Positions 1 through 64,000 of a DNA stretch of 64,000 nucleotides are shown piece after piece. The position numbers and the translations under genes are program-made. The notes below the pieces were generated by a model. That model was not told the origin of the DNA. It saw nothing but the letters and a program-made list of their open reading frames with translations, and ran no database searches. Position 1 is the first letter of the stretch. Every line of letters begins with the position of its first letter. Source of the DNA: Clostridiales bacterium (GTDB taxonomy: Bacteria > Bacillota > Clostridia > Oscillospirales > Oscillospiraceae); the NCBI GenBank assembly GCA_004557075.1, contig SFEX01000001.1, positions 150,786 to 214,785 on the forward strand, read 5' to 3'.

Positions 1-28
1 AAAAAAGACGGGAAAACCCGTCTTTTTT
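1..28 (-). terminator. Rho-independent terminator after spoIIIAH (bidirectional hairpin)
   Basis: GACGGG-aaaa-CCCGTC stem-loop at 7-22. It is flanked by A6 (1-6) and T6 (23-28) and overlaps the stop codon of ORF 27-569. Confidence 0.7.
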
Positions 29-569
29 ATGCCGATACCCCGATAACGTGAAGTTGAGCCGCAGTATAAGCGGTTTCGCTGGTCACAGCTTCGGTTATTC
101 TTGCCACGGCCGCTTCGCTCAACCCCTCTGCCGGAGCCGGAACCGCGACCGTTATTGAATCCTCGCTCATGTAAACAACGCAGTCGGAAAAATCCTTTGC
201 CAGCAGCTTATTTTCAAGCTGAGATTCCTTCATCGAATAATTTGCCATCGCGGAGATAGCATTCATTGCCGAGTCGATGGTCTCCTGTGAGGCGGATTCA
301 GACGCCACGGCATCCTCCAACAGCTTCATAGCCTCGTCGCGTGATACCTGCCTGTTTAATCTTGCCTCGGCGAAGTAGCCCGACGATGAACCGGAGGTAT
401 TTGCGGCTTCATACGCCTCGTTTGCCGCTTCCATGGCCGCGTCTTCGGCTTTTACCATTGCCGAGTCTGCTTTGCCCCACTGATTGTTATATGACCAGTT
501 TAAATATACCGCTGCGCAGACGAGCAGCAGAACTGCGGCAATAGTGACATTTCTTTTAAGATTTTTCAT
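27..569 (-). CDS. spoIIIAH: Stage III sporulation protein AH
   Basis: Last gene of an 8-gene spoIIIA-ordered operon. N-terminal TM helix (VTIAAVLLLVCAAVYL) followed by the YFAEARLNRQVSRDEAMKLL segment typical of SpoIIIAH/YscJ-like proteins. Confidence 0.75.
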   Translation of the reverse strand: MKNLKRNVTIAAVLLLVCAAVYLNWSYNNQWGKADSAMVKAEDAAMEAANEAYEAANTSGSSSGYFAEARLNRQVSRDEAMKLLEDAVASESASQETIDSAMNAISAMANYSMKESQLENKLLAKDFSDCVVYMSEDSITVAVPAPAEGLSEAAVARITEAVTSETAYTAAQLHVIGVSA

Positions 570-570
570 T

Positions 571-915
571 TTACCCTCCTATATTCAGCGCAGTTTTCAA
601 AACTTGTATCCTGTCGCTTGAAAAGCCCGTGAAAGCTTCGACCGCCTTGATTATTGAAAGTCTCACCTCCGGCTTTTCAGCTCCGTCGCAAACAATTACG
701 GCTCCGTTTTCAGAAAGCAGCACCTTCGCCTCACCTACCCCCTCGCATTTCTCAAGCACCGCTTCAAGCCTTGTCTCGCTGTCGTCAGACGCAGCATCCG
801 GCTCCGCAGCGCTGCTTTTTCCCGTCGGTATGAGCATTATGACAAGCCCCAGCAGTAGCGCAAGTAAAGGATATTTATATTTGTCGATCTGCTTTTTTAT
901 CTTCTCACTATTCAT
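571..915 (-). CDS. spoIIIAG: Stage III sporulation protein AG (short form)
   Basis: Operon position. N-terminal TM helix, then LEAVLEKCEGVGEAKVLL...GAVIVCDGA, which matches the SpoIIIAG ring-forming domain pattern. Confidence 0.7.
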   Translation of the reverse strand: MNSEKIKKQIDKYKYPLLALLLGLVIMLIPTGKSSAAEPDAASDDSETRLEAVLEKCEGVGEAKVLLSENGAVIVCDGAEKPEVRLSIIKAVEAFTGFSSDRIQVLKTALNIGG

Positions 916-1402
916 TTGACTCGCTCCATTGCTGTTTATCTGCGCTTATCCCAAGCTCCGCTTCGATAAACGAGCTCACTCTCTCCCTCTGTGCCTGACT
1001 AAAATTTCCCTTTATTTGCGCTTCCGCAGGATACCAGTATCCTTCATCGCTCCAAACGGCCAGGACCTCTATCTCGTCAAGCTGTGCTCCTAAACTTTCG
1101 GCTTTGTCCAATATATATGCTTCGCACTCATCCTCTATGATAGTGCGGTTCAAATTTTTGCTGTAGCTTTCTCCATCCGCCGCAAAGGATTCCGCCTCAA
1201 TTTTAAACCCCGCCATGGCTTCCGAGTAGCTTTCAAAGTCAATTCCGCTAAGCGGAGATATAAACGCAACGCACATTGCCACGCCGCAGAGTATTGTCAG
1301 CGCCTTTTTTACTCTGCCGCCTGGAGCAATAACGAGCGCTATGCCGCATATCAGCCCTGTGTATATAACGGCATGGAGCCATGATTGAAGTGCCTCCGTC
1401 AT
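908..1402 (-). CDS. spoIIIAF: Stage III sporulation protein AF
   Basis: Operon position. Two N-terminal TM helices followed by a soluble domain. Overlaps the spoIIIAG start by 8 nt. Confidence 0.7.
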   Translation of the reverse strand: MTEALQSWLHAVIYTGLICGIALVIAPGGRVKKALTILCGVAMCVAFISPLSGIDFESYSEAMAGFKIEAESFAADGESYSKNLNRTIIEDECEAYILDKAESLGAQLDEIEVLAVWSDEGYWYPAEAQIKGNFSQAQRERVSSFIEAELGISADKQQWSESNE

Positions 1403-2454
1403 TATCCGCCCACCGCCTTTATTGAAATTCCGATAGAAATAAACAGGATCACAGCGCAGCAGCCTATAAGCCCGAGCAGCATCCCTATTGCGCCTGCTAT
1501 GCCGTCTGTCAGAGTCGAGAGCTTATCTGCTCTGAATACCTGTATAAGTGCCGCCGCGACCTTATATGTAAGATAATTTATCGCCATTACAGCAAACGGC
1601 GCAATGCATATTGCCAGCACGGCGAGCATGCCAAACACGCCTAAAGTATTTCTCAGCGCCTCCGCTCCCGCGACAACCGTCGAGGCCGCGTCGGATATTA
1701 TGCTGCCCACGACCGGAAGCGCTGTTGATATGGCCGTTTTCGTAAACTTCGAGGCGACCGCATCGCCGCCCGAGGCAATGACCGAACTGAAGCTGATATA
1801 GGCTGTGAACGCAAGGGCTATAAGCGTCATAAGCGACGTGCCAAGCCATTTTATCAGCTTTGAAACACTCATGAGGCTTTTGCTATTAATTGAGACGGCC
1901 GCGATGTGAACGGCCAGATATGCGTATATAAGCGGCATGATGATATATTGAGCCGTCGTCACGAACGCGTCCATGAAAAGCACCGACGCCGCATATTTTG
2001 CGGTTGCCGAGCCGATAGTTCCGCATGCCGCACCGGCTGTGCACATGGCAGGAAGCAATGCTTTGGAAAAAACTGATATGGAGTTTAGCACATCGGCGCT
2101 CGAATTTATGAATGAATTAACCTCCGAAACGCTTATTACAGCAATTGCCGCGCAGCCGCCAAGCGATACATAGTCCGGCGTATCGTCGGAAAATATATTC
2201 AGAACTGAGCAGATCACGGTAACTGCGATGATGGCCACAGCCTTTTTAAGCGCAGACCCGAGATTATCCGACACGCTGCTTTTAAGCTCATCTATGATCC
2301 CTTCAAGGCCGCCTTCGGCGTCATCGCCGCTTTCAATCAAATCTTCGGCATACTCGGGAAGCGCATCCCGAAGCTCAGCTTCATCATACATCTCAGCGTA
2401 GCAGGAACCTGTCAGCAGAAGCGCAAATATCATTATCAGCAGGAGCTTTTTCAT
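1402..2454 (-). CDS. spoIIIAE: Stage III sporulation protein AE (polytopic membrane protein)
   Basis: 350 aa with a signal peptide and multiple TM helices. Operon position between AD and AF. Confidence 0.8.
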   Translation of the reverse strand: MKKLLLIMIFALLLTGSCYAEMYDEAELRDALPEYAEDLIESGDDAEGGLEGIIDELKSSVSDNLGSALKKAVAIIAVTVICSVLNIFSDDTPDYVSLGGCAAIAVISVSEVNSFINSSADVLNSISVFSKALLPAMCTAGAACGTIGSATAKYAASVLFMDAFVTTAQYIIMPLIYAYLAVHIAAVSINSKSLMSVSKLIKWLGTSLMTLIALAFTAYISFSSVIASGGDAVASKFTKTAISTALPVVGSIISDAASTVVAGAEALRNTLGVFGMLAVLAICIAPFAVMAINYLTYKVAAALIQVFRADKLSTLTDGIAGAIGMLLGLIGCCAVILFISIGISIKAVGG

Positions 2455-2837
2455 ACGAGTTCACCAATTATTTCAATAAGTGATTTTATCAGAGGCAGCG
2501 CCGTAAACACGGCGGCAGCAGCGCCCAAAACGTCTACTGCGGACGCTATACCCGCTTGTCCGGCGTCTTTGCACAGGCTTGCGCTTATGTTTACAATTAT
2601 GGCTATGCCCACGCATTTGATTATCGGCAAAAATATAGCGGAGCTAAGGCCGGATTTGCTTATGGCATAGCGTATCAGATCGGAGATGCTTCCAAAAAGC
2701 TCCGCCGCCGCGATGCATATAACTGCCGAGGCCGCGATCGCAATTACAAGGCCGATCTCCTGATTGCTTTTTTTAATAAGAAGGGCGCATACGGCTGATA
2801 TTATTCCGACCGCCGCACCTTTTATGACGATGTCCAT
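2451..2837 (-). CDS. spoIIIAD: Stage III sporulation protein AD
   Basis: 128-aa four-TM protein. Operon position. Confidence 0.75.
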   Translation of the reverse strand: MDIVIKGAAVGIISAVCALLIKKSNQEIGLVIAIAASAVICIAAAELFGSISDLIRYAISKSGLSSAIFLPIIKCVGIAIIVNISASLCKDAGQAGIASAVDVLGAAAAVFTALPLIKSLIEIIGELV

Positions 2838-3031
2838 TACAGTTGAAATAAGGTCTTTATAAGCCCGAACAGCTCGCTTATTTTCTGCACTACTACAATT
2901 AAAACGACAACAAGCGCGGCTATCGTTGTCATGAGCGCCTGTTCGTCTCTGCCGGAGCGGGTAAGCAGGATATTCAGCACCGCTACCAAAATGCCCACTG
3001 CCGCAATTTTAAATATAAGATCGATCTCCAT
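2837..3031 (-). CDS. spoIIIAC: Stage III sporulation protein AC
   Basis: 64-aa two-TM protein (MEIDLIFKIAAVGILVAVL...). Operon position. Confidence 0.75.
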   Translation of the reverse strand: MEIDLIFKIAAVGILVAVLNILLTRSGRDEQALMTTIAALVVVLIVVVQKISELFGLIKTLFQL

Positions 3032-3043
3032 TTTTCCTCCGTA

Positions 3044-3553
3044 TCACATCAGCATGATGGCTATTATAAGGCCTGTCCCGCTGCTTATGCCTATGTACAT
3101 TCTTTTGCAGGCGCTCAGTCCGGCTTTATGCTCCTGCTGCTCCTGCGACAGTATTGCCATGCACCGCTCTATTGCCGCGCACTGCATATCCGCATCGTAC
3201 CTTCCAAGGCTGCTGCCGAGGCTCTTTACGGCGGCAGTCGCGGCGGGCGAAAGCTGCGGCAGATACATGTCCGCACAGCCGAACCATATCTCGGAGAACG
3301 AGCGCTCCCCTAAAGCGTCAAGCCGCTCCGCCACGCCGGACACAAACGGGATTACCGGCTTTGCAGCGCCATGCTCCAGCACTCTGAGCACCTCGTCCAT
3401 TGGGGCCTTTCTCGTGCATATCTCGCCTTTTGCTATCTCAAGCATCGAGATAAGCGCCAAATAGCATCGTTCGGTGTTTTCAAGTGCGCGAGCCTTATTT
3501 ATTCCAATCACCGAGCATGCCACAACTATGATAACCGCTCCAAGCCAGTTCAT
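3044..3553 (-). CDS. spoIIIAB: Stage III sporulation protein AB
   Basis: 169 aa with TM helices at the N and C termini. Operon position after spoIIIAA. Confidence 0.75.
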   Translation of the reverse strand: MNWLGAVIIVVACSVIGINKARALENTERCYLALISMLEIAKGEICTRKAPMDEVLRVLEHGAAKPVIPFVSGVAERLDALGERSFSEIWFGCADMYLPQLSPAATAAVKSLGSSLGRYDADMQCAAIERCMAILSQEQQEHKAGLSACKRMYIGISSGTGLIIAIMLM

Positions 3554-3580
3554 GTCATATCTCCATTGTGAATTTTCACA

Positions 3581-4444
3581 CTATATCTCCTCGTATGAAT
3601 AGCTGCGAACACCGCAGCAGCTTTTTATAACGATCAGGCTGCCAAACATCCCATGCTCAAGCAGCTTTTTATATATCGGCCTCACTTGCAGCTCAGACCT
3701 ACCGGCGGCATGGGCAGTCGCTATGATCCGAACCCCACAGCCGGACGCCGTTTCGGCAGCTCCGATATCCTCGGGCGAGCTTATCTCGTCCATGGCGATG
3801 ACTTGCGGATTCATGGCCCTCAGCAGCATCATGACCGCCTGAGCCTTTGGAACGTCGGACATGACATCGCTGCTTTTTCCAAGGTCAAACTGCGGTATAC
3901 CTCTGTAAACGGCGGCTAACTCCCCCCGCTCGTCGGCAACCGATACTCTCTGCCCGGCGTCGGACATCTGCCTTATACACTCGCGCAGAAATGTGGTTTT
4001 GCCGTATCCGGGCGGCGATAAGATAAGCACATTGCCGGATGATGCCGCCAGCCTGTCAATTACCGCTTGTCCGCAGCCTCTGATCTCATGGGGGATTCTT
4101 ATCGCCAGCGAGCTTATAGCCCGCATTCCCCTGACCTCTCCCCTATCTATAACGCCTGTCCCGCAAAGTCCGATCCTGATACCTCCAGAGCAGTTTATGA
4201 AGCCTTTGGCGATGCTGCTTTGGGCCGTATGTACCGAAGCGCTCGTTGCCCGCTCTACCACGCAGTTTAAATCATCGCTGCCGACCAAGGCATCAGATAT
4301 CGGCGTCTCCACACCCTTTACAAGCGCGGTTGCCCGCCGGCCGGCTCTGAGGCGAAGTTCCTCCGCCTCAGACGCCAATATGCGGGATTGTGTCGTTAGC
4401 AGCCGCTGCGGCAGCAGCTCGATAGCTTTTTCATATGTGTTCAT
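3581..4444 (-). CDS. spoIIIAA: Stage III sporulation protein AA (secretion-type ATPase)
   Basis: Walker A SPPGYGKTT and Walker B-like VIAMDE. First gene of the spoIIIA operon. Confidence 0.85.
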   Translation of the reverse strand: MNTYEKAIELLPQRLLTTQSRILASEAEELRLRAGRRATALVKGVETPISDALVGSDDLNCVVERATSASVHTAQSSIAKGFINCSGGIRIGLCGTGVIDRGEVRGMRAISSLAIRIPHEIRGCGQAVIDRLAASSGNVLILSPPGYGKTTFLRECIRQMSDAGQRVSVADERGELAAVYRGIPQFDLGKSSDVMSDVPKAQAVMMLLRAMNPQVIAMDEISSPEDIGAAETASGCGVRIIATAHAAGRSELQVRPIYKKLLEHGMFGSLIVIKSCCGVRSYSYEEI

Positions 4445-4453
4445 CTCATTTAC

Positions 4454-5944
4454 CTACCTGACAATGGGTATCAGAAGAAGTCTGCCGCAGGCGCATTCAT
4501 CATCCTCAAGGCTGTTTATCTCTTTTATGAGCCTTACGTCCGAGCCGTATTTTTTTGCAATGCTCCACAGGTCTCCATCCAAAGCTTTGCACATATAAAC
4601 AGAGGCTCCGGCTCTGCTGCCCGGCTCGCAGGCTTCCGCATTAATATCGTTTATCATGCTGACGCTGGAGTGGGTGGCGGTAGAGAACTCGGCTTCGATA
4701 CTTACCGTAATACTTATAAGAGTTTCGTCCGCTCTTGCCGAAGCCTTTACGCTTTTTATGCGGGCAGACTCAAGCTCGCTCCCCTCGTCTGCCTGATATG
4801 GTATCTCCGCAGTACCGCGCACCCTGCACGAGCGCAGCGCTCCTTCACTGTCCTCATATACTATATCCGCCGTCACGGGAACGGATATCTGGCTGTCGGA
4901 AATATCAACGGCAGAGCATGACGCGCGCGAGAAAAGTATCCTGTTGGCGCCGTAATCGGTGTTGTACGACAGCGATAGGCTCTCGCTTCCCCTCGTACAC
5001 GAGGCGCTCTGCAAATATTGAAACTCCATTTTATCTATGCCAAGCTCCATGCCGCAGGCATATGCATCCTCTATGTAGCTTATGTGCTGCTGTTCGGTGC
5101 ATATGATCTGTATAACTCCGCGAATATCAGCAGCGAGCTTTTCACCCAATGGCTCGAAGTATTGACCTGTTACCATGCATGCGGCGCGGACGTTTGGTTC
5201 TTTTACATCCTCCGGAAGCTCAAATAGCTGTGAAAAACCTATGCTGAACGCTGCCATCTCGGGAACCGAGGATACGATATACAGCGCTTCTATCTCCGCA
5301 CGGCCTTTTACGATAAGCTTGCTGCCTATGACCTCGCTGCTATCAACAGTGATGCTTGAGCAAGCGGATATGAATTCGCCGTTTTGTATGTTATCGGGAA
5401 GCTGAAGATCTTCCTCAAGGCTCAGCATCTTCTCGGTTGCAAGAACTATTCCCTGATAATCCACTTCGCCCGGCTTTATAAACAGCTTCTCGGTAGTTGT
5501 GTCCGGGGCCTCCGCCCACGCCATGTCGAGATATTTATAGCAGCTTTGCGTTATGCAGATATCCGCGCTTACCGATACCTTCCGGGGATTTACCGTCTTT
5601 ACGTCAATGTTTAATACGGAAGTATCTATTATAGATACGCTTGTGCTGTCAGCGCCGGGAGCATCGAGCCTTAGCTCAAACGGTATAACCGTGCTGATAG
5701 TCTGTATGCCGTCACCGGTCTCGGGGATATAGAGGACCGTTACATCCAACTCTCCGCCAACTAAAACGCAGTCCTGCTCAACGTTTTTTGACCTTATCCT
5801 GCACTGATGAGTGCAGCTAAGTATCCGCAGGATATCCTCTAAAGTGTCCGGTACAACTATATCCTCCTTTAGCTCTTTTGCTGACTGAGTGCAGCACAGC
5901 TTTTTATATGCGCTTTTCTCTCTGTTTTTAAGTTCAATTTTCAT
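4454..5944 (-). CDS. DUF3794-type repeat protein with C-terminal LysM domain (SafA-like spore-associated protein)
   Basis: The C-terminus YMCKALDGDLWSIAKKYGSDVRLIKEINSL...LLLIP is a LysM motif. I start the gene at the internal ATG (MKIELKN) because AAGGAAGG lies 7-14 nt upstream. The longer ORF-track start (6037) would overlap the upstream small ORF. Confidence 0.6.
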   Translation of the reverse strand: MKIELKNREKSAYKKLCCTQSAKELKEDIVVPDTLEDILRILSCTHQCRIRSKNVEQDCVLVGGELDVTVLYIPETGDGIQTISTVIPFELRLDAPGADSTSVSIIDTSVLNIDVKTVNPRKVSVSADICITQSCYKYLDMAWAEAPDTTTEKLFIKPGEVDYQGIVLATEKMLSLEEDLQLPDNIQNGEFISACSSITVDSSEVIGSKLIVKGRAEIEALYIVSSVPEMAAFSIGFSQLFELPEDVKEPNVRAACMVTGQYFEPLGEKLAADIRGVIQIICTEQQHISYIEDAYACGMELGIDKMEFQYLQSASCTRGSESLSLSYNTDYGANRILFSRASCSAVDISDSQISVPVTADIVYEDSEGALRSCRVRGTAEIPYQADEGSELESARIKSVKASARADETLISITVSIEAEFSTATHSSVSMINDINAEACEPGSRAGASVYMCKALDGDLWSIAKKYGSDVRLIKEINSLEDDECACGRLLLIPIVR

Positions 5945-6008
5945 ATTGGCTCCGCCTTCCTTGTTTTCACTGTTTGTACAAACTATGCAGCCGCTCGGGG
6001 CATTATTA

Positions 6009-6161
6009 CTACTTGCATCTGTGAAGCCAGATTCCAAAGCAGATAAGCCCCGCCGCTAAAATAAACCACCAGAAATTAGTCGGCAGTATCAGCGCCAGTA
6101 TTATTATTACGCCGCCCACAATGGCTATGGTTGCGAGCAGAGAAGATGGATCCTTACGCAA
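6009..6161 (-). CDS. Possible 50-aa two-TM membrane peptide
   Basis: TTG start. Product (M)RKDPSSLLATIAIVGGVIIILALILPTNFWWFILAAGLICFGIWLHRCK has two clean hydrophobic helices. Its only SD (GGGAGG) is part of the upstream terminator stem, so expression is uncertain. Confidence 0.3.
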   Translation of the reverse strand: MRKDPSSLLATIAIVGGVIIILALILPTNFWWFILAAGLICFGIWLHRCK

Positions 6162-6209
6162 AAAACCGCCTCCCGCACAAGCGTTTGTAAAACACTATGC
6201 GGGAGGCGG
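6160..6209 (-). terminator. Rho-independent terminator after rsgA
   Basis: 12-bp stem CCGCCTCCCGCA / TGCGGGAGGCGG (6166-6177 with 6198-6209), followed on the minus strand by T6. Confidence 0.75.
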
Positions 6210-6221
6210 CCCGAGTATTCT

Positions 6222-7100
6222 TTATTTATTTTCCCAGAACTTGTTCTGGGCGCTGAGATCATACAGTCTCTTATACGACTGATACCGGCTAAGCGGTATA
6301 GCCCCGCTGTTTACGGCTTCAATAACCGCACAGCCCGGTTCTTTCAGATGCGCGCAGTCGGAGAACCGGCACCGGCCGATACAGCTTCCAAACTCTCTGA
6401 AATCATATTGCAGCTCATGTTTGTCTATCGTCTGCATCATTTCTATCTCAAAAGAGGCAAAACCCGGGGTATCCGCGATAAATGTATCCTCTCCAACGGA
6501 AAACAGCTCAACGTGGCGCGTGGTATGTCTGCCGCGTCCGAGCTTCTCGCTGACCTCGCCGACTTCAAGCCGGAGTTCCGGAACAATGGCATTTAAAATG
6601 CTCGATTTTCCCACACCGGAATTGCCTGTAAAAGCGCATATCTTGCCCCTCAGAGCGTCCCTTAGCCGCTCAATGCCGCTGCCGTTGGCGGCGCTGACCC
6701 TGTAAGTTTCAAAGCCCGACGAGGTATAAATATCATAAAGCTCGTTTGCCATATCTATATCCGTCTTGTTTATGCAGACGATCAGCTCGCATCCGGCTTC
6801 CTCTGCTATGACGGAGACTCTGTCTATCAAAAACGGGTCGGTGACGGGATTGGTATTTGCCGCGATAAACACAAGGGCGTCAATATTTGCGACCGCCGGG
6901 CGGATGAAAAAGTTCTTTCTGTCATGGACTTTTTCAATATATCCCTTTCCGTTTCCGCTAAGTGCAAAGCTGACCCTGTCCCCCACCAGAGGCGACGTCC
7001 CGTCAAGGCGGAATTTCCCTCTCGCCCTGCATTCGTATACGGAGTTTTCGGCGCTGACATAGTAAAAACCGCTGAGCGCTTTGATTATTGTACCGTTCAT
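6222..7100 (-). CDS. rsgA: Ribosome small-subunit-dependent GTPase A
   Basis: G1 motif GNSGVGKSS and C-terminal zinc knuckle CRFSDCAHLKEPGC. Conserved position after prkC. Confidence 0.9.
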   Translation of the reverse strand: MNGTIIKALSGFYYVSAENSVYECRARGKFRLDGTSPLVGDRVSFALSGNGKGYIEKVHDRKNFFIRPAVANIDALVFIAANTNPVTDPFLIDRVSVIAEEAGCELIVCINKTDIDMANELYDIYTSSGFETYRVSAANGSGIERLRDALRGKICAFTGNSGVGKSSILNAIVPELRLEVGEVSEKLGRGRHTTRHVELFSVGEDTFIADTPGFASFEIEMMQTIDKHELQYDFREFGSCIGRCRFSDCAHLKEPGCAVIEAVNSGAIPLSRYQSYKRLYDLSAQNKFWENK

Positions 7101-8834
7101 TTATCCCTCGCCGCCCTGTCCGGAGGAGATTTGAATATATATCTTCGTATGCTCCTGGACAGACTCGCCCGCGCTTTGGCTCTGCCATACGACAGTGCCC
7201 GCCTCAAGCTCGCTGTCAACCGTTGTAATAGAGCCGACGCTTAGATTGCTGCCTTCGATTTTTGAGACGGCTGCATCCTTAGACAGCCCCATGAGCTGCG
7301 GGACGGTAGTCATTTTGACCTCCGGGCCGCTGCTTATTATTATGCTCACCGAAGAGCCAGACTGGGCTTTTTCCCCTGCGGAGGGCTCCGTGTTTATTAC
7401 ATATCCCTTAGTGATGCTCGAAGAAGGCGCTTCACTTATAGAATATGTGAAACCGGCATCCTGAATGATGCTTATTGCCTCATCACGGCTTTTATTTACT
7501 AAATTAGGGATTAACTGCTCCTTGCGCTGGTCGTCGGGAAGTTCCTCACCTGCGCTGATCACAAGCTCCACCTCTATCTTCTCGCTCTTTTCGCTAACGG
7601 ATCTGCTTTGCCCCTCCTCCGGACTCTGCGAGAGGATTATACCGTACTCATGCTCAAGATCGACCTTGAAAGTAAGCGTGAACTTAAAGTTTTTATCATA
7701 ATCCCCATCGTTTATAACATCCTCATAGTATCTGCCGACAAAGCCTGGAATGTCGATCTTCACAGGTTCGGAGAACAGGTCTTTGAGAAAATATCCGTTT
7801 ATAAATACAAATACAAGGATTATGAATATCAGAACCGCAAAAATTCCGGAGCTGAAAGCAATTTTTCTGCTTCGTCTGCTTTTTCTGCTTCCGGGCTTAG
7901 CTTCATCCGGCGCATCGTCGCCCTCGATGAGTATAGCCTCCGATGTATCGCTGTCCTCAAGCAATTTGGCGGCAATGCTCTGTTTACGAAAAGCCTCGAG
8001 GTCATCCAGAAGCTCCGCCGCTGTCTGATAGCGGGAATCAATATCCGCATCCATCGCCTTGAGGCATATGCGCTCAAGCTCCTCCGGTATCTCGGGAACA
8101 ATGGCTCGCGGCGGCTCAGGCACGGTATTCATATGCATGACCGCGACCTCAGCCTCGGAATTGCCTATATAGGGCAGCTTGCCCGTAAGCATCTCATAGA
8201 TAACGATACCGAGAGAGTATATATCGCTCCTTGCGTCCGGCGCTGCACCCCTCGCCTGCTCAGGCGCAATGTAATGCACCGAGCCGACAGTCTCGCCGCT
8301 GCTCTCTTCAATATCGTTCTGAAGAGAAGCGATACCGAAGTCGGCAACTTTTATCATGCCGTCCTTTAACAGCATTATGTTCTGCGGCTTTATGTCTCTG
8401 TGAATAATGCCCTTATTATGCGCATGGTCAAGAGCTTTCGCAATCTGCGTAGTGAAATTGACAGCCTCGTCCGGGCTTAAAGCCCCGGTCTTCTGCATAT
8501 ACTGCTTCAGAGTTATTCCGTCAACAAGCTCCATCACGATATATTCAACGTCATCACTGTGGCTTACGTCATATACCGAGACGATATTCGGGTGAGAAAG
8601 CATGGCTACAGCCTGAGACTCCGCCCTGAATCTTTTTCTGAACTCCTCGTTCTCCGCAGTCTCATCACGCATTATTTTAACGGCGTCATAGCGGTTGAGC
8701 CGATGGCACAGCGCTTTATACACATATGCCATACCTCCCGCTCCGATAAGCTCGATCAGCTCGTAGCGGCCGTCAAGCATCATGCCTATATATTTTTCAG
8801 CACTATTTTCCATAAAAGCACCTTTAAATATCAA
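7101..8834 (-). CDS. prkC: Ser/Thr protein kinase with three PASTA repeats
   Basis: Motifs HRDIKPQNIML and VADFGIA, a central TM helix, and three C-terminal PASTA-like repeats. The start is either TTG at 8834, overlapping the stp stop, or ATG at 8813 (MENSAEK). Confidence 0.9.
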   Translation of the reverse strand: MIFKGAFMENSAEKYIGMMLDGRYELIELIGAGGMAYVYKALCHRLNRYDAVKIMRDETAENEEFRKRFRAESQAVAMLSHPNIVSVYDVSHSDDVEYIVMELVDGITLKQYMQKTGALSPDEAVNFTTQIAKALDHAHNKGIIHRDIKPQNIMLLKDGMIKVADFGIASLQNDIEESSGETVGSVHYIAPEQARGAAPDARSDIYSLGIVIYEMLTGKLPYIGNSEAEVAVMHMNTVPEPPRAIVPEIPEELERICLKAMDADIDSRYQTAAELLDDLEAFRKQSIAAKLLEDSDTSEAILIEGDDAPDEAKPGSRKSRRSRKIAFSSGIFAVLIFIILVFVFINGYFLKDLFSEPVKIDIPGFVGRYYEDVINDGDYDKNFKFTLTFKVDLEHEYGIILSQSPEEGQSRSVSEKSEKIEVELVISAGEELPDDQRKEQLIPNLVNKSRDEAISIIQDAGFTYSISEAPSSSITKGYVINTEPSAGEKAQSGSSVSIIISSGPEVKMTTVPQLMGLSKDAAVSKIEGSNLSVGSITTVDSELEAGTVVWQSQSAGESVQEHTKIYIQISSGQGGEG

Positions 8835-9568
8835 ATCTTCACAAGCACAACGGTCACATTGTCCCGCGCGCCGCGCTCAAGCGCAATAGCCATAAGCTCA
8901 TTGCAGGTTTCTTCCGGGGAACTGTGCTTAGTAAAGCACTCGTGCATCTCCTTATCGGAAACCATGTTGCTCAATCCGTCGGAGCACAGGAGTATACCTT
9001 CTCCCAACTTGAGCGGACATTCAAAATAGTCGCATTCGACCGTTCTGTCAACGCCGAGAGCGCGGGTGATGATGTTCTTTTTCTGATGCGTTGCCGCTTC
9101 TTCGCGCGTTATAGCACCCATGCGGACAAGCTCTTCAACATATGAATGGTCGCAGGTTATCTGCCTTATCCCGTTTTTGCTCAGGTGGTAGGCTCTGCTG
9201 TCCCCGACATTGACGAGGAAAGCCTTCCTTCGGGTGATTATTCCGCCGACAAGGGTGGTTCCCATGCCGTTATAGTTTGCGTCAAAGCGAGAATACTCAT
9301 AGACAACTCCGTTTGCGTCGGCACAGCTTTCGCGCAGAAGCTTCTCCTGATTGCCCATGAAAAAGCGCGGCGCTACAAGGGTCTCAAATATTCTGCTGAC
9401 AAATTCCTTGCTGGAAAGGCGGCTTGCAAGGTCGCCGGCCTTGGCTCCTCCCATGCCGTCGCATATGACCGCAACGACGCTCTTACGCTTATCACAGTTT
9501 TCAATAATATAACTGTCCTGATTTTCGCTTCTGACTTTTCCCCTGTCAGTAATGCCGAAACTTCTCAT
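8831..9568 (-). CDS. stp: PP2C-family Ser/Thr phosphatase
   Basis: Motifs ITDRGKVRSENQD and CDGMGG. Paired with prkC. Confidence 0.9.
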   Translation of the reverse strand: MRSFGITDRGKVRSENQDSYIIENCDKRKSVVAVICDGMGGAKAGDLASRLSSKEFVSRIFETLVAPRFFMGNQEKLLRESCADANGVVYEYSRFDANYNGMGTTLVGGIITRRKAFLVNVGDSRAYHLSKNGIRQITCDHSYVEELVRMGAITREEAATHQKKNIITRALGVDRTVECDYFECPLKLGEGILLCSDGLSNMVSDKEMHECFTKHSSPEETCNELMAIALERGARDNVTVVLVKI

Positions 9569-10602
9569 TTCTTATCATTACCCTTCTGCATTTTTCTTCG
9601 CAGCTGCCCGCAGGATGCGTCAACATCGCCGCCGAGCTTACGCCGCACCGTCACATTTACGCCTTCATCCTCAAGGATTTTTATAAATCCTTTTATATGG
9701 CCGGAGGTAGACGGATGAAAGCGGCTTTCTTCAACGTGGTTCATAGGTATGAGATTTACATGCGCGCAAACCTCTTTTGCACGCTTTGCAAGCAGTCTTG
9801 CATGATACTCTGTGTCATTCACTCCGTCGATCATGATATATTCAAACGATATCCTGCGCCCGGTCTTTTCATAATAGCTTTTGCAGCTTTTCATGAGATT
9901 GTCAACGCCGCGCCCGATATTTGCGGGCATTATTTTCGAGCGTGTCTCATCGTCGGGAGCATGGAGAGATACCGACAGCGTCAATTGTAAATTAAGATCG
10001 GCCAGTTCGTCAAATTTTTCTATAATTCCGCAGGTGGACAGCGAAATGTGCCTCATGCCGATATTCATTCCGTCGGGATGGTTGACGAGCTTTAAAAACT
10101 TAACCACATTATCAAAGTTATCAAGCGGCTCACCGATGCCCATGAGCACGATATTTGAGATAGTCTTCCCGGAATCAAGCTGGGAAAACAGCACTTCGTC
10201 AAGTATCTCCGAAGGCTCAAGCCCGCGCACAAGCCCTCCGATGGTCGAGGCGCAGAACGCACAGCCCTGCCGGCAGCCCACCTGTGACGAAACGCATACG
10301 GTATTGCCGTGCTTATAGCTCATAACGACAGTCTCGACCGCGTTGCCGTCGTATAGCTCCCACAGGTATTTGATAGTCCCGTCGATTTTCGAGACCTGCT
10401 TGCTCAAGACCTTGGGCTTATATATGGTATATTCCTTTTCAAGCTTCATTCGTAGGCTCTTTGGAATATCGCTCATTTCTTCAAAGGAGCCAACTCCCCT
10501 GCCGAGCCATTTAAACACCTGCTTTGCGCGGTATTTCGGCTCGCCCATAGCGAGAATATCGGCTTCAAGCTCTTCGGGAAGCATTGATTTTATGTTTTTC
10601 AT
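9565..10602 (-). CDS. rlmN: 23S rRNA/tRNA adenine-C2 methyltransferase (radical SAM)
   Basis: Radical-SAM cluster motif GCRQGCAFC and C-terminal CGQL. Confidence 0.9.
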   Translation of the reverse strand: MKNIKSMLPEELEADILAMGEPKYRAKQVFKWLGRGVGSFEEMSDIPKSLRMKLEKEYTIYKPKVLSKQVSKIDGTIKYLWELYDGNAVETVVMSYKHGNTVCVSSQVGCRQGCAFCASTIGGLVRGLEPSEILDEVLFSQLDSGKTISNIVLMGIGEPLDNFDNVVKFLKLVNHPDGMNIGMRHISLSTCGIIEKFDELADLNLQLTLSVSLHAPDDETRSKIMPANIGRGVDNLMKSCKSYYEKTGRRISFEYIMIDGVNDTEYHARLLAKRAKEVCAHVNLIPMNHVEESRFHPSTSGHIKGFIKILEDEGVNVTVRRKLGGDVDASCGQLRRKMQKGNDKK

Positions 10603-11906
10603 TTAAGCCTCCTCAGCTTACATACGAAAAAGCCGTCCGTTCCGTGGATATGCGGCCAGAAGGTAAACATGCCGTCCGCGGCTTCCGCGCCGTTTGGCAG
10701 TATGAAGCTCTCAGCGGTAAATTCGGGATGGCTTGAGAGAAACGCCGTCACAACGTCCTCGTTTTCCTCCCGGAAAACAGTGCAGGTGGAGTAAAGCAAA
10801 ACTCCCCCGACTTTCACAGCCGCCGACAAGTTTTCAAGTATTGCCGACTGTATTTCCGGCAATGCAAGGCGCTCATCCGGGTCTTTATAGCGAATATCCG
10901 GCTTTTTTCTTATAACTCCGTAGCCGGAGCACGGGACATCGGCTATAACGACGTCAAATGTGCCGTCTATCGGCTGTCTGGCATCGCGCGAAAATGCGTT
11001 TATAATATCAAGACCGAGACGCTTAGCGCCGCTTTCAATAAGCGCGATTTTTTTCCGGTTCAGATCGCATGATATTATCTCGCCTTGATTTTTCATTGTA
11101 ACAGCTGCGGCAAAGCTCTTACCCCCGGGTGCGGCGCAGGCATCGAGCACTCCCATACCGGGGCGTATTTCAGCGGCAAGAACGGCGCATTTGGCCGCCG
11201 CGTCCTGAACATAGAAAAGTCCCTCATTAAAGCCCGGCATTTTGCTTACATTGCCGGAGGTCACAATGCAGTCGGGAAGCCATGGGTGCATACGGCAGCT
11301 ATAGCCTGCATCCGCAAGCTCGGCGCAAAGCTCCGACGCCGTGGTCTTTATCGTATTCACCTGTAGCGTAATATCGCTCACAGCGTTGTTTGCGGCAAAA
11401 AATCCCTCGGCAAAATCATAGCCATGAGCGGCTATCATATATTCCGCCAGCCATAGCGGGTGGCTGTATTTCAAAGCAAGGTACTTTGCCGTCCCCTCCT
11501 TCGGTATCTCCGGAGGATTCTCCGCTGAGTCCGCAATTTTTCTCAAAACCGCGTTGCAAAATCCGGCAGCCCTTGAATAGCCAAGCTTTTTGCACAGGCT
11601 CACGCCCTCGTTCACCGCTGCATTCGCCGGGATCTTGTCCATAAAAAGGAGTTGATATGCCGAGCAGCGGAGTATATCCCGAACCTTGGGCTCTATCTTA
11701 GACGGCGAGCTGCTGAACGCATCAATACAGTGATCGCAATAAGCAAGGTTTTGCAGAACCCCTATGCAGATATTTGAAGCGAGAGCAGCAGAGCGCGGAT
11801 CAAGCCCGTATTTAGTTATAGCTCCGTCAATAATGGCAGATGTCCATGCCTTTTCGCGCCTGAAACGCTCAAGCGCGAACACCGCGGCTTCTCTTGCTTT
11901 ATCCAA
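10599..11906 (-). CDS. rsmB: 16S rRNA m5C967 methyltransferase
   Basis: N-terminal NusB-like domain. Motifs DACAAPGGKS and PCSGYGVIRKKPD. Confidence 0.9.
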   Translation of the reverse strand: MDKAREAAVFALERFRREKAWTSAIIDGAITKYGLDPRSAALASNICIGVLQNLAYCDHCIDAFSSSPSKIEPKVRDILRCSAYQLLFMDKIPANAAVNEGVSLCKKLGYSRAAGFCNAVLRKIADSAENPPEIPKEGTAKYLALKYSHPLWLAEYMIAAHGYDFAEGFFAANNAVSDITLQVNTIKTTASELCAELADAGYSCRMHPWLPDCIVTSGNVSKMPGFNEGLFYVQDAAAKCAVLAAEIRPGMGVLDACAAPGGKSFAAAVTMKNQGEIISCDLNRKKIALIESGAKRLGLDIINAFSRDARQPIDGTFDVVIADVPCSGYGVIRKKPDIRYKDPDERLALPEIQSAILENLSAAVKVGGVLLYSTCTVFREENEDVVTAFLSSHPEFTAESFILPNGAEAADGMFTFWPHIHGTDGFFVCKLRRLK

Positions 11907-11909
11907 ATC

Positions 11910-12833
11910 TCAGTCCTCAACAGTAATAGGATGCCCTAAAATATAGTCTGCGGCCTTCATACGTTTTTTGCCCGGAGCCTGTAGCTCAGTCACCATGACG
12001 GTCTCTCCCCCGGCGCAGGCGATTTCTATCCCGCTTTTTCCGGCTCCGACGATGCTTCCCGGAGCTTTATCCGTTCTGCTGTCGGTATAACGGGCGCTAT
12101 AGACCTTGAACTTTTCTCCGCTAAGCTCCATTGTCGCGACCGGCCACGGCTGTAAGCCGCAGATCCATTTGATTATTTCTCTCGGAGTTCTGTTCCAGTC
12201 AATAGGGCTAAGGCTCTTATCGAGCATTTTAACGTAGCTTGCATCGGCATGATTCTGCGCTTTTCTCGGTGCGCAGCCGGCTTCGATATCATGGAGGGTA
12301 GTGTGCAAAAGCTCAGCTCCCATGACCATGAGCCTGTCAAAAAGCTCTCCCGAGGTCTCAAATTCGCCGATCTCGGTTTCGGCTGTGTATATGACGTCTC
12401 CCGTATCCATCTCGCTTGCAAGATACATGGTCGATACGCCGGTTATTTTATCCCCGTTGAGAACCGCCCACTGTATAGGCGCTGAGCCGCGGTACTTGGG
12501 CAGCAGCGAGGCATGAACGTTTATTGCGCTGTATTTCGGCACTGCGAGCATTTCGTCCGGCAGTATCCTTCCGTAAGCAACGACTACAAGGATATCGGGT
12601 CTGAGGCTTTTTATAAGCTCCGTTGCGGTTCCGTCGCGCAGCTTTGTCGGCTGGTAAACCGGAATATTGTTATCAAGCGCAAGCTGTTTTACCGGAGAAA
12701 ATGAGAGCTGCATTCCACGGTTTCGCGGCTTGTCCGGCTGAGTAAAAACAGCGGCTATATCATATTTTTCGTCAATCAGCTTTTTAAGTGACTCCGCTGC
12801 GAAATCGGGAGTGCCCATAAATACAACGCGCAT
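11910..12833 (-). CDS. fmt: Methionyl-tRNA formyltransferase
   Basis: Motifs MRVVFMGTPDFA and HASLLPKYRG. Confidence 0.95.
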   Translation of the reverse strand: MRVVFMGTPDFAAESLKKLIDEKYDIAAVFTQPDKPRNRGMQLSFSPVKQLALDNNIPVYQPTKLRDGTATELIKSLRPDILVVVAYGRILPDEMLAVPKYSAINVHASLLPKYRGSAPIQWAVLNGDKITGVSTMYLASEMDTGDVIYTAETEIGEFETSGELFDRLMVMGAELLHTTLHDIEAGCAPRKAQNHADASYVKMLDKSLSPIDWNRTPREIIKWICGLQPWPVATMELSGEKFKVYSARYTDSRTDKAPGSIVGAGKSGIEIACAGGETVMVTELQAPGKKRMKAADYILGHPITVED

Positions 12834-13339
12834 TATTCTTCTCCGCCTTCGGTTCCGTATATTTCCTCATGCGTCAGCATACGCTCGCACTTTTCAGTGA
12901 AAAGATGTCCGTCTAAATGCTCAAGCTCGTGGCAGATGCACCGTGCGGTCAAGCCGTCGCCTGCATATTCAAACCATTCGCCGTTTCTGTCCTGAGCTTT
13001 TACTACGGCATGGTCGGGTCTGCGAACAATACCGTATTCACCCGGTACGCTGAGGCAGCCCTCGGCCCCCACCTGTTCCCCGGAGGTCTCTACAAGTTCC
13101 GGATTTATGAGTTCGAGGATCACTTCATCCTCGCCTTCTTCAACATTGGTTTCGATCACCAGCACGGCTCTGCGCAAAATGCCGACCTGCGGGGCAGCAA
13201 GACCAACGCCGTTGGCCTTAATTAGCGTATCCGCCATATCGTCAAGGAGCTGATGCAGTCTCGCGTCAAACTTGACAACCGGACGGCAGACCTTATATAA
13301 GCTCTTATCTTCCTTGGTTAATATGTTTCTCAGTGCCAT
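12833..13339 (-). CDS. def: Peptide deformylase
   Basis: Motifs GVGLAAPQVG, EGCLSVPG and HELEHLDG. Confidence 0.95.
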   Translation of the reverse strand: MALRNILTKEDKSLYKVCRPVVKFDARLHQLLDDMADTLIKANGVGLAAPQVGILRRAVLVIETNVEEGEDEVILELINPELVETSGEQVGAEGCLSVPGEYGIVRRPDHAVVKAQDRNGEWFEYAGDGLTARCICHELEHLDGHLFTEKCERMLTHEEIYGTEGGEE

Positions 13340-13350
13340 AGCGTTCTCCT

Positions 13351-15603
13351 TTAATCTAAGGGATTATTGTCGGCAAAAATGCTGACGCCCTTATATTTTC
13401 CTGATGAATTAAGTTTAACCAACACGGCCGATACAAGCTCTCGTATCTCTTTATCAGACTTACAGCTTATATTGACCCTGTATCTGTATCTGTTGTTTAC
13501 CTTAACGACAGCAAGCGGCGCGGGGCCGAGAATGCTGATATCCGTTCTGTGTTTGACCGATGCGGAAAGGATATTTCTTATATCCTCGCAGCATTTTATA
13601 ACAGACGCCTCCTCAACGCCGGACGCAGTTATGGAGATGATATCCGCAAACGGAGGCGTGCGCTGAAGAGCGCGAAGCTGCATCTCCGATCTATAGAAGC
13701 CGTCGTAGTCCTGAGCGGCTGCAAGACGGATGATCTCGTTTTGCGGCGTGAAGGTTTGAATAACGGCCCGTCCGGGCTTGCTTCCCCTGCCGCTCCTGCC
13801 GACTACCTGCGTTATAAGCGAGAAGGTGCGCTCGCCTGAGCGATAGTCTCCGCAGTACAGGCTCTGGTCAGCGGACAGGACGCCAATAAGCGTGACATTT
13901 TCAAAATTGAGCCCCTTTGTGACCATTTGAGTGCCGACCATGATGTGGATTTTTTCTTTCCTAAATTTCTCGAGCAAAGCATCATGGCTTCCTGCGGCTT
14001 TGACGGTATCCGTGTCCATCCGTATAACGCCCGAATCCGGGAAAAGCTGCTTGAGCTCATCTTCAATGAGCTGTGTACCGGCGCCTATAAACGTAAGCAA
14101 TCCGCCGCAGTCGGGGCACGCATTATCCGGCCTTTGGGTATAGCCGCAGTAGTGGCACATAAGCCGTCTGTTTGAGCTGTGGTAGGTAAGCGATACACTG
14201 CAATTGGGGCATTTATAGATATATCCGCATTCGCCGCAGCTTATGAGCTTATGAGCGCCGCGTCTGTTTATAAACAGTATGCTCTGCTCGCCGTTTTCGA
14301 TATTCTTTGCAAGCTCGCTTTGCAGCCGCTCGCTTATATTTCCGCCGTTTCCGCCGTGAAGCTCGCTTTTCATATCAACGATGCTGACATCGGGGAGCTT
14401 CATTTCATTGTAGCGTTTTTTCAGCTCAAAGTATTTGTATCTGCCTTTTTCCGCGGCATACCGGCTCTCAAGATCCGGAGTCGCGGAGCCGAGCAGCAAC
14501 AGCGAATTTGTCTTTGCGCAACGGTATTTTGCGATATCCCTTGCGTGATAGCGCGGTGAGTTTTCGGATTTGTAGCTCTCCTCCTGCTCCTCATCAATTA
14601 TAATGAGGCCGAGGTTCTCAAACGGCGCAAAAACAGCGCTTCTCGTCCCAATAACGAGCCTTGCATCGCCGTTTTTTGCGCGTTTCCACTCATCGTACCG
14701 TTCGCCGAGCGAAAGGCTGCTGTGCAGTACGGCAACATCATTTCCGAAATATTCGGAAAAAGTCCGTATCATCTGCGGAGTAAGCGATATTTCGGGCACG
14801 AGCAAAACTGCGCTCTTGTCCGATTTGAGCGTTCTGCATATAAGATGGATATATATCGACGTCTTGCCGCTGCCGGTGACGCCGCAAAGCAGGGCGGCCT
14901 CCGCCGTGGGACTTTGTAAAAGCTCATTCAGCCCCTCGAAAACAGCGCTCTGTTCGGAATTGAGCACCGGCAAAGGCTGAATTTCCTCGTTCCATACCTC
15001 CGGCCGCCTGAAAACTTCCTCAAAATCAGTCTCAATAAGCCCTGCATTGATAAGAGCCTTGAGCGACTGCCTTGATGCGCCGGTAAAATACAGCGCCTCA
15101 TGAGCAGAAACCCTTCCGACCGTACACATAAGCTCAAGCAGCTCCGCCTGCATGGGCGCCTTGCGGCGCTTTGCGCGTGCAAGCTCTGACGCCTCCGAAG
15201 CATCAATGGCAAGGCTTATCATCTCGCGCATCTTGTCGTTTACCCTGCGCGCTCCATCCGGTTTAAACCAGAAGCCGGCAGGCAAAATAGTCTTTACAGC
15301 GTCATAGACAGTGCAGAAAAAGCGGTCGTGCATCCAGAGAGCAAGCTTTATCTGCGACGACGTGAGCACGGGCTCTGAGTCAAGCACCGCCTCAACGGGC
15401 TTGAGCTTGTCGTAATCGCTCTTATCAGTCAGGCTGAGGACGATCCCCTCGCTCCTGCGGTTGCCTCTTGAAAAAGGCACGGTCACACGCACTCCGGGCC
15501 TGACCTTATCCCGAAGCTTCTCGGGGATAAGATAGTCGTAGGGCTTGTCAAGCCAATATGTTGCGGCAGAGACCGCAATTTTAGCAACACCGGTCTCCAA
15601 CAT
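13351..15603 (-). CDS. priA: Primosomal protein N' (replication restart helicase)
   Basis: Walker A GVTGSGKT, IIDEEQE box and Cys-rich zinc fingers CGECGYIYKCPNC...CHYCG...CPDCG. Confidence 0.95.
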   Translation of the reverse strand: MLETGVAKIAVSAATYWLDKPYDYLIPEKLRDKVRPGVRVTVPFSRGNRRSEGIVLSLTDKSDYDKLKPVEAVLDSEPVLTSSQIKLALWMHDRFFCTVYDAVKTILPAGFWFKPDGARRVNDKMREMISLAIDASEASELARAKRRKAPMQAELLELMCTVGRVSAHEALYFTGASRQSLKALINAGLIETDFEEVFRRPEVWNEEIQPLPVLNSEQSAVFEGLNELLQSPTAEAALLCGVTGSGKTSIYIHLICRTLKSDKSAVLLVPEISLTPQMIRTFSEYFGNDVAVLHSSLSLGERYDEWKRAKNGDARLVIGTRSAVFAPFENLGLIIIDEEQEESYKSENSPRYHARDIAKYRCAKTNSLLLLGSATPDLESRYAAEKGRYKYFELKKRYNEMKLPDVSIVDMKSELHGGNGGNISERLQSELAKNIENGEQSILFINRRGAHKLISCGECGYIYKCPNCSVSLTYHSSNRRLMCHYCGYTQRPDNACPDCGGLLTFIGAGTQLIEDELKQLFPDSGVIRMDTDTVKAAGSHDALLEKFRKEKIHIMVGTQMVTKGLNFENVTLIGVLSADQSLYCGDYRSGERTFSLITQVVGRSGRGSKPGRAVIQTFTPQNEIIRLAAAQDYDGFYRSEMQLRALQRTPPFADIISITASGVEEASVIKCCEDIRNILSASVKHRTDISILGPAPLAVVKVNNRYRYRVNISCKSDKEIRELVSAVLVKLNSSGKYKGVSIFADNNPLD

Positions 15604-15632
15604 GCCCCCGCCTCCCTGTTCAGACCAAATAA

Positions 15633-15691
15633 ATCAAAAACGCAGCGGAGCATAAGCATAATGCGAGCATACGAATGCTTAAGCTCCGCTG
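15633..15691 (-). terminator. Rho-independent terminator after rpoZ
   Basis: CAGCGGAGC ... GCTCCGCTG stem (15643-15651 with 15683-15691) with additional inner pairing. Followed on the minus strand by a T-rich tract (cgTTTTTgaTTT). Confidence 0.65.
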
Positions 15692-15695
15692 AGCA

Positions 15696-15887
15696 TTATT
15701 TCTCTATTGTAAGCTTACCGGTATATACCTCGTCTATTGCGGTAGAGACGGGCTTTTTCTCAAGAACTTCGCCGTTTTCCTCGGCTGCCGCGGATATGGA
15801 ACGAGCCCTTCTCGCCACGAGATTAACGAGCTGATAACGGTTTCCTGTCTTGTTTACAAGTTCAGCTACAGGGGGATAAAGCATCAT
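15696..15887 (-). CDS. rpoZ: DNA-directed RNA polymerase subunit omega
   Basis: MMLYPPVAELVNKTGNRYQLVNLVARRARSI matches the RpoZ N-terminus. ATG chosen 9 nt downstream of GAGGT. The ORF-track TTG at 15893 is an alternative. Confidence 0.85.
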   Translation of the reverse strand: MMLYPPVAELVNKTGNRYQLVNLVARRARSISAAAEENGEVLEKKPVSTAIDEVYTGKLTIEK

Positions 15888-15889
15888 AA

Positions 15890-16495
15890 TCAATCTACCT
15901 CGCTTAAATAGTTTTTCCTCAAATCATATTTGCAGTATTCGGCGTTTATTATCGAGGAAAATTCCTTTGCCGCCGCGTCTGCGTCATCGTTAATAATTAT
16001 ATAGTCATAGAAATCTGCGGCGGCATACTCCTCTTTTGCGCGGATAAGGCGAGCCTCGATCTTCCGCTCGGAGTCTGTTCCTCTGCTACGCAGTCTTCTC
16101 TCCAGTTCTTTCATAGACGGCGGAATGATAAATATCATAACCGCCTCGGGCATCTTCCGGTGAACCTGAAGCGCGCCCTGAACCTCAATATCCAGCAGAA
16201 CGTTCATGCCCTCATTGAGCTTTTTCTCAACATATGCCCTCGGCGTTCCATAGGAGTTGGCAACGTATTCCGCGTGCTCAAGGAACTCATCATTTTCAAC
16301 CATCTCACGGAATTTATCGAGATCGACGAAGAAGTATTCCTTACCGTCTATCTCACCGGGACGGGGCTTGCGTGTTGTTGCGGATATTGAAAAACAAACG
16401 TCGCTGCGTTCTTCAAGAGCCTTAAATACTACCGTGCTCTTGCCGGCTCCCGAAGGGCCGGATATTACAAACAATTTTCCTCTTTGATTAGCCAT
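15890..16495 (-). CDS. gmk: Guanylate kinase
   Basis: P-loop GPSGAGKST. Start at MANQRGK, preceded by GAGGAAGGTG. The longer ORF-track start would overlap remA by 50 nt. Confidence 0.9.
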
Positions 16496-16748
16496 TTGCT
16501 GCACCTTCCTCATTAGTATTTGAAATTCGCGCCGCAAGCGCCTCGGGCGTCAGCGCGGATAAAACTACATTTCCGCTGTCCATTGTCAAAACAGCTCTGG
16601 TACTTCGGCCGAAAGAAGCGTCGATAAGCAGCCCCTTTTCACGCACATCCTGGATCATTCGCTTTATGGGCGCTGATTCGGGACTTACGATCGCAACTAT
16701 CCGCTCCGCCGATACCATATTGCCGAATCCGATATTCACAAGCTTCAT
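16488..16748 (-). CDS. remA: DUF370 / RemA-family regulatory protein
   Basis: [32 protein letters not shown]... is the characteristic RemA/YlzA sequence. Conserved position upstream of gmk. Confidence 0.85.
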
Positions 16749-16757
16749 GTGCAGACC

Positions 16758-17636
16758 TCACTCAATATTCTGGATCTGCTCACGGATTTTTTCTATCTCC
16801 GATTTGAGGTCTACCACAACATGGGCAATATCGGAATTCTGACATTTTGAGCCGATGGTATTGGCTTCTCTGTTAAACTCTTGCATGAGAAAATCAATTT
16901 TTCTGCCTATCGGAGAGCCTGTCTCCAGCATGGTTCTGAGCTGAGAAATATGGCTGCGCAGTCTGACAGTCTCCTCATCGACAGCGACCCTGTCGGCAAA
17001 TATGGCAGCCTCGGTTATTATCCTGCTCTCGTCTACTCCCGCCGAGCCGATGACTTCATTGAGCTTTTGGAGAAGTCTTTCCCTGTATTCTTCCACTGTC
17101 TTGGGCGCGTTCTCCTCTATTATGCTGACAAATCCCTCGATATTCTCAAGCTTTGAGAGAACGTCGAGTCTTAGCTTTTCGCCCTCGCGCATGCGCATTA
17201 AATCAAAATCCCGCAGCGCCTGCTCGGCTATCTCCTTAATACCCGCAGCGACAGCTTCCGAATCAAGCTCCTTTTTCTCAACAGAGAGTATATCGGGAAA
17301 TCTGCTGACGCTCATAACGCTTATATCGCGCGGCAAATTGTAATCGTCTGCAATGCGCTCAAGAGCGTCGATATACCCTTTAAGCAGAGGCTCGTTTACT
17401 CGCACTATCATATCGTCAGCCATGGACGAATCGACCGTCACAAACACATCGACCTTGCCGCGGCTTATATGCGAAGAAACAGCGGATTTTATCGTCTCCT
17501 CCGCGAAGATGAAGCTGCGCGGAAGTCTGACCGATGTATCCAGGAACTTGTTATTGACGCTTTTGAGCTCGACGCTTACTTCAATGCCCTCCACACAGCT
17601 TTTGGCGCTGCCGTAGCCCGTCATGCTTTTTATCAT
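16758..17636 (-). CDS. YicC-family stress-induced protein
   Basis: MIKSMTGYG N-terminus and C-terminal EFNREANTIGSK motif (YicC_N plus DUF1732). Confidence 0.85.
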   Translation of the reverse strand: MIKSMTGYGSAKSCVEGIEVSVELKSVNNKFLDTSVRLPRSFIFAEETIKSAVSSHISRGKVDVFVTVDSSMADDMIVRVNEPLLKGYIDALERIADDYNLPRDISVMSVSRFPDILSVEKKELDSEAVAAGIKEIAEQALRDFDLMRMREGEKLRLDVLSKLENIEGFVSIIEENAPKTVEEYRERLLQKLNEVIGSAGVDESRIITEAAIFADRVAVDEETVRLRSHISQLRTMLETGSPIGRKIDFLMQEFNREANTIGSKCQNSDIAHVVVDLKSEIEKIREQIQNIE

Positions 17637-17648
17637 TTTTCCTCCGTC

Positions 17649-18056
17649 TCAGCGAAGCTGAGTTATCACAAATTTGATAGGATTTTTTCTTTTGCTTATG
17701 CGCTGATAAATTATAACCAGCGCTGCGGCAAGGCAAAATGCCGCAAAGCTGCACAGCACGCTCATTCCCTCGCTGAGATTATTGGCCGCCGCAATCGCAT
17801 AGCCGATAAAGAACACGATAAACGGTACGATATACAGCAAAAATGCCGCGCCGAATATTCTCGAGCTGAGGCTTTCTATAATCACCTTTTCGCCGGGGCG
17901 CGCGTTTACGTTGTTTTTCGCAAACGCCTTTATTTCATTCTGGAAAACACAGCTTTCGCAGTTTCCGCAATTGCTCCCGCAGGCAGTTCCGCGCGACACC
18001 GCGACTTCCGCCATTCCGTTTGCAAACACTTTGGTTACTACTGCATCCTGAGTCAT
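17649..18056 (-). CDS. RseC/MucC-family (SoxR-reducing system) membrane protein
   Basis: N-terminal Cys cluster CGSNCGNCESC followed by two TM helices. Confidence 0.65.
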   Translation of the reverse strand: MTQDAVVTKVFANGMAEVAVSRGTACGSNCGNCESCVFQNEIKAFAKNNVNARPGEKVIIESLSSRIFGAAFLLYIVPFIVFFIGYAIAAANNLSEGMSVLCSFAAFCLAAALVIIYQRISKRKNPIKFVITQLR

Positions 18057-18073
18057 ATCAGTTTCCTCTCACT

Positions 18074-19336
18074 TTAATCCTTGTAAATTGTCACGGTTAC
18101 TTTAACGTCTCCAACCGCCCCGACGCCGTCATGACCTGAGACCTGCACCTTTGCGTTGACTATGACCTGCCCGGTCGTTGTGCCGTAATCGGATAAGTCA
18201 GCGATTACGCTTATGTCATCGGGCTTGATGCTGTCAAAAGCCCCGCTGCTGAGCGCCCTTAGCGTTACTTCGACTTCCTTTGTGTCTATCGTAACGTGGT
18301 AGCCGCTGCTTATCCCTCGGCAGGAGATATTCGTTGTTGTAAATGTCTTTGTATGGGTGCCCTCAATTTCTATCGTCACTTTTGCATCTGACACACCGGT
18401 AAGATTTTGCACACCATCCTCAAGCACAATTGGGAATGTATGCTCATAGCCCGAAACAAACGACGACAGCTCTATAGTTCCTATCTCTATATAATCCAGA
18501 TCGTCAACTATGCGGGAATCGCCGGCAATTCTTATTGTCTGCGGATCAATGCTGACAGTGCAGTTATCGCTCGTAATGCCGCCGCCTGATATAAGCTTTA
18601 CGCGAAGCGGTACTTCCTTGGATCTGAGTATGGGCTGAGTTGCAGTGACCTTATCGACAGAGAGCATGAGTCCTTCCTTTGAACATACATTGCCGTTAGC
18701 ATCTACCAAGAAGAAGTCGGCCTCTTCAACATAGGTCGATTCAATTGTCTGATCCTTGCCGAAGCTAACCCATGCATGGTCGATATTTTTGATAGTGGAT
18801 TCAGGTCCCTCGACGACGATAGTCTCCGGCTCGAATACAAATTCCTCCGCCACGCAGCCTTCGGCAATGGTGCCCTCAAAGCTACCCTTGACCTCAATGG
18901 TCTTTTTTTCGTTTTTTACGACAGTGAAATTGATGGTCTCGGGATTTTTTCTGACGACCGTAATGCTATTGGAATCCACATAGTCGGGAAATTCAAGCCT
19001 GTATGCCCATGTCATATCGTTGGGCTGGGTTATATTACTGACGTCGATCACGGCTTTAATATCACTTGACTTGAGCTTAGTGATATTGCTGCGCTCGCCG
19101 CGGACAACGATACTGACCGTTTTTACATCGACGCTTGAGATAGACAGATCCCTCTCTGCGAGAATCTCGTCCTGGCCTCTGAACTCCACTTCTATGTTAT
19201 TAAAGGTAATTTCCTTGTCTGTATTATCAAGGCTTGAGACATATGCCCACATAACCAGTGAGCAGAGCAGAGACACGACCATCCAAAAGACTTTGCTGTC
19301 GTATATTTTTTTAGTTCTTTTTTTCTGTTCCATCAC
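18074..19336 (-). CDS. cdaR: YbbR-domain protein, regulator of diadenylate cyclase
   Basis: N-terminal TM helix plus repeated beta-rich YbbR-like modules. Immediately downstream of, and overlapping, cdaA. Confidence 0.8.
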   Translation of the reverse strand: MMEQKKRTKKIYDSKVFWMVVSLLCSLVMWAYVSSLDNTDKEITFNNIEVEFRGQDEILAERDLSISSVDVKTVSIVVRGERSNITKLKSSDIKAVIDVSNITQPNDMTWAYRLEFPDYVDSNSITVVRKNPETINFTVVKNEKKTIEVKGSFEGTIAEGCVAEEFVFEPETIVVEGPESTIKNIDHAWVSFGKDQTIESTYVEEADFFLVDANGNVCSKEGLMLSVDKVTATQPILRSKEVPLRVKLISGGGITSDNCTVSIDPQTIRIAGDSRIVDDLDYIEIGTIELSSFVSGYEHTFPIVLEDGVQNLTGVSDAKVTIEIEGTHTKTFTTTNISCRGISSGYHVTIDTKEVEVTLRALSSGAFDSIKPDDISVIADLSDYGTTTGQVIVNAKVQVSGHDGVGAVGDVKVTVTIYKD

Positions 19337-20198
19337 TGTTCACCTTACGCTTATTAAAGAAACGTGAAAAAATCTCAACTGCCGTGCTTCTCTTTTTCTC
19401 CTCCTGAACAAGCTCGTTGCGCAGGAGCGTCTCAAACGTCCGCAGATCAAGGTTGCGCTTGAGCATACCCTCTATCGCAACGGATATTGCTCCGGTCTCC
19501 TCGGATACGATAACGACTACCGCGTCCGACTGCTCGCTTGCTCCGATACCGGCGCGGTGGCGCATTCCGAGGTCCTTGCTGAGATTTGTCTTATTAGTCA
19601 GCGGGAGCACACAGCCGCCGGCGGCTATCCTTGCGTTTCGGATGATGAGCGCGCCGTCATGCAGAGGCGCCTTCGGGTAAAAAATATTCTTGAGCAGCTC
19701 CGCCGTTGTGTCGGCATCGATTATAGTGCCTGTTGTCATGATATCGCTAAGCTTAATATTTCGCTCAAATATAATAAGCGCGCCGGTCTTTGTCTTTGAC
19801 ATCTGGTCGCAGGCAAGAACGGTCTGAGTGATGGCGGCCTCCACCTTGCTCTCCTCCCTGAGTCTCGGAGAGAAAAGACCGTACAGATTCTGGCTTCCCA
19901 TTTTCGCAAGAAGCTTTCGCAGCTCCGGCTGGAAAATAATCACTACGGCAATAAAGCCGAGTTCAATGGTCTTTTTAAGTATATAGTTTATCATCGTCAG
20001 ATGAGCCACGCCCGAGAGGAATATTGCGATCAAAAGGAAGAAGATTCCCTTGGCAATATTATAGGAGCTTGTCTTTCTGACAAGATCAATTACTTTATAG
20101 AACAAATAGGCGACTATCAGGATATCGATAACATCCCAAAATCCTATCGTTGAAATGTAATTGAGCATTCTTATGAAATAACTCGATAGTTCCTGCAT
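19311..20198 (-). CDS. cdaA: Diadenylate cyclase (c-di-AMP synthase)
   Basis: Three N-terminal TM helices. DAC domain motifs DGALII and RHRAGIGASE. Confidence 0.9.
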   Translation of the reverse strand: MQELSSYFIRMLNYISTIGFWDVIDILIVAYLFYKVIDLVRKTSSYNIAKGIFFLLIAIFLSGVAHLTMINYILKKTIELGFIAVVIIFQPELRKLLAKMGSQNLYGLFSPRLREESKVEAAITQTVLACDQMSKTKTGALIIFERNIKLSDIMTTGTIIDADTTAELLKNIFYPKAPLHDGALIIRNARIAAGGCVLPLTNKTNLSKDLGMRHRAGIGASEQSDAVVVIVSEETGAISVAIEGMLKRNLDLRTFETLLRNELVQEEKKRSTAVEIFSRFFNKRKVNSDGTEKKN

Positions 20199-20346
20199 CT
20201 GTCATCCCCGCTAATCTATCTTTGCAGACTCGTGCGCAGTCCGCAGCATACTGTAAGCCGAGACGATACAATCAAGAGTAAACTAATTGTATCGTCTAAT
20301 CGTCTTATTATATAATATATATTCAGAAAAGGCAATTAAATAATAA

Positions 20347-21468
20347 TTAATTTTCTTGCTTTGCGGCGCTTTCTACAACTCTGCACGCCATATCGGTCTG
20401 AGCCTGCGTTATAAACGGCGAGAAGCTGAGTCTCACAGTGCCTTTATCTATTGTACCGGCCGTATTGTGCGCCAAAGGGGCGCAGTGGAGCCCGCAGCGG
20501 GCCGCGATTCCGCGTCTGCCCAGCGCGTCGCAGAACGTTTCGCTGTCCATTGTGCTGTGCCTTATAGATAAAACTCCGGCCTGATTGTCCGCATCCGATG
20601 CAAACACTTGCAGCTTCGGTACTTTTTTAAGTCTCATCGCCATGCGGCGGCACAGGCTCGCCTCATATTCGCCTATATTATCGGCGCCGCGCCTGAGCAC
20701 ATATTTCATTCCCTCGCAAAGCCCCGCTATGCCGACGACGTTATGCGTCCCCGCCTCCGCCCTGTCGGGCAGATATTCCGGCATCGACTGAAGTACGCTC
20801 TCAGAGCCCGTTCCGCCGCACATGAGCGGCTTCGGTGTCTGGCCGCAAAGAAGTATGCCCGTACCCTGCGGCCCCAGCAGTCCCTTGTGTCCGGGCATAG
20901 CCACATATGCCGCACCCAGCTCGGACATATCGAGCCGGCATATACCCGCCGACTGGGAGGCGTCAATTATAAGCGGTACATTGTATTTGCTGCACAGCTT
21001 CGCAATTTCATATATCGGCTGAATATATCCGAACACATTTGAAATGTGGTTCCATACGACAGCCTTAGCACCGGAGATATTTTTCTCTATCGTCGGAATG
21101 ACTGATTCCGTCTCAAACACCGGCGATGCCGCGACAACAGTTTTGGCGCCTATTTGATTAAGCGGCCTCGTTACGGAATTGTGCTCGTACCCGGATATAA
21201 CGACCTTATCCCCCACCGACACAAGCGAGGATATGGCGATATTGAGGGCGTGAGTGGCGTTCATCGTGAACACCACGTTTTGCGGATCGGAGAAATTAAA
21301 AAGCTTGCAGGCAAGCTCGCGGCCTTCATACACCTTATCGGCGGCTCTCATGGCCGCGGCATATGAGCCCCTGCCGGGGCTGGACATAGTCTCAATGGCA
21401 TTGACCATGGCCCGCTTGACCGATGCCGGTTTAATATAGCTTGTTGCGGCAGAGTCGAGGTATATCAA
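20347..21468 (-). CDS. Class V aminotransferase / cysteine (selenocysteine) desulfurase-family protein
   Basis: Class-V fold pattern (MIYLDSAATS..., PGHKGLLGPQGTG with a PLP lysine). Overlaps the upstream DUF3343 gene by 4 nt. Confidence 0.75.
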   Translation of the reverse strand: MIYLDSAATSYIKPASVKRAMVNAIETMSSPGRGSYAAAMRAADKVYEGRELACKLFNFSDPQNVVFTMNATHALNIAISSLVSVGDKVVISGYEHNSVTRPLNQIGAKTVVAASPVFETESVIPTIEKNISGAKAVVWNHISNVFGYIQPIYEIAKLCSKYNVPLIIDASQSAGICRLDMSELGAAYVAMPGHKGLLGPQGTGILLCGQTPKPLMCGGTGSESVLQSMPEYLPDRAEAGTHNVVGIAGLCEGMKYVLRRGADNIGEYEASLCRRMAMRLKKVPKLQVFASDADNQAGVLSIRHSTMDSETFCDALGRRGIAARCGLHCAPLAHNTAGTIDKGTVRLSFSPFITQAQTDMACRVVESAAKQEN

Positions 21469-21716
21469 AGGAATACCTCCTTGACCGTACCGTCCGTATT
21501 CTGCTGATATATCTTGCCCTGCAGCAGTCCTTCCCGCCGCAGAATATCGGCAGCGGCTATGCCCCTGCCGTAAGCAACCGTTACGCAGTAGCTGCAGCCG
21601 TTGCCGCTAAGTCCGGCAGGAGCCCTTGTCACCCCTGCGGATATTGCATGTCGTTCAAGAATTTTCGCCGCTCTTTGTGCATATGTCAGCGAGCGGCACA
21701 TGATTAAATAGCGCAT
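21465..21716 (-). CDS. DUF3343-family small protein (putative S/Se carrier)
   Basis: 83 aa. Pattern MRYLIMCRSLTYAQRAAKILE...GCSYCV. Translationally coupled to the desulfurase-like gene. Confidence 0.6.
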   Translation of the reverse strand: MRYLIMCRSLTYAQRAAKILERHAISAGVTRAPAGLSGNGCSYCVTVAYGRGIAAADILRREGLLQGKIYQQNTDGTVKEVFL

Positions 21717-21758
21717 AGAACTCCCCTTCTTTTTTATTTCATTCTATGCGGTGGGAGG

Positions 21759-22226
21759 CTATTCTATGAGTGCGACGGCGTGAGCCGCTATTCCAAGCTC
21801 CGCGCCCGAAAAGCCGAGCTTTTCCTCGGTCGTGGCCTTAACGCTAACGCAGTCGAGGCCTATTTCCATTGACGCTGCCAGCGTCTCGCGCATCTTATCT
21901 ATATACGGAGACAGCTTGGGTCGCTGCGCAATGATCGTACTGTCTATATTGACTACCTTATAGCCCTTATCCTTAATTATTGCCAGCACCTTTTTCAGAA
22001 GCCCAATGCTGTCCGCGCCAAGGTATTTATCATCGTTATCCGGAAACAGCTTGCCGATATCGCCCAAAGCGGCCGCGCCGAGCAACGCGTCCATGACCGC
22101 GTGGGTCAGCACATCGGCATCGGAATGGCCGAGAAGCCCCTTTTCATGCGGTATCTCAACTCCGCCCAAAATGAGCTTTCTGCCCTCGACAAGCTTATGC
22201 ACGTCATAGCCGTGTCCGATTCTCAT
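21759..22226 (-). CDS. ispF: 2-C-methyl-D-erythritol 2,4-cyclodiphosphate synthase
   Basis: Motifs [10 protein letters not shown] and GHSDADV. Confidence 0.95.
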
Positions 22227-22957
22227 TTTCTGGCACTCCTTTCAGCCAGTATGCCCTCAGCGGTATAGAGATCCTTGGCGGAGGTGAGCTTTATATTATC
22301 GGTTTCACCTGCAACTATTGTCACATTATATCCCATAGCTTCAACCGCGGAACAATCGTCGGTGATCTTGAGTCCCTTGTCCAGCGCCCGGGTCAGCGCC
22401 GCCTTGATAAGCTCGGCAAGAAAGACCTGCGGAGTCTGCACAAGCGCAACATGTTCCCTGTCAGGCGTTTGGGCAACATCGCCCTTGCCGTTTAAAATTC
22501 TGACCGTGTCGCTGGCAGTTACAGCGGGAGCTGCCGCCGAATGCGCTTTAGCCGCGCACACCACGCGTTCAATGAGCTTATCGCTCACGAAAGGTCTTGC
22601 CCCGTCATGGATCGCGATAAGCGTTGCCTTGTCACTCACATTGCTAACGCCGATCAGCGCCGATTCAAGCCTCGTTTTTCCGCCGCTAACCACACGGCTC
22701 ACCTTAGTGATGCCGCGCTCATTGCATATGTCCGCGATCTCCTGCATGCTTTCGTACTTTGTTACGACAACGATCTCGTCAATGCAGTTGGAGCTTTGCA
22801 GCGCTTCGAGCGTATGGGCAATGACCGGAGCATCTCCGATAGTCATAAGTATCTTATCCTTGCCCATTCTCTGAGAATTGCCCGCCGCAAGCACGACCGC
22901 GCTGCAAAAGTCAGGCGCAGGCGATCTGAATTTCAGAATTTTATCAAATATAGACAT
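22223..22957 (-). CDS. ispD: 2-C-methyl-D-erythritol 4-phosphate cytidylyltransferase
   Basis: Motif [12 protein letters not shown]. Start set at MSIFDK (GAGGT 6 nt upstream). The ORF-track start 22969 is possible. Confidence 0.9.
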
Positions 22958-22971
22958 AGCTGACCTCATTT

Positions 22972-23445
22972 TTATATAGAAGCATATAGTTCTTTTTCAA
23001 TTTGCTCGTAATTAACATTCATTGCGATAACTAGCTCGGATATAAGTATCTGCTTTGCCGAATGCAGCATTTTTCGCTCGCCTGTTGAAAGACCGCGTTC
23101 ATTATCGCGGCACATAAGCCCCTTGACCACTGATGCGACCTCCAGCAAATTGCCGCTTTTAAGCTTATCCATATTCTCTCTGTAGCGCTTATTCCAGTTC
23201 TGCGTCATACAAATATCGAGTTCGGAGAAGGAGTCGATCACCTTTTTTGCCTCAGCCCCGCTGATTATATTTCTCACGCCGATATTCTCGCAGCCCTCCA
23301 CTGGAACCATGACGACCATATCGCCTACCGGCAGCTTGAGAACATAGTAATCCCGTTCAGCACCATTGATTTTTTTTGACACAATGCCCTCTATAATCCC
23401 CGCGCCATGCATGGGATGAGCAATATAATCTCCGATTTTGAACAA
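22972..23445 (-). CDS. carD: CarD/CdnL-family transcriptional regulator
   Basis: (M)FKIGDYIAHPMHGAG N-terminus. TTG start 7 nt after AAGGAGG. The ORF-track ATG at 23493 would add 16 atypical residues. Confidence 0.8.
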   Translation of the reverse strand: MFKIGDYIAHPMHGAGIIEGIVSKKINGAERDYYVLKLPVGDMVVMVPVEGCENIGVRNIISGAEAKKVIDSFSELDICMTQNWNKRYRENMDKLKSGNLLEVASVVKGLMCRDNERGLSTGERKMLHSAKQILISELVIAMNVNYEQIEKELYASI

Positions 23446-23552
23446 GACGACTCCTCCTTCTGAATAATAATCATTTATATAACAATTATACACAAAATGT
23501 TTAATGTTTGCAAGGAAATTAATTGAATTTCATTGATTTATCAATAAAAATA

Positions 23553-23588
23553 GCCTGCTGAAAACTCAGCAGGCTATTACATACTGTT
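23553..23588 (-). terminator. Rho-independent terminator after ispH::S1
   Basis: AATAGCCTGCTGAG-tttt-CAGCAGGCTATT hairpin followed by TTTTATT on the minus strand. Confidence 0.8.
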
Positions 23589-23598
23589 ATTTTTGCGA

Positions 23599-25632
23599 TT
23601 ATTCCTCTACGAAATCGCCCTTGACCTCGCCATCAGCGGAGACCTCGTAAACGAGCGCATCCTCGCCATTATCCTCTTCGGGAAGCTCAGGCTGTGCTGC
23701 TGCGGGCTCTGCAAGCGCACGGATGGAGAGAGAGATCTTGTGGTTCTCCATGTCGATAGCGGTGATCTTAGCCTCGACAACATCGCCGACGCTCAGAACC
23801 TCTTCAGGCTTACCGATGCGGCGGTTTGCGATCTGAGAAATATGGATAAGTCCGTCAACGCCGGGGATAACCTCAGCAAAGGCGCCGAAGGTCATGAGCT
23901 TGACTATCTTGACCTCGGCAGTGTCGCCGACATTATATGCGCTTGTGAACTTAGTCCAGGGGTTCTCGGCAGGATCTCTGTAGCCGAGAGAGATTTTTCT
24001 CTTCTCTCTGTCGAAGTTTATGACGTATACATCGACCTCGTCGCCGATATTGAACATCTCTGCGGGGTTCTTAATGCGGCTCCAGCTCATCTCGGAAACA
24101 TGAACCATACCGTCAATGCCGCCGATATCGACAAAAGCGCCGTAGCTGGTCATCGACTTTACGGTACCGTGATACCTGTTGCCGATCTCCATCTCGTTCC
24201 AGATGGCCTCGGCACGCTCGCGGCGCTCCTTCTGAGCGACGGCACGGATAGAACCGACAACGCGCTTACGTCCGCGGTTGACCTCGGTGATCTTAACGCG
24301 AACCTTCTGCTTGAGAAGCTGGCTCATGTCTGCTTCCTTGGGCAGTCCGGACTGGGACGCAGGTACGAAAACACGCACGCCCTTGACGGAAACAACGATG
24401 CCGCCCTTATTCTCCTCAGTGACAACGCCCTCAAGGAAATTGCCGTTCTCAACGGCTTCCTCAACTGCAGTCCAGCTCTTTGCAGCGTCAAGACGCTTCT
24501 TGGAGAGCATAACGGTGCCTTCAACATCGTTTACGCGAACGACGACTGCCTCGATTGTGTCGCCGACCTTGACCGCATCTTCAACATTGATGCCGTCATC
24601 GGTAAACTCGGTGGTGGGGATGAATCCCGAATACTTTGTGCCGATATCGACACTGATCTCAGTGCCGGTAATAGCCATAACATAACCGGTTACCTTGTCT
24701 CCATTATATATAGTTTTGATGGATTCCTCCAGCATTTCGTCGAAGGACATCTCCTTCTCCTCTGCTGCAGTAGCATCAATTTTGATTTCTTCGCTCATCT
24801 TATTACTTACCTCCTTAATTACCCATGATGGAGTTGACGCTCCGGCCGTAATCCCAACGGATCCCGCGCCCGACAGCTTGTCCATATCCAGCTCTTCCGC
24901 ATTAGATATAAACTGAACATTGCCGCATTCCCTGCGGCATATCTCCGCAAGATGCACGCTGTTGGCACTGTGTTTTCCGCCTATAACGACCATAGCATCG
25001 CACAAAGCCGCAATTTTCGCAGCCTCTTCCTGCCTCATGGATGTCGCACCACATATTGTATCAAAGATTTGTATATTTGTACACATTTTTTTTAAGAAAT
25101 TTGCACATTCGGTAAAATTACTGCGAGTTTGCGTTGTTTGGACGACCATGGTTATAAGTTTATCCAAGAGTTCGGCCTTTTTACTGAACAGTTGAGCCAG
25201 TTCTGACGCGTTTTCGCATATGGCATGCTCTGCGCACCAGCCTCCGACAGCCTCAACCTCAGGGTGACCGTGCATGCCTATTATGATAACAAATCGCCCG
25301 GCGTCTGATGCTTCTGACGCAAGCTCGTGTATCTTTTTTACCTTAGGGCAGGTCGCGTCACATATGACGGCTTTTTTTTCGTCAAGTTCCCTGTACACGT
25401 CGCTTGAAACGCCGTGCGAGCGGATTATGACCCGTCCGCCCTCGGGAAGCTCCGCCGGAGAGTTTATTACCTCAAGTCCCTTTGCCCCAAGATACGAAAC
25501 AACGTCATCATTATGGATAAGCGAGCCGAGGGAGTATGCCCGCCCCTCTTCAAGCAGCTTTTCCGCCATACTGACCGAACGGCTTACCCCGAAGCAGAAG
25601 CCGGCGCTTTTTGCGGTGATGATATTTCTCAT
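23599..25632 (-). CDS. ispH: Bifunctional 4-hydroxy-3-methylbut-2-enyl diphosphate reductase / ribosomal protein S1-repeat fusion
   Basis: N-terminal IspH (AKSAGFCFGVSRSV and conserved Cys residues). The C-terminal half carries four S1 OB repeats (for example GTVKSMTSYGAFVDIGGIDGMVHVSE). Start at MRNIIT after GGAAGTGAG. Confidence 0.9.
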   Translation of the reverse strand: MRNIITAKSAGFCFGVSRSVSMAEKLLEEGRAYSLGSLIHNDDVVSYLGAKGLEVINSPAELPEGGRVIIRSHGVSSDVYRELDEKKAVICDATCPKVKKIHELASEASDAGRFVIIIGMHGHPEVEAVGGWCAEHAICENASELAQLFSKKAELLDKLITMVVQTTQTRSNFTECANFLKKMCTNIQIFDTICGATSMRQEEAAKIAALCDAMVVIGGKHSANSVHLAEICRRECGNVQFISNAEELDMDKLSGAGSVGITAGASTPSWVIKEVSNKMSEEIKIDATAAEEKEMSFDEMLEESIKTIYNGDKVTGYVMAITGTEISVDIGTKYSGFIPTTEFTDDGINVEDAVKVGDTIEAVVVRVNDVEGTVMLSKKRLDAAKSWTAVEEAVENGNFLEGVVTEENKGGIVVSVKGVRVFVPASQSGLPKEADMSQLLKQKVRVKITEVNRGRKRVVGSIRAVAQKERRERAEAIWNEMEIGNRYHGTVKSMTSYGAFVDIGGIDGMVHVSEMSWSRIKNPAEMFNIGDEVDVYVINFDREKRKISLGYRDPAENPWTKFTSAYNVGDTAEVKIVKLMTFGAFAEVIPGVDGLIHISQIANRRIGKPEEVLSVGDVVEAKITAIDMENHKISLSIRALAEPAAAQPELPEEDNGEDALVYEVSADGEVKGDFVEE

Positions 25633-25637
25633 TGCGC

Positions 25638-26318
25638 TCACTTCCGATCGCTGCCGATTCTTTCGCTGATAATGCCGCAAACTGCGTTTATGCTCTCCTC
25701 GAGAGTGTTGCCGCTTGTATCAAGAAGCACTGCGTCGTCAGCAGCCTTCAAAGGCGCGGCGGCGCGCTGAGTATCCTGCTCGTCGCGCTTTATCAAATCT
25801 TTAAGTACATCTTCAAAGCTCTCTTTTATTCCCTTCTGGAGCAGTTCCTCATATCTCCGCCTTGCTCTGTCCTCAGAGCTGGCAGTCAGGAATATCTTCA
25901 GATCGGCATTGGGTAAAATGACCGTACCAATATCCCGGCCATCCATCACAACGTCATAGCGCTCGGCCATTTTTCTCTGCATATCAACCAAATATTCTCT
26001 GACCTCCGGGATAGCCGCCACCTTTGACGCGAGCATGGATACCTCCGGAAGTCTTATGTCTCCGGAAACATCCGCACCGTCAAGGATCATGCACTGTGCG
26101 CCCGATTCGTTATACTCGATCTCAATGTTAAGCTCCGGCAGCATGGAGATAACAGCCCTGCTGTCCGCTGCGTCAATATTCCTCAGCTTAGCCGCAAGAC
26201 CTATCGTTCTGTATATCGCTCCGGTATCAACATAAATATATCCGAAGCGCTTTGCTACCGCTTTTGAGATCGTGCTTTTACCCGCTCCGGAAGGTCCGTC
26301 TATTGCAATAGATATCAT
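25638..26318 (-). CDS. cmk: Cytidylate kinase
   Basis: [17 protein letters not shown]-loop. AGGAGA SD before this ATG. Confidence 0.9.
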   Translation of the reverse strand: MISIAIDGPSGAGKSTISKAVAKRFGYIYVDTGAIYRTIGLAAKLRNIDAADSRAVISMLPELNIEIEYNESGAQCMILDGADVSGDIRLPEVSMLASKVAAIPEVREYLVDMQRKMAERYDVVMDGRDIGTVILPNADLKIFLTASSEDRARRRYEELLQKGIKESFEDVLKDLIKRDEQDTQRAAAPLKAADDAVLLDTSGNTLEESINAVCGIISERIGSDRK

Positions 26319-26331
26319 TTTTTCTCCTGCT

Positions 26332-27567
26332 TTATATTGAATTTGCGGCCACATATGCCGTCGACCACGCTATCTGTAAATTAAAACCGCCGGTGTATGC
26401 GTCAAGGTCCATTACCTCTCCGGCAAAGTACAGTCCGCTGCACAGCTTTGACTCCATAGTGCGCGGATTAATCTCCTTTGTTGAGACGCCGCCGGAGGTG
26501 ACTATCGCTTCGTCTACAGGCCGAGGCCCCGAAACAGACACGGGGAAATTTTTAAACAATCTGAGCAATTCATGCCGCTGCGCGCGAGTTATGGAATTGA
26601 CCTTTGTTTCTCCGGGGATACCTGAGAGCTTCACCAGTACAGGTATCATTACTCTCCCCGCAAGATCGCCCAGCGAATTGGCAAAATCACGGTTTGCGTA
26701 TTTTTCAAAATCTCTCAGCAGTCTCGCGTCCAGCTTCTTTTCATCCAGTCCGGGCTTGAGGTCAATGCTAAGCTCGTACCTTGCCTGTCCGAAATTGCGC
26801 ATATGCGAGCTCGCGGACAAAACCAGCGGCCCGCTTACTCCGAAATGCGTGAACAGCATTTCGCCCAGCTCCCTGAATATTAGCTTGCCGTTTTCATATG
26901 CCGAAAGCTCAACGTTCCTCAGTGAAAAGCCCTGCATTTCGGCGCAATATTCATCGTCGCTCTCAAGAGGCACAAGGGACGGCCGCCTTGGAGTAACGGT
27001 ATGCCCGAGTTCTTCTGCCATTATGTATCCCGCGCCCTTTGACCCTGTAAGAGGATACGATAGTCCCCCGGTGCATATCACCGCAGCCCGGCACTTAATA
27101 AGTCCGTCGCTCGTTTCAACGCCGGTAACGGCATTATCTTCTGTAACGATGTGCTTTGCCGTGCTGTGTACAACTCTTACGCCGCTGCGGTTCATATATC
27201 GCTGCAAAGTACCGGCGACGTCGTTTGCGTTGTCCGAGACGGGAAAAACGCGGTTGCCCCGCTCCGTCTTGAGCGGAAGCCCTAAATTTTCAAACAGCTC
27301 CATCGTGTCGCGCGGAGACAGGCGGTTAAGCGCGCTGTACAGGAATCGTCCGTCGCCGGGTATGTTACTCAAAAACTCCTTTATGTCGCAGTTATTTGTA
27401 ACATTACAGCGGCCCTTACCCGTTATTCTGAGCTTCCTGCCAAGGATTTTGTTCGGCTCAAGCAGTATAACATCAAGCCCTCGCTCAGCGGCAACAGCGC
27501 TGCACAGCATTCCCGCGGCTCCGCCGCCGATAACTACAGCGTCAGCGCTCAGACGGCTCATAGACAT
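26332..27567 (-). CDS. HI0933/BaiN-family NAD(P)/FAD-dependent flavoprotein
   Basis: Motifs DAVVIGGGAAGM and GRKLRITGKGRCNVTN. The exact start is uncertain (27567, 27561 or 27600). Confidence 0.8.
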   Translation of the reverse strand: MSMSRLSADAVVIGGGAAGMLCSAVAAERGLDVILLEPNKILGRKLRITGKGRCNVTNNCDIKEFLSNIPGDGRFLYSALNRLSPRDTMELFENLGLPLKTERGNRVFPVSDNANDVAGTLQRYMNRSGVRVVHSTAKHIVTEDNAVTGVETSDGLIKCRAAVICTGGLSYPLTGSKGAGYIMAEELGHTVTPRRPSLVPLESDDEYCAEMQGFSLRNVELSAYENGKLIFRELGEMLFTHFGVSGPLVLSASSHMRNFGQARYELSIDLKPGLDEKKLDARLLRDFEKYANRDFANSLGDLAGRVMIPVLVKLSGIPGETKVNSITRAQRHELLRLFKNFPVSVSGPRPVDEAIVTSGGVSTKEINPRTMESKLCSGLYFAGEVMDLDAYTGGFNLQIAWSTAYVAANSI

Positions 27568-28414
27568 CGTACTCCGACCATATCTTCTCAAGGCGTTCAA
27601 ATGTGCCCGAGATCTGTTTCTTATTCCTTACTCCGACGGCGACTATGATCGCGTTTATAAGGCTCATTGGAGCCACCAGTGAATCGAGGAATGACACCAT
27701 GTCGCTTTTTGCATGCAGGCACACTTCGGCTATGCCGTCAAGCGGCGAAGCAGAGCTATCGGTGATAGCGGCGGTCTGCGCGCCCATTTTTTTTGCAAAC
27801 TCCATTGCGTCGACCGTATGACTTGAATAGCGCGGGAAGCTTATACCTATAAACAGGTCGCCCTCCCCGATTCTGATTATCTGTTCGTATATTTCGCTTG
27901 CGGCAGTGTCCTGCACAACGTTTACGCCGCCCCTGAGCAGGTTCAGATACAGTCCTAAAAAGCTTGCAAGAGCCGTCGAAGTACGCATTCCGACAATATA
28001 TACGTTTTTCGCCTCAACAATGAGATCCACAAGCTTATTGAAGTTATCCTCCTTCAGCAGATCCATCGTTGCCTGCAAATTCTGTATATCGCTGCCTATA
28101 ATGGATTTCACAAGATCGGTATCATTGATCATGTCCTTGGCGACTTCAATACGCTGAACCGAGGTAAGCCTGTTGCGTATCATTTCCTGAAGCGCTTTTC
28201 TCATGCTCGGGTATCCGTCATATCCCAGCTCTGCCGCAAACCTGACAACGGTAGACTCACTTACGCCGACGATCTTTCCCAGCTTTCCGGCTGTCATGAA
28301 CGCGGCTTTATCATAGTTATTAAGAATATACTTTGCAATGATTCTCTGACCCTTTGAAAATTTGCTGCTTCCTTTTGAAAGCATAGACAGCAGGTCGTTT
28401 TGCATAACGCTCAT
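27542..28414 (-). CDS. MurR/RpiR-family transcriptional regulator (HTH plus SIS domain)
   Basis: N-terminal HTH_6 pattern (GQRIIAKYILNNYDKAAFMTAGKLGKIVGVSESTVVRF) and a C-terminal SIS domain. Confidence 0.8.
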   Translation of the reverse strand: MSVMQNDLLSMLSKGSSKFSKGQRIIAKYILNNYDKAAFMTAGKLGKIVGVSESTVVRFAAELGYDGYPSMRKALQEMIRNRLTSVQRIEVAKDMINDTDLVKSIIGSDIQNLQATMDLLKEDNFNKLVDLIVEAKNVYIVGMRTSTALASFLGLYLNLLRGGVNVVQDTAASEIYEQIIRIGEGDLFIGISFPRYSSHTVDAMEFAKKMGAQTAAITDSSASPLDGIAEVCLHAKSDMVSFLDSLVAPMSLINAIIVAVGVRNKKQISGTFERLEKIWSEYDVYEPSER

Positions 28415-28540
28415 CTCCGTTTAAAACATACATACATTTTACTGTTTTTTTTGAGAATTGCAATAGTTTTTTGCAATTAATTTACCCCAAACTTGCAAAA
28501 AAGCAGCTTTGAGGCAAATAAATATGAAATATATGGATTT

Positions 28541-29257
28541 TCAAATTTCGTTTTCAAAAATATCTTGCAACTCTTCGCTGCTAAGATATCGCCAGTGTCC
28601 CGTTTCAAGAGTGCCGAGTCGTAAGGGGCCTTCCGAGATTCTCTTGAGCCTGCTCAGCTTCACACCGGCCGCCTGACACATTTTTCTTATCTGACGGTTT
28701 CGGCCTTCGTGTATGGTAACGGACAGCTTTGTATAGTTTTCATTTTCGTGGAGGATCTCTACCCTCGCAGGGCTTATTCTGTAGCCGTCTATAGTCATAG
28801 GGCTGCGGAGAATTTCAAGGGATCGCTCGCTGCATTTACCGTCGAGCCATACATGATATGTCTTTTCGGTCTCGGACGAGGGATGCATAAGGCGGTTTGC
28901 AAATTCCCCGTCGTCGGTCATGATGAGCAGCCCCTCAGAGTACATATCAAGCCTGCCCACAGGATACAGCCGTACTCCCGCATCGCTTACAAGCTCGCTT
29001 ACACAGCGGCGGCCCTTTTCATCACTCAGCGTAGTCACATAGCCTCGCGGCTTGTTAAGCATTATGTAGGTTTTCTGAGCAGGACGGCAGATCGGTTTGC
29101 CGTCCACGCAGATAACATCAGTCTCGAAATCGGCGCTGTCGCCCAAAGTGGCTGTCTCACCGTTTACGGTAACTCTGCCGCCGATTATCAGAGTCTCTGC
29201 CTTTCGCCTTGAAGTAAGACCCGATTCCGAGATGATTTTTTGTAATCGCTTCTTCAC
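28541..29257 (-). CDS. rluB: Pseudouridine synthase, RsuA/RluB family
   Basis: S4 domain (RLQKIISESGLTSRRKAETLI). Catalytic motif VGRLDMYSEGLL. Confidence 0.85.
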   Translation of the reverse strand: MKKRLQKIISESGLTSRRKAETLIIGGRVTVNGETATLGDSADFETDVICVDGKPICRPAQKTYIMLNKPRGYVTTLSDEKGRRCVSELVSDAGVRLYPVGRLDMYSEGLLIMTDDGEFANRLMHPSSETEKTYHVWLDGKCSERSLEILRSPMTIDGYRISPARVEILHENENYTKLSVTIHEGRNRQIRKMCQAAGVKLSRLKRISEGPLRLGTLETGHWRYLSSEELQDIFENEI

Positions 29258-30390
29258 TTATCCTCACCCGCAATATAATACGGTTTGAGCACAGAGCCGA
29301 ACCATCTGCCGATGCGCTCATGTGCGCTTAATTTGCTTTTGTTATTCTGATAAACGTTATCAGTATAAACCAGTTTTTCGCTCGCCGCAAGCTCTCCGTT
29401 TACAAATACCTGTATCTCTCCAACTTTTTCGCCTTTTATTCCGCCTGCAAACAGTATTCGCGGCGCTTCGAGCCTTACGTCTATCTCATCATCGGCATTT
29501 GTCAGTATCTTTATATCATTTTCCGGCACGGCTTCAGCAGTTCCGTTTACTCCGGAGGCAACGTCAAGGCTAACCCTGAAATTATTGTCGCTGTACGACG
29601 CTATCCTGTAGTTTTCGAAGCCCATATCGAGCAGATACTTATGGTCGTTCCAGTCGTCGGGAGCGTTGAGCGTGACGCACACAAGGAGCATGCCGTTTCT
29701 ATCCGCGCAGCTCACAAGAGTTCTTCCGGCAGCTATCGTATACCCTGTCTTAACGCCCATGCAGCCGTCATACTCACGAAGCAGCCTGTTGTGATTTACA
29801 TACGTCTGATCCTTCACCGTTGCGTAGCTTCTTGACACTATATCTCTGAATATATCGTTTTCCATGCAGTAGCTTGCCAGTATCGCCATATCGCGCGCCG
29901 TGGAATAGTGTTCGGGGTCATCGAGGCCGTGCGGATTTCTGAATGAGCTGTTTGACATGCCCAGTTCGTTGGCTTTTTCATTCATTTTCACCGCGAATGA
30001 CAGCTCATCGCCGCACATATTGCACGCCAGCGCAGTCGCCGCGTCGTTTCCGGACACGAGAAGCAGCCCCGTGAGCAGCTCGGACACAGTGTAGTATTCG
30101 TCGGGCTTCAGATACATGCTCGAGCCCTCGACCGCGCTCCACTCGGGCTTTATTTTTACCTGCTCATCCATGTCGCAATTTTCAATGACTATGATCGCCG
30201 TCATTATCTTAGTTATGCTGGCGATCAGCATCTTGTCATCCGGATTTTTCTCATACAGTACGTATCCTGTATCAGCGCATACAAGTATGGCGCTCTGCGC
30301 GCTTAGCTCATACTCATCTGCTCTTGCGGCAACTGACGGTATGCACAGCACAAAGCCGATACATAATAGAATAGATATAATTTTTTTCAT
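29254..30390 (-). CDS. D-alanyl-D-alanine carboxypeptidase (PBP5-type, sporulation-associated context)
   Basis: Signal peptide. Motifs SITK (SxxK), SGND (SxN) and KTGYT (KTG). Confidence 0.85.
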   Translation of the reverse strand: MKKIISILLCIGFVLCIPSVAARADEYELSAQSAILVCADTGYVLYEKNPDDKMLIASITKIMTAIIVIENCDMDEQVKIKPEWSAVEGSSMYLKPDEYYTVSELLTGLLLVSGNDAATALACNMCGDELSFAVKMNEKANELGMSNSSFRNPHGLDDPEHYSTARDMAILASYCMENDIFRDIVSRSYATVKDQTYVNHNRLLREYDGCMGVKTGYTIAAGRTLVSCADRNGMLLVCVTLNAPDDWNDHKYLLDMGFENYRIASYSDNNFRVSLDVASGVNGTAEAVPENDIKILTNADDEIDVRLEAPRILFAGGIKGEKVGEIQVFVNGELAASEKLVYTDNVYQNNKSKLSAHERIGRWFGSVLKPYYIAGEDK

Positions 30391-30424
30391 AAAATAAACA
30401 CCACCTTTACAGGTAGTGTTTATT
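30391..30424 (-). terminator. Rho-independent terminator after ytfJ
   Basis: AATAAACACTACC-tgtaaa-GGTGGTGTTTATT hairpin followed by TTTT on the minus strand. Confidence 0.7.
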
Positions 30425-30444
30425 ATTGACGCAAATTTATAAAT

Positions 30445-30816
30445 TTACTCCTTGTTTTTAGTCGAAATGCTCTCGATCTTATCCATCACATCGGGAACGA
30501 GATCCAGCATTCTGTCAACGCTTGTCTTGGCAGGCGGCGCTACGTTTATCATTCGCACACTGCCTTCCTTGACCACAAGAAAGCCGATAGGCTCGATCTT
30601 CACTCCGGCCGCGCTGCCGCCGCCGTAGCCCTGCTTGGCCGTACCAAGAGAGTCGCCGCCGGCGCCGCCGAAGCCGAAGCTCAGCCGCGAAACGGGTATG
30701 ATCGTAAGGCCGTCAGGCGTCACGATCGGCTCGCCGACTATATTATTGACCTCAACAAGGTTCTTGATATTGCTCATCGTCGACTGCATCATTTCGCTGA
30801 GTTTGTTGTTTTCCAT
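30445..30816 (-). CDS. ytfJ: GerW/YtfJ-family sporulation protein
   Basis: IVGEPIVTPDGLTIIPVSRLSFGFGGAGG... is the YtfJ signature. Start at MENNKL. Confidence 0.85.
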   Translation of the reverse strand: MENNKLSEMMQSTMSNIKNLVEVNNIVGEPIVTPDGLTIIPVSRLSFGFGGAGGDSLGTAKQGYGGGSAAGVKIEPIGFLVVKEGSVRMINVAPPAKTSVDRMLDLVPDVMDKIESISTKNKE

Positions 30817-31426
30817 TATGTGCCTTCCTCTCCCGTAATTGATTGATCTTTTGCGCCGCAAGCAGCTTTAAAACGGCAAAACCCGCCGCAAACGCAATTG
30901 CCAGCAATTGACCCACTCTTATTGAAAGCTCAATTTCAAATGAGTACCTGCATTTATCGCCGGTCATATCCGTGTCGATAACAATGTCCTTCTGCCCGAC
31001 CTTAAATTCGTTTTCAAAAAACGGAATGGCCGCGCCAATGACGCTGTTTACGGCGTTAAATATTCTTACCGTATCATACGGATCGGACGATGCGGCAATA
31101 AAGCGCAGAACTATCTTATCAAATCTGAGGCTTCTTTTAAAACGTCTGAGTGCTTTAAAAGCCGTATTCAGCAGGCTGCGCCACTCCTGCGGGCTGAACG
31201 CGGGAAGCTTCTTTGGCTTCTCTGCTTTTTTGCCGTCAGCTTCCTCTGTCTCATCAGGTTTCGGCTCAGGCTCAGGCTCTCGCGGAAATATCTGCTTTTT
31301 ATACGCGGATATCTTGAGTTTCAGCCGCAGTCCTTGCGAGTCGCAGCTTGCGTACACGCCCAGCGGTATAAGCATTATAAGCGCAAGTAATATGAGAATT
31401 ATGACTAATACCGTCAACTGCATCAC
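30752..31426 (-). CDS. ytfI: DUF2953-family (YtfI-like) membrane protein
   Basis: N-terminal TM helix and a Pro/Glu-rich linker. Conserved pairing upstream of ytfJ. Its 3' end overlaps the ytfJ start by about 65 nt. Confidence 0.6.
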   Translation of the reverse strand: MMQLTVLVIILILLALIMLIPLGVYASCDSQGLRLKLKISAYKKQIFPREPEPEPKPDETEEADGKKAEKPKKLPAFSPQEWRSLLNTAFKALRRFKRSLRFDKIVLRFIAASSDPYDTVRIFNAVNSVIGAAIPFFENEFKVGQKDIVIDTDMTGDKCRYSFEIELSIRVGQLLAIAFAAGFAVLKLLAAQKINQLRERKAHNGKQQTQRNDAVDDEQYQEPC

Positions 31427-31435
31427 CTTTAGGGC

Positions 31436-32038
31436 TTATTTCAGTTCCTCAATCTCCAATTGGTTTTCACCCACCGTGCTCAGCTTTTCTATTGCGTCCT
31501 CAAGCTTTTTAACGCCGTCGCCGGAGGTAATGTCCGGCAGCTCGGGCAGCTCTTCAAGACTGCTGACGCCCATAGTGCGCAAAAAAACGTCCGTTGTCCG
31601 CAAAAGTGAGGGTCTGCCGGGGACATCAAGCTTACCGGAGCGCTCGATCAGTCCGCGCTCAAGCAGGACGCCAACGGTATACGAGCTGTCAACGCCCCGC
31701 ACCTGGTCGATATACGCTCGAGTAACAGGCTGAAAATAGGCAACGACCGCAAGCGTTTCAAGCGCGGGCTGAGAGAGCATGGGCGGCTTGCGCTGCTCAA
31801 GCGTTTTTGTTATCACCGCTGCATATTCGGGAGATGAGCAAAGCTGAAGCTTGTTATCAAGCCTTAAAAGCATTATTCCGCGCTGATTGAAGCTGTATTC
31901 ATCGGAAAGCTCCTTAGCCGCCGCAAAAACAGTATCCTCATCCACGCCGAGCACCAGCGATATTCTCGCCGCCGGAACCGGCTCGCCCGCCGCAAAAAGT
32001 ATTGCCTCTATCGCCGATTTTATATTTTCTGTTTCCAT
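31436..32038 (-). CDS. scpB: Segregation and condensation protein B
   Basis: IEAILFAAGEPV N-terminus and a tandem winged-helix pattern. Follows scpA. Confidence 0.9.
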   Translation of the reverse strand: METENIKSAIEAILFAAGEPVPAARISLVLGVDEDTVFAAAKELSDEYSFNQRGIMLLRLDNKLQLCSSPEYAAVITKTLEQRKPPMLSQPALETLAVVAYFQPVTRAYIDQVRGVDSSYTVGVLLERGLIERSGKLDVPGRPSLLRTTDVFLRTMGVSSLEELPELPDITSGDGVKKLEDAIEKLSTVGENQLEIEELK

Positions 32039-32046
32039 TTTATACC

Positions 32047-32829
32047 CTACTCTACGATATTTTGAAGTATTTCGTCTATATTTCCGCCAACAAATTTGAT
32101 GCTATAATCGGATTCATCGCCGCACAGCTCAATGCTGCCCATACTGCACAGCTCAAGCACCGACAGGAACGTGGCAACTATTTCCGAGCGGCTGCCGCAG
32201 GCAGAGTACAGCTCGGAGATTTTAGTCTCGCCGCAGCGAACACGCTCTATTATTTCGCGGCTTTTCGTTTTGACCTCATAAATAATGCGCGAGGGCACTA
32301 TTCGGTGCGCAAGCTCCGGCTCGATCGGCTTCCCGCCGCGGGTAACGACCGCGTACAGAGCGCGAAACAGGTCTGCCGGTTCATGGCGGTACTCATATTC
32401 CCGCGTTGTTTTCGGCAGAGGCTCCGGCATTTTCGTGAAGTAAAGCAATCCCCTTTCGGAGGCTCGTTTTAGCTCCGGGCTTATCTTCTGAACAGCGGCG
32501 TACACATCCTTGCACTTTAGCTGCTCCAGGGAGCTTATCAGCTCTTCAAGCTCGCTTACCTCTTTCTCCCCGGCCAGCAGCGTTTTTGTCTTTATGTACA
32601 GCAGGTGCGACGCCATCTGAACAAATTCGCTGGCGATCTCAAGATCCATCCTCTCCATCTCCGCCAGATACTCAAGGTATTGGTCGAGGATCTCGGAGAT
32701 CCTGATATCGCGTATCTCTATTTTGTTTTTGGAAAGAAGCATAAGTATAAGGCTCAGCGGCCCGTTAAAGTCCTGAGATTCATTTTTTTCCTTAACTATG
32801 CCCTCAAGATAAAAAGTCGGATTTTCCAT
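32047..32829 (-). CDS. scpA: Segregation and condensation protein A (kleisin)
   Basis: FNGPLSLILMLLSKNKIEIRDIRISEILDQYL motif. Start at MENPTF, directly after the upstream stop. Confidence 0.9.
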   Translation of the reverse strand: MENPTFYLEGIVKEKNESQDFNGPLSLILMLLSKNKIEIRDIRISEILDQYLEYLAEMERMDLEIASEFVQMASHLLYIKTKTLLAGEKEVSELEELISSLEQLKCKDVYAAVQKISPELKRASERGLLYFTKMPEPLPKTTREYEYRHEPADLFRALYAVVTRGGKPIEPELAHRIVPSRIIYEVKTKSREIIERVRCGETKISELYSACGSRSEIVATFLSVLELCSMGSIELCGDESDYSIKFVGGNIDEILQNIVE

Positions 32830-32830
32830 A

Positions 32831-33532
32831 TCAGTAGAATAAACCGCTCGACAGAGCAAGGCCCCAGTCAGCAAAAACAAAGAGCTTTTCAAACACAAAA
32901 TCCGTTGCCACGGTCAGCGGATTTCCCAAAACATTTGTAGCCACGAGCAGCAAAAGCACTATCATGCCGTAGCGCTCATAGCGCATTAGCTTCATGTAGC
33001 TTCTGTCGCTCATGAGGGAGAACAGCACCTTTGAGCCATCGAGCGGCGGTATGGGGATAATATTAAATACCGCAAACGCAATACTGAGGTACGCCGTTAC
33101 ATAGACGAGAGTCAATATGGAATCGGCGAACGTAGTATCTGCTATTTTGCACGGCAGGAAAATAAGTCCGTAAATAAACAGCACTACGCAGCATATGAGC
33201 ACGTTCGATACAGGCCCCGCAAGAGCGGTAATAGCCATATCTCGCTTTGGGCTTTTAAAGTTGCGCATATCGACCGGCACGGGCTTTGCCCATCCGAAGT
33301 TGAATGCTATCATCATTATAAGGCCCACTATGTCGAGGTGCTTTATCGGGTTGAGCGTAAGCCTGCCCATGTTTTTTGCGGTGTTGTCCCCAAGCCTGTA
33401 GGCCACATAGCCGTGGCTGAGCTCATGAAGCGTTATGCATATGAGCGCAGGAACAGCCCTGAGCAGCATATTAGTCAGCACCGACCAGTCAAGATTTCTC
33501 ATGACGTCGGAAAAAGAGCCTGTATTAAACAT
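32831..33532 (-). CDS. Site-2 protease (peptidase M50) family membrane protein
   Basis: HELSHGYVA zinc motif in a polytopic membrane protein. Start at MFNTGSF. Confidence 0.8.
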   Translation of the reverse strand: MFNTGSFSDVMRNLDWSVLTNMLLRAVPALICITLHELSHGYVAYRLGDNTAKNMGRLTLNPIKHLDIVGLIMMIAFNFGWAKPVPVDMRNFKSPKRDMAITALAGPVSNVLICCVVLFIYGLIFLPCKIADTTFADSILTLVYVTAYLSIAFAVFNIIPIPPLDGSKVLFSLMSDRSYMKLMRYERYGMIVLLLLVATNVLGNPLTVATDFVFEKLFVFADWGLALSSGLFY

Positions 33533-34115
33533 ACCTGAGTATCTCCGCCATAAGTGCATCCTTGCCGCTGCCCTTCTCTGCAGAAAACGGGATCAGCGGA
33601 ATGTTCTCTGAAAGCTCAAGAGTTGAGCTAATAAGCGCCATATTAGGCTCAAGCTCGCTCTTTTTGAGCTTATCGCATTTGTTTGCAACAACTACCATCG
33701 GGCATTGCGCGCTTTTAAACCACTGCGCCATGGTAACATCGTCCGCAGTCGGCTTATGCCGGGCGTCAACTATCATAACACCGAGATCAATAAGCCCCTC
33801 TGCCGCAAAAAACTGCTCCATGAGCCTGCCCCAGCGCTCGCGCTCCTGCTTTGACACCTTGGCATAACCATATCCCGGAAGATCAACAAAATATGCCTTT
33901 CCGTCGATGAGAAAGTAGTTAACATGTATCGTCTTTCCGGGCGACTGACCCACTCTGGCAAAGTTTTTGCGGTTTAACAGCCTGTTGATAACAGACGATT
34001 TGCCCACGTTGGATTTGCCAGAAAAGACGATATTCGGCAGCTCATCGCGTATAAACCCGTCGGGAGTTGCCGCGGATTTTATAAACTCAGCCTTGTTTAC
34101 ATTGAAATCAGCCAT
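33525..34115 (-). CDS. engB: Ribosome biogenesis GTP-binding protein YsxC/EngB
   Basis: Motifs GKSNVGKSS, DLPGYG and NKCDK. Conserved position downstream of lon. Confidence 0.9.
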   Translation of the reverse strand: MADFNVNKAEFIKSAATPDGFIRDELPNIVFSGKSNVGKSSVINRLLNRKNFARVGQSPGKTIHVNYFLIDGKAYFVDLPGYGYAKVSKQERERWGRLMEQFFAAEGLIDLGVMIVDARHKPTADDVTMAQWFKSAQCPMVVVANKCDKLKKSELEPNMALISSTLELSENIPLIPFSAEKGSGKDALMAEILRYV

Positions 34116-34123
34116 ATTGCACC

Positions 34124-36526
34124 TTACTGCCTCAGGCCGGGTCTCTGCTTTTTCCCGGCAACGGGCATAATAACATCCGCTTTTGCCTCACTCTCGTGCC
34201 TGACAAGAGCAGCCTCAAGCACCTTGTCCACCTTATCGGCCAGCACAAAGTTGAGAGCCGATCTGACCGTCGGGTCGATCTCCGAAAGGTCAGGCTCGTT
34301 ATCCGCCGGGACTATCACCGTGCTGACGCCGTTTCTTAACGCGGCCATTGTTTTCTCCCGCAGTCCGCCTATCGGAAGCACTCTCCCGCGCAGGCTGATC
34401 TCGCCCGTCATGGCGATATCGCGCCTGACAGGGGTTCCTGTGAGCGCAGATACTATGGCTGTGCATATGGTAACACCCGCCGAGGGACCGTCCTTGGGTA
34501 TCGCGCCCTCGGGAAAATGGATATGGATATCCTTGGATTTGTAAAAGTCCGGGTCAATACCGAGCTTTGGTGCGCGGCTTCTTATATAGGTCACCGCAGC
34601 GTGGCAGGACTCCTTCATAACATCGCCGAGGTTTCCCGTCAGCTCAAGCTTGCCGCTGCCGTCAATGACCGCGACTTCAACATCGAGAACCTCGCCGCCG
34701 ACGCTCGTCCATGCCAGACCGCGAACAAGTCCTACTTCATCGCTCATGTGACGCTGTTCGGGCTTGAACTTTGCCGCGCCGAGATAGGTCTGCACCCCTC
34801 CCGCGCGAAGGCTGAGGCTCTTGCGCTCGCCGTTTGCAACGGAAACGGCAGTCTTGCGGCAGATCGTAGCAATATTACGCTCAAGATTTCGCACTCCCGA
34901 CTCGCGGGTATAGAGGCTTATAATCTCGCGTATCGCGTCGTCGCTGAGCTTTAGCTGAGCCGCCTTCAGGCCGTGCTTTTTGCGCTGCTTAGGCAGCAGG
35001 TAATTCTTTGCTATGCTGAGCTTCTCCTCGTCGGTATAGCTCGACAGCTCGATGATCTCCATCCTATCCATCAGCGCTCTCGGTATCGTGTCCGTGGTGT
35101 TTGCTGTTGTTATGAAAAAGACATCGGACAGATCATACGGCAGCTCAAGGAAGTTATCGCGGAAAGTGGAGTTTTGCTCCGGGTCAAGCGCCTCAAGGAG
35201 CGCAGCCGACGGGTCGCCCCTGTAGTCTGAGCCGAGCTTGTCTATCTCGTCAAGAACCATGAGAGGATTTGAGCTCTTGGCCTGACGGATACCGTTAATT
35301 ATTCTGCCGGGCATCGCTCCGACATAGGTTTTTCTGTGTCCGCGTATCTCCGCCTCGTCGTGTACGCCGCCGAGAGAGATTCGGACAAGATTGCGGTTTG
35401 TTGCTCTTGCTATGCTCATTGCTATGCTGGTCTTGCCGGTTCCCGGAGGGCCGACAAGGCAGAGCAGACTGCCGCTCATGCCGGGTGCAAGCTGCCTCAC
35501 CGCAAGATATTCGATTATGCGCTCTTTGACTTTTTCAAGGCCGAAATGATCCTCGTCGAGCTTTTTCCTTGCCGCGGCAATGTCGTTTGTCTCCTTTGTC
35601 TTTACATTCCATGGCAGTTCAAGGCATGTGTCAAGATAGCCTCTTATAACGGTCGCCTCAGTGGAGCCGAACGGCTGCTTTGCAAGGTGCGATACCTCTT
35701 TGAGAAGCTTCTCCTCGACCTCCTCCGGCAAGCTCAGGCTGCGGATCTTCGCCCTGTACTCAGAGATATCGTCAACGCTGTCATCCTCACCAAGCTCCTG
35801 CTGAATGACCTTCATCTGCTCGCGCAGATAGTAATCCCGCTGGTTTCTGTTTACCTGCTCGTTGGTCGCTTCATTAAGCTCCTGCTCAATGCTCATCACG
35901 TTCAGCTCATGGTTGAGCATTTCAATGAGCATTTCAAGTCTCCTGCACGGGTGCAGCTCCTCAAGCAGTTCTTGCTTATCCCGATAGTCAAGGCGAACAT
36001 TCTGCGAAATATAGTTGCTGACAAAGCTCGGGTCGCGGCTGATAACCAGGTTGAGCAGCATTTCCGGAGCCATATTCCCCGCAAGCTGAACATATTCGTC
36101 GAAAAGGCTGACAGCAGTGCGCATAAGCGCCTCGCGCTTATCCTGTTCAACGGTCTCCGCTTTGTCCGGCACCTTCTCGATCATGCCGAAAAAGTAAGGC
36201 TGATCGGAGATAAACTCGGCGATCCTGCCTCTGTGCATTCCCTCTGCCATAACCTTGCAGAGCTTGCTTCCGGGCTGGCGCACAAGCTGGCGAATACGGC
36301 AAACCATACCGTATTCATAAATATCGTTTTCTTCGGGCAGGTCGGTGGATATATCCTTCTGCGTTACGAGAAAAATCTCCTGGTCCGCACCGGCAGCGCA
36401 ATTGAGCGCGGCAAGGGATATCGGACGCTCAACATCAAAGCTCAGGAGCATTCCCTCGAACACATTAAGCCCGCGCAAAGCTAAGATAGGCATTGCGCGC
36501 GTTTCCGTTCTTTTTGTATTACTCAT
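34124..36526 (-). CDS. lon: ATP-dependent Lon protease (LonA)
   Basis: Walker A GPPGTGKTS and catalytic KDGPSAGVT. Start at MSNTKR after AAAGGAGAA. Confidence 0.95.
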   Translation of the reverse strand: MSNTKRTETRAMPILALRGLNVFEGMLLSFDVERPISLAALNCAAGADQEIFLVTQKDISTDLPEENDIYEYGMVCRIRQLVRQPGSKLCKVMAEGMHRGRIAEFISDQPYFFGMIEKVPDKAETVEQDKREALMRTAVSLFDEYVQLAGNMAPEMLLNLVISRDPSFVSNYISQNVRLDYRDKQELLEELHPCRRLEMLIEMLNHELNVMSIEQELNEATNEQVNRNQRDYYLREQMKVIQQELGEDDSVDDISEYRAKIRSLSLPEEVEEKLLKEVSHLAKQPFGSTEATVIRGYLDTCLELPWNVKTKETNDIAAARKKLDEDHFGLEKVKERIIEYLAVRQLAPGMSGSLLCLVGPPGTGKTSIAMSIARATNRNLVRISLGGVHDEAEIRGHRKTYVGAMPGRIINGIRQAKSSNPLMVLDEIDKLGSDYRGDPSAALLEALDPEQNSTFRDNFLELPYDLSDVFFITTANTTDTIPRALMDRMEIIELSSYTDEEKLSIAKNYLLPKQRKKHGLKAAQLKLSDDAIREIISLYTRESGVRNLERNIATICRKTAVSVANGERKSLSLRAGGVQTYLGAAKFKPEQRHMSDEVGLVRGLAWTSVGGEVLDVEVAVIDGSGKLELTGNLGDVMKESCHAAVTYIRSRAPKLGIDPDFYKSKDIHIHFPEGAIPKDGPSAGVTICTAIVSALTGTPVRRDIAMTGEISLRGRVLPIGGLREKTMAALRNGVSTVIVPADNEPDLSEIDPTVRSALNFVLADKVDKVLEAALVRHESEAKADVIMPVAGKKQRPGLRQ

Positions 36527-36592
36527 ATTTTTCTCCTTTCCTGGAGTATTAAAAAGGCGCAAGACGGGACATATGCCCCGCCTTGTCATATA

Positions 36593-37834
36593 TTACTTAC
36601 GAATTACCTCGGGGCTGGTGTTATTCTTCACGCAGTCGGCGGTGACAATGACCTTCTTAATGTCATTTTCTGAAGGGACGGTATACATTATATCCGTCAT
36701 TATGCTCTCCATGACGCTGCGCAGTCCTCGGGCGCCTATCTTTCTCTCGATGGCCTTGTCGGCAACCGCTTCAAGCGCCTCTTTCTCGTATTCCAGCTCG
36801 ACGCCGTCATAGCTCATAAGCGCCTGATACTGCTTTGTCATGGCGTTCTTGGGCTCTGTGAGGATGCGAACAAGATCCTCTCGCTTGAGAGAGGCAAGCG
36901 ATGCGATAACAGGAAGCCTGCCGATAAGCTCAGGAATGATGCCGAATTTAAGCAGATCATGCTGCTGCACCTGCGCAAGAAGCTCTCCGACGTCGTTCTC
37001 GTTAGAGCTTTTTATCTCAGCTCCGAAGCCAATGCTCTTTTTATCGGTGCGTCTTTCAATTATCTTGTCAAGTCCGTCAAACGCTCCGCCGCAGATAAAG
37101 AGGATGTTAGTGGTATCAACCTTTATAAATTCCTGATGCGGATGCTTGCGCCCGCCCTGGGGCGGTACATTTGCCACCGTGCCCTCCAGCAGCTTCAGCA
37201 GCGCCTGCTGGACGCCTTCGCCGGAGACGTCGCGGGTTATGGATGTATTTTCACTCTTACGAGCAATTTTGTCAATTTCGTCAATGTATATTATGCCCTT
37301 CTCAGCTCGCTCAACATCGAAGTCGGCAGCCTGCAGCAGGCGAAGAAGAATGTTTTCAACATCCTCGCCGACATAGCCGGCCTCCGTAAGCGTAGTTGCG
37401 TCGGCGATTGCAAAAGGCACGTTCAGCATCTTTGCAAGCGACTGCGCAAAGAGAGTTTTTCCGCTGCCGGTGGGGCCGATAAGCAGAATGTTGCTCTTTT
37501 GCAGCTCAACATCATTATCGCCTGCGTAAAGAATTCGCTTATAGTGATTATACACGGCAACGGAAAGGACTACCTTTGCCCTGTCCTGCCCGACTATATA
37601 TTCATCAAGCTTTGCTTTTATTCCCGCCGGCTTTGGCAGGTCTTCAAAGTGAAGCCTGTTGCCCTCAGAATCGCGCACCGAGTTCTGTTCGCCGTCGGAG
37701 ATTATGCTCATGCATAGATGTATGCACTCATCGCATATATACGCGCCGTTTCCGGCGATAAGCCTGCCGGCCTGAGCCTGCGTTCTTCCGCAGAATGAGC
37801 ATCTCATACTTTTCCTGTCGTCTGTTCTTGCCAT
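36593..37834 (-). CDS. clpX: ATP-dependent Clp protease ATP-binding subunit ClpX
   Basis: Zinc-binding CSFCGR...CDEC and Walker A GPTGSGKT. Confidence 0.95.
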
Positions 37835-37877
37835 TGATCTACCTCAAACATTTGGGAGTTATAATACGGTACAAATA

Positions 37878-37900
37878 TGGGGGAACATCAAGTTCCCCCA
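37878..37900 (-). terminator. Hairpin terminator/attenuator between clpP and clpX
   Basis: TGGGGGAAC-ttgat-GTTCCCCCA stem-loop followed by tATTTGT on the minus strand (short T tract). Confidence 0.5.
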
Positions 37901-37905
37901 CAAAT

Positions 37906-38487
37906 TCAGCGCTTGGTGATCACCTTGTCGATAATGCCGTACTCAAGTGCCTCCTGCGCGGACATGAAATGGTCACGCTCACAGTCGCGCTCGACGGTCT
38001 CGATGGTTTTGCCGGTGTTCTCGGCAAGTATCCTGTTAAGATTTTTCTTTATCTTCAGGATCTGCTCGGCCTGGATCTGAATGTCGGTGCACTGGCCCTG
38101 ACTGCCGCCCGACGGCTGGTGAATCATGATCTCGGCGTTGGGCAGAGCAAGGCGCTTACCCTTGGCTCCGCTTGACAGCAGGAACGCGCCCATTGAAGCG
38201 GCCATGCCGATGCAGATAGTTGATACATCGGGCTTGATGTACTGCATTGTGTCGTAGATAGCCATGCCGGATGTAACGCTTCCGCCGGGGCTGTTGATAT
38301 AAAACTGGATATCCTTGTCAGGATCCTGCGCTTCGAGATAGAGAAGCTGCGCGACTATAAGGCTTGCGGTCGCGTCGTTGACCTCCTCCGACAGCATAAT
38401 AATGCGGTCATTGAGAAGTCTTGAGAAAATGTCATACGAGCGCTCGCCGCGGCTCGTCTGCTCAACTACATAGGGTACTAAACTCAT
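37906..38487 (-). CDS. clpP: ATP-dependent Clp protease proteolytic subunit
   Basis: Catalytic Ser context GMAASMGAF and His context MIHQPSGG. Confidence 0.95.
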
Positions 38488-38548
38488 AATAAGTCTCCTT
38501 TCGAATTATACTGCTTATCCAGGAGATCATATCCGAATAATCAGCTAA

Positions 38549-39838
38549 TTATTCAGCAGCTTCCTCAGTTGCCGACTCTATAACCAGCTTGGTAGCTTTT
38601 TCTTTCTTGAACTCGCCTCTTATATACTCATCGCCAAAGTACTTGCGGATCTGATCGGGAGTGGCGCCGACAGTCTCAGCCGCGCCCTTGATGTAATCCT
38701 CAAGCTCCTCGTCGGTGACTTCAATATTCTCTGCCTCTACTATTGCGTTGAGAAGCAGCTCCTGCTTTACCTGGTACTCGGCAGCGGGACGGATGGTGGC
38801 GTTGATGGCTTCCTCGTCCAGACCCATCATCTGGCTGATCTGCTCGGTTGTCATTTTGGGATCAGTGAGGCCAAAGTTTGCGGCATAGCTGTGGATAAGC
38901 TCGTCGATCTTCGCCTGCATCATGCTATCGGGTACTTCAACGGTCATATTGTCGCAGGCCTTTGTCATGATAGCGGTGCGGAACTTGGCATCGACCTGCT
39001 CCTGCATTACGCGCTCCATATCCTTGCGTGTATCTTCTCTGTACTCGGCAACGGTATTAAACTCGGAAACGTCCTGAACGAAATCATCGTCCAGCTCGGG
39101 CAGCTCTGTCATGGAAAGAGCGTTCAGCTTTACCTTGAACACAACGTCCTTGCCTGCAAGCTCGGGGGTGTAATCCTCGGGGAAGGTTATATTGATGTCC
39201 TTTTCCTCGCCGATGTTCATGCCGACGATCTGCTCCTCAAAGCCGGGCACGAAGGTGTGTGAGCCAAGCTCAAGCTCATAGCCCTCGGACTTGCCGCCGT
39301 CGAAGGGAACTCCGTCGAGGTATCCGTCAAAATCGATATCGGCGGTGTCGCCCATCTGAGCTTCGCGCTCAACGTCGATAACGCGGCCGTTGCGCTTGAG
39401 AACGCCCTTGATCTGACCGTCAATATCCTCTTCGGTGACAATAAAGGTCTCCTTAACTGCGCTGAGGTTCTTATACTCGCCCAGAGTTACCTCAGGGTAA
39501 AGCTCAACGTCGAAGGTAAGAGTAAGAACCTTATCATCGGAAAGGTCAACATTGGAGATAGCGGGCTTGCCGATTATTTTAAGGCCACAGTTATCATAGC
39601 CGTAGTCAAAAGCGCCGGGAACGAGGTCGTCGATAGCGTCCTGATAGAAAACCTCATGACCGTACATGCCCTCAACAACTGCGCGGGGAGCCTTGCCCTG
39701 TCTGAATCCCGGTATTGAGATCTTGTCCTTATTCTTTTTATATGCCTCGTTAACTGCGGCTTCAAACTCGGCCGCATCAATCTCTACCTCAAATTTTGCA
39801 GTCTTGGAGTCATTTTTTTCTACATTCTTTACTAACAT
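38549..39838 (-). CDS. tig: Trigger factor
   Basis: 429 aa with GFRQGKAPR ribosome-binding motif and a central FKBP domain. Lies upstream of clpP-clpX. Confidence 0.95.
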   Translation of the reverse strand: MLVKNVEKNDSKTAKFEVEIDAAEFEAAVNEAYKKNKDKISIPGFRQGKAPRAVVEGMYGHEVFYQDAIDDLVPGAFDYGYDNCGLKIIGKPAISNVDLSDDKVLTLTFDVELYPEVTLGEYKNLSAVKETFIVTEEDIDGQIKGVLKRNGRVIDVEREAQMGDTADIDFDGYLDGVPFDGGKSEGYELELGSHTFVPGFEEQIVGMNIGEEKDINITFPEDYTPELAGKDVVFKVKLNALSMTELPELDDDFVQDVSEFNTVAEYREDTRKDMERVMQEQVDAKFRTAIMTKACDNMTVEVPDSMMQAKIDELIHSYAANFGLTDPKMTTEQISQMMGLDEEAINATIRPAAEYQVKQELLLNAIVEAENIEVTDEELEDYIKGAAETVGATPDQIRKYFGDEYIRGEFKKEKATKLVIESATEEAAE

Positions 39839-39877
39839 TTATATATTCCTCCTAAAGTTTTTCACATAGACCAATAA

Positions 39878-39906
39878 ATAATAACAGATAATGCCCTTAA
39901 AAGCAA
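39878..39906 (-). promoter_or_regulatory. Candidate sigma-A promoter of tig
   Basis: Minus strand TTGCTT, 17 nt spacer, TATTAT. About 40 nt upstream of the AGGAGG SD of tig. Confidence 0.4.
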
Positions 39907-39949
39907 TGATTTTATTTTAATAAATGAACAGACTATACATTTAATATTG

Positions 39950-40618
39950 TCAAATAAGCTTCTGCGGGCGAAATTGGACATAGTCGGCGGATACAAGCTG
40001 AAACTGAGTCCCGCCGAGTATTCCGTTGAAAGCATATGCGCAACCTGCGCTGTGTATATGCCCGTAGCAGCAGCGCTTAACGTTGTAGGCTTTAAGCAGC
40101 TCCAATATCTCGGGGCACTCATAGCCCTGATATTTCGGCGGGTAGTGGAGAAAAACGTACTTATCCCCCTCGCCTGCCGAGCGCAGCGACGCTTCCAGCC
40201 GCATTACCTCGCGGTTCATGATTTTCTTATCATGCACATCGTTTTTGCTCTCCTCATAAAACCAGCCGCGCGTTCCGCATATGGATACATTGTTATGCAA
40301 AATATCGATGCTTTCTATTCCATGCTCTCTGAAGAAATTACCGGCTTTTGTCGCTGTTGTCCACCAATAGTCGTGGTTGCCCTTGAGTATTATCTTTTTG
40401 CCGGGCAGCTTATCTATAAATAAAAAGTCCGGCAGGGCTTCATCCATGGTCATTCCCCATGTGATATCGCCGCAGATGACAGTCAGGTCGTCGTCGTGCA
40501 GCGCCATGAAGCCATCGGTGATTTTTTCAACGTAATTTAACCATCGGCCTCCGAAGACATCCATCGGTTTTTCTGTGCCCAATGAAAGGTGAAGGTCGCC
40601 TATCGCATATAAAGACAT
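39950..40618 (-). CDS. Metallophosphoesterase-family protein
   Basis: Motifs YAIGDLHLS, CGDITWG and GNHDYWW. Start at MSLYAIG after GGAGGGGG. Confidence 0.8.
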   Translation of the reverse strand: MSLYAIGDLHLSLGTEKPMDVFGGRWLNYVEKITDGFMALHDDDLTVICGDITWGMTMDEALPDFLFIDKLPGKKIILKGNHDYWWTTATKAGNFFREHGIESIDILHNNVSICGTRGWFYEESKNDVHDKKIMNREVMRLEASLRSAGEGDKYVFLHYPPKYQGYECPEILELLKAYNVKRCCYGHIHSAGCAYAFNGILGGTQFQLVSADYVQFRPQKLI

Positions 40619-40694
40619 ATCCCCCTCCGAATAAATCAGCAAAAACAGTTAAAGCTATTATTGCCTGAAGGCAATAAACTCTGGAGGTATAGTT

Positions 40695-40877
40695 ATGAGT
40701 AACAAGAAAATGAGCAACGAGCAGATCACCGGCGTCGGCTGCGACGTTACAAACTGCAAGTACAATACCATTGACTGCAAGTGCTCTGCTTCACACATCA
40801 GCGTGCAGAACGACAGAGCAACCACGAAGTCCGAAACCTTCTGCTCTACCTTCTGCCCCCGCGGCTGCTGCGACTAA
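40695..40877 (+). CDS. DUF1540-family Cys-rich small protein
   Basis: 60 aa. VGCDVTNCKYN...CSASHISV...FCSTF pattern. GGAGG SD. One of the few plus-strand genes in the backbone. Confidence 0.7.
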   Translation: MSNKKMSNEQITGVGCDVTNCKYNTIDCKCSASHISVQNDRATTKSETFCSTFCPRGCCD

Positions 40878-40907
40878 TCGCACGGGGCTACGCCCCGTAC
40901 ATACAGC

Positions 40908-42392
40908 TCACTCAAGCAGGAAATCCGCAACCGTTTTCTCCATATCCTGCTTCTGGGCAACGCCGTTAAAGCGCTTCTCTCTGCTTCCAAGTCCGGAAAG
41001 AGGCTTGGGAGCGGGCGTTTTTGTAAGCTCGGAGAGCCTTTCAATAAGCTGAGTGCCGGAAGCATTTGTCTCTGCACCCAGTGCGTCAAGAACGCTGTCG
41101 CAGAATTTATACGGGCTTGCCGTCGACACGATGACCGTCGGCGTATGCTCTTTGATCTCGGCTCTGTGATCGAGAACTTTTTTATACGCCACAGCGGTAT
41201 GAGTGTCCATGAGATAGCCGTGCTCTGTGTATATCTTATTTATGACCGACTTGGTCTCGGTATCCGTACAGAAGCCGCCGACGAAGTTCTCCCTGATTAT
41301 ATCCGCCGTTTTATCATCGACGGCATAGCGACCATAGCTATTAAGCTTTCTCATATACTCTGCGACCTGTGTATCGCTGCCGCTGACAGAATAGAGCAGG
41401 CGCTCAAGGTTGCTGGATACGAGGATATCCATAGACGGCGAAATAGTAGTGTGGAAAGGTCTGTTTTTATCGTACACACCGCTCTCCAAAAAGTCGGCAA
41501 GAACGTTATTCTCATTTGAGGCGCACAGCAGCTTGCCGACGGGCAGACCCATTTTCTTTGCATACCAGCAGGCAAGGATATTGCCGAAGTTGCCGGTCGG
41601 TACGGCAAAATCCACTGTGTCGCCGAAGGCAATATTCCCCGAGTTTACATAGTCGCAGTAGGCGGAGAAATAGTAGACTATCTGCGGCAGGAGCCTGCCC
41701 CAGTTTATCGAATTTGCAGACGATAAGAACCAGCCCTTCGCGCTGAGCTTATCCGCAAATTCTCTATCTCCGAATATTTTCTTCACGCCGGTCTGCGCAT
41801 CGTCAAAGTTTCCGTAAACAGCCGACACGCCGACGTTTTTGCCGCTCTGGGTTATCATTTGAAGCTGCTGCACCTCGGATACGCCGTTATGCGGGTAGAA
41901 TACGAGTATTTTAGTCCCCTCAACATCCGCAAAGCCCTCAAGAGCCGCCTTGCCAGTGTCCCCGCTCGTTGCTACAAGGATGCAGACATTGCGCTTTTCT
42001 CCGCATTTTTTAAGCGAAGCTGTCAGCAGATGCGGCAGCATTTGAAGCGCCATATCCTTGAAAGCGCAGGTTGGGCCGTGCCACAGCTCAAGCACAGCGG
42101 TTTTTTCATCAATAAAATGCACCGGTGCAATATCGGGATGGTCAAAATTGTCCCCGTAGGCGCTGTTTACCATGCGCTCAAGCTCATCTTCGGAAAACTC
42201 GTCCAAGAACAGCTTCATGATCCTGACTGCTCTTGTCCGATAATCGGCCGCGCACAGAGACTTTATATCCTCGTTTTTCAGCTTCGGCAGGCTCTCCGGA
42301 ACGAACAGGCCGCCGTCGGGCGCAAGTCCGTGCGCTATTGCTTCTGCCGCAGATACAATGCAATTTTTATCTCTGGTACTAAAATACTTCAT
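40908..42392 (-). CDS. thrC: Threonine synthase (long form)
   Basis: MKYFSTR...GLAPDGGLFVP N-terminus. PLP-lysine context CAFKDMALQ. Confidence 0.9.
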   Translation of the reverse strand: MKYFSTRDKNCIVSAAEAIAHGLAPDGGLFVPESLPKLKNEDIKSLCAADYRTRAVRIMKLFLDEFSEDELERMVNSAYGDNFDHPDIAPVHFIDEKTAVLELWHGPTCAFKDMALQMLPHLLTASLKKCGEKRNVCILVATSGDTGKAALEGFADVEGTKILVFYPHNGVSEVQQLQMITQSGKNVGVSAVYGNFDDAQTGVKKIFGDREFADKLSAKGWFLSSANSINWGRLLPQIVYYFSAYCDYVNSGNIAFGDTVDFAVPTGNFGNILACWYAKKMGLPVGKLLCASNENNVLADFLESGVYDKNRPFHTTISPSMDILVSSNLERLLYSVSGSDTQVAEYMRKLNSYGRYAVDDKTADIIRENFVGGFCTDTETKSVINKIYTEHGYLMDTHTAVAYKKVLDHRAEIKEHTPTVIVSTASPYKFCDSVLDALGAETNASGTQLIERLSELTKTPAPKPLSGLGSREKRFNGVAQKQDMEKTVADFLLE

Positions 42393-42403
42393 ATGCTTTT
42401 ACC

Positions 42404-42763
42404 TCAAAACGCATTTTCAATGTGATTTATTATAACTTTCCGGCTGCTCGTACCCTCCGGTGCATAGACCTCAATGACGTCAAAGCGGGGCTGCTTATCA
42501 GTCTCGTGCTGCTGCAGCCAAAGCTGTGCCGCAATGATAACGCGCTTTTGCTTTGCCGGAGTGACAAATTCCCGCGCCTCGCCGTAATCCTTATTCTTGC
42601 GCAGCTTTACTTCCACAAAAACTATGTAGTCCCGTTTTTGTGCGACAATATCTATCTCGCCCTGGCGGTAGCGGCAGTTCGTGTCAACTATCCTATATCC
42701 GTGCAGCCTTAAATAATTGGCAGCCTTTTTCTCTCCAAAGGCGCCGAGTTCGTTAGTCCCCAT
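42404..42763 (-). CDS. yraN: YraN-family (UPF0102) endonuclease-like protein
   Basis: GEKKAANYLRLHGYRIVDTNCRYRQGEIDIVA...VEVK pattern. Confidence 0.85.
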   Translation of the reverse strand: MGTNELGAFGEKKAANYLRLHGYRIVDTNCRYRQGEIDIVAQKRDYIVFVEVKLRKNKDYGEAREFVTPAKQKRVIIAAQLWLQQHETDKQPRFDVIEVYAPEGTSSRKVIINHIENAF

Positions 42764-43362
42764 CAGTGCATTTTCCTCAAGAAGCTCGGTCTATGTACCT
42801 CGCATGGGCCATGCTCGCGCAGAGCCTCATAGTGAAGCTTTGTTCCGTAGCCCTTGTGCTGCTCAAAGTGGTACTCAGGGTACTTTTCGGCCATTTCCAG
42901 CATATAGCGGTCACGGGTCACCTTGGCGAGGATCGACGCCGCCGCGATATCGGCACATTTCGCGTCGCCTTTTACAACGCATTGGCTTCTTATCTCAATC
43001 GCACTGTTGCGGTTGCCGTCGATAAGCGCAAGCTCCGGCTGAGGGTCAAGCTGCGCGATGGCTCTGTTCATGGCGAGCATCGCAGCATTAAGAATATTTA
43101 GCTTCTCTATCTCATCTACTGTTGCAAAGGCTATGCCGAAACTTATCGCTTTATCGCATATCTCGTCATAGAGCTTTTCGCGCTTTTTTTCGCTGAGCTT
43201 TTTGGAGTCGTTAAGCCCCGCTATCTCAATGCCCCTCGGCAGAATCACCGCCGCCGCGCACACAGGCCCCGCAAGAGGGCCGCGGCCTGCCTCATCAACA
43301 CCGCAGATAAGTGAAACTCCGCTGTCATATATCTCGTTTTCAAGTGTCCAAAGCTTCGTCAT
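42763..43362 (-). CDS. rnhB: Ribonuclease HII
   Basis: Motif GVDEAGRGPLAGPV. Conserved position after rbgA. Confidence 0.95.
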   Translation of the reverse strand: MTKLWTLENEIYDSGVSLICGVDEAGRGPLAGPVCAAAVILPRGIEIAGLNDSKKLSEKKREKLYDEICDKAISFGIAFATVDEIEKLNILNAAMLAMNRAIAQLDPQPELALIDGNRNSAIEIRSQCVVKGDAKCADIAAASILAKVTRDRYMLEMAEKYPEYHFEQHKGYGTKLHYEALREHGPCEVHRPSFLRKMH

Positions 43363-44231
43363 TTGGGCTTCTCCAAGCTTATTCTTCCGAGTTTGCCATC
43401 GTGGTACTCGCCAAGTAGGGTATTTGCCATGCGCTCGATGTCATATTCTCCCTTTGATACAAGAAAGCCGCGCTTTTTTGCGGCAGCCTCAAGAAGCTCA
43501 AAGCCATTCATCTCAGGTTCTGGCTCTATCTTATACCGTTCTCTCAAAGCATCGGGATACATATCACGCAGGCGTAGCATGAAATTTGCCGCAAGCGTCT
43601 CCTTATCCAGAACATCCGCCTTGATAGCGTTCGTTATGGAAAGCATCTCCCCTACCTCCTGGGAGTCAAACTTAGGCCAGAGTATGCCCGGTGTGTCGAG
43701 CAGGCACAGGCTCTGGTCAATCGTTATCCACTGCTTACCGCGGGTAACGCCCGGCTTGTCCCCGGCGATGGCCGCCTTACGACGCGCCGCTTTATTTATA
43801 AATGTAGACTTTCCCACATTCGGTATGCCGAGGATCATAACTTTCAGAGGCCGGTTTTTCTGTCCCTTGGCGGCGTAATCAGCAAGCTTATCCTTCAAAA
43901 GCTCCTTGAGCGCCGGAACGAAATTGTTCACGCCCTTGCCGCTTTTGGCATCGGTCTCCATGATCCTGATCCCCTGACATTCAAAATGTCTGCGCCATTG
44001 AGATGTTATCTCAGGGTCCGCAAGGTCAATGCGGTTTAAAATGATAAGTCTTGGCTTCCCGGCTGCAAGGCGGTCGATATCCGGATTCCGGCTCGAGCGG
44101 GGTATGCGCGCATCGAGTATCTCGCACACGGCATCTACCTGCTTTATGCTGTCCTCTATCATGCGCTGAGCCTTAGTCATGTGGCCGGGGAACCACTGGA
44201 TATTCATTTTTTCGTAGTTAATATCGCCCAT
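43359..44231 (-). CDS. rbgA: Ribosome biogenesis GTPase A (YlqF)
   Basis: Circularly permuted GTPase with NRIDL, GIPNVGKST and DTPGILWPKF. Confidence 0.9.
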   Translation of the reverse strand: MGDINYEKMNIQWFPGHMTKAQRMIEDSIKQVDAVCEILDARIPRSSRNPDIDRLAAGKPRLIILNRIDLADPEITSQWRRHFECQGIRIMETDAKSGKGVNNFVPALKELLKDKLADYAAKGQKNRPLKVMILGIPNVGKSTFINKAARRKAAIAGDKPGVTRGKQWITIDQSLCLLDTPGILWPKFDSQEVGEMLSITNAIKADVLDKETLAANFMLRLRDMYPDALRERYKIEPEPEMNGFELLEAAAKKRGFLVSKGEYDIERMANTLLGEYHDGKLGRISLEKPK

Positions 44232-44232
44232 T

Positions 44233-44814
44233 TCAGTCTCCGTAGGGGCTGCCCATATGGTTAAGCGGGTACACGGTCAGCAAAACCTTGCCGATTATAA
44301 GGCGCTCGTCTATCATTCCGATTCGCGAATCGCGGCTGTCAGCAGATTCGTTGCGGTTATCGCCCATGACGAAAACGCAGCCCTCCGGTACTATCTGAGT
44401 TCCGGTAAAATCGATCTGGTTTTTCGTTGGCTCGGCAATATACGGCTCGTCGAGAAGCTCTCCGTCAACATACACTCTGCCCTTTGTGAAATCTATCTCC
44501 ACCGTCTGTCCCTCGGTAGCTATAACTCTCTTTACAAGTGCCCTGGATTTATACTCATCCTTTCGGAAAATGATTATATCTCCCTGCTTAGGCTTATAGA
44601 AGAGATCCGAAACGACCATTTTATCGCCGTCTTCAAGCGTCGGATTCATGGAGTCGCCAACTACGTCCACAAGCCTGAACAGGAACACGAACATGACAAC
44701 GCAGAATATCAGCGCAAACACAAGGCACTGTATCCATTCATATATCTCGCCGCGAGTGCTTTTTTCCCCGGCGGCCGCCGCTTTCTTATTATTTCTGATA
44801 TCAGTTTTTTTCAT
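44233..44814 (-). CDS. lepB: Signal peptidase I
   Basis: Motifs GDSMNPTL (catalytic Ser) and GDNRNESADSR. Confidence 0.9.
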   Translation of the reverse strand: MKKTDIRNNKKAAAAGEKSTRGEIYEWIQCLVFALIFCVVMFVFLFRLVDVVGDSMNPTLEDGDKMVVSDLFYKPKQGDIIIFRKDEYKSRALVKRVIATEGQTVEIDFTKGRVYVDGELLDEPYIAEPTKNQIDFTGTQIVPEGCVFVMGDNRNESADSRDSRIGMIDERLIIGKVLLTVYPLNHMGSPYGD

Positions 44815-44885
44815 TGCTCTACCTCTTGACTTTATCAGATATGTGTTATTTCTTTATTATACACGACTTAAGCCCATTTAGGCAA

Positions 44886-44914
44886 CAAAAAAAGAGGCCA
44901 AAGCCTCTTTTTTT
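44886..44914 (-). terminator. Bidirectional rho-independent terminator after rplS
   Basis: AGAGGC-caaa-GCCTCT hairpin flanked by A7 and T6-7. Confidence 0.75.
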
Positions 44915-44936
44915 GATAAATTCACAGGCTCGGAGA

Positions 44937-45278
44937 TCACAGACGCTCCTTGACCTTTGCACTCTTGCCCACGCGGTCACGCAGATAGTACAGCTTTGCT
45001 CTGCGGACTTTGCCGCGACGTACCGTCTCAACGGATACAATGGAGGGAGAGTGTACGGGGAAGACCTTCTCGCAGCCAACACCGTAGGAAATGCGGCGGA
45101 CGGTAATGGTTTCATTGATGCCGCCGTGCTTCTTGGCGATGATGGTGCCTTCAAAGGCCTGATTGCGCTCGCGGCTGCCTTCCTTTACGCGTACGGTGAT
45201 ACGCACGGTATCGCCGACGTTCAGGGTGGGCAGTTCGGGCTTCATGTACTGTTCGCTGAGAATTTTGACCAGATCCAT
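44937..45278 (-). CDS. rplS: 50S ribosomal protein L19
   Basis: Sequence [34 protein letters not shown]... Confidence 0.95.
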
Positions 45279-45408
45279 AATCTAATCCTTCCTTTTTCTT
45301 AGGCGTTCATGCCGGAGGACTCCCTTTGGTCTCGGCAGCGGACCGCTTGATAGCTTGGGTCTATGCCACAAGCCATGATATGATATCACACAACATCTTG
45401 CATTGCAA
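45279..45408 (-). promoter_or_regulatory. rplS promoter plus a structured 5' leader of about 90 nt (candidate L19 autoregulatory leader)
   Basis: Minus strand TTGCAA (45403-45408), 17 nt spacer, TATCAT (45380-45385). This is followed by a GC-rich, self-complementary UTR before the SD GAAGGA. L19 leaders are known upstream of rplS in Firmicutes. I did not verify the fold. Confidence 0.45.
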
Positions 45409-45415
45409 GCATTTT

Positions 45416-46075
45416 TTAACGAAATACTTCCATACTTTCGTCAAAAACCTCTAGACGCTTGAATTTCGCAAAATCCGGCGCGATCTCGGGCGCAAGCTGG
45501 TGAAGTGCGTCAGATATCAGCTCGGGGTTGAGCGTTGGCTCCTGCGCGGATATCAGACCTCTCATATACACCACGTCGCCAAACTCCTCAAAGCTCAGCT
45601 CCTTTATAGCGCATGTTATGTCACTCTCGCCAACACCACGCTTGGTCTTTTTTTGAATAACAATGCTCTCCCTTGAAAAGAACTCGTTGAGGCTTTTTGT
45701 CATGGCAGCAATATCCCTATCATCGTATTCAAATCTGCCGCCGACGCGCAGCCATTTAAGCTCCTTGACCTTGCGCTGAGCCTCGTATACGTCTATTACT
45801 TCTATCCCCTCAGGCAGCTGATCGGATAAAAGCCGCAGTATCTCATCAGGCGCTCTGTCCTCGATGAGCTTAAAATCCATTATCTCGCAGTTACTCTCGC
45901 AGCCTACCGACAGCGGCAGAGCAATTGAAATATTCGGATGCGGGTTAAATCCCTCGGAATATTTTAGGCGCATTCCGGCGCGCAAAAACGCGCGGGTCAT
46001 GGTGCGCATAAGGTCAAGATGCGATATATACACCGCTCTGCCCGTTTTTGAAAACAGCAGTCTGAGCTTATCCAT
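45416..46075 (-). CDS. TIGR03936-family radical-SAM-associated protein (DUF2344)
   Basis: Sequence MDKLRLLFSKTGRAVYISHLDLMRTMTRAFLRAG... Always follows the TIGR03960 gene. Overlaps it by 8 nt. Confidence 0.8.
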   Translation of the reverse strand: MDKLRLLFSKTGRAVYISHLDLMRTMTRAFLRAGMRLKYSEGFNPHPNISIALPLSVGCESNCEIMDFKLIEDRAPDEILRLLSDQLPEGIEVIDVYEAQRKVKELKWLRVGGRFEYDDRDIAAMTKSLNEFFSRESIVIQKKTKRGVGESDITCAIKELSFEEFGDVVYMRGLISAQEPTLNPELISDALHQLAPEIAPDFAKFKRLEVFDESMEVFR

Positions 46076-47903
46076 CGCATTTCCCCCCTTTCAGCAGCTT
46101 AGCCGCTCCGCAGGCTGAGCACTGCTTCCGGCAGTCGGGCGACAGCTCGGATTTGTACGCCTGCTCCCGCTCGTGCCAGAGGTGCGCTTTTCTCACGCCG
46201 ACATCGACGATATTCCACGGCATATTCTCGTCCAGCGAGCGTTCTCTATACGCATAAAACTCAGGGGCAACGCCGGCGTCTTTAAACGCCTTCATCCAGC
46301 GTTCAAAGGAAAAATAATCGCTCCACGCTTCGAGCCTGCCTCCCGCTCTCCAGACATTTTCAATAACTGCGCCCATGCGTCTGTCGCCCCTCGAGAGCGT
46401 AGCCTCGATATAGCTTGTCTGCGGGTCATGCCAGTTATATACAACATTTTTGGCCTTGATATTATCCCTGAGCAGATTCACCTTGCGCATATACTCGTCC
46501 ATGGTGTTCTGCTTCTCCCATTGAAACGGGCTGTGCGGCTTCGGCACAAAGCAGGAGGTGGAAATGGTTATCCGCACTCCCCTGTTCTTATTCTTCGCGT
46601 AAAGCCGCCATGTGTGGAGAACCTGATTTGCAAGCTCCGCTATTCCGAGGACGTCCTCGTCCGTTTCGGTCGGCAGGCCTAGCATGAAATACAGCTTTAT
46701 CGTATTCCAGCCCCCCTCAAAGGCAAGGCGGCAGGTGTTGAGCAAGTCATCCTCGGTGACGTTTTTATTTATCGCGTCGCGCAGGCGCTGACTTCCCGCC
46801 TCAGGGGCGAAGGTAAGACCGCTCTTTCGCGTTTTTTGCAGGCGGTGCATTATCTCAATAGAGAAATTATCCGCACGGAGCGACGGCAGCGACAAACCTA
46901 TGCTTCTCGGCTCGCAGTATTCGAGCAGCCCGTCGCACAGCTCTGAAAGCTGCCGGTAGTCGCTCGAGCTGAGCGACAGCAGCGTTATGTCCTGTGCTCC
47001 CGTATTTTGAAGCAGCGCCTTGCCCTGCTCAATAAGTAATTCGGGGCTTTTTGATCTTATAGGTCTGTAAACATGACCGGCCTGGCAGAAGCGGCAGCCT
47101 CGCACGCAGCCGCGGAACAGCTCGAGGTTTACCCTGTCATGCACAACTTCCGTTGACGGGACGATCGGGTTAAGCGGAAAATGCACCTTGTCAAGATCGG
47201 CAATGATGCGCTTTGTGACCCTCTCCGGCGCACAGTCGGCTATGTCAAAGCGGTTTATCGTACCGTCATCGTTTAATACCGGTTTATAAAAACTTGGGAC
47301 AAGCACTCCGCCTATCTGAGCCGCTTTTTTCAAAAACTCGGTCTTTGACCAGCCGCCGAGCTTTGCCTCGTTAAGCAGCGCCAGCAGTTCGTTGTTCATC
47401 TCCTCGCCCTCGCCGAGCAGGAAAATGTCTATAAAATCCGCCATAGGCTCGGGATTGAGCGCGGCAGTGCCTCCGGCGATAACGAGCGGCAAAAGCTCTG
47501 TTCTCTCCGCGCTGTGTATGGGCAGTCCGGCCATGTCTATCATGTCCAGAACCGTGGAATAGGCCATCTCATAGCCTATTGAAAACGCAATTACATCATG
47601 CTCGGAGACGGGATCGCCGCTCTCAAGAGCATACAGCGGTATATTCGCCGCCTTCATTTCGTTATACATGTCTCCCCACGGGGCAAACACGCGCTCACAC
47701 CAGACATAGGGCAGCTCGTTCATGGTCGAATACAGGATACCCATGCCGAGATTTGACATACCTATTTCGTATGTATCCGGGAAGCAAAACGCGACCCTTA
47801 TGTTGATATCTGCCTTGTCTTTTATTATCTGATTGTACTCTCCGCCGGTGTATCTCGCAGGCTTCTGCACTTTAGGAAGTATGCGTTCAAGTCGTTTATC
47901 CAT
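46068..47903 (-). CDS. TIGR03960-family B12-binding-domain radical SAM protein
   Basis: CVRGCRFCQAG radical-SAM cluster and an N-terminal B12-like domain. Confidence 0.8.
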   Translation of the reverse strand: MDKRLERILPKVQKPARYTGGEYNQIIKDKADINIRVAFCFPDTYEIGMSNLGMGILYSTMNELPYVWCERVFAPWGDMYNEMKAANIPLYALESGDPVSEHDVIAFSIGYEMAYSTVLDMIDMAGLPIHSAERTELLPLVIAGGTAALNPEPMADFIDIFLLGEGEEMNNELLALLNEAKLGGWSKTEFLKKAAQIGGVLVPSFYKPVLNDDGTINRFDIADCAPERVTKRIIADLDKVHFPLNPIVPSTEVVHDRVNLELFRGCVRGCRFCQAGHVYRPIRSKSPELLIEQGKALLQNTGAQDITLLSLSSSDYRQLSELCDGLLEYCEPRSIGLSLPSLRADNFSIEIMHRLQKTRKSGLTFAPEAGSQRLRDAINKNVTEDDLLNTCRLAFEGGWNTIKLYFMLGLPTETDEDVLGIAELANQVLHTWRLYAKNKNRGVRITISTSCFVPKPHSPFQWEKQNTMDEYMRKVNLLRDNIKAKNVVYNWHDPQTSYIEATLSRGDRRMGAVIENVWRAGGRLEAWSDYFSFERWMKAFKDAGVAPEFYAYRERSLDENMPWNIVDVGVRKAHLWHEREQAYKSELSPDCRKQCSACGAAKLLKGGKCDG

Positions 47904-47938
47904 AGCTTAACTCCGAAAAATGTATTCTATTGATTTTA

Positions 47939-48529
47939 CTATAAACGCATGTTTTTTACAATACCCGTTTGCGCGATAAGCAGCCAAATTCCCGCTATAA
48001 GCAGCGCCGCACCAAGCTCTTTTCCGAGCATTGCAAGTCCCGCAGCCGCCAGTCCCAACCCAGTTATGAAGCCCGAAAGCTCAATAATATTTTTTGCTCT
48101 CTCGAAGCCCATAGCTTTGGACAGCAGTGCAAATACCGCTCTGCCGCCGTCAAGCGGCAATGCCGGCAGCAGATTATACGCGGTCAGTATGGCTCCGTAC
48201 CCCGCGCATTCCAAAAGCAGGCGGTTGGCTGTCTTTGCTCCGCAATAAGAGCATATGATCGCAAATATAAGCCCTGCGGCCGGGCCCGCCAGCAGCGCCG
48301 TTATCTCCGCCGCCGCACCGTTTACCCCGCACATGCTTATACACATTCCCGAAGCCTCAAAGCGCATGGTCTTTATGCCGCCTCCAAGCAGCTTTATGGC
48401 TGCTATATGCCCCAGCTCATGCGCCGCAGCCGCAAGCAGCAGCGCGGAAAGGCTTACGATCCCGCCGAAAAAATACAGAGCCGACAGCAGGAAAATCGCG
48501 CCGGCGCTTAGCTGAAACCGCCTGTTCAC
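47939..48529 (-). CDS. Short M50 site-2 metalloprotease (SpoIVFB-like, no CBS domain)
   Basis: AAAHELGHIAA zinc motif and LPLDGG motif. Six hydrophobic segments. Follows an M23/LytM gene, as in spoIVFA-spoIVFB. Confidence 0.65.
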   Translation of the reverse strand: MNRRFQLSAGAIFLLSALYFFGGIVSLSALLLAAAAHELGHIAAIKLLGGGIKTMRFEASGMCISMCGVNGAAAEITALLAGPAAGLIFAIICSYCGAKTANRLLLECAGYGAILTAYNLLPALPLDGGRAVFALLSKAMGFERAKNIIELSGFITGLGLAAAGLAMLGKELGAALLIAGIWLLIAQTGIVKNMRL

Positions 48530-49332
48530 AGATAAAACTCGGGGTTTAGGTAAATATCACCCTGCATCAGCTCAAAATGAAGATGCGGTCCCGTAGCCGC
48601 CCCCGTCGAGCCTACCTTGGCGATCACGTCACCTTTTTTGACATCCCCGCAGCCCCTGCACAGTTCGCTGCAATGGGCATATAAGGTGGAGTAGCCGTCG
48701 CTGTGGTTTATTATCATATACTTACCGTAGGAGTCAGAATCCCCCGCCGAGACTATCACGCCGTCGGCAAACGCTGCTATCTCGGTACCCGTGTTTGCCG
48801 CAAAATCCGTGCCGTAATGGTATTTAACCTCATTTTTTATCGGGTGCATCCTGTATCCAAAGCCCGAGGATTTTACACCGCTGATAGGATGTACATACTC
48901 AAACGGCAGCGTCGGACACTCGTAGCTCACGTTCGCGGGTATCTCATATTCTGAATATGCAGACTGAGCCGCTAAAAATGCGGCTATCGCGGGGTTTTCC
49001 GTCGGCTCCGGAGTAGGTGTTGGAGTGGGGATCGGAGTTTGCGTCGGCTCCGGCACGGGCGTCGGTGTTATAACAGGTGCGGCAGTTTGCGTCGGCGCAG
49101 GACTTGGCCCCGGCTCGGCTTCTTTCGTATCTCTCCGGAAAAATGCGCTTATGGCGTCGTTCTCTGTAAGGCTCTTGCCAAGTTCCATTACATATACCGT
49201 CTGCTCATGCTCCATAACAAGAGCGTTTTTGATCCCGTCGGCAAGCTGCGCGGAAAGCGACGGCGATAAAAACTTCACGGCAGTAAGCAAGATAAATATA
49301 CCAGCCGATATGTAAAGCTTCCAATCTTTCAT
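48526..49332 (-). CDS. M23/LytM-family metallopeptidase with N-terminal TM anchor (SpoIVFA position)
   Basis: HYGTDF and HLHFE zinc ligands are intact. Pro/Thr-rich linker. Start at MKDWKLY (GAGGTG 6 nt upstream), which avoids overlap with the tRNA-Pro promoter. Confidence 0.75.
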   Translation of the reverse strand: MKDWKLYISAGIFILLTAVKFLSPSLSAQLADGIKNALVMEHEQTVYVMELGKSLTENDAISAFFRRDTKEAEPGPSPAPTQTAAPVITPTPVPEPTQTPIPTPTPTPEPTENPAIAAFLAAQSAYSEYEIPANVSYECPTLPFEYVHPISGVKSSGFGYRMHPIKNEVKYHYGTDFAANTGTEIAAFADGVIVSAGDSDSYGKYMIINHSDGYSTLYAHCSELCRGCGDVKKGDVIAKVGSTGAATGPHLHFELMQGDIYLNPEFYL

Positions 49333-49382
49333 ACTTGTCACCTCAGACAAGTATATTCCCTTGCCCGCGATTAAATTAGTCC

Positions 49383-49411
49383 TTGACAATGCCGCGCTTA
49401 ATTATTATAAT
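49383..49411 (+). promoter_or_regulatory. Consensus sigma-A promoter of tRNA-Pro
   Basis: TTGACA (49383-49388), 17 nt spacer, TATAAT (49406-49411). Lies 13 nt upstream of the tRNA 5' end. Confidence 0.8.
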
Positions 49412-49424
49412 AAGAAAGCTGTTT

Positions 49425-49500
49425 CGGGGTGTAGCGCAGCTGGTAGCGCGCTTGGTTCGGGACCAAGAGGCCGGGAGTTCAAGTCTCCCCACTCCGACCA
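49425..49500 (+). tRNA. tRNA-Pro (anticodon CGG), CCA encoded
   Basis: Manual cloverleaf: acceptor CGGGGTG/CACTCCG, D arm GCGC/GCGC, anticodon stem CTTGG/CCAAG with loop TTCGGGA, T arm GGGAG-TTCAAGT-CTCCC, then A-CCA. Confidence 0.9.
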
Positions 49501-49502
49501 AA

Positions 49503-49538
49503 AATCGACAAGCACCGTTTGGGGGCTTGTCGATTTTT
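49503..49538 (+). terminator. Rho-independent terminator after tRNA-Pro
   Basis: ATCGACAAGC ... GCTTGTCGAT 10-bp stem followed by TTTTT. Confidence 0.8.
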
Positions 49539-49780
49539 ACTTATTACTTATTCACTCTTCACTATTCACTTAATTCAAGGCTCGATTTTTGGAAAGTAAT
49601 AAGTAATAGTGAAAAAGTGAGATATCCTTTCGGAACACATTTAATTGTAGATAAGCAAATATATCATATCGCGTAAGCGATATATAATTGAAAAGTATGC
49701 AAAGAATAACCGCAATCTTGATACGAGGTTACGGTTATTTTATATCTATGATAGAATTCGATTTAAAGAGGTGTTTGAAC

Positions 49781-50263
49781 GTGATTGCATTCAATTCCAT
49801 ATACAAAAAGATATGTAAAAAGTATTCAGACTATGAGGTTGAGCGAGGTCGCGAGCAGGGTGCAGAATATGTATCCATCATGAAAAGCGGTTTCAGTAAG
49901 CCGATTAAAATATACTATGACCCGGATATAGGGGAATACATCGTTACATTTGCTATACAGCATATTCACATTGACGAAGATATTGATTTACTCGATGAAG
50001 TTTCAAATTTTGCCAATGGAAGCATAGCCGCTATTGAGTTCTACGAGAACGGAAAAGACATATTTGGAGGGCAAATTGAAACCAGTTCTCTTGAAAAATT
50101 GACATATGATACCCTAAGAACGCGCTTTGGATATCCGAATCTTGATATTAGCAAAATGACATTTCGTGTATATGCGTGGAATGAAAATTATTGCTTTGAG
50201 GGTTCATTTGCCAAATCAGCAGAAAACACTATTCAAATAATCAAAAAGGATTCATTCATTTGA
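49781..50263 (+). CDS. Hypothetical protein (AT-rich orphan gene)
   Basis: GTG start 7 nt after AAAGAGGTG. The ORF-track start 49688 is in-frame but lacks an SD. I recognise no motif. Visibly AT-richer than the backbone. Confidence 0.5.
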   Translation: MIAFNSIYKKICKKYSDYEVERGREQGAEYVSIMKSGFSKPIKIYYDPDIGEYIVTFAIQHIHIDEDIDLLDEVSNFANGSIAAIEFYENGKDIFGGQIETSSLEKLTYDTLRTRFGYPNLDISKMTFRVYAWNENYCFEGSFAKSAENTIQIIKKDSFI

Positions 50264-50318
50264 TATTTTTTGGAACATTTGGATATCCCACCGAAAATGA
50301 AGTCATGCCACCACTTTT

Positions 50319-50360
50319 CAAAAATACAGCAAGCACTTTATGTGCTTGCTGTATTTTTTT
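50319..50360. terminator. Bidirectional terminator between the orphan gene and the SLH protein gene
   Basis: 13-bp stem ATACAGCAAGCAC / GTGCTTGCTGTAT flanked by A5 and T7. Confidence 0.8.
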
Positions 50361-50394
50361 GCTGTTTTGGCGCAGATGCGCCGTTTATTTAGTT

Positions 50395-53300
50395 TTATGC
50401 TACGAGATCATATGCTCTGAGCATGACGGTTGCCGCCATGCCGCGGTTTGCCGTGCCGTTGGGAGCGAAGGTTGTGGCGTTCATGCCATTCATGATACCC
50501 GCGCTGACGATCGCGTTTACAGCATCAACATAGGGAGCAGCAACCTGATCCGCGTCGGCAAAGCCGCAGGGCTTCACATCGCCGAAGTCATATTCCGCTA
50601 CATCTTTCAAGTAGCGATACATGAACGTCGCCATCTGCGCGCGGCTGATGTTCTGATTCGGGCGGAAGGTATCATCGCCATAGCCCTGAACAACGCCGTT
50701 CTCAACGCCCCATGCAACTGCGGTCACATAAGCCTCTGCAATATCTGCCGCATCTGTGAACTTAAGCTCTGCATTCTTTACCTCGGGGGAGCCTGCCGCG
50801 CGGTAAAGCATGGTTACAAACTGAGCGCGGGTGACGTAGTTGTTCGGGCGGTAAGTGCCGTCGGGGTAGCCGTTGATGATACCAGCATTGGCTGCGGCCA
50901 CTATGTAATCGTGGCAGCCGCTGTTTGCAATGTCAGTGAAGGGATCGGCAACGACAGCGCCTACTACTATATCCGCACGGTCACGGATGCGGATCCTCGG
51001 GGCAGGACCGTTAAAGGTGTCGTCATAAGAGGCAAGTCCTGTAGCGCTTATATACTTTCCTACCGCAAGATCCTTTACCTCGTTATCCTTCGTGATATAG
51101 CCGTCTATGAACACACGAGCCGTATTTCCGGCAGCATCCTTGACCATAATGGTCTGGATCAGGCCGTTTTCAATCTCAAAGCTGACTACCTCGCCTTTTA
51201 TCGTGACAAGTGAGCCGAGAACGCTGCCATCGTTTATCTGAGCTGCCGTGACGTTCTTTGCCTCGACCTTGCCTTCGCCTATCTTCTGGATGGATGTGAC
51301 CTGAAGCTCCATCTCACCCTGGAAGAAATCGGTCGAGCCGGTAATGCGAACCTTGTCGCCAACTTTGTAGTTGCCTGCAACGGGGAAGCAGCAGACGCCT
51401 GCCGTATCGTCCTGAACGTAGATGCAGTCAAAGAATGCGGTATCCTTATCATAGCCGGAGGCATTCGATGTTACGATACCCTCGATGGTGTACTTGATGC
51501 CGCTCTCGGTCTGCTTCTGTACGGTCGCTATATCCGTGACCTTGACGGGGTTGAGATACTGAACAAGGTTTTCGCAGATCTTGTAGTTGGAGTAATTCTT
51601 CTCAGAGCCGTTATCGGAAATGGTTGCCTGAACCTCGAAGTTTGACATGAACGCCGCGCCGGAGACGACTATGAGTCCCTTGCCGGTAAGCTGCTCGCTC
51701 GCCATTACCATCAGGCGGTTATCTCCGTCGGCATATGCGTACTTGGGCACACTGTCGCCGCCGAGTCCGTCGTTATCGGAGTCCTTGGAGTAGGTGCTTG
51801 CATGGCCGTAAACAACAGGCGTTACAGTAGAGGGAACTGTGGTAGTTTCTTTTCCGCCGGCATCTACAACGTAGATGGAAGCGCCGCCGTAGTGACTGAA
51901 CACCTCTGTGTACAGACGATCGTTGGGATGCTCGGCATCGACCTCAACGCCATCTGTCAGGAAGCTGTCGCCATAGGTATTGAAGTACAGGCGCTGGGTC
52001 TGACCGCCGTTGAGCTCGTTGTCATTGATACCATCGTCGCTGATGCGCAGGCTGGAGCCGAGAGCCGCAAGCAGCTTATTCTGCTGAGCTGCCATGTGGT
52101 CTTCGGCCGGGAAGGTCGCGTAATTCTCATAGTAATCCGACCAGCCCGCCAGAACCACAGCGCCGCCGGCGTTGTTGAACGCCACGATTGCCGCGATCTC
52201 ATCATCGGAGTATGTGGCATAGGGATTACGCAAGCTGGTGCCGTCACGGCGGCTGGGTGCGGTAATGATAAGGGCTTTGTACTTATCATTGCTGCAAGCT
52301 GCGATAAGGTCTGCACTGGTCTTGAGCTCAACAGTGCGCACGGAGTAGCCCGCGGCAAGGTTGCCGAAGTTGCCCATGGAGTCCTTATAGTTACCGGCAA
52401 CATACTCGTTGTAATGCGAAGCGTCAATGCCGATGTATACAAGCTCGTTGGCATCGAGAACGTCAAGATCAATGTCCTTGGTAAAGGTATAGTCCTTGCC
52501 GTCCTGAACAAGAACAACAGTGACCGTGATCTTCATGAGCCTTGCCTTGTCGGGGGTATACTTGAAGCTTATGGTCTTATTCTCGCTTGCGCCGACAGTA
52601 CCAACGTCAGGCTGGGTGCCGATGACCTGACTGCCGTTGGCGGTATAGGTGACGGATTTGATAACTGCGTCAGTGGATTCGCTGTTAAAGATAGTTGTGC
52701 TGATCTCAAGCTCCTCGCCGGTAACGGGTGTGGAGGTGCCGCACTCAACAGAGGAGATGCCGAGCTTGAGGCTTTCGCCGACCCATACAGGAGCGGTTAC
52801 GGCAAGGTCACCGTCGCCCTCAGTGACACGGATGTAGTAGTAGCTATACTCGGGATCGAGGCTGACGGAAAGGTCGCCCTTTGCAAGCTCTGCGGGGTCA
52901 GACCATGTGTGTATGGTCTTGCCGGAGTTGACTATTACCTCGACCTTGGAGATGGAATCGCTGCCGTCAGGATCGGATACCTGAACGCTTATATCAAGCT
53001 TATCCGGAATTTCGGTGATGCTGCTGCCGAGCTGCAGACCGTTTACGGTGTAGTACAGCTCAAGGTTCTTATCCTCTGTCGAGTACAGGCGCATCGCGCG
53101 GATCGCCTCATAAATGCCCTCTTCGGTGAAATTATCGGTGAGGATAACGTCACGGGCGTCGTTTGCGTTGCCCCATTTGCCCTTGTGGTTATCCTGGTTG
53201 TTTGTGGGCGCAACATGCCAGCCCTTGTCAAGAGCCATGGTGTAATACTCATAGCTGGGATAGTAGCCGCCCGCGCCTATCTGACCCTCGCCGTTGCCGA

Positions 53301-55926
53301 CCTCAACGAGGAAGATTCGGCTGTCGATAACCGCGTCCCAGTAGCTGAAATCGGAAAATGTTCCGAAGGTGGAGCCGGGATGGTTAAACTGGCTGATGGA
53401 ATCTGCGCCGTCAGCTCTGCTCAGCAGGCTGTAATACGCTTTCATGCCTGCGTCGGCAGTCTTATTGTTAAGAGTTGTATTATTTCTGGAAACAATGCCA
53501 GGGGTATTAAAGGTGTTGATATGGCCGGGGCCGCCGGACCATGTCATCTCAAAGCCCGCTACAGCAACGAGGTTTCCTGCGTTTTCTTCGTTGAATGCAG
53601 CGACCTTGCTCTTGTACTCCGCCCATTTCTGCTGGCTCTGCGCAGTGCCCTTGCTCATGTCATAGAGAGCATCCTCCGGGTTTGCGTTGCCGGATGCGTC
53701 AAAGTAGTTGGAGTGGTCGGTAAATGCCACGAAATCAACATTTGCGCTCTCGGGAAGATCCTTGACATAGTCGAGCGCCTGCTGGAGCGTACCGGAACCG
53801 TCGGAATATTCGCCGGTGTGGGAGTGGAGCTGGCCGTAGTAGAGCTGGTACTGTGCCTTGCCGACAGTGAAGTTCCAGCTATAGGACGCGGTCTTACCGT
53901 CGTCTCTTGTTACTGTGAGCTCTGCATCTACTCTGCCATCTGCAAAAGGCTCTGCAGGAGTATAGGTAACAGTGCCTACTCCGTTAGCAAAGGCATATTC
54001 TGCCTTGACCTCTTTGCCGTTAAGCTTGAGAGTTGCGCTTGCGTTCTCGCCCGCGTTTATTACGACGGCCTTGATGGTGGGCTGCTTATCGTCGCCCGTT
54101 TCGCTTCCCTTTGCGGGGGTCACGCTGTCAATGACAGGTTCATCCTTAACGGTAACATCGACACTTGCTGTGAATGCAACGTCTTTTTTATCCTTACAAC
54201 TTACGGTAATGCTTATCTTCTCGCCGGTTACTATATCGGCAGGTACGGTGTAGGAACCGTTTTTATTTGCTGCAATTTCCGTTCCGTTTACCTTGACCGT
54301 TGTTTCGGCAACGCCGAATGGTGCGTCAACATCAAAGCTGAATGTATATGCCTGGCCGAGATATGCGTCCGCAAGGTCGCCGAAGATGATTTCGGGTTTG
54401 TTAACAACGCCGCCGATTATGTCAGAAGCGTCGTTTGCAACCGGGTAGAAATAGAACGAATAAATGGTGTAGTCCGTTACATTATACATCGAGTAGCTCT
54501 TGTAGGAGTCTGCATAGTACTCAAGCCACTGACTGTATTTGCCGTTAAACTTGGCGGTGCGGCTCTCCATTTCCCATCCGCCGACGCCGCCGCTGCAGGT
54601 GCGAACCGTCCAGTCGGCGTCCTCGCTGGCTTCGGGGGTATAGAAAGCGTTATTGCCGGTGCCGTTTGAGCACAGGTAGCCGAATGTATCGTTCTTAAAG
54701 CGGAAATAGTCTCCGTTTTTCTCAACGGTGAATACGACTGCGCCGTTTGCGGCGGTAGCCTTGCCGGCGGCGATCTCGGCGGCGGCATTTGTTATAGCCG
54801 GGCTGTCGGTATTATCGTCCTGAAGCGCAAGCACTCCCTGAGAGCTCTGGTTGTAGATGAATATCTTATCGCCCTCTGCAGGGAGATCGGTATCGGGCGT
54901 CGGCTCTTCAGGCTCTTCAACTATCAGATAGAACTGCTGAGCAAAAAGAGCTTCATTATTGCCTATTGAATAGTATGAGCTCCAGTTGCCTTTATCCTTA
55001 TACCATTCAATATAGTTGCTTCTTTCAACATTCTTTATGTAGAAGCAGCCCTCGGTAGCTGCTACGCTGATTTCCCATGCAGTATTGACATCATCGAGAG
55101 GCATGCTTGAAAATTCTTTACCCATCGAGAGCTTTTTGCCTTCTGCAGTTGAGAAAGTAACGTTCTTGTCCTCGTTGACGCCGATTGTCCACACTTCGGT
55201 ATCCTTATAGCCGCTTAGCTTCTCATCCTTCAGTTGAACATCTACGCCGCTGTTATAGTAGCCGGAATAAGCAGAGGACAGCGCCTTGTTATTCGCAGGG
55301 TTGAAGATCACTACCTGCGCACCGTCCGTAAGCTCCGCAAGGTCGGTAACGATATGATTTACCGGTTTTTCGCCGACCTTATAGATGCTGATAGCCTTCT
55401 GGCTCGCAGAGGCATAGCACGCAAAGAGGGGCGTCCCGTTGTTCGGGTTATACTGCATTACGTTCCGATTACTGCTGGCCTTAGCGATAATCGAAGCGGT
55501 TCCGTCAGCAGCGATTTCTATCACCCAAGAGGAATTGGCGGATTTTGCTTTCTCGGTCTTGAGGTGATTAGCGCTTGACGAAGCGGCATACAGGTATCCG
55601 CCTCCCGTGGAGAAGGCATAGCTGCCCTCAGCAGTGCCCTGCTCAAGCGTAAGAATTTGTACGTTTTCGCTGAGAGCTGCCTGCGTACCCGATTTGCTTA
55701 TGGGCACAGCTTCCCGGTTGTTCGTCTTCTGGTTCGTGCCAAGAGCATAGTCAAAGTCCTTGGCGACGATTGCTATTTCATCGCCTACTGAGAGCTTTGT
55801 CACATCGGTGACCAGTTCAGCATTAACTGCCGTCGGTGCCGCAAATGCGGCCGTTGGCAGAAGCGTGATCAGCATCACCAGAACCAGCAGACCCGCAAGC
55901 AGTCTGCTTCGCTTACTCGTTTTCAT
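50395..55926 (-). CDS. 1,843-aa SLH-anchored cell-surface protein with PHP (CehA/McbA-type) metallophosphoesterase core
   Basis: Start at MKTSKRSRLLAGLLVLVMLITLLPTAAFA (signal peptide; AGGAGG at 55939-55944). PHP motifs QLHSHTGEYSDG, FTDHSNY, QFNHPG and NQDNHKG. Three C-terminal SLH repeats (FTDIANSG..., FTDAADIAEAY..., FADADQVAAPY...). The upstream 73 codons of the ORF track have no SD and are rejected. Confidence 0.8.
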   Translation of the reverse strand: MKTSKRSRLLAGLLVLVMLITLLPTAAFAAPTAVNAELVTDVTKLSVGDEIAIVAKDFDYALGTNQKTNNREAVPISKSGTQAALSENVQILTLEQGTAEGSYAFSTGGGYLYAASSSANHLKTEKAKSANSSWVIEIAADGTASIIAKASSNRNVMQYNPNNGTPLFACYASASQKAISIYKVGEKPVNHIVTDLAELTDGAQVVIFNPANNKALSSAYSGYYNSGVDVQLKDEKLSGYKDTEVWTIGVNEDKNVTFSTAEGKKLSMGKEFSSMPLDDVNTAWEISVAATEGCFYIKNVERSNYIEWYKDKGNWSSYYSIGNNEALFAQQFYLIVEEPEEPTPDTDLPAEGDKIFIYNQSSQGVLALQDDNTDSPAITNAAAEIAAGKATAANGAVVFTVEKNGDYFRFKNDTFGYLCSNGTGNNAFYTPEASEDADWTVRTCSGGVGGWEMESRTAKFNGKYSQWLEYYADSYKSYSMYNVTDYTIYSFYFYPVANDASDIIGGVVNKPEIIFGDLADAYLGQAYTFSFDVDAPFGVAETTVKVNGTEIAANKNGSYTVPADIVTGEKISITVSCKDKKDVAFTASVDVTVKDEPVIDSVTPAKGSETGDDKQPTIKAVVINAGENASATLKLNGKEVKAEYAFANGVGTVTYTPAEPFADGRVDAELTVTRDDGKTASYSWNFTVGKAQYQLYYGQLHSHTGEYSDGSGTLQQALDYVKDLPESANVDFVAFTDHSNYFDASGNANPEDALYDMSKGTAQSQQKWAEYKSKVAAFNEENAGNLVAVAGFEMTWSGGPGHINTFNTPGIVSRNNTTLNNKTADAGMKAYYSLLSRADGADSISQFNHPGSTFGTFSDFSYWDAVIDSRIFLVEVGNGEGQIGAGGYYPSYEYYTMALDKGWHVAPTNNQDNHKGKWGNANDARDVILTDNFTEEGIYEAIRAMRLYSTEDKNLELYYTVNGLQLGSSITEIPDKLDISVQVSDPDGSDSISKVEVIVNSGKTIHTWSDPAELAKGDLSVSLDPEYSYYYIRVTEGDGDLAVTAPVWVGESLKLGISSVECGTSTPVTGEELEISTTIFNSESTDAVIKSVTYTANGSQVIGTQPDVGTVGASENKTISFKYTPDKARLMKITVTVVLVQDGKDYTFTKDIDLDVLDANELVYIGIDASHYNEYVAGNYKDSMGNFGNLAAGYSVRTVELKTSADLIAACSNDKYKALIITAPSRRDGTSLRNPYATYSDDEIAAIVAFNNAGGAVVLAGWSDYYENYATFPAEDHMAAQQNKLLAALGSSLRISDDGINDNELNGGQTQRLYFNTYGDSFLTDGVEVDAEHPNDRLYTEVFSHYGGASIYVVDAGGKETTTVPSTVTPVVYGHASTYSKDSDNDGLGGDSVPKYAYADGDNRLMVMASEQLTGKGLIVVSGAAFMSNFEVQATISDNGSEKNYSNYKICENLVQYLNPVKVTDIATVQKQTESGIKYTIEGIVTSNASGYDKDTAFFDCIYVQDDTAGVCCFPVAGNYKVGDKVRITGSTDFFQGEMELQVTSIQKIGEGKVEAKNVTAAQINDGSVLGSLVTIKGEVVSFEIENGLIQTIMVKDAAGNTARVFIDGYITKDNEVKDLAVGKYISATGLASYDDTFNGPAPRIRIRDRADIVVGAVVADPFTDIANSGCHDYIVAAANAGIINGYPDGTYRPNNYVTRAQFVTMLYRAAGSPEVKNAELKFTDAADIAEAYVTAVAWGVENGVVQGYGDDTFRPNQNISRAQMATFMYRYLKDVAEYDFGDVKPCGFADADQVAAPYVDAVNAIVSAGIMNGMNATTFAPNGTANRGMAATVMLRAYDLVA

Positions 55927-56074
55927 ATAACATTTTAACCTCCTAAAATTATTTTGCTGTGTTAAAAATTCTATCATGTTTGCGCTCTTTCCGCCAGTGT
56001 ATTTATTGATTATATGGCAAATTCGGAACATTTTGTGCATATTATCAATATTGCGCTCGAATATTTTGTGTTTC

Positions 56075-56103
56075 TTGACAAAACAGCGGAGAATTGCTAT
56101 TCT
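56075..56103 (+). promoter_or_regulatory. Candidate sigma-A promoter of the YibE/F gene
   Basis: TTGACA (56075-56080), 17 nt spacer, TATTCT (56098-56103). About 30 nt upstream of the ATG at 56136. Confidence 0.55.
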
Positions 56104-56135
56104 GAAAAAAACGCGATTGGAAGGGTTCAGCATAA

Positions 56136-57305
56136 ATGAAGGCATTTATCAATAATAATAAACGAACGATAGCCGTTTTGCTTGCAGCCGTTGTTATTTT
56201 TGTCGCTGCGCGCATATGGGTATCGCCGGCATCAGGCGAAGATACCGGCACCCAGCCGGAAGAATACGCCGAGTATGACACTGGAACCGTACTTGAGATA
56301 TTATCCGACAGCACCGAGGCCGATGATGCCGCCGACGGAGCCTACAGAGGAGATCAGCTCATGCTCGTCGAGATTACATCCGGTAGATACGAGGGCGAAA
56401 CGATGCAGGTATATAACTATGTCGGCCCTCTATACGGCGCGCCGCTGAAGGTCGGCGACAGCGCCGTGCTCATAGTCTCAACCTATGCCGACGGCAGTCA
56501 CACGGCAACTGTTTACGAATTTAACAGGCTCCTTGCGCTTGCCGCGATTATTGCTCTTTTTGTTATCGCGACGGTTCTTGTCGGCGGGAAAACCGGTGCA
56601 AAATCGCTTATCAGTCTGGTTATAACGCTTATCTGCATCTTTTTGATACTCCTGCCTATGCTGATGAAGGGCTTCCCCACCCTGCTGACCGTATTCCTGA
56701 TTTGCGCCTATGTCGCCGTAGTCTCCTTCACTATTCTCGGCGGAGTGAGCAGGAAAACGCTCTGCGCATCGCTTGCAACGATATGCGGAATCGCGGTCGC
56801 GCTGCTTTTCGGCCTTGCGGCTCAGGCTCTTGCACGCATCGACGGGCTCAGGCTTGCCGATGTTGAGCCTTTGCTTCAGCTCAGGCAGACTGGAACGCCC
56901 ATCGGACTGCGCTATCTGCTTGTAGGCGGAATTGTCATAAGCGCTTTGGGCGCTGTTATGGACGTGGCTATGAGCATTGCATCAGCCATAAGCGAAATCC
57001 ATAGCGTCAATCCCACGCTTTCAACTAAAGAGCTGTTCAGATCCGGTATGAACATAGGCCGCGACATGGTCGGCACAATGACGAACACGCTCATCCTCGC
57101 TTTCCTCGGCAGCAGCTTTGTCATTGTGATTTATCTATACTCGATCGGCTTGCAGCCCTACCAGCTTCTCAGCTCCTCCTACTTTGCCATAGAGGTCATA
57201 AGCGGCATATCCAGCAGCATCGGCGTAATAATTTCCGTACCGCTTACGGCGCTTATCAGCGCATACGTTCATGGGTGGCAAAAAGCTATTAAAAAAATAA
57301 GATAA
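56136..57305 (+). CDS. YibE/F-family polytopic membrane protein
   Basis: N-terminal TM helix, an extracytoplasmic domain of about 110 aa (TSGRYEGETMQVYN...), then about 7 TM helices. This is the typical YibE/F layout. Confidence 0.7.
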   Translation: MKAFINNNKRTIAVLLAAVVIFVAARIWVSPASGEDTGTQPEEYAEYDTGTVLEILSDSTEADDAADGAYRGDQLMLVEITSGRYEGETMQVYNYVGPLYGAPLKVGDSAVLIVSTYADGSHTATVYEFNRLLALAAIIALFVIATVLVGGKTGAKSLISLVITLICIFLILLPMLMKGFPTLLTVFLICAYVAVVSFTILGGVSRKTLCASLATICGIAVALLFGLAAQALARIDGLRLADVEPLLQLRQTGTPIGLRYLLVGGIVISALGAVMDVAMSIASAISEIHSVNPTLSTKELFRSGMNIGRDMVGTMTNTLILAFLGSSFVIVIYLYSIGLQPYQLLSSSYFAIEVISGISSSIGVIISVPLTALISAYVHGWQKAIKKIR

Positions 57306-57306
57306 T

Positions 57307-57338
57307 GAAAAAGCACTTGCCGAAGCAAGTGCTTTTTT
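57307..57338 (+). terminator. Rho-independent terminator after the YibE/F gene
   Basis: GCACTTGC-cgaa-GCAAGTGC hairpin flanked by A5 and T6. Confidence 0.85.
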
Positions 57339-57397
57339 ATGCGAAAGAGCGACCAAACGGTGTATAAGTGGGGGTAAAAACGACCAAAAGTAGTGTG

Positions 57398-57811
57398 CTA
57401 TTTCGCTGCTACCCACCAGCCCGCGCCATCGCGGTATCCGTTGCGCTCCATAAACGGTTTGATAATATAGTGCAGCCCTATCCCGCTGGTTGCATAAGCA
57501 GTACCTTTCGTCTGATTTTCTTCTTCCAAACGACGAATGATTTCTGCGTATAGTTCTTTCTCCAGTGCCCACCACGCATCGTGTTCCGCTTTGATGCGGG
57601 AGTTGGTTTCTTCGTCATTATCCGGGTCATCTATATCATGTCCGAGCCAACCAGTCTTATTGGCAACCGCCGCCATTATGGCTGCTATTGCATCGTCTGT
57701 ATTGTATCGCGTGAGCATTTCTCGCATAGTGTCTGGAGTGTAACCTTTAAGCGGCTCGGACGCCATAATGGCGATTTCTGCATAGTTATCTGGTAATTTG
57801 ATCTCGGCCAT
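57398..57811 (-). CDS. Hypothetical acidic protein (mobile-element-associated)
   Basis: 137 aa with protein-like composition and an acidic stretch DIDDPDNDEE. No family recognised. Confidence 0.55.
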   Translation of the reverse strand: MAEIKLPDNYAEIAIMASEPLKGYTPDTMREMLTRYNTDDAIAAIMAAVANKTGWLGHDIDDPDNDEETNSRIKAEHDAWWALEKELYAEIIRRLEEENQTKGTAYATSGIGLHYIIKPFMERNGYRDGAGWWVAAK

Positions 57812-57816
57812 TGCTA

Positions 57817-58257
57817 TTAACCCTTCAAAAATTCCGATGCCCAGCGCACATCGACCAAAGCGTCTTTGTCGCCCACGGCCTCAAGCCGTTCTGCGAAATC
57901 GCGCTTGATTTCTTCGTACATCTCTACCGGCACTTCTGCGCTCAACGGCTTGTCACCGATGAACTCCAGAATGTATTTGCCGCCTGCCACCAAGAAATAC
58001 ACCGCGCTAATGTTTGCGTCTGGCACTTGCTTACTTGCGTTGAAGTAGTAAATCAGCTTGATGATCTCAATTACGCGGTCGTCCAGCTTTTGATCGAAGA
58101 TAATGGCCTTCTCTCGCAGTGCGTTCTGATCGGTGACGATGCGCTTGCGGTATCCGGGCATCTCCAGATTGATCTTCTTTTCTGCCTCGTTCATGGTCGC
58201 CAGTGTTTCTTCCACGGATTCCTCATCTACGAAATAGACCATCACTTGGTTGGTCAT
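57817..58257 (-). CDS. Hypothetical protein (mobile-element-associated)
   Basis: 146 aa, E/K-rich with balanced composition. It is preferred over the antisense portion of the 719-aa plus-strand ORF, which is L/H/C/Q-rich. No family recognised. Confidence 0.5.
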   Translation of the reverse strand: MTNQVMVYFVDEESVEETLATMNEAEKKINLEMPGYRKRIVTDQNALREKAIIFDQKLDDRVIEIIKLIYYFNASKQVPDANISAVYFLVAGGKYILEFIGDKPLSAEVPVEMYEEIKRDFAERLEAVGDKDALVDVRWASEFLKG

Positions 58258-58259
58258 AT

Positions 58260-58355
58260 GTGGAGGCCCTCATCATTGCCTATGGAGATGGCCGGAACGG
58301 AAAGAGCACTTTCTGGAATGCGGTGTCCCGCGTGCTCGGCTTATATAGCGGCAAC
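58260..58355 (+). pseudogene. About 30-codon fragment of a P4/D5-type primase-helicase (Walker A region only)
   Basis: The frame of ORF 58203-58391 reads VEALIIAYGDGRNGKSTFWNAVSRVLGLYSG. This is the P-loop segment of phage/plasmid primase C-terminal domains. It has no N- or C-terminal continuation. Confidence 0.5.
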
Positions 58356-58611
58356 AACGGCTTACAACGCGTGGAAGGAAAGCAAGGCTAATGGGCTGGA
58401 AATCATCGAATGCAGGGATTTGCCGTGGGAGAAAGATTTTCAGGATTTCATTGGAACCCTCCGCGAGGCAAAAATTGAAGCAATTCTAGTAACCGATTCT
58501 GCTTTAAGCAGCAAAAGATATACCCACCTCTTCGAAGAAGCCGGGTGCATAATAGTAGGGCCTCGGATGTTCGTTCGTCATGAAAAACGCTCTACCGGAA
58601 TTGAAAACGTA

Positions 58612-59970
58612 ACAGGCACCAGCACCAAACACCGCGAGGGCTTCAAACGCATGGTCGCGGATGCGCTGGCCGGAAAAATCGACCTCATAGTGACCAAGAG
58701 CGTCAGCCGGTTTGCCCGGAACACGGTGGACAGTCTGACCACCATCCGCCAGCTCAAGGAAAACGGCATCGAGTGCTATTTTGAGAAGGAGAACATCTGG
58801 ACGTTTGACGGGAAGGGCGAGCTGCTCCTGACCATCATGTCCTCGCTGGCGCAGGAGGAAAGCCGGAGCATTTCTGAAAACTGCACCTGGGGCCAGCGGA
58901 AGCGCTTTGCGGACGGCAAGGTCACGGTACCGTTTAACCGGTTCCTCGGCTACGACCGTGGGCCGGATGGCAATCTGGTGGTCAACCGAGAGCAGGCAGC
59001 CATTGTTCAGCGCATCTACGCTATGTTCCTTCAGGGCATGACCTACAACGGCATCGCCCAGCAGCTCACAGCGGATGGCATCCCGTCACCCGGAGGCAAG
59101 CCCAAATGGAACACCTCGGCGGTCAAGAGCATCCTGTCAAATGAGAAATACAAGGGCTGCGCTCTGCTACAAAAGACCTATACCATCGATTACCTGACAA
59201 AGAAAAAGAAAGTCAATGAGGGCGAAATCCCGCAATACTATGTGGAGGACAACCATGAGGCCATCATCGACCCGGATACCTTCGAGATGGTTCAGCGGGA
59301 GATGGAGAAGCGCGGCAAAGGCCGGAAGTACCACAGCGGCGTCCATACCTTCTCCAGCAAAATCCGCTGCGGTGAGTGTGGCAGCTGGTACGGCTCAAAG
59401 GTGTGGCACTCCAACAGCAAGTACCGGAAGTTCATCTGGCAGTGCAATCACAAATTCGATGGAGCCCACCATTGCAGCACACCGCACCTGACCGATGACA
59501 TCATCCAGCAGGCATTCCTGTCAGCAGCAAATAAGCTGCTGGCCACCAAGGATACGGTCATCGCGGATGGCCGGGAGATGATAGCCCTGCTCTTTGACAC
59601 CACCGACTTGGAGCGGGAGCAGGAAGAACTCCAGCAAGAGACGCAGGTGGTCTCCGATATGGTTCAGCAGTGCATCTACGAAAATGCCCACGTTGCCCTC
59701 GATCAGACCGAGTACCAGAAACGCTACGACAGCCTGACCGAGCGTTTCGAGAAGGCCAAGGCCCGACTGGATGCGGTCACAGAAGAAATCCATCAGATGC
59801 AGACCCAGCGGGCCAGCATTGAAGATTTCCTGAGCGCCTTTGCCGCCATACCGGATGAGCTTACCGAGTTCACGCTGGAAAGCTGGCATGGGCTGGTGGA
59901 CTATGGCACCGTCTACGCTGATGACGACATCCGTTTCACATTCAAAAACGGACAGGAAATCCAAACTTAA
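58612..59970 (+). pseudogene. Large serine recombinase lacking its N-terminal catalytic-serine segment
   Basis: From GTSTKHREGFKRMVADALAGKIDLIVTKSVSRFARNTVDSL onward it is a typical resolvase core, recombinase domain, zinc ribbon (CGECGSWYGSK...WQCNHKFDGAHHC) and coiled-coil. The roughly 55 upstream residues that normally hold the YxRVSTxxQ nucleophile are replaced by unrelated in-frame sequence. Confidence 0.75.
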
Positions 59971-59986
59971 GTCCATAAACAGAAAC

Positions 59987-60028
59987 TAGCTCCTCATCAC
60001 TGGAACATCATCCGGTGACGAGGAGCTA
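59987..60028. terminator. Imperfect 14-bp inverted repeat between convergent genes (weak terminator, or an att-like remnant)
   Basis: TAGCTCCTCATCAC (59987-60000) pairs with GTGACGAGGAGCTA (60015-60028) with one mismatch. No strong T tract. Coincides with a visible shift to AT-rich DNA. Confidence 0.4.
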
Positions 60029-60034
60029 TTATCC

Positions 60035-60793
60035 TTATGCAAGTTTATTTCTCTGCGCTAATGAGACTATCATTTTCCCATAAAGAGCATCTAATAATGA
60101 TACTTTCCCCGTATCAAGCCAACCAAGCATAAATGCATCTAACGCTTTAACTGTGTCTTCACCAATAAATCCAGCAATTACACTTGTATCGGCTTCGTCT
60201 ATGTAATCAGTTGCGTACATTTTGCAAATTGAACGCCTACCATAGTAGTTAAAAATTGCCCCCATTGTAGTTGCCAAGGTTTCAATATTTGCTGGAAAAT
60301 CTTCTCTGCTTATCAACTCATTCGCAAGATTTCGCGGCATATCGACAAATTCTTTTGCTGTTTTTGTTCCTCCAAAGGTTTCAACTGACTGCTTCATACT
60401 GAAGGAAAACGGCTCAGCAATACTCTTTGCCCCCAACAATTTCATAAAGTCAATCTGAGCTGCATGATATTCTGTATATCCTTTATTTGACATGTGTTTA
60501 AATTTATCCCTTTGTGAATAAACATCGGCATCCCAAATATGAGTGAACTCGTGAAACACCAGATACGCTGCATTCATTTGTGGAAGGGATAATTTTGACC
60601 AAATCTCAAGCGTATGATTACCTGTAGGAATATCGTAAAACGCTGCTGCTGGGGCATCAAATCCTTGCTTCAAAGACTTTTCTAATGTCATTTCCTTTGG
60701 CTTCACATCAAAAGAGGGAAAACTATCTATATCGACAAAGTGCTTGTAATCATCAATACAAGACTGCACAAAATCTGTAATATTCTTTGTCAT
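60035..60793 (-). CDS. Unknown 252-aa protein with HExxH zinc-metallopeptidase motif
   Basis: AGGAGG SD 5 nt before the ATG at 60793. HEFTH at codons 81-85 (nt 60539-60553), with YTEYH about 23 residues downstream (possible third ligand). No signal peptide or TM helix. AT-rich. No named family recognised. Confidence 0.7.
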   Translation of the reverse strand: MTKNITDFVQSCIDDYKHFVDIDSFPSFDVKPKEMTLEKSLKQGFDAPAAAFYDIPTGNHTLEIWSKLSLPQMNAAYLVFHEFTHIWDADVYSQRDKFKHMSNKGYTEYHAAQIDFMKLLGAKSIAEPFSFSMKQSVETFGGTKTAKEFVDMPRNLANELISREDFPANIETLATTMGAIFNYYGRRSICKMYATDYIDEADTSVIAGFIGEDTVKALDAFMLGWLDTGKVSLLDALYGKMIVSLAQRNKLA

Positions 60794-60809
60794 TTTTCCT
60801 CCTTGCAAA

Positions 60810-61442
60810 TCAAGCCGTTGCCTCAAAGATTCTCTTCTGAGCCTTCAAGTAGTTCTGGAGATTGATAATCGTGCCGACAGTTTTTGCATGAGAAGCTCTC
60901 AGTTCATCTTCAGGCAGTTCAACATCATTGTCCTTCGCGAGTTTGATGGTATATTCATAAACACGTCCGACAAGGACTTCCAAATCCTCAGTGGCCAACT
61001 GGATGCTGATTTTTTCGTAGTTCTTATGTTGTTTTAGTTCTTCTAATGCATCCATCGTATTATTGATTATATCTATGTCCATGTTTCCTTCGCGAATTGC
61101 ATCGATATACACTCTCAGAGCAGTTCTGAACTCAGTAACCACCTTGGGCTCATGGTTCTTAACTTTGCTGTATACAAATGCACCAGTACCAACTATTGCT
61201 GCAGCTGCTACCGTAATGATTGTTCCTTTCTTATGCTCTTTAACGAACTGGAGGGCCTTAACACCAATGCCCTGCGCTTCTTCTGCGACCTTCAAATCTA
61301 TAGGTTTCAAGTGTTTTACTATCTGGCCTTTGTTCGGGCCAACAGCATAGCGCACTACGCTCCCGATTCTCCGATATAAACCTGTTGCTAATCCCGTTGC
61401 AATATCATCAGGGATATAAAAAGCATCTTGTACAACTGGCAT
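60810..61442 (-). CDS. Unknown 210-aa single-pass membrane protein
   Basis: GGAGGAG SD. N-terminal domain of about 70 aa (FYIPDDIATGLATGLYRRIGSVVRYAVGPNKGQIVKHLKPI), one hydrophobic helix (TIITVAAAAIVGTGAFVYS), and a charged helical C-terminal half. Lies 16 nt upstream of the HExxH gene, so the two likely form an operon. Confidence 0.7.
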   Translation of the reverse strand: MPVVQDAFYIPDDIATGLATGLYRRIGSVVRYAVGPNKGQIVKHLKPIDLKVAEEAQGIGVKALQFVKEHKKGTIITVAAAAIVGTGAFVYSKVKNHEPKVVTEFRTALRVYIDAIREGNMDIDIINNTMDALEELKQHKNYEKISIQLATEDLEVLVGRVYEYTIKLAKDNDVELPEDELRASHAKTVGTIINLQNYLKAQKRIFEATA

Positions 61443-61549
61443 ATCCTATCTCCTCCGATTTCATGCAGTACCTGAAGTGCCACCCAAGCTCTATTTTCCT
61501 TCATTATACTGTACCTGTCAATATAAAAACAGCACCGGTTCCTGAAAAC

Positions 61550-61598
61550 CGACACCCCTTATCAGACCGACACCCCTTTGACTCCTGCGACACCCCTT
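61550..61598 (-). repeat. Three direct copies of an 11-bp motif (plus strand CGACACCCCTT, coding strand AAGGGGTGTCG) upstream of the orphan operon
   Basis: Exact copies at 61550-61560, 61568-61578 and 61588-61598 (spacing 18 and 20 bp). They sit directly upstream of promoter-like hexamers: minus-strand TTTTCA at 61543-61548, 17 nt spacer, TATATT at 61520-61525. Confidence 0.8.
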
Positions 61599-61601
61599 TG
61601 G

Positions 61602-62234
61602 TCAGGCCGCTGTGCTTTGTATCAAATTTTGCGTCTTAATTTCGTACACACGACCATTGTAGGGCTGCAGCACTTCGACCAGTGTGCGTACCACACAGGA
61701 GGGGGTATAGAATTCGCCAGCCAGCTTACCTTCCTGCTCGGCAAATTTCGATAGGCAGTATTCGTATGTTCTGCCGAGGATATCACGGCTGGATCCTGCA
61801 TCCACCATTTTGATGTTGGTGAACAAGTCAACCACATCGCCCAGACGGCGCTTGTCGAGTTCCGGACGCGCAAAGTTTTTGGGGAGGATATCCTTCAGCC
61901 GCTTATTCTCTTTTTCGATTGCTCGCATGGCATCGTCAATCACTGTGCCGATTTCTGCAGTATGCGCCTTGGAAGCGATAACGCTCCAGCGGGCAGTTTC
62001 AGGAACGAAGAAAATACCCTCGGAGATATACTCATCCACATCTTCCTCGAAGCCATCACCTTCTTCCAACAGCTGCTGATGCTTTTCGTCGAAGCGGTCA
62101 GAAATATATTTCAGGAAAATCAAGCCCAAAACGACGGATTTATATTCGGACGCATCGATGTTGCCGCGCAGCACACACGCAGCATCCCATATCTGTTTTT
62201 CAAAGCCGATATTGGCTGTACTCATATCTGCCAT
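61602..62234 (-). pseudogene. hsdM: Type I restriction-modification methyltransferase subunit M, N-terminal fragment only
   Basis: HsdM_N signature IWDAACVLRGNIDASEYKSVVLGLIFLKYISDRF, then GEFYTP...LQPYNGRVY. Homology stops near 61643, right where motif I (DPxCGSGG) should follow. A 13-codon unrelated tail then reaches the stop. No hsdS or hsdR is present. Confidence 0.8.
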
Positions 62235-62248
62235 GTATTTTCCTCCGT

Positions 62249-63226
62249 TTATTCCTCAAGCATTGCTGCGTGTTCCTTATAATCTGCGATCACCGTGTCG
62301 GGGGACAGCACCTTCATCTGCCCTGCAAACTGGAACAGCCATCCCCAGAACACGGGACTGATCTGTACCTTGACGGTGGCAATGCACTTGTCGCCGGCGC
62401 GGATCATCTTGGTGTCCTCTCCGAACTTATCATACACCACGCCAATCAGCTTATCGTCAAATTCCAGCACCACATCCACCTGCTGGCCTCCGTACATTTT
62501 GAATGCCTGCTCGGTGTAGCTGTCAATGCCTTCCCGCAATGTCAATGCCTTCTCGGAAATCGCTTCGTCCACGATCTCCACATGATCCATTCTGTCCACA
62601 CGGTAGTTGGCGGTACCATCGTGCTTTGCACTGTATACCATGAGATAGTAATTATCATCATTGAACACCAATGCGATGGGTTCCACAACATAGTGGTGAT
62701 GCTCACGGCGGTAAACCTTCTCACCGTTCTCATTCAAATCGTAGTAGTAGAAAATGACCTTTTTCTGCTGCTGGATGGCATCCTCTAAAAATCCAACATT
62801 ATAATATATGGATTCGTTGCTGTGCTTCCGGGTGTTGAAGCACACCATGTTGCTTTTCAGAATGTCCGCTTTATGGCTGCCGCCTAGCGCTGCGATCTTG
62901 TCGATCAGCTCTGCGGTCTTCTTCTCTGTAACGAAGCTGGCTGCCTGTATAGCGTCAATCAGTATTTTCAATTCGGGAACGCTGAAGCTGCGATCCTCGA
63001 TATAGTACCCTTTTTCTTTACCGACCCAGTTCCACATGACCTCGTAACCAAGCTCATTGAGAACAGCGATATCTTTTGTCAGCGTCCTGCGCTCACACGA
63101 AATGCCCATATCGCCAAGCTTGTTGCAAATCTGACTTGTGGAGAGGGGATTCTGCTCATCCGTCTCTTGACGAAGAAGCTCAAGGAGCTTCAGCAGCTTA
63201 TATTTCTGCCAGTTTTCCTGTGCCAT
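62249..63226 (-). CDS. WYL-domain transcriptional regulator (HTH plus WYL plus C-terminal extension; BrxR/CapW-like)
   Basis: Start at MAQENWQKYK (GGAGGTG SD). N-terminal wHTH (STSQICNKLGDMGISCERRTLTKDIAVLNELGY). WYL-type core (YYYDLNENGEKVYRREHHHYVVEPIALVFNDDNYYLMVYS...ANYRVDRM). Confidence 0.8.
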   Translation of the reverse strand: MAQENWQKYKLLKLLELLRQETDEQNPLSTSQICNKLGDMGISCERRTLTKDIAVLNELGYEVMWNWVGKEKGYYIEDRSFSVPELKILIDAIQAASFVTEKKTAELIDKIAALGGSHKADILKSNMVCFNTRKHSNESIYYNVGFLEDAIQQQKKVIFYYYDLNENGEKVYRREHHHYVVEPIALVFNDDNYYLMVYSAKHDGTANYRVDRMDHVEIVDEAISEKALTLREGIDSYTEQAFKMYGGQQVDVVLEFDDKLIGVVYDKFGEDTKMIRAGDKCIATVKVQISPVFWGWLFQFAGQMKVLSPDTVIADYKEHAAMLEE

Positions 63227-63276
63227 TTGCCACCTCCAAGGGTATTCCTTCAAAAAGGTATAAACTATCACCAAAT

Positions 63277-63363
63277 ATTATAGCACAAATCCCGTCGATT
63301 TACAAGGTTTTGCTGTCACTTTTCTGCGACACCTCTGTGCTTTCCCGAATTCAAATCCCGTCG
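63277..63363 (-). promoter_or_regulatory. Promoter of the WYL regulator gene with two direct 12-bp operator-like repeats
   Basis: Minus strand TTGTAA (63300-63305), 17 nt spacer, TATAAT (63277-63282). The repeat CGACGGGATTTG (plus strand CAAATCCCGTCG) occurs at 63286-63297, inside the spacer, and again at 63352-63363. Confidence 0.6.
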
Positions 63364-63530
63364 GGTGCTGTTTTGCCAACTTCTTTGCTGAGCAAAGAAA
63401 CGCAAAAAGTAACACGCCAATCTTACTGCAGAAATGCAAAAAACAGGGGCTGGCGCGGCCTCAATGACCGTTCCAACCCCTGTTTCAGCGGTACTTTCCT
63501 GTATTGAGGGCTATTTTGCCCATGAAAGCA

Positions 63531-63572
63531 TGAAAAAACCCCTCTTGCCTTGGTAGACAAAAGAGGTTTCTT
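63531..63572 (-). terminator. Weak rho-independent terminator after tRNA-Gly
   Basis: CCTCTT ... AAGAGG 6-bp stem with a 14-nt loop, followed by GG-TTTTTT on the minus strand. Confidence 0.45.
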
Positions 63573-63575
63573 TCG

Positions 63576-63651
63576 TGGAGCGGGCAACGAGACTCGAACT
63601 CGCTACCTCCACCTTGGCAAGGTGGCGCTCTACCGGATGAGCTATGCCCGC
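63576..63651 (-). tRNA. tRNA-Gly (anticodon GCC), CCA encoded
   Basis: Manual cloverleaf on the minus strand: acceptor GCGGGCA/TGCCCGC, D arm GCTC/GAGC, anticodon stem CCACC/GGTGG with loop TTGCCAA, T arm GCGAG-TTCGAGT-CTCGT, then T-CCA. Confidence 0.9.
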
Positions 63652-63667
63652 ACAAGGAACGTATTAC

Positions 63668-63695
63668 ATAGTACCACAAATTTTGAATTTGTCAA
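63668..63695 (-). promoter_or_regulatory. Candidate sigma-A promoter of tRNA-Gly
   Basis: Minus strand TTGACA (63690-63695), 16 nt spacer ending in TGG, TACTAT (63668-63673). About 17 nt upstream of the tRNA 5' end. Confidence 0.6.
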
Positions 63696-63750
63696 GCACA
63701 AAATAGGCCGTTCCTTCGCTTTTTCGATAAAAAGCAATATTATTTTACCC

Positions 63751-64000
63751 TCAGTTGAAATCTCCGATATCTCCAAAGCCCTTGCCAAATACGTTTTTCG
63801 CGTCGCTGACAATGAAAAACGCGTTCTCATCTATATTCTTTATGATCTTTCGTATATCGGCGATCTGCGTGCGCTTTATCACGCACAGCAGCACCTGCTT
63901 TTCGTTGTGGGAATATGCGCCCTCGCCCTTTATAATGGTGACGCCGCGGTGCAGCTTATCGGTTATGTCCTTCGCTATCTGCTCCTTATTCTCGCTTATG
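63751..64000 (-). CDS. YitT-family membrane protein, C-terminal DUF2179 domain (5' end lies beyond the window)
   Basis: My own minus-strand translation from 63999 gives ...DKLHRGVTIIKGEGAYSHNEKQVLLCVIKRTQIADIRKIIKNIDENAFFIVSDAKNVFGKGFGD..FN, with the stop at 63751-63753. It is not in the ORF track because no start codon lies inside the window. Confidence 0.7.
   Translation of the reverse strand, partial: ISENKEQIAKDITDKLHRGVTIIKGEGAYSHNEKQVLLCVIKRTQIADIRKIIKNIDENAFFIVSDAKNVFGKGFGDIGDFN

Follow-up and report, generated by a model that had tools for sequence, protein, structure and literature searches.

Two separable candidate immunity genes, encoding a JukB-like membrane protein and a zincin-like protein, in the apparent remnant of an hsdM-targeting prophage

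Prophage morons and superinfection-exclusion genes can adjoin the integrase, as is the case for lactococcal Sie2009, Streptococcus thermophilus Ltp, and the prophage-mediated defence genes of mycobacteriophages. Among other mobile elements, Streptococcus ICEs with serine integrases insert into hsdM and rumA (Ambroset et al. 2016, PMC4701971). A further point of comparison is JukB (PDB 9JHT), which makes pores as the effector of an anti-jumbo-phage system of Pseudomonas aeruginosa, Juk (jumbo phage killer). JukB forms tetrameric pores (reviewed in PMC13282480 and PMC13434031) and requires the sensor JukA (YaaW; DUF3944 plus Cbp3-like) for its recruitment, and the substitution R31A in the PA14 protein abolishes immunity. 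Below, we compare with these systems a locus from a Clostridiales genome, found within a stretch of 64,000 nucleotides (hereafter, the window).

The locus centers on a block of two genes, here called gene 1 and gene 2 (Table 1), that lies between a truncated hsdM gene and a dead serine recombinase gene. As a first-pass annotation made from the sequence had described, the two are co-directional and separated by 16 nt (from the TGA of gene 1 to the ATG of gene 2), and each has a strong Shine-Dalgarno sequence (GGAGGAG and AGGAGG). That the block is AT-richer than its surroundings is borne out by the computed GC contents, which are 39.8% for the block and 50.2% for the window (42.7% for gene 1 and 37.4% for gene 2; neighboring values are 49.3% for the hsdM fragment, 48.4% for the WYL gene, and 56.1% for the recombinase gene). 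The same annotation had called the genes orphans, which they are not: gene 1 belongs to a large family and the gene 2 family has many members. Because there are hundreds of homologues of each, and because both are under purifying selection (dN/dS of 0.09–0.11 for pairs with unsaturated dS), we regard them, on comparative grounds, as real genes and not chance ORFs.

Table 1. Features of the locus, in window coordinates
Feature	Position	Strand	Description
Large serine recombinase remnant	58612..59970	(+)	Partial Resolvase, Recombinase, Zn_ribbon_recom (Pfam)
Inverted repeat, 23-nt arms, 6-nt loop	59982..60033		Flanked by the stops of two convergent genes, gene 2 and the recombinase gene (repeat search)
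Gene 2	60035-60793	(-)	252 aa; predicted soluble; zincin-like (gluzincin-type)
Gene 1	60810-61442	(-)	210 aa; predicted single-pass membrane protein; JukB-like N-terminal domain, TM helix 73-91, helical C-terminal domain specific to the family
Terminator-like hairpin, then promoter-like site	61493..61556	(-)	Hairpin with T-run, 61556-61531; TTGACA-17-GAAAAT, 61521-61493 (consensus scan)
Three 13-nt direct repeats	61548..61598	(-)	AAGGGGTGTCGGT (coding strand), 18-20 nt spacing (repeat search and sequence comparison)
Element-side half of attL junction	61599..61643	(-)	GAAATTAAGACGCAAAATTTGATACAAAGCAC...; homology to other elements starts here
hsdM 5' fragment	61644..62234	(-)	HsdM_N and first ~50 positions of N6_Mtase (Pfam; PADLOC MTase_I)
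WYL/WCX transcription regulator with HTH	62249..63274	(-)	Pfam WYL 8e-13, WCX 7e-6; PADLOC WYL 7e-27
tRNA-Gly(GCC)	63576..63651	(-)	ARAGORN; marks the island holding the WYL-hsdM locus

The hsdM fragment is cut after ...GRVY, directly before motif I (DPxCGSGG), and its ORF continues through 13 element-derived codons to a stop at 61602. Loss of hsdM homology had been placed at about 61643, and the boundary does fall between 61644 and 61643. Comparison of this junction with an intact HsdM and with four further broken hsdM genes showed that all five broken genes (those of the window, L074, L012, L112, and L118), which comprise at least three sequence types, have the break at the same codon before motif I. 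Each ends after ..G.VY, directly before DPxCGSGG, and homologous element sequence comes next. This element homology begins at the junction although the flanking hsdM genes share just 27%–31% identity (31% for window vs. L074 and 27% for window vs. L012). The gene pair had earlier been put at the hsdM break as such; the break is instead the attL junction of a serine-recombinase prophage, hsdM being of a kind already known as an integration target, and is not something that the pair caused. From these comparisons, the prophage appears to be of the siphovirus type, with a large serine recombinase directed at motif I of hsdM, and the block appears to be the cargo slot on its attL side.

The closest intact relative, an IMG/VR contig (L093/L094), has both genes of the block and with them two serine recombinases, DUF859 siphovirus genes, and an endolysin (amidase), and in five further loci (L081–L084 and L117) genes for a holin, a CHAP or amidase protein, portal, and TerL adjoin the recombinases. 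The same module is found beside a TRAM/tRNA_U5-meth_tr (rumA-type) gene in L080–L084. These elements resemble the Streptococcus ICEs (PMC4701971) in the site-specific disruption of hsdM, in the fixed orientation of the recombinase, which sits at the end of the element (a large serine recombinase adjoining the junction, as expected of hsdM-targeting elements, is present here), in the cargo CDSs that sometimes lie between integrase and target gene, and in that a sister element sits beside a rumA-type gene. They differ in being siphovirus-type prophages, in carrying one or two recombinases at the end examined and not the ICE triplet, and in their hosts (gut Clostridia, Negativicutes, and Dehalobacter).

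The recombinase of the window is missing ~65 residues at its N terminus, among them the YARVS region with the catalytic serine, and has unrelated sequence there instead. Its Pfam Resolvase match begins at profile position 39, and in an alignment to intact relatives, 97% nucleotide identity to L093 starts at 58612. Because the part with the catalytic serine has been replaced, the enzyme is inactive. A recombinase gene convergent with gene 2 is conserved in 22 related loci, in most of which the gap between the two is 59–66 nt. The inverted repeat that had been said to close the block beside the dead recombinase is indeed there, and is likely a bidirectional terminator. Other elements have decayed independently: the recombinase of L074 is reduced to 34 aa and that of L112 has no Resolvase domain. 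Gene 1 is full length in all three (window, L074, and L112).

Upstream of the block, in the same orientation, stands the WYL regulator reported at the outset. The WYL-hsdM gene order is repeated in contigs of the same species (L007–L010), and the regulator heads the interrupted type I R-M locus, outside the inserted element. Control of the gene pair by the WYL protein was considered and rejected, given the terminator-like hairpin and separate promoter-like site in between, both of which are pattern matches only. By our own reading of the sequences, L074 has a hairpin with a T-run here too, changed in sequence. Transcription of gene 1 probably begins at a start of its own that is insulated from hsdM and the WYL gene. 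GGTGTCG repeats resembling the direct repeats of the window also occur in L074, L112, and L093. Like the morons mentioned above, the gene pair is small, compositionally deviant, and located between integrase and attachment site, and the slot has its own promoter-like and terminator-like sites, encodes a membrane protein, and is retained in a defective prophage. The likeness to Sie2009- or Ltp-type morons is one of layout, and an exclusion function is one that we infer for the window genes.

The gene 1 protein has, as predicted before, one hydrophobic helix (Kyte-Doolittle peak of 1.75 at residues 73–91, 19-residue window). Its family comprises 573 clusters at 50% identity, with members of 200–215 aa and the N-terminal motif G.Y.R.GGVVR..G..KGQIVKHL. 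Searches with gene 1 of Pfam, NCBIfam, and PHROGs gave nothing above threshold. Neither protein had initially been placed in a named family; this still holds for gene 2, whose family is unnamed, but not for gene 1, which matches the PADLOC JukB model PDLC04114 (E = 3.6e-5, residues 12–49). The model is matched by 52 of 67 family members (best 6.4e-12), and the top PDB match of the family profile is JukB (9jht_A, E = 0.002), with profile positions 10–94 aligned to JukB 31–119, a span that takes in the N-domain, linker, and hydrophobic helix. The likeness is confined to the first ~95 residues, and the C-terminal half is different. It should be added that the AF2 model of gene 1 is weak (pLDDT 63.7, below 45 in the TM region; alignment members at ≥58% identity); with this low-confidence model, the 9jht chains rank 1–2 in Foldseek but are non-significant (TM 0.15–0.18, E 0.14–0.30).

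Gene 1 and JukB thus share a G.Y.R.GG(V/I)V...G.IVKHL domain at the N terminus, followed by a linker and a hydrophobic helix, and both are encoded in defence or mobile contexts. Gene 1 has 210 aa compared with ~323–335 aa for JukB, the C-terminal two-thirds of which have no counterpart. JukB is paired with JukA (YaaW/DUF3944), whereas gene 1 has no such partner in annotated contexts: no DUF3944/YaaW gene occurs in the window neighborhood or around gene 1 homologues in the five contexts annotated with Pfam (for the window as a whole, the PADLOC summary covers the top 25 families, so that a distant JukA may lie elsewhere in it). In the aligned motif, gene 1 has basic R24/R25 and a near-invariant R31, which are candidates for the counterpart of R31 of PA14 JukB. 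Gene 1 is found in Firmicute prophages, JukB has been reported from Proteobacteria, Cyanobacteria, and Chloroflexi, and gene 1 is unlikely to share the target of JukB, which is the EPI vesicle of nucleus-forming jumbo phages. A role as a recombination directionality factor was rejected, gene 1 being a membrane protein. In a Heliusvirales phage, a homologue with 37% identity comes last in a series of large unannotated genes, next to the DNA polymerase gene, and this placement hints at a phage-intrinsic role. GenBank phage records contain one distant match for each of the two genes, unannotated or "hypothetical."

Gene 2 does contain the HEFTH (residues 81–85) and YTEYH motifs noted in the first-pass annotation, and its predicted solubility also stands: because hydrophobicity peaks at 1.16 (Kyte-Doolittle, 19-residue window), no TM helix is predicted. 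H81, E82, H85, D88, E108, and H110 are invariant in 46 homologues (down to 40% identity), and the HExxH is kept even in L046 and L061, at 31%–36% identity. E108 comes 23 residues after H85, inside a predicted helix (104–120). The AF2 model has a pLDDT of 94.7, and in our own reading its order of helices and strands fits a zincin. Structural comparison with BFVD retrieved two phage proteins, named "Peptidase" and "Lethal factor" (TM 0.65). A Foldseek search of the PDB gave no significant match (best E of at least 0.02, TM at most 0.34), with MMP-11, selecase, fungalysin, and LTA4H among the weak ones (E 0.8–2), and nothing was found among PDB sequences using either the single sequence or a profile. 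Likewise, there was no significant match in Pfam, NCBIfam, PHROG, or PADLOC and no family member reaches a Pfam gathering score; PF18894 (PhageMetallopep) is matched weakly and below threshold by 15 of the 46 members, and YgjP-like is also sub-threshold.

Gene 2 shares with gluzincins and minigluzincins (clan MA) the HExxH, set on a predicted helix, and the invariant Glu, which follows after 23 residues on the next long helix; as we read the model, the chain passes through an N-terminal helix and a three-strand sheet before it reaches the active-site helix. The additional invariant residues D88, H110, Y53, and H60 set it apart from PF18894 and from YgjP-like/WLM proteins, and on this pattern of conservation we consider the gene 2 family to be a separate, unnamed, zincin-like family. 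Lit had been cited as a precedent, but no similarity to it was found, and gene 2 had no match at all in PADLOC (E ≤ 1) or in Pfam (E ≤ 0.1) (PADLOC-DB v2 may hold no Lit model). As with Lit (e14) and ImmA/IrrE/CapP, gene 2 encodes an HExxH protein tied to a defence or mobile-element setting; its size and conserved residues differ from theirs, and it has no adjacent HTH repressor. A literature search on HExxH defence proteases yielded CapP/ImmA-type regulators only, which gene 2 does not resemble. An ImmA-like anti-repressor role was rejected: there is no M78/PF06114 match and no HTH partner, the neighbors being gene 1 and the recombinase gene, with which gene 2 is convergent. A true M78 and HTH pair is present separately in L117.

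Relatives of gene 2 are carried on prophages and on a Tn554-like transposon, and some come last behind Gabija and Qat genes, which they overlap or nearly abut (the overlap with the GajB stop is 4 nt in L061, L062, and L064; in L023 the overlap is with QatD). Over 44 loci, the neighbors include recombinases, relaxases, and defence genes. The proposed defence or mobile-element setting is upheld, and homologues sit in variable islands, not in housekeeping operons. Such defence-rich neighborhoods are partly explained by the target itself, because hsdM sits in defence islands.

Gene 1 and gene 2 occur together in five lineages, with a spacer of 15–16 nt in four (window, L093, L136, and L179) and of 78 nt in L080, and each is more often found alone than with the other. 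An obligate pair, as originally envisaged, is not what the counts describe: gene 2 is downstream in 4 of 30 gene 1 sequence classes (those with enough downstream sequence), and gene 1 is present in none of 63 species-representative gene 2 loci (flanks of up to 10 kb). Gene 1 homologues at 85% and 81% identity lack gene 2, and gene 2 homologues at 79%, 71%, and 61% identity (L012, L001, and L097) lack gene 1. The L074 slot has, after gene 1, an unrelated 64-aa ORF, which was considered as a gene 2 remnant and dismissed for want of similarity. Judged by these distributions, the genes appear to be separable modules, linked in one clade, and not an obligate sensor-effector pair.

These data bear directly on how the block might work. 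An obligate defence or abortive-infection system with two components, a membrane sensor/effector and an activating or activated protease, would agree with the known need of JukB-type effectors for a partner; moreover, the co-orientation of the genes and the spacer conserved in four of five lineages, in which both genes have diverged to ~70% identity, indicate co-transcription and long-term linkage. We nevertheless consider this unlikely, given the rarity of co-occurrence, the close homologues of each gene that lack the other, and the gene 2 relatives that pair with Gabija and Qat genes instead. The frequent separation of the genes also weighs against an addiction or toxin module in which the pair, or gene 1 alone, stabilizes the element and a membrane toxin is countered or processed by the protease, because toxin-antidote dependence is incompatible with it. 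Small membrane proteins beside integrases can be toxins and the genes are retained in element remnants, but there is no match to a TA family in Pfam or PADLOC, and we deem this explanation highly improbable.

The genes might alternatively serve the phage itself, gene 1 as a holin-like or lysis-timing protein and gene 2 as an anti-defence or host-takeover protease (compare ArdC/polyvalent-protein zincin domains). Both are on IMG/VR viral contigs, the Heliusvirales homologue of gene 1 closes a run of large genes, SprT-like and polyvalent-protein zincin domains are among the weak matches of gene 2 in BFVD, and the element itself disables host R-M by its insertion. In addition, the topology of gene 1 (short N-terminal part, one TM helix, larger C-terminal domain) resembles that of class III holins. 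However, related prophages already encode a holin and an endolysin in a separate cassette that lies beyond the recombinases, gene 1 is intact under purifying selection in three decayed elements now unable to lyse, the slot is moron-like in our reading of the motif scan (own promoter, terminators, deviant GC), and gene 2 homologues close Gabija and Qat clusters, that is, host defence systems. On balance, a phage-serving role seems improbable to us. More doubtful still is the proposition that a lineage of temperate phages of gut Firmicutes knocks out type I R-M via hsdM and substitutes a JukA-independent, JukB-like pore former of its own, with the adjacent zincin as its gate or trigger (for instance, by cleaving it into an active form once an incoming phage protein is sensed). 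If true, the pair would amount to an abortive-infection or exclusion system of a new kind, with two components, and the zincin family would serve generally as an accessory trigger, in Gabija and Qat too.

We lean toward reading the locus as decayed-prophage cargo, with two separable defence or superinfection-exclusion genes kept after the decay. Its anatomical and homology part is very probable; defence function for gene 1 and gene 2 we put at about even. The sequences show the anatomy, the homologies, the integration site, the statistics of linkage, and the purifying selection, whereas anti-phage activity, pore formation, and proteolysis are inferred. In this cargo reading, window positions ~58612-61643 would be the attL-proximal end of a temperate siphovirus-type element that a large serine recombinase integrated into motif I of the host hsdM, and later deletions would have removed the phage body, the N terminus of the recombinase, and the rest of the hsd operon. 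The slot that the gene pair would fill is a variable one for cargo ("morons"), bounded by the attachment site and by the 3' end of the recombinase gene, and the pair probably has its own promoter and flanking terminators. Gene 1 may form a membrane oligomer that blocks or aborts infection by other phages, through membrane permeabilization (pore formation) or interference with DNA entry, and gene 2 may act as a cytoplasmic, gluzincin-like accessory defence protease. What stands of the defence module first proposed is a single-pass membrane protein related to the validated anti-phage effector JukB and a conserved zincin motif; the pair as one unit does not. The two are plausible, unproven defence genes because of the JukB likeness of gene 1 and because members of the gene 2 family are often beside defence genes.

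If gene 1 is active, the N-terminal pore-forming module of JukB would not be limited to JukA-dependent Gram-negative systems. This effector type would then have a wider taxonomic range and wider wiring, as part of a widespread prophage-borne family (573 clusters at 50% identity) in gut Firmicutes. The gene 2 family, an unannotated zincin-like family with members that are the overlapping last gene after GajA-GajB and QatD, is a testable candidate for a defence-associated enzyme. More generally, the locus illustrates how a prophage that inserts site-specifically can wreck an R-M gene of its host and at the same time bring in other candidate immunity genes, which the host keeps after the phage decays.

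The sequence from 58612 to 61643 is the end of a decayed prophage, and ordinary prophage biology accounts for the break in the host type I R-M methylase gene hsdM that had first been framed as the work of an orphan operon. As the first-pass annotation described, the two genes are co-directional ORFs with a 16-nt gap and a strong Shine-Dalgarno sequence ahead of each, and at 39.8% GC the block is AT-rich (the window as a whole has 50.2%, the hsdM fragment 49.3%, the WYL regulator gene 48.4%, and the recombinase 56.1%). Homology to hsdM is indeed lost at the reported point, between 61644 and 61643. At the other end, gene 2 and a large serine recombinase converge, their stops separated by an inverted repeat with 23-nt arms (59982-60033). 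The recombinase is dead, as proposed: its catalytic N-terminus is missing, the Pfam Resolvase match begins only at profile position 39, and similarity to intact relatives begins at 58612, downstream of the expected YARVS serine region. Both are genuine genes, judging by dN/dS, which is 0.09-0.11 in comparisons with diverged relatives where synonymous sites are unsaturated.

Coordinates of the two genes, the nearby tRNA gene, broken hsdM genes (region of the break), and Gabija loci with a gene 2 homologue (L numbers denote loci with relatives of either or both genes)
Feature	Sequence	Position	Strand	Remarks
Gene 1	Window	60810-61442	-	ORF, 210 aa
Gene 2	Window	60035-60793	-	ORF, 252 aa
tRNA-Gly(GCC)	Window	63576-63651		Directly upstream of WYL-hsdM locus
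Broken hsdM	Window	61599-61660		Oscillospiraceae
Broken hsdM	L074	5790-5830		Gut contig
Broken hsdM	L012	865-900		Blautia
Broken hsdM	L112	7640-7680		Acidaminococcus
Broken hsdM	L118	5185-5225		Dehalobacter
GajA-like + GajB-like (Gabija), then gene 2 homologue	L061	6836-10672
GajA-like + GajB-like (Gabija), then gene 2 homologue	L062	110-3906
GajA-like + GajB-like (Gabija), then gene 2 homologue	L064	2133-5993

The WYL regulator and the tRNA-Gly are part of the interrupted host island, and the position of the tRNA is consistent with the interrupted R-M locus lying in a tRNA-associated island. Control of the gene pair by WYL is unlikely because a terminator-like hairpin and a promoter-like site intervene between the hsdM fragment and gene 1. 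The sequence replacing the recombinase N-terminus includes a long ORF (57811-58611, +) with a weak DUF7698-like match, fused in frame to the recombinase remnant; an antisense ORF with a CpXC domain (57817-58257, -) overlaps this putative fusion. Elsewhere in the window, one protein has very strong PADLOC matches to PD-T4-6 (Ser/Thr kinase; best 1.7e-133), and our guess is that it may be a housekeeping PASTA-type kinase (about 23602-25680); one protein matches mad6 (1e-72).

Relatives of both genes were drawn from metagenome contigs, GTDB species genomes, and IMG/VR. Only one neighbor of gene 2 recurs: in 22 loci a large serine recombinase converges on it, mostly at a distance of 59-66 nt. Of 30 gene 1 sequence classes, 14 have a recombinase within two genes downstream. 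The break in hsdM falls at the same codon (...G.VY) in five genes of at least three sequence types, directly ahead of motif I (which reads DPxCGSGG in an intact HsdM), and homologous element sequence follows it each time; the fragment in the window shares 31% identity with that of L074 and 27% with that of L012. As read from these alignments, a family of serine-recombinase prophages inserts at one exact hsdM codon, which would abolish modification and restriction alike. We found no description in the literature of hsdM targeting by this prophage family. In Streptococcus ICEs, serine-integrase insertion into hsdM and rumA has already been described, at times with cargo CDSs between integrase and target (PMC4701971), and a sister element of ours (recombinase 39% identical) adjoins a TRAM/tRNA_U5-meth_tr (rumA-type) gene. 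The closest intact relative, an IMG/VR contig (L093/L094), has 97% nucleotide identity across part of the recombinase, with gene 1 80% and gene 2 87% identical to the window. Among its other genes are those for two serine recombinases, an HTH protein, and an amidase endolysin, as well as DUF859 siphovirus genes; other related elements have holin, CHAP, portal, and TerL genes. By gene content, the related elements are prophages.

Just inside attL, the prophage/hsdM junction, are three direct repeats with GGGGTGTCG (61548-61598; 18-20 nt spacing), conserved in L074 (~5835-5890), L112 (~7690-7720), and L093 (~800-830). They fall outside a minimal serine-integrase att site and are a possible regulator or RDF binding site. 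In L004 (5768-16765) and L005 (1038-16765), the gene 2 homologue sits among SHOCT_2 genes and a dense array of large serine recombinase genes and fragments (five to seven), as if recombinase elements had inserted one inside another.

Neither gene is an orphan: in a 90%-clustered protein collection, 233 relatives of gene 2 and 1220 of gene 1 are present, and at 50% identity the gene 1 family comprises 573 clusters. The full-length gene 1 relatives among those listed are nearly all 200-215 aa and align end to end, and exact or near-exact copies occur in Oscillospiraceae MAGs and Acutalibacter muris. The predicted single hydrophobic helix is present (Kyte-Doolittle 19-residue window, peak 1.75 at residues 73-91). 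Gene 1 has no match in Pfam, NCBIfam, or PHROGs. The statement that neither protein could be placed in a named family holds for gene 2, whose family is unnamed, but not for gene 1, residues 12-49 of which match the PADLOC JukB model (E=3.6e-5). Among 67 diverse family members scanned, 52 match JukB (best 6.4e-12) and nine also match a second JukB model; by these profile comparisons, the match is robust at the family level. In the Juk system, which acts against jumbo phages, JukB is the effector: the sensor JukA recruits it, and it builds tetrameric pores (PMC13282480, PMC13434031). Searched against 177,635 PDB sequences, the gene 1 family profile has JukB (9jht) as its top match (E=0.002), aligning profile positions 10-94 with JukB 31-119 through a G.Y.R.GGVVR..G..KGQIVKHL motif, a linker, and the hydrophobic helix. 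The AF2 model is weak (mean pLDDT 63.7, TM region <45); with it, Foldseek ranks two 9jht chains first and second of 350,542, at nonsignificant E values of 0.14 and 0.30 (TM 0.15-0.18). However, gene 1 is one third shorter than JukB, its C-terminal helical domain (conserved Y112, T165, N172, L199, and Q202) is unmatched in the alignment, and the annotated contexts of gene 1 and its homologues contain no JukA/YaaW gene. Gene 1 would therefore work like JukB, to which it is partly homologous, but it lacks two defining features of that family. A homologue (37% identical) is the last in a series of large unannotated genes of a 53.8-kb 'Ca. Heliusvirales' Lachnospiraceae phage (PV036455.1, 11333-11911), convergent with its DNA polymerase; the 12.6-kb stretch examined has no annotated integrase.

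Gene 2 is predicted to be soluble, as first noted (no hydrophobic helix; Kyte-Doolittle maximum 1.16), and has the reported HEFTH (81-85) and YTEYH (106-110) motifs. No variation is seen at H81, E82, T84, H85, D88, E108, or H110 among 46 homologues (identity as low as 40%), and the motif is still present in relatives at 31%-36%. In the confident AF2 model (pLDDT 94.7, pTM 0.92), a helix and three strands precede the HExxH helix (76-93) and the E108-bearing helix (104-120), an order that we read as the gluzincin arrangement. Matches to solved structures are weak (MMP-11, selecase, fungalysin, and LTA4H, all E>=0.8); in BFVD, two phage proteins labeled 'Peptidase' and 'Lethal factor' match at TM ~0.65 (E 1e-7 and 2e-6). 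There is no Pfam, NCBIfam, or PHROGs match, with sub-threshold matches to PF18894 (PhageMetallopep) in 15 of 46 family members. The analogy drawn with Lit found no similarity in Pfam or PADLOC, nor did these reveal any to ImmA/IrrE.

In three loci (L061, L062, and L064), the end of GajB and the beginning of a gene 2 homologue share 4 nt, an arrangement resembling a Gabija variant extended to three genes by a zincin-like one. In L023 (7104-10741), a homologue (44% identity) overlaps at its start with the TatD/QatD-like gene of a Qat-type cluster; the layout of L015 (2973-6734) seems comparable. A further homologue (36% identity) lies behind the tnpABC-like genes of a Tn554-type element (L045-L054, L063, and L099), a module with two tyrosine recombinases and DUF6262 (e.g., L046, 6268-10729). 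Its match statistics are identical in ten gut genera, including Roseburia, Blautia, Dorea, Coprococcus, Lachnospira, and Erysipelatoclostridium, thus indicating a broad-host element that spread recently. Among 145 neighbors from 44 loci, recombinases, relaxases, and HTH regulators are frequent; strong PADLOC matches include Gabija, QatD, PD-T4-6, PDC-S01/S20/S22/S50/S66, MADS, and MTase_I, and no housekeeping-operon pattern was seen. The expectation of variable or defense islands rather than housekeeping operons is thus borne out, part of the enrichment arising because the hsdM target itself lies in defense islands. A Hachiman-like pair (HamA and helicase) lies 1.2 kb beyond the L074 recombinase remnant.

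Both genes are found together in five lineages (the window species, L080-84, L093/L132-135, L136, and L179), within which both have diverged to ~70% identity, with a spacer of 15-16 nt in four of the five. Co-occurrence fails more widely: of the 30 gene 1 classes whose downstream sequence is long enough, only four have gene 2, and unpaired gene 1 relatives can be closer to the window than some paired ones. Gene 2 is missing from L074 (gene 1 85% identical), where an unrelated 64-aa ORF (6651-6845) occupies the slot between attL and the recombinase 3' end, and from L129/L130 (81%). Conversely, gene 2 occurs without gene 1 in L012, L001, and L097 (79%, 71%, and 61% identity), and gene 1 is absent from all 63 species-representative gene 2 loci, within flanks of up to 10 kb. 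An obligate two-component system is thus improbable: the genes are linked in one clade yet separable, and, because they are often found singly, the slot is a variable cargo cassette.

We instead favor two separable prophage-borne genes for defense or superinfection exclusion, transcribed from their own promoter. On this reading the gene 1 product, anchored in the membrane and independent of JukA, would form a JukB-like pore or block entry, and gene 2 would encode a cytoplasmic accessory metalloprotease. The anatomy and homology in this reading we hold with considerable confidence; for the defense role, the balance is roughly even. Three elements that decayed independently have kept a full-length gene 1: the window, L112, whose recombinase has no Resolvase domain, and the L074 class, whose recombinase is cut to its last 34 codons (34 aa) and whose protein P0208 occurs on 637 contigs. 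That the genes instead benefit the phage, through lysis control or anti-defense functions, seems as unlikely to us as the obligate pair, and an addiction module very much more so. The locus is a variant of a known system type, not a categorically new one, and it offers two testable leads: the link between gene 1 and JukB, and the coupling of the zincin to Gabija and Qat.
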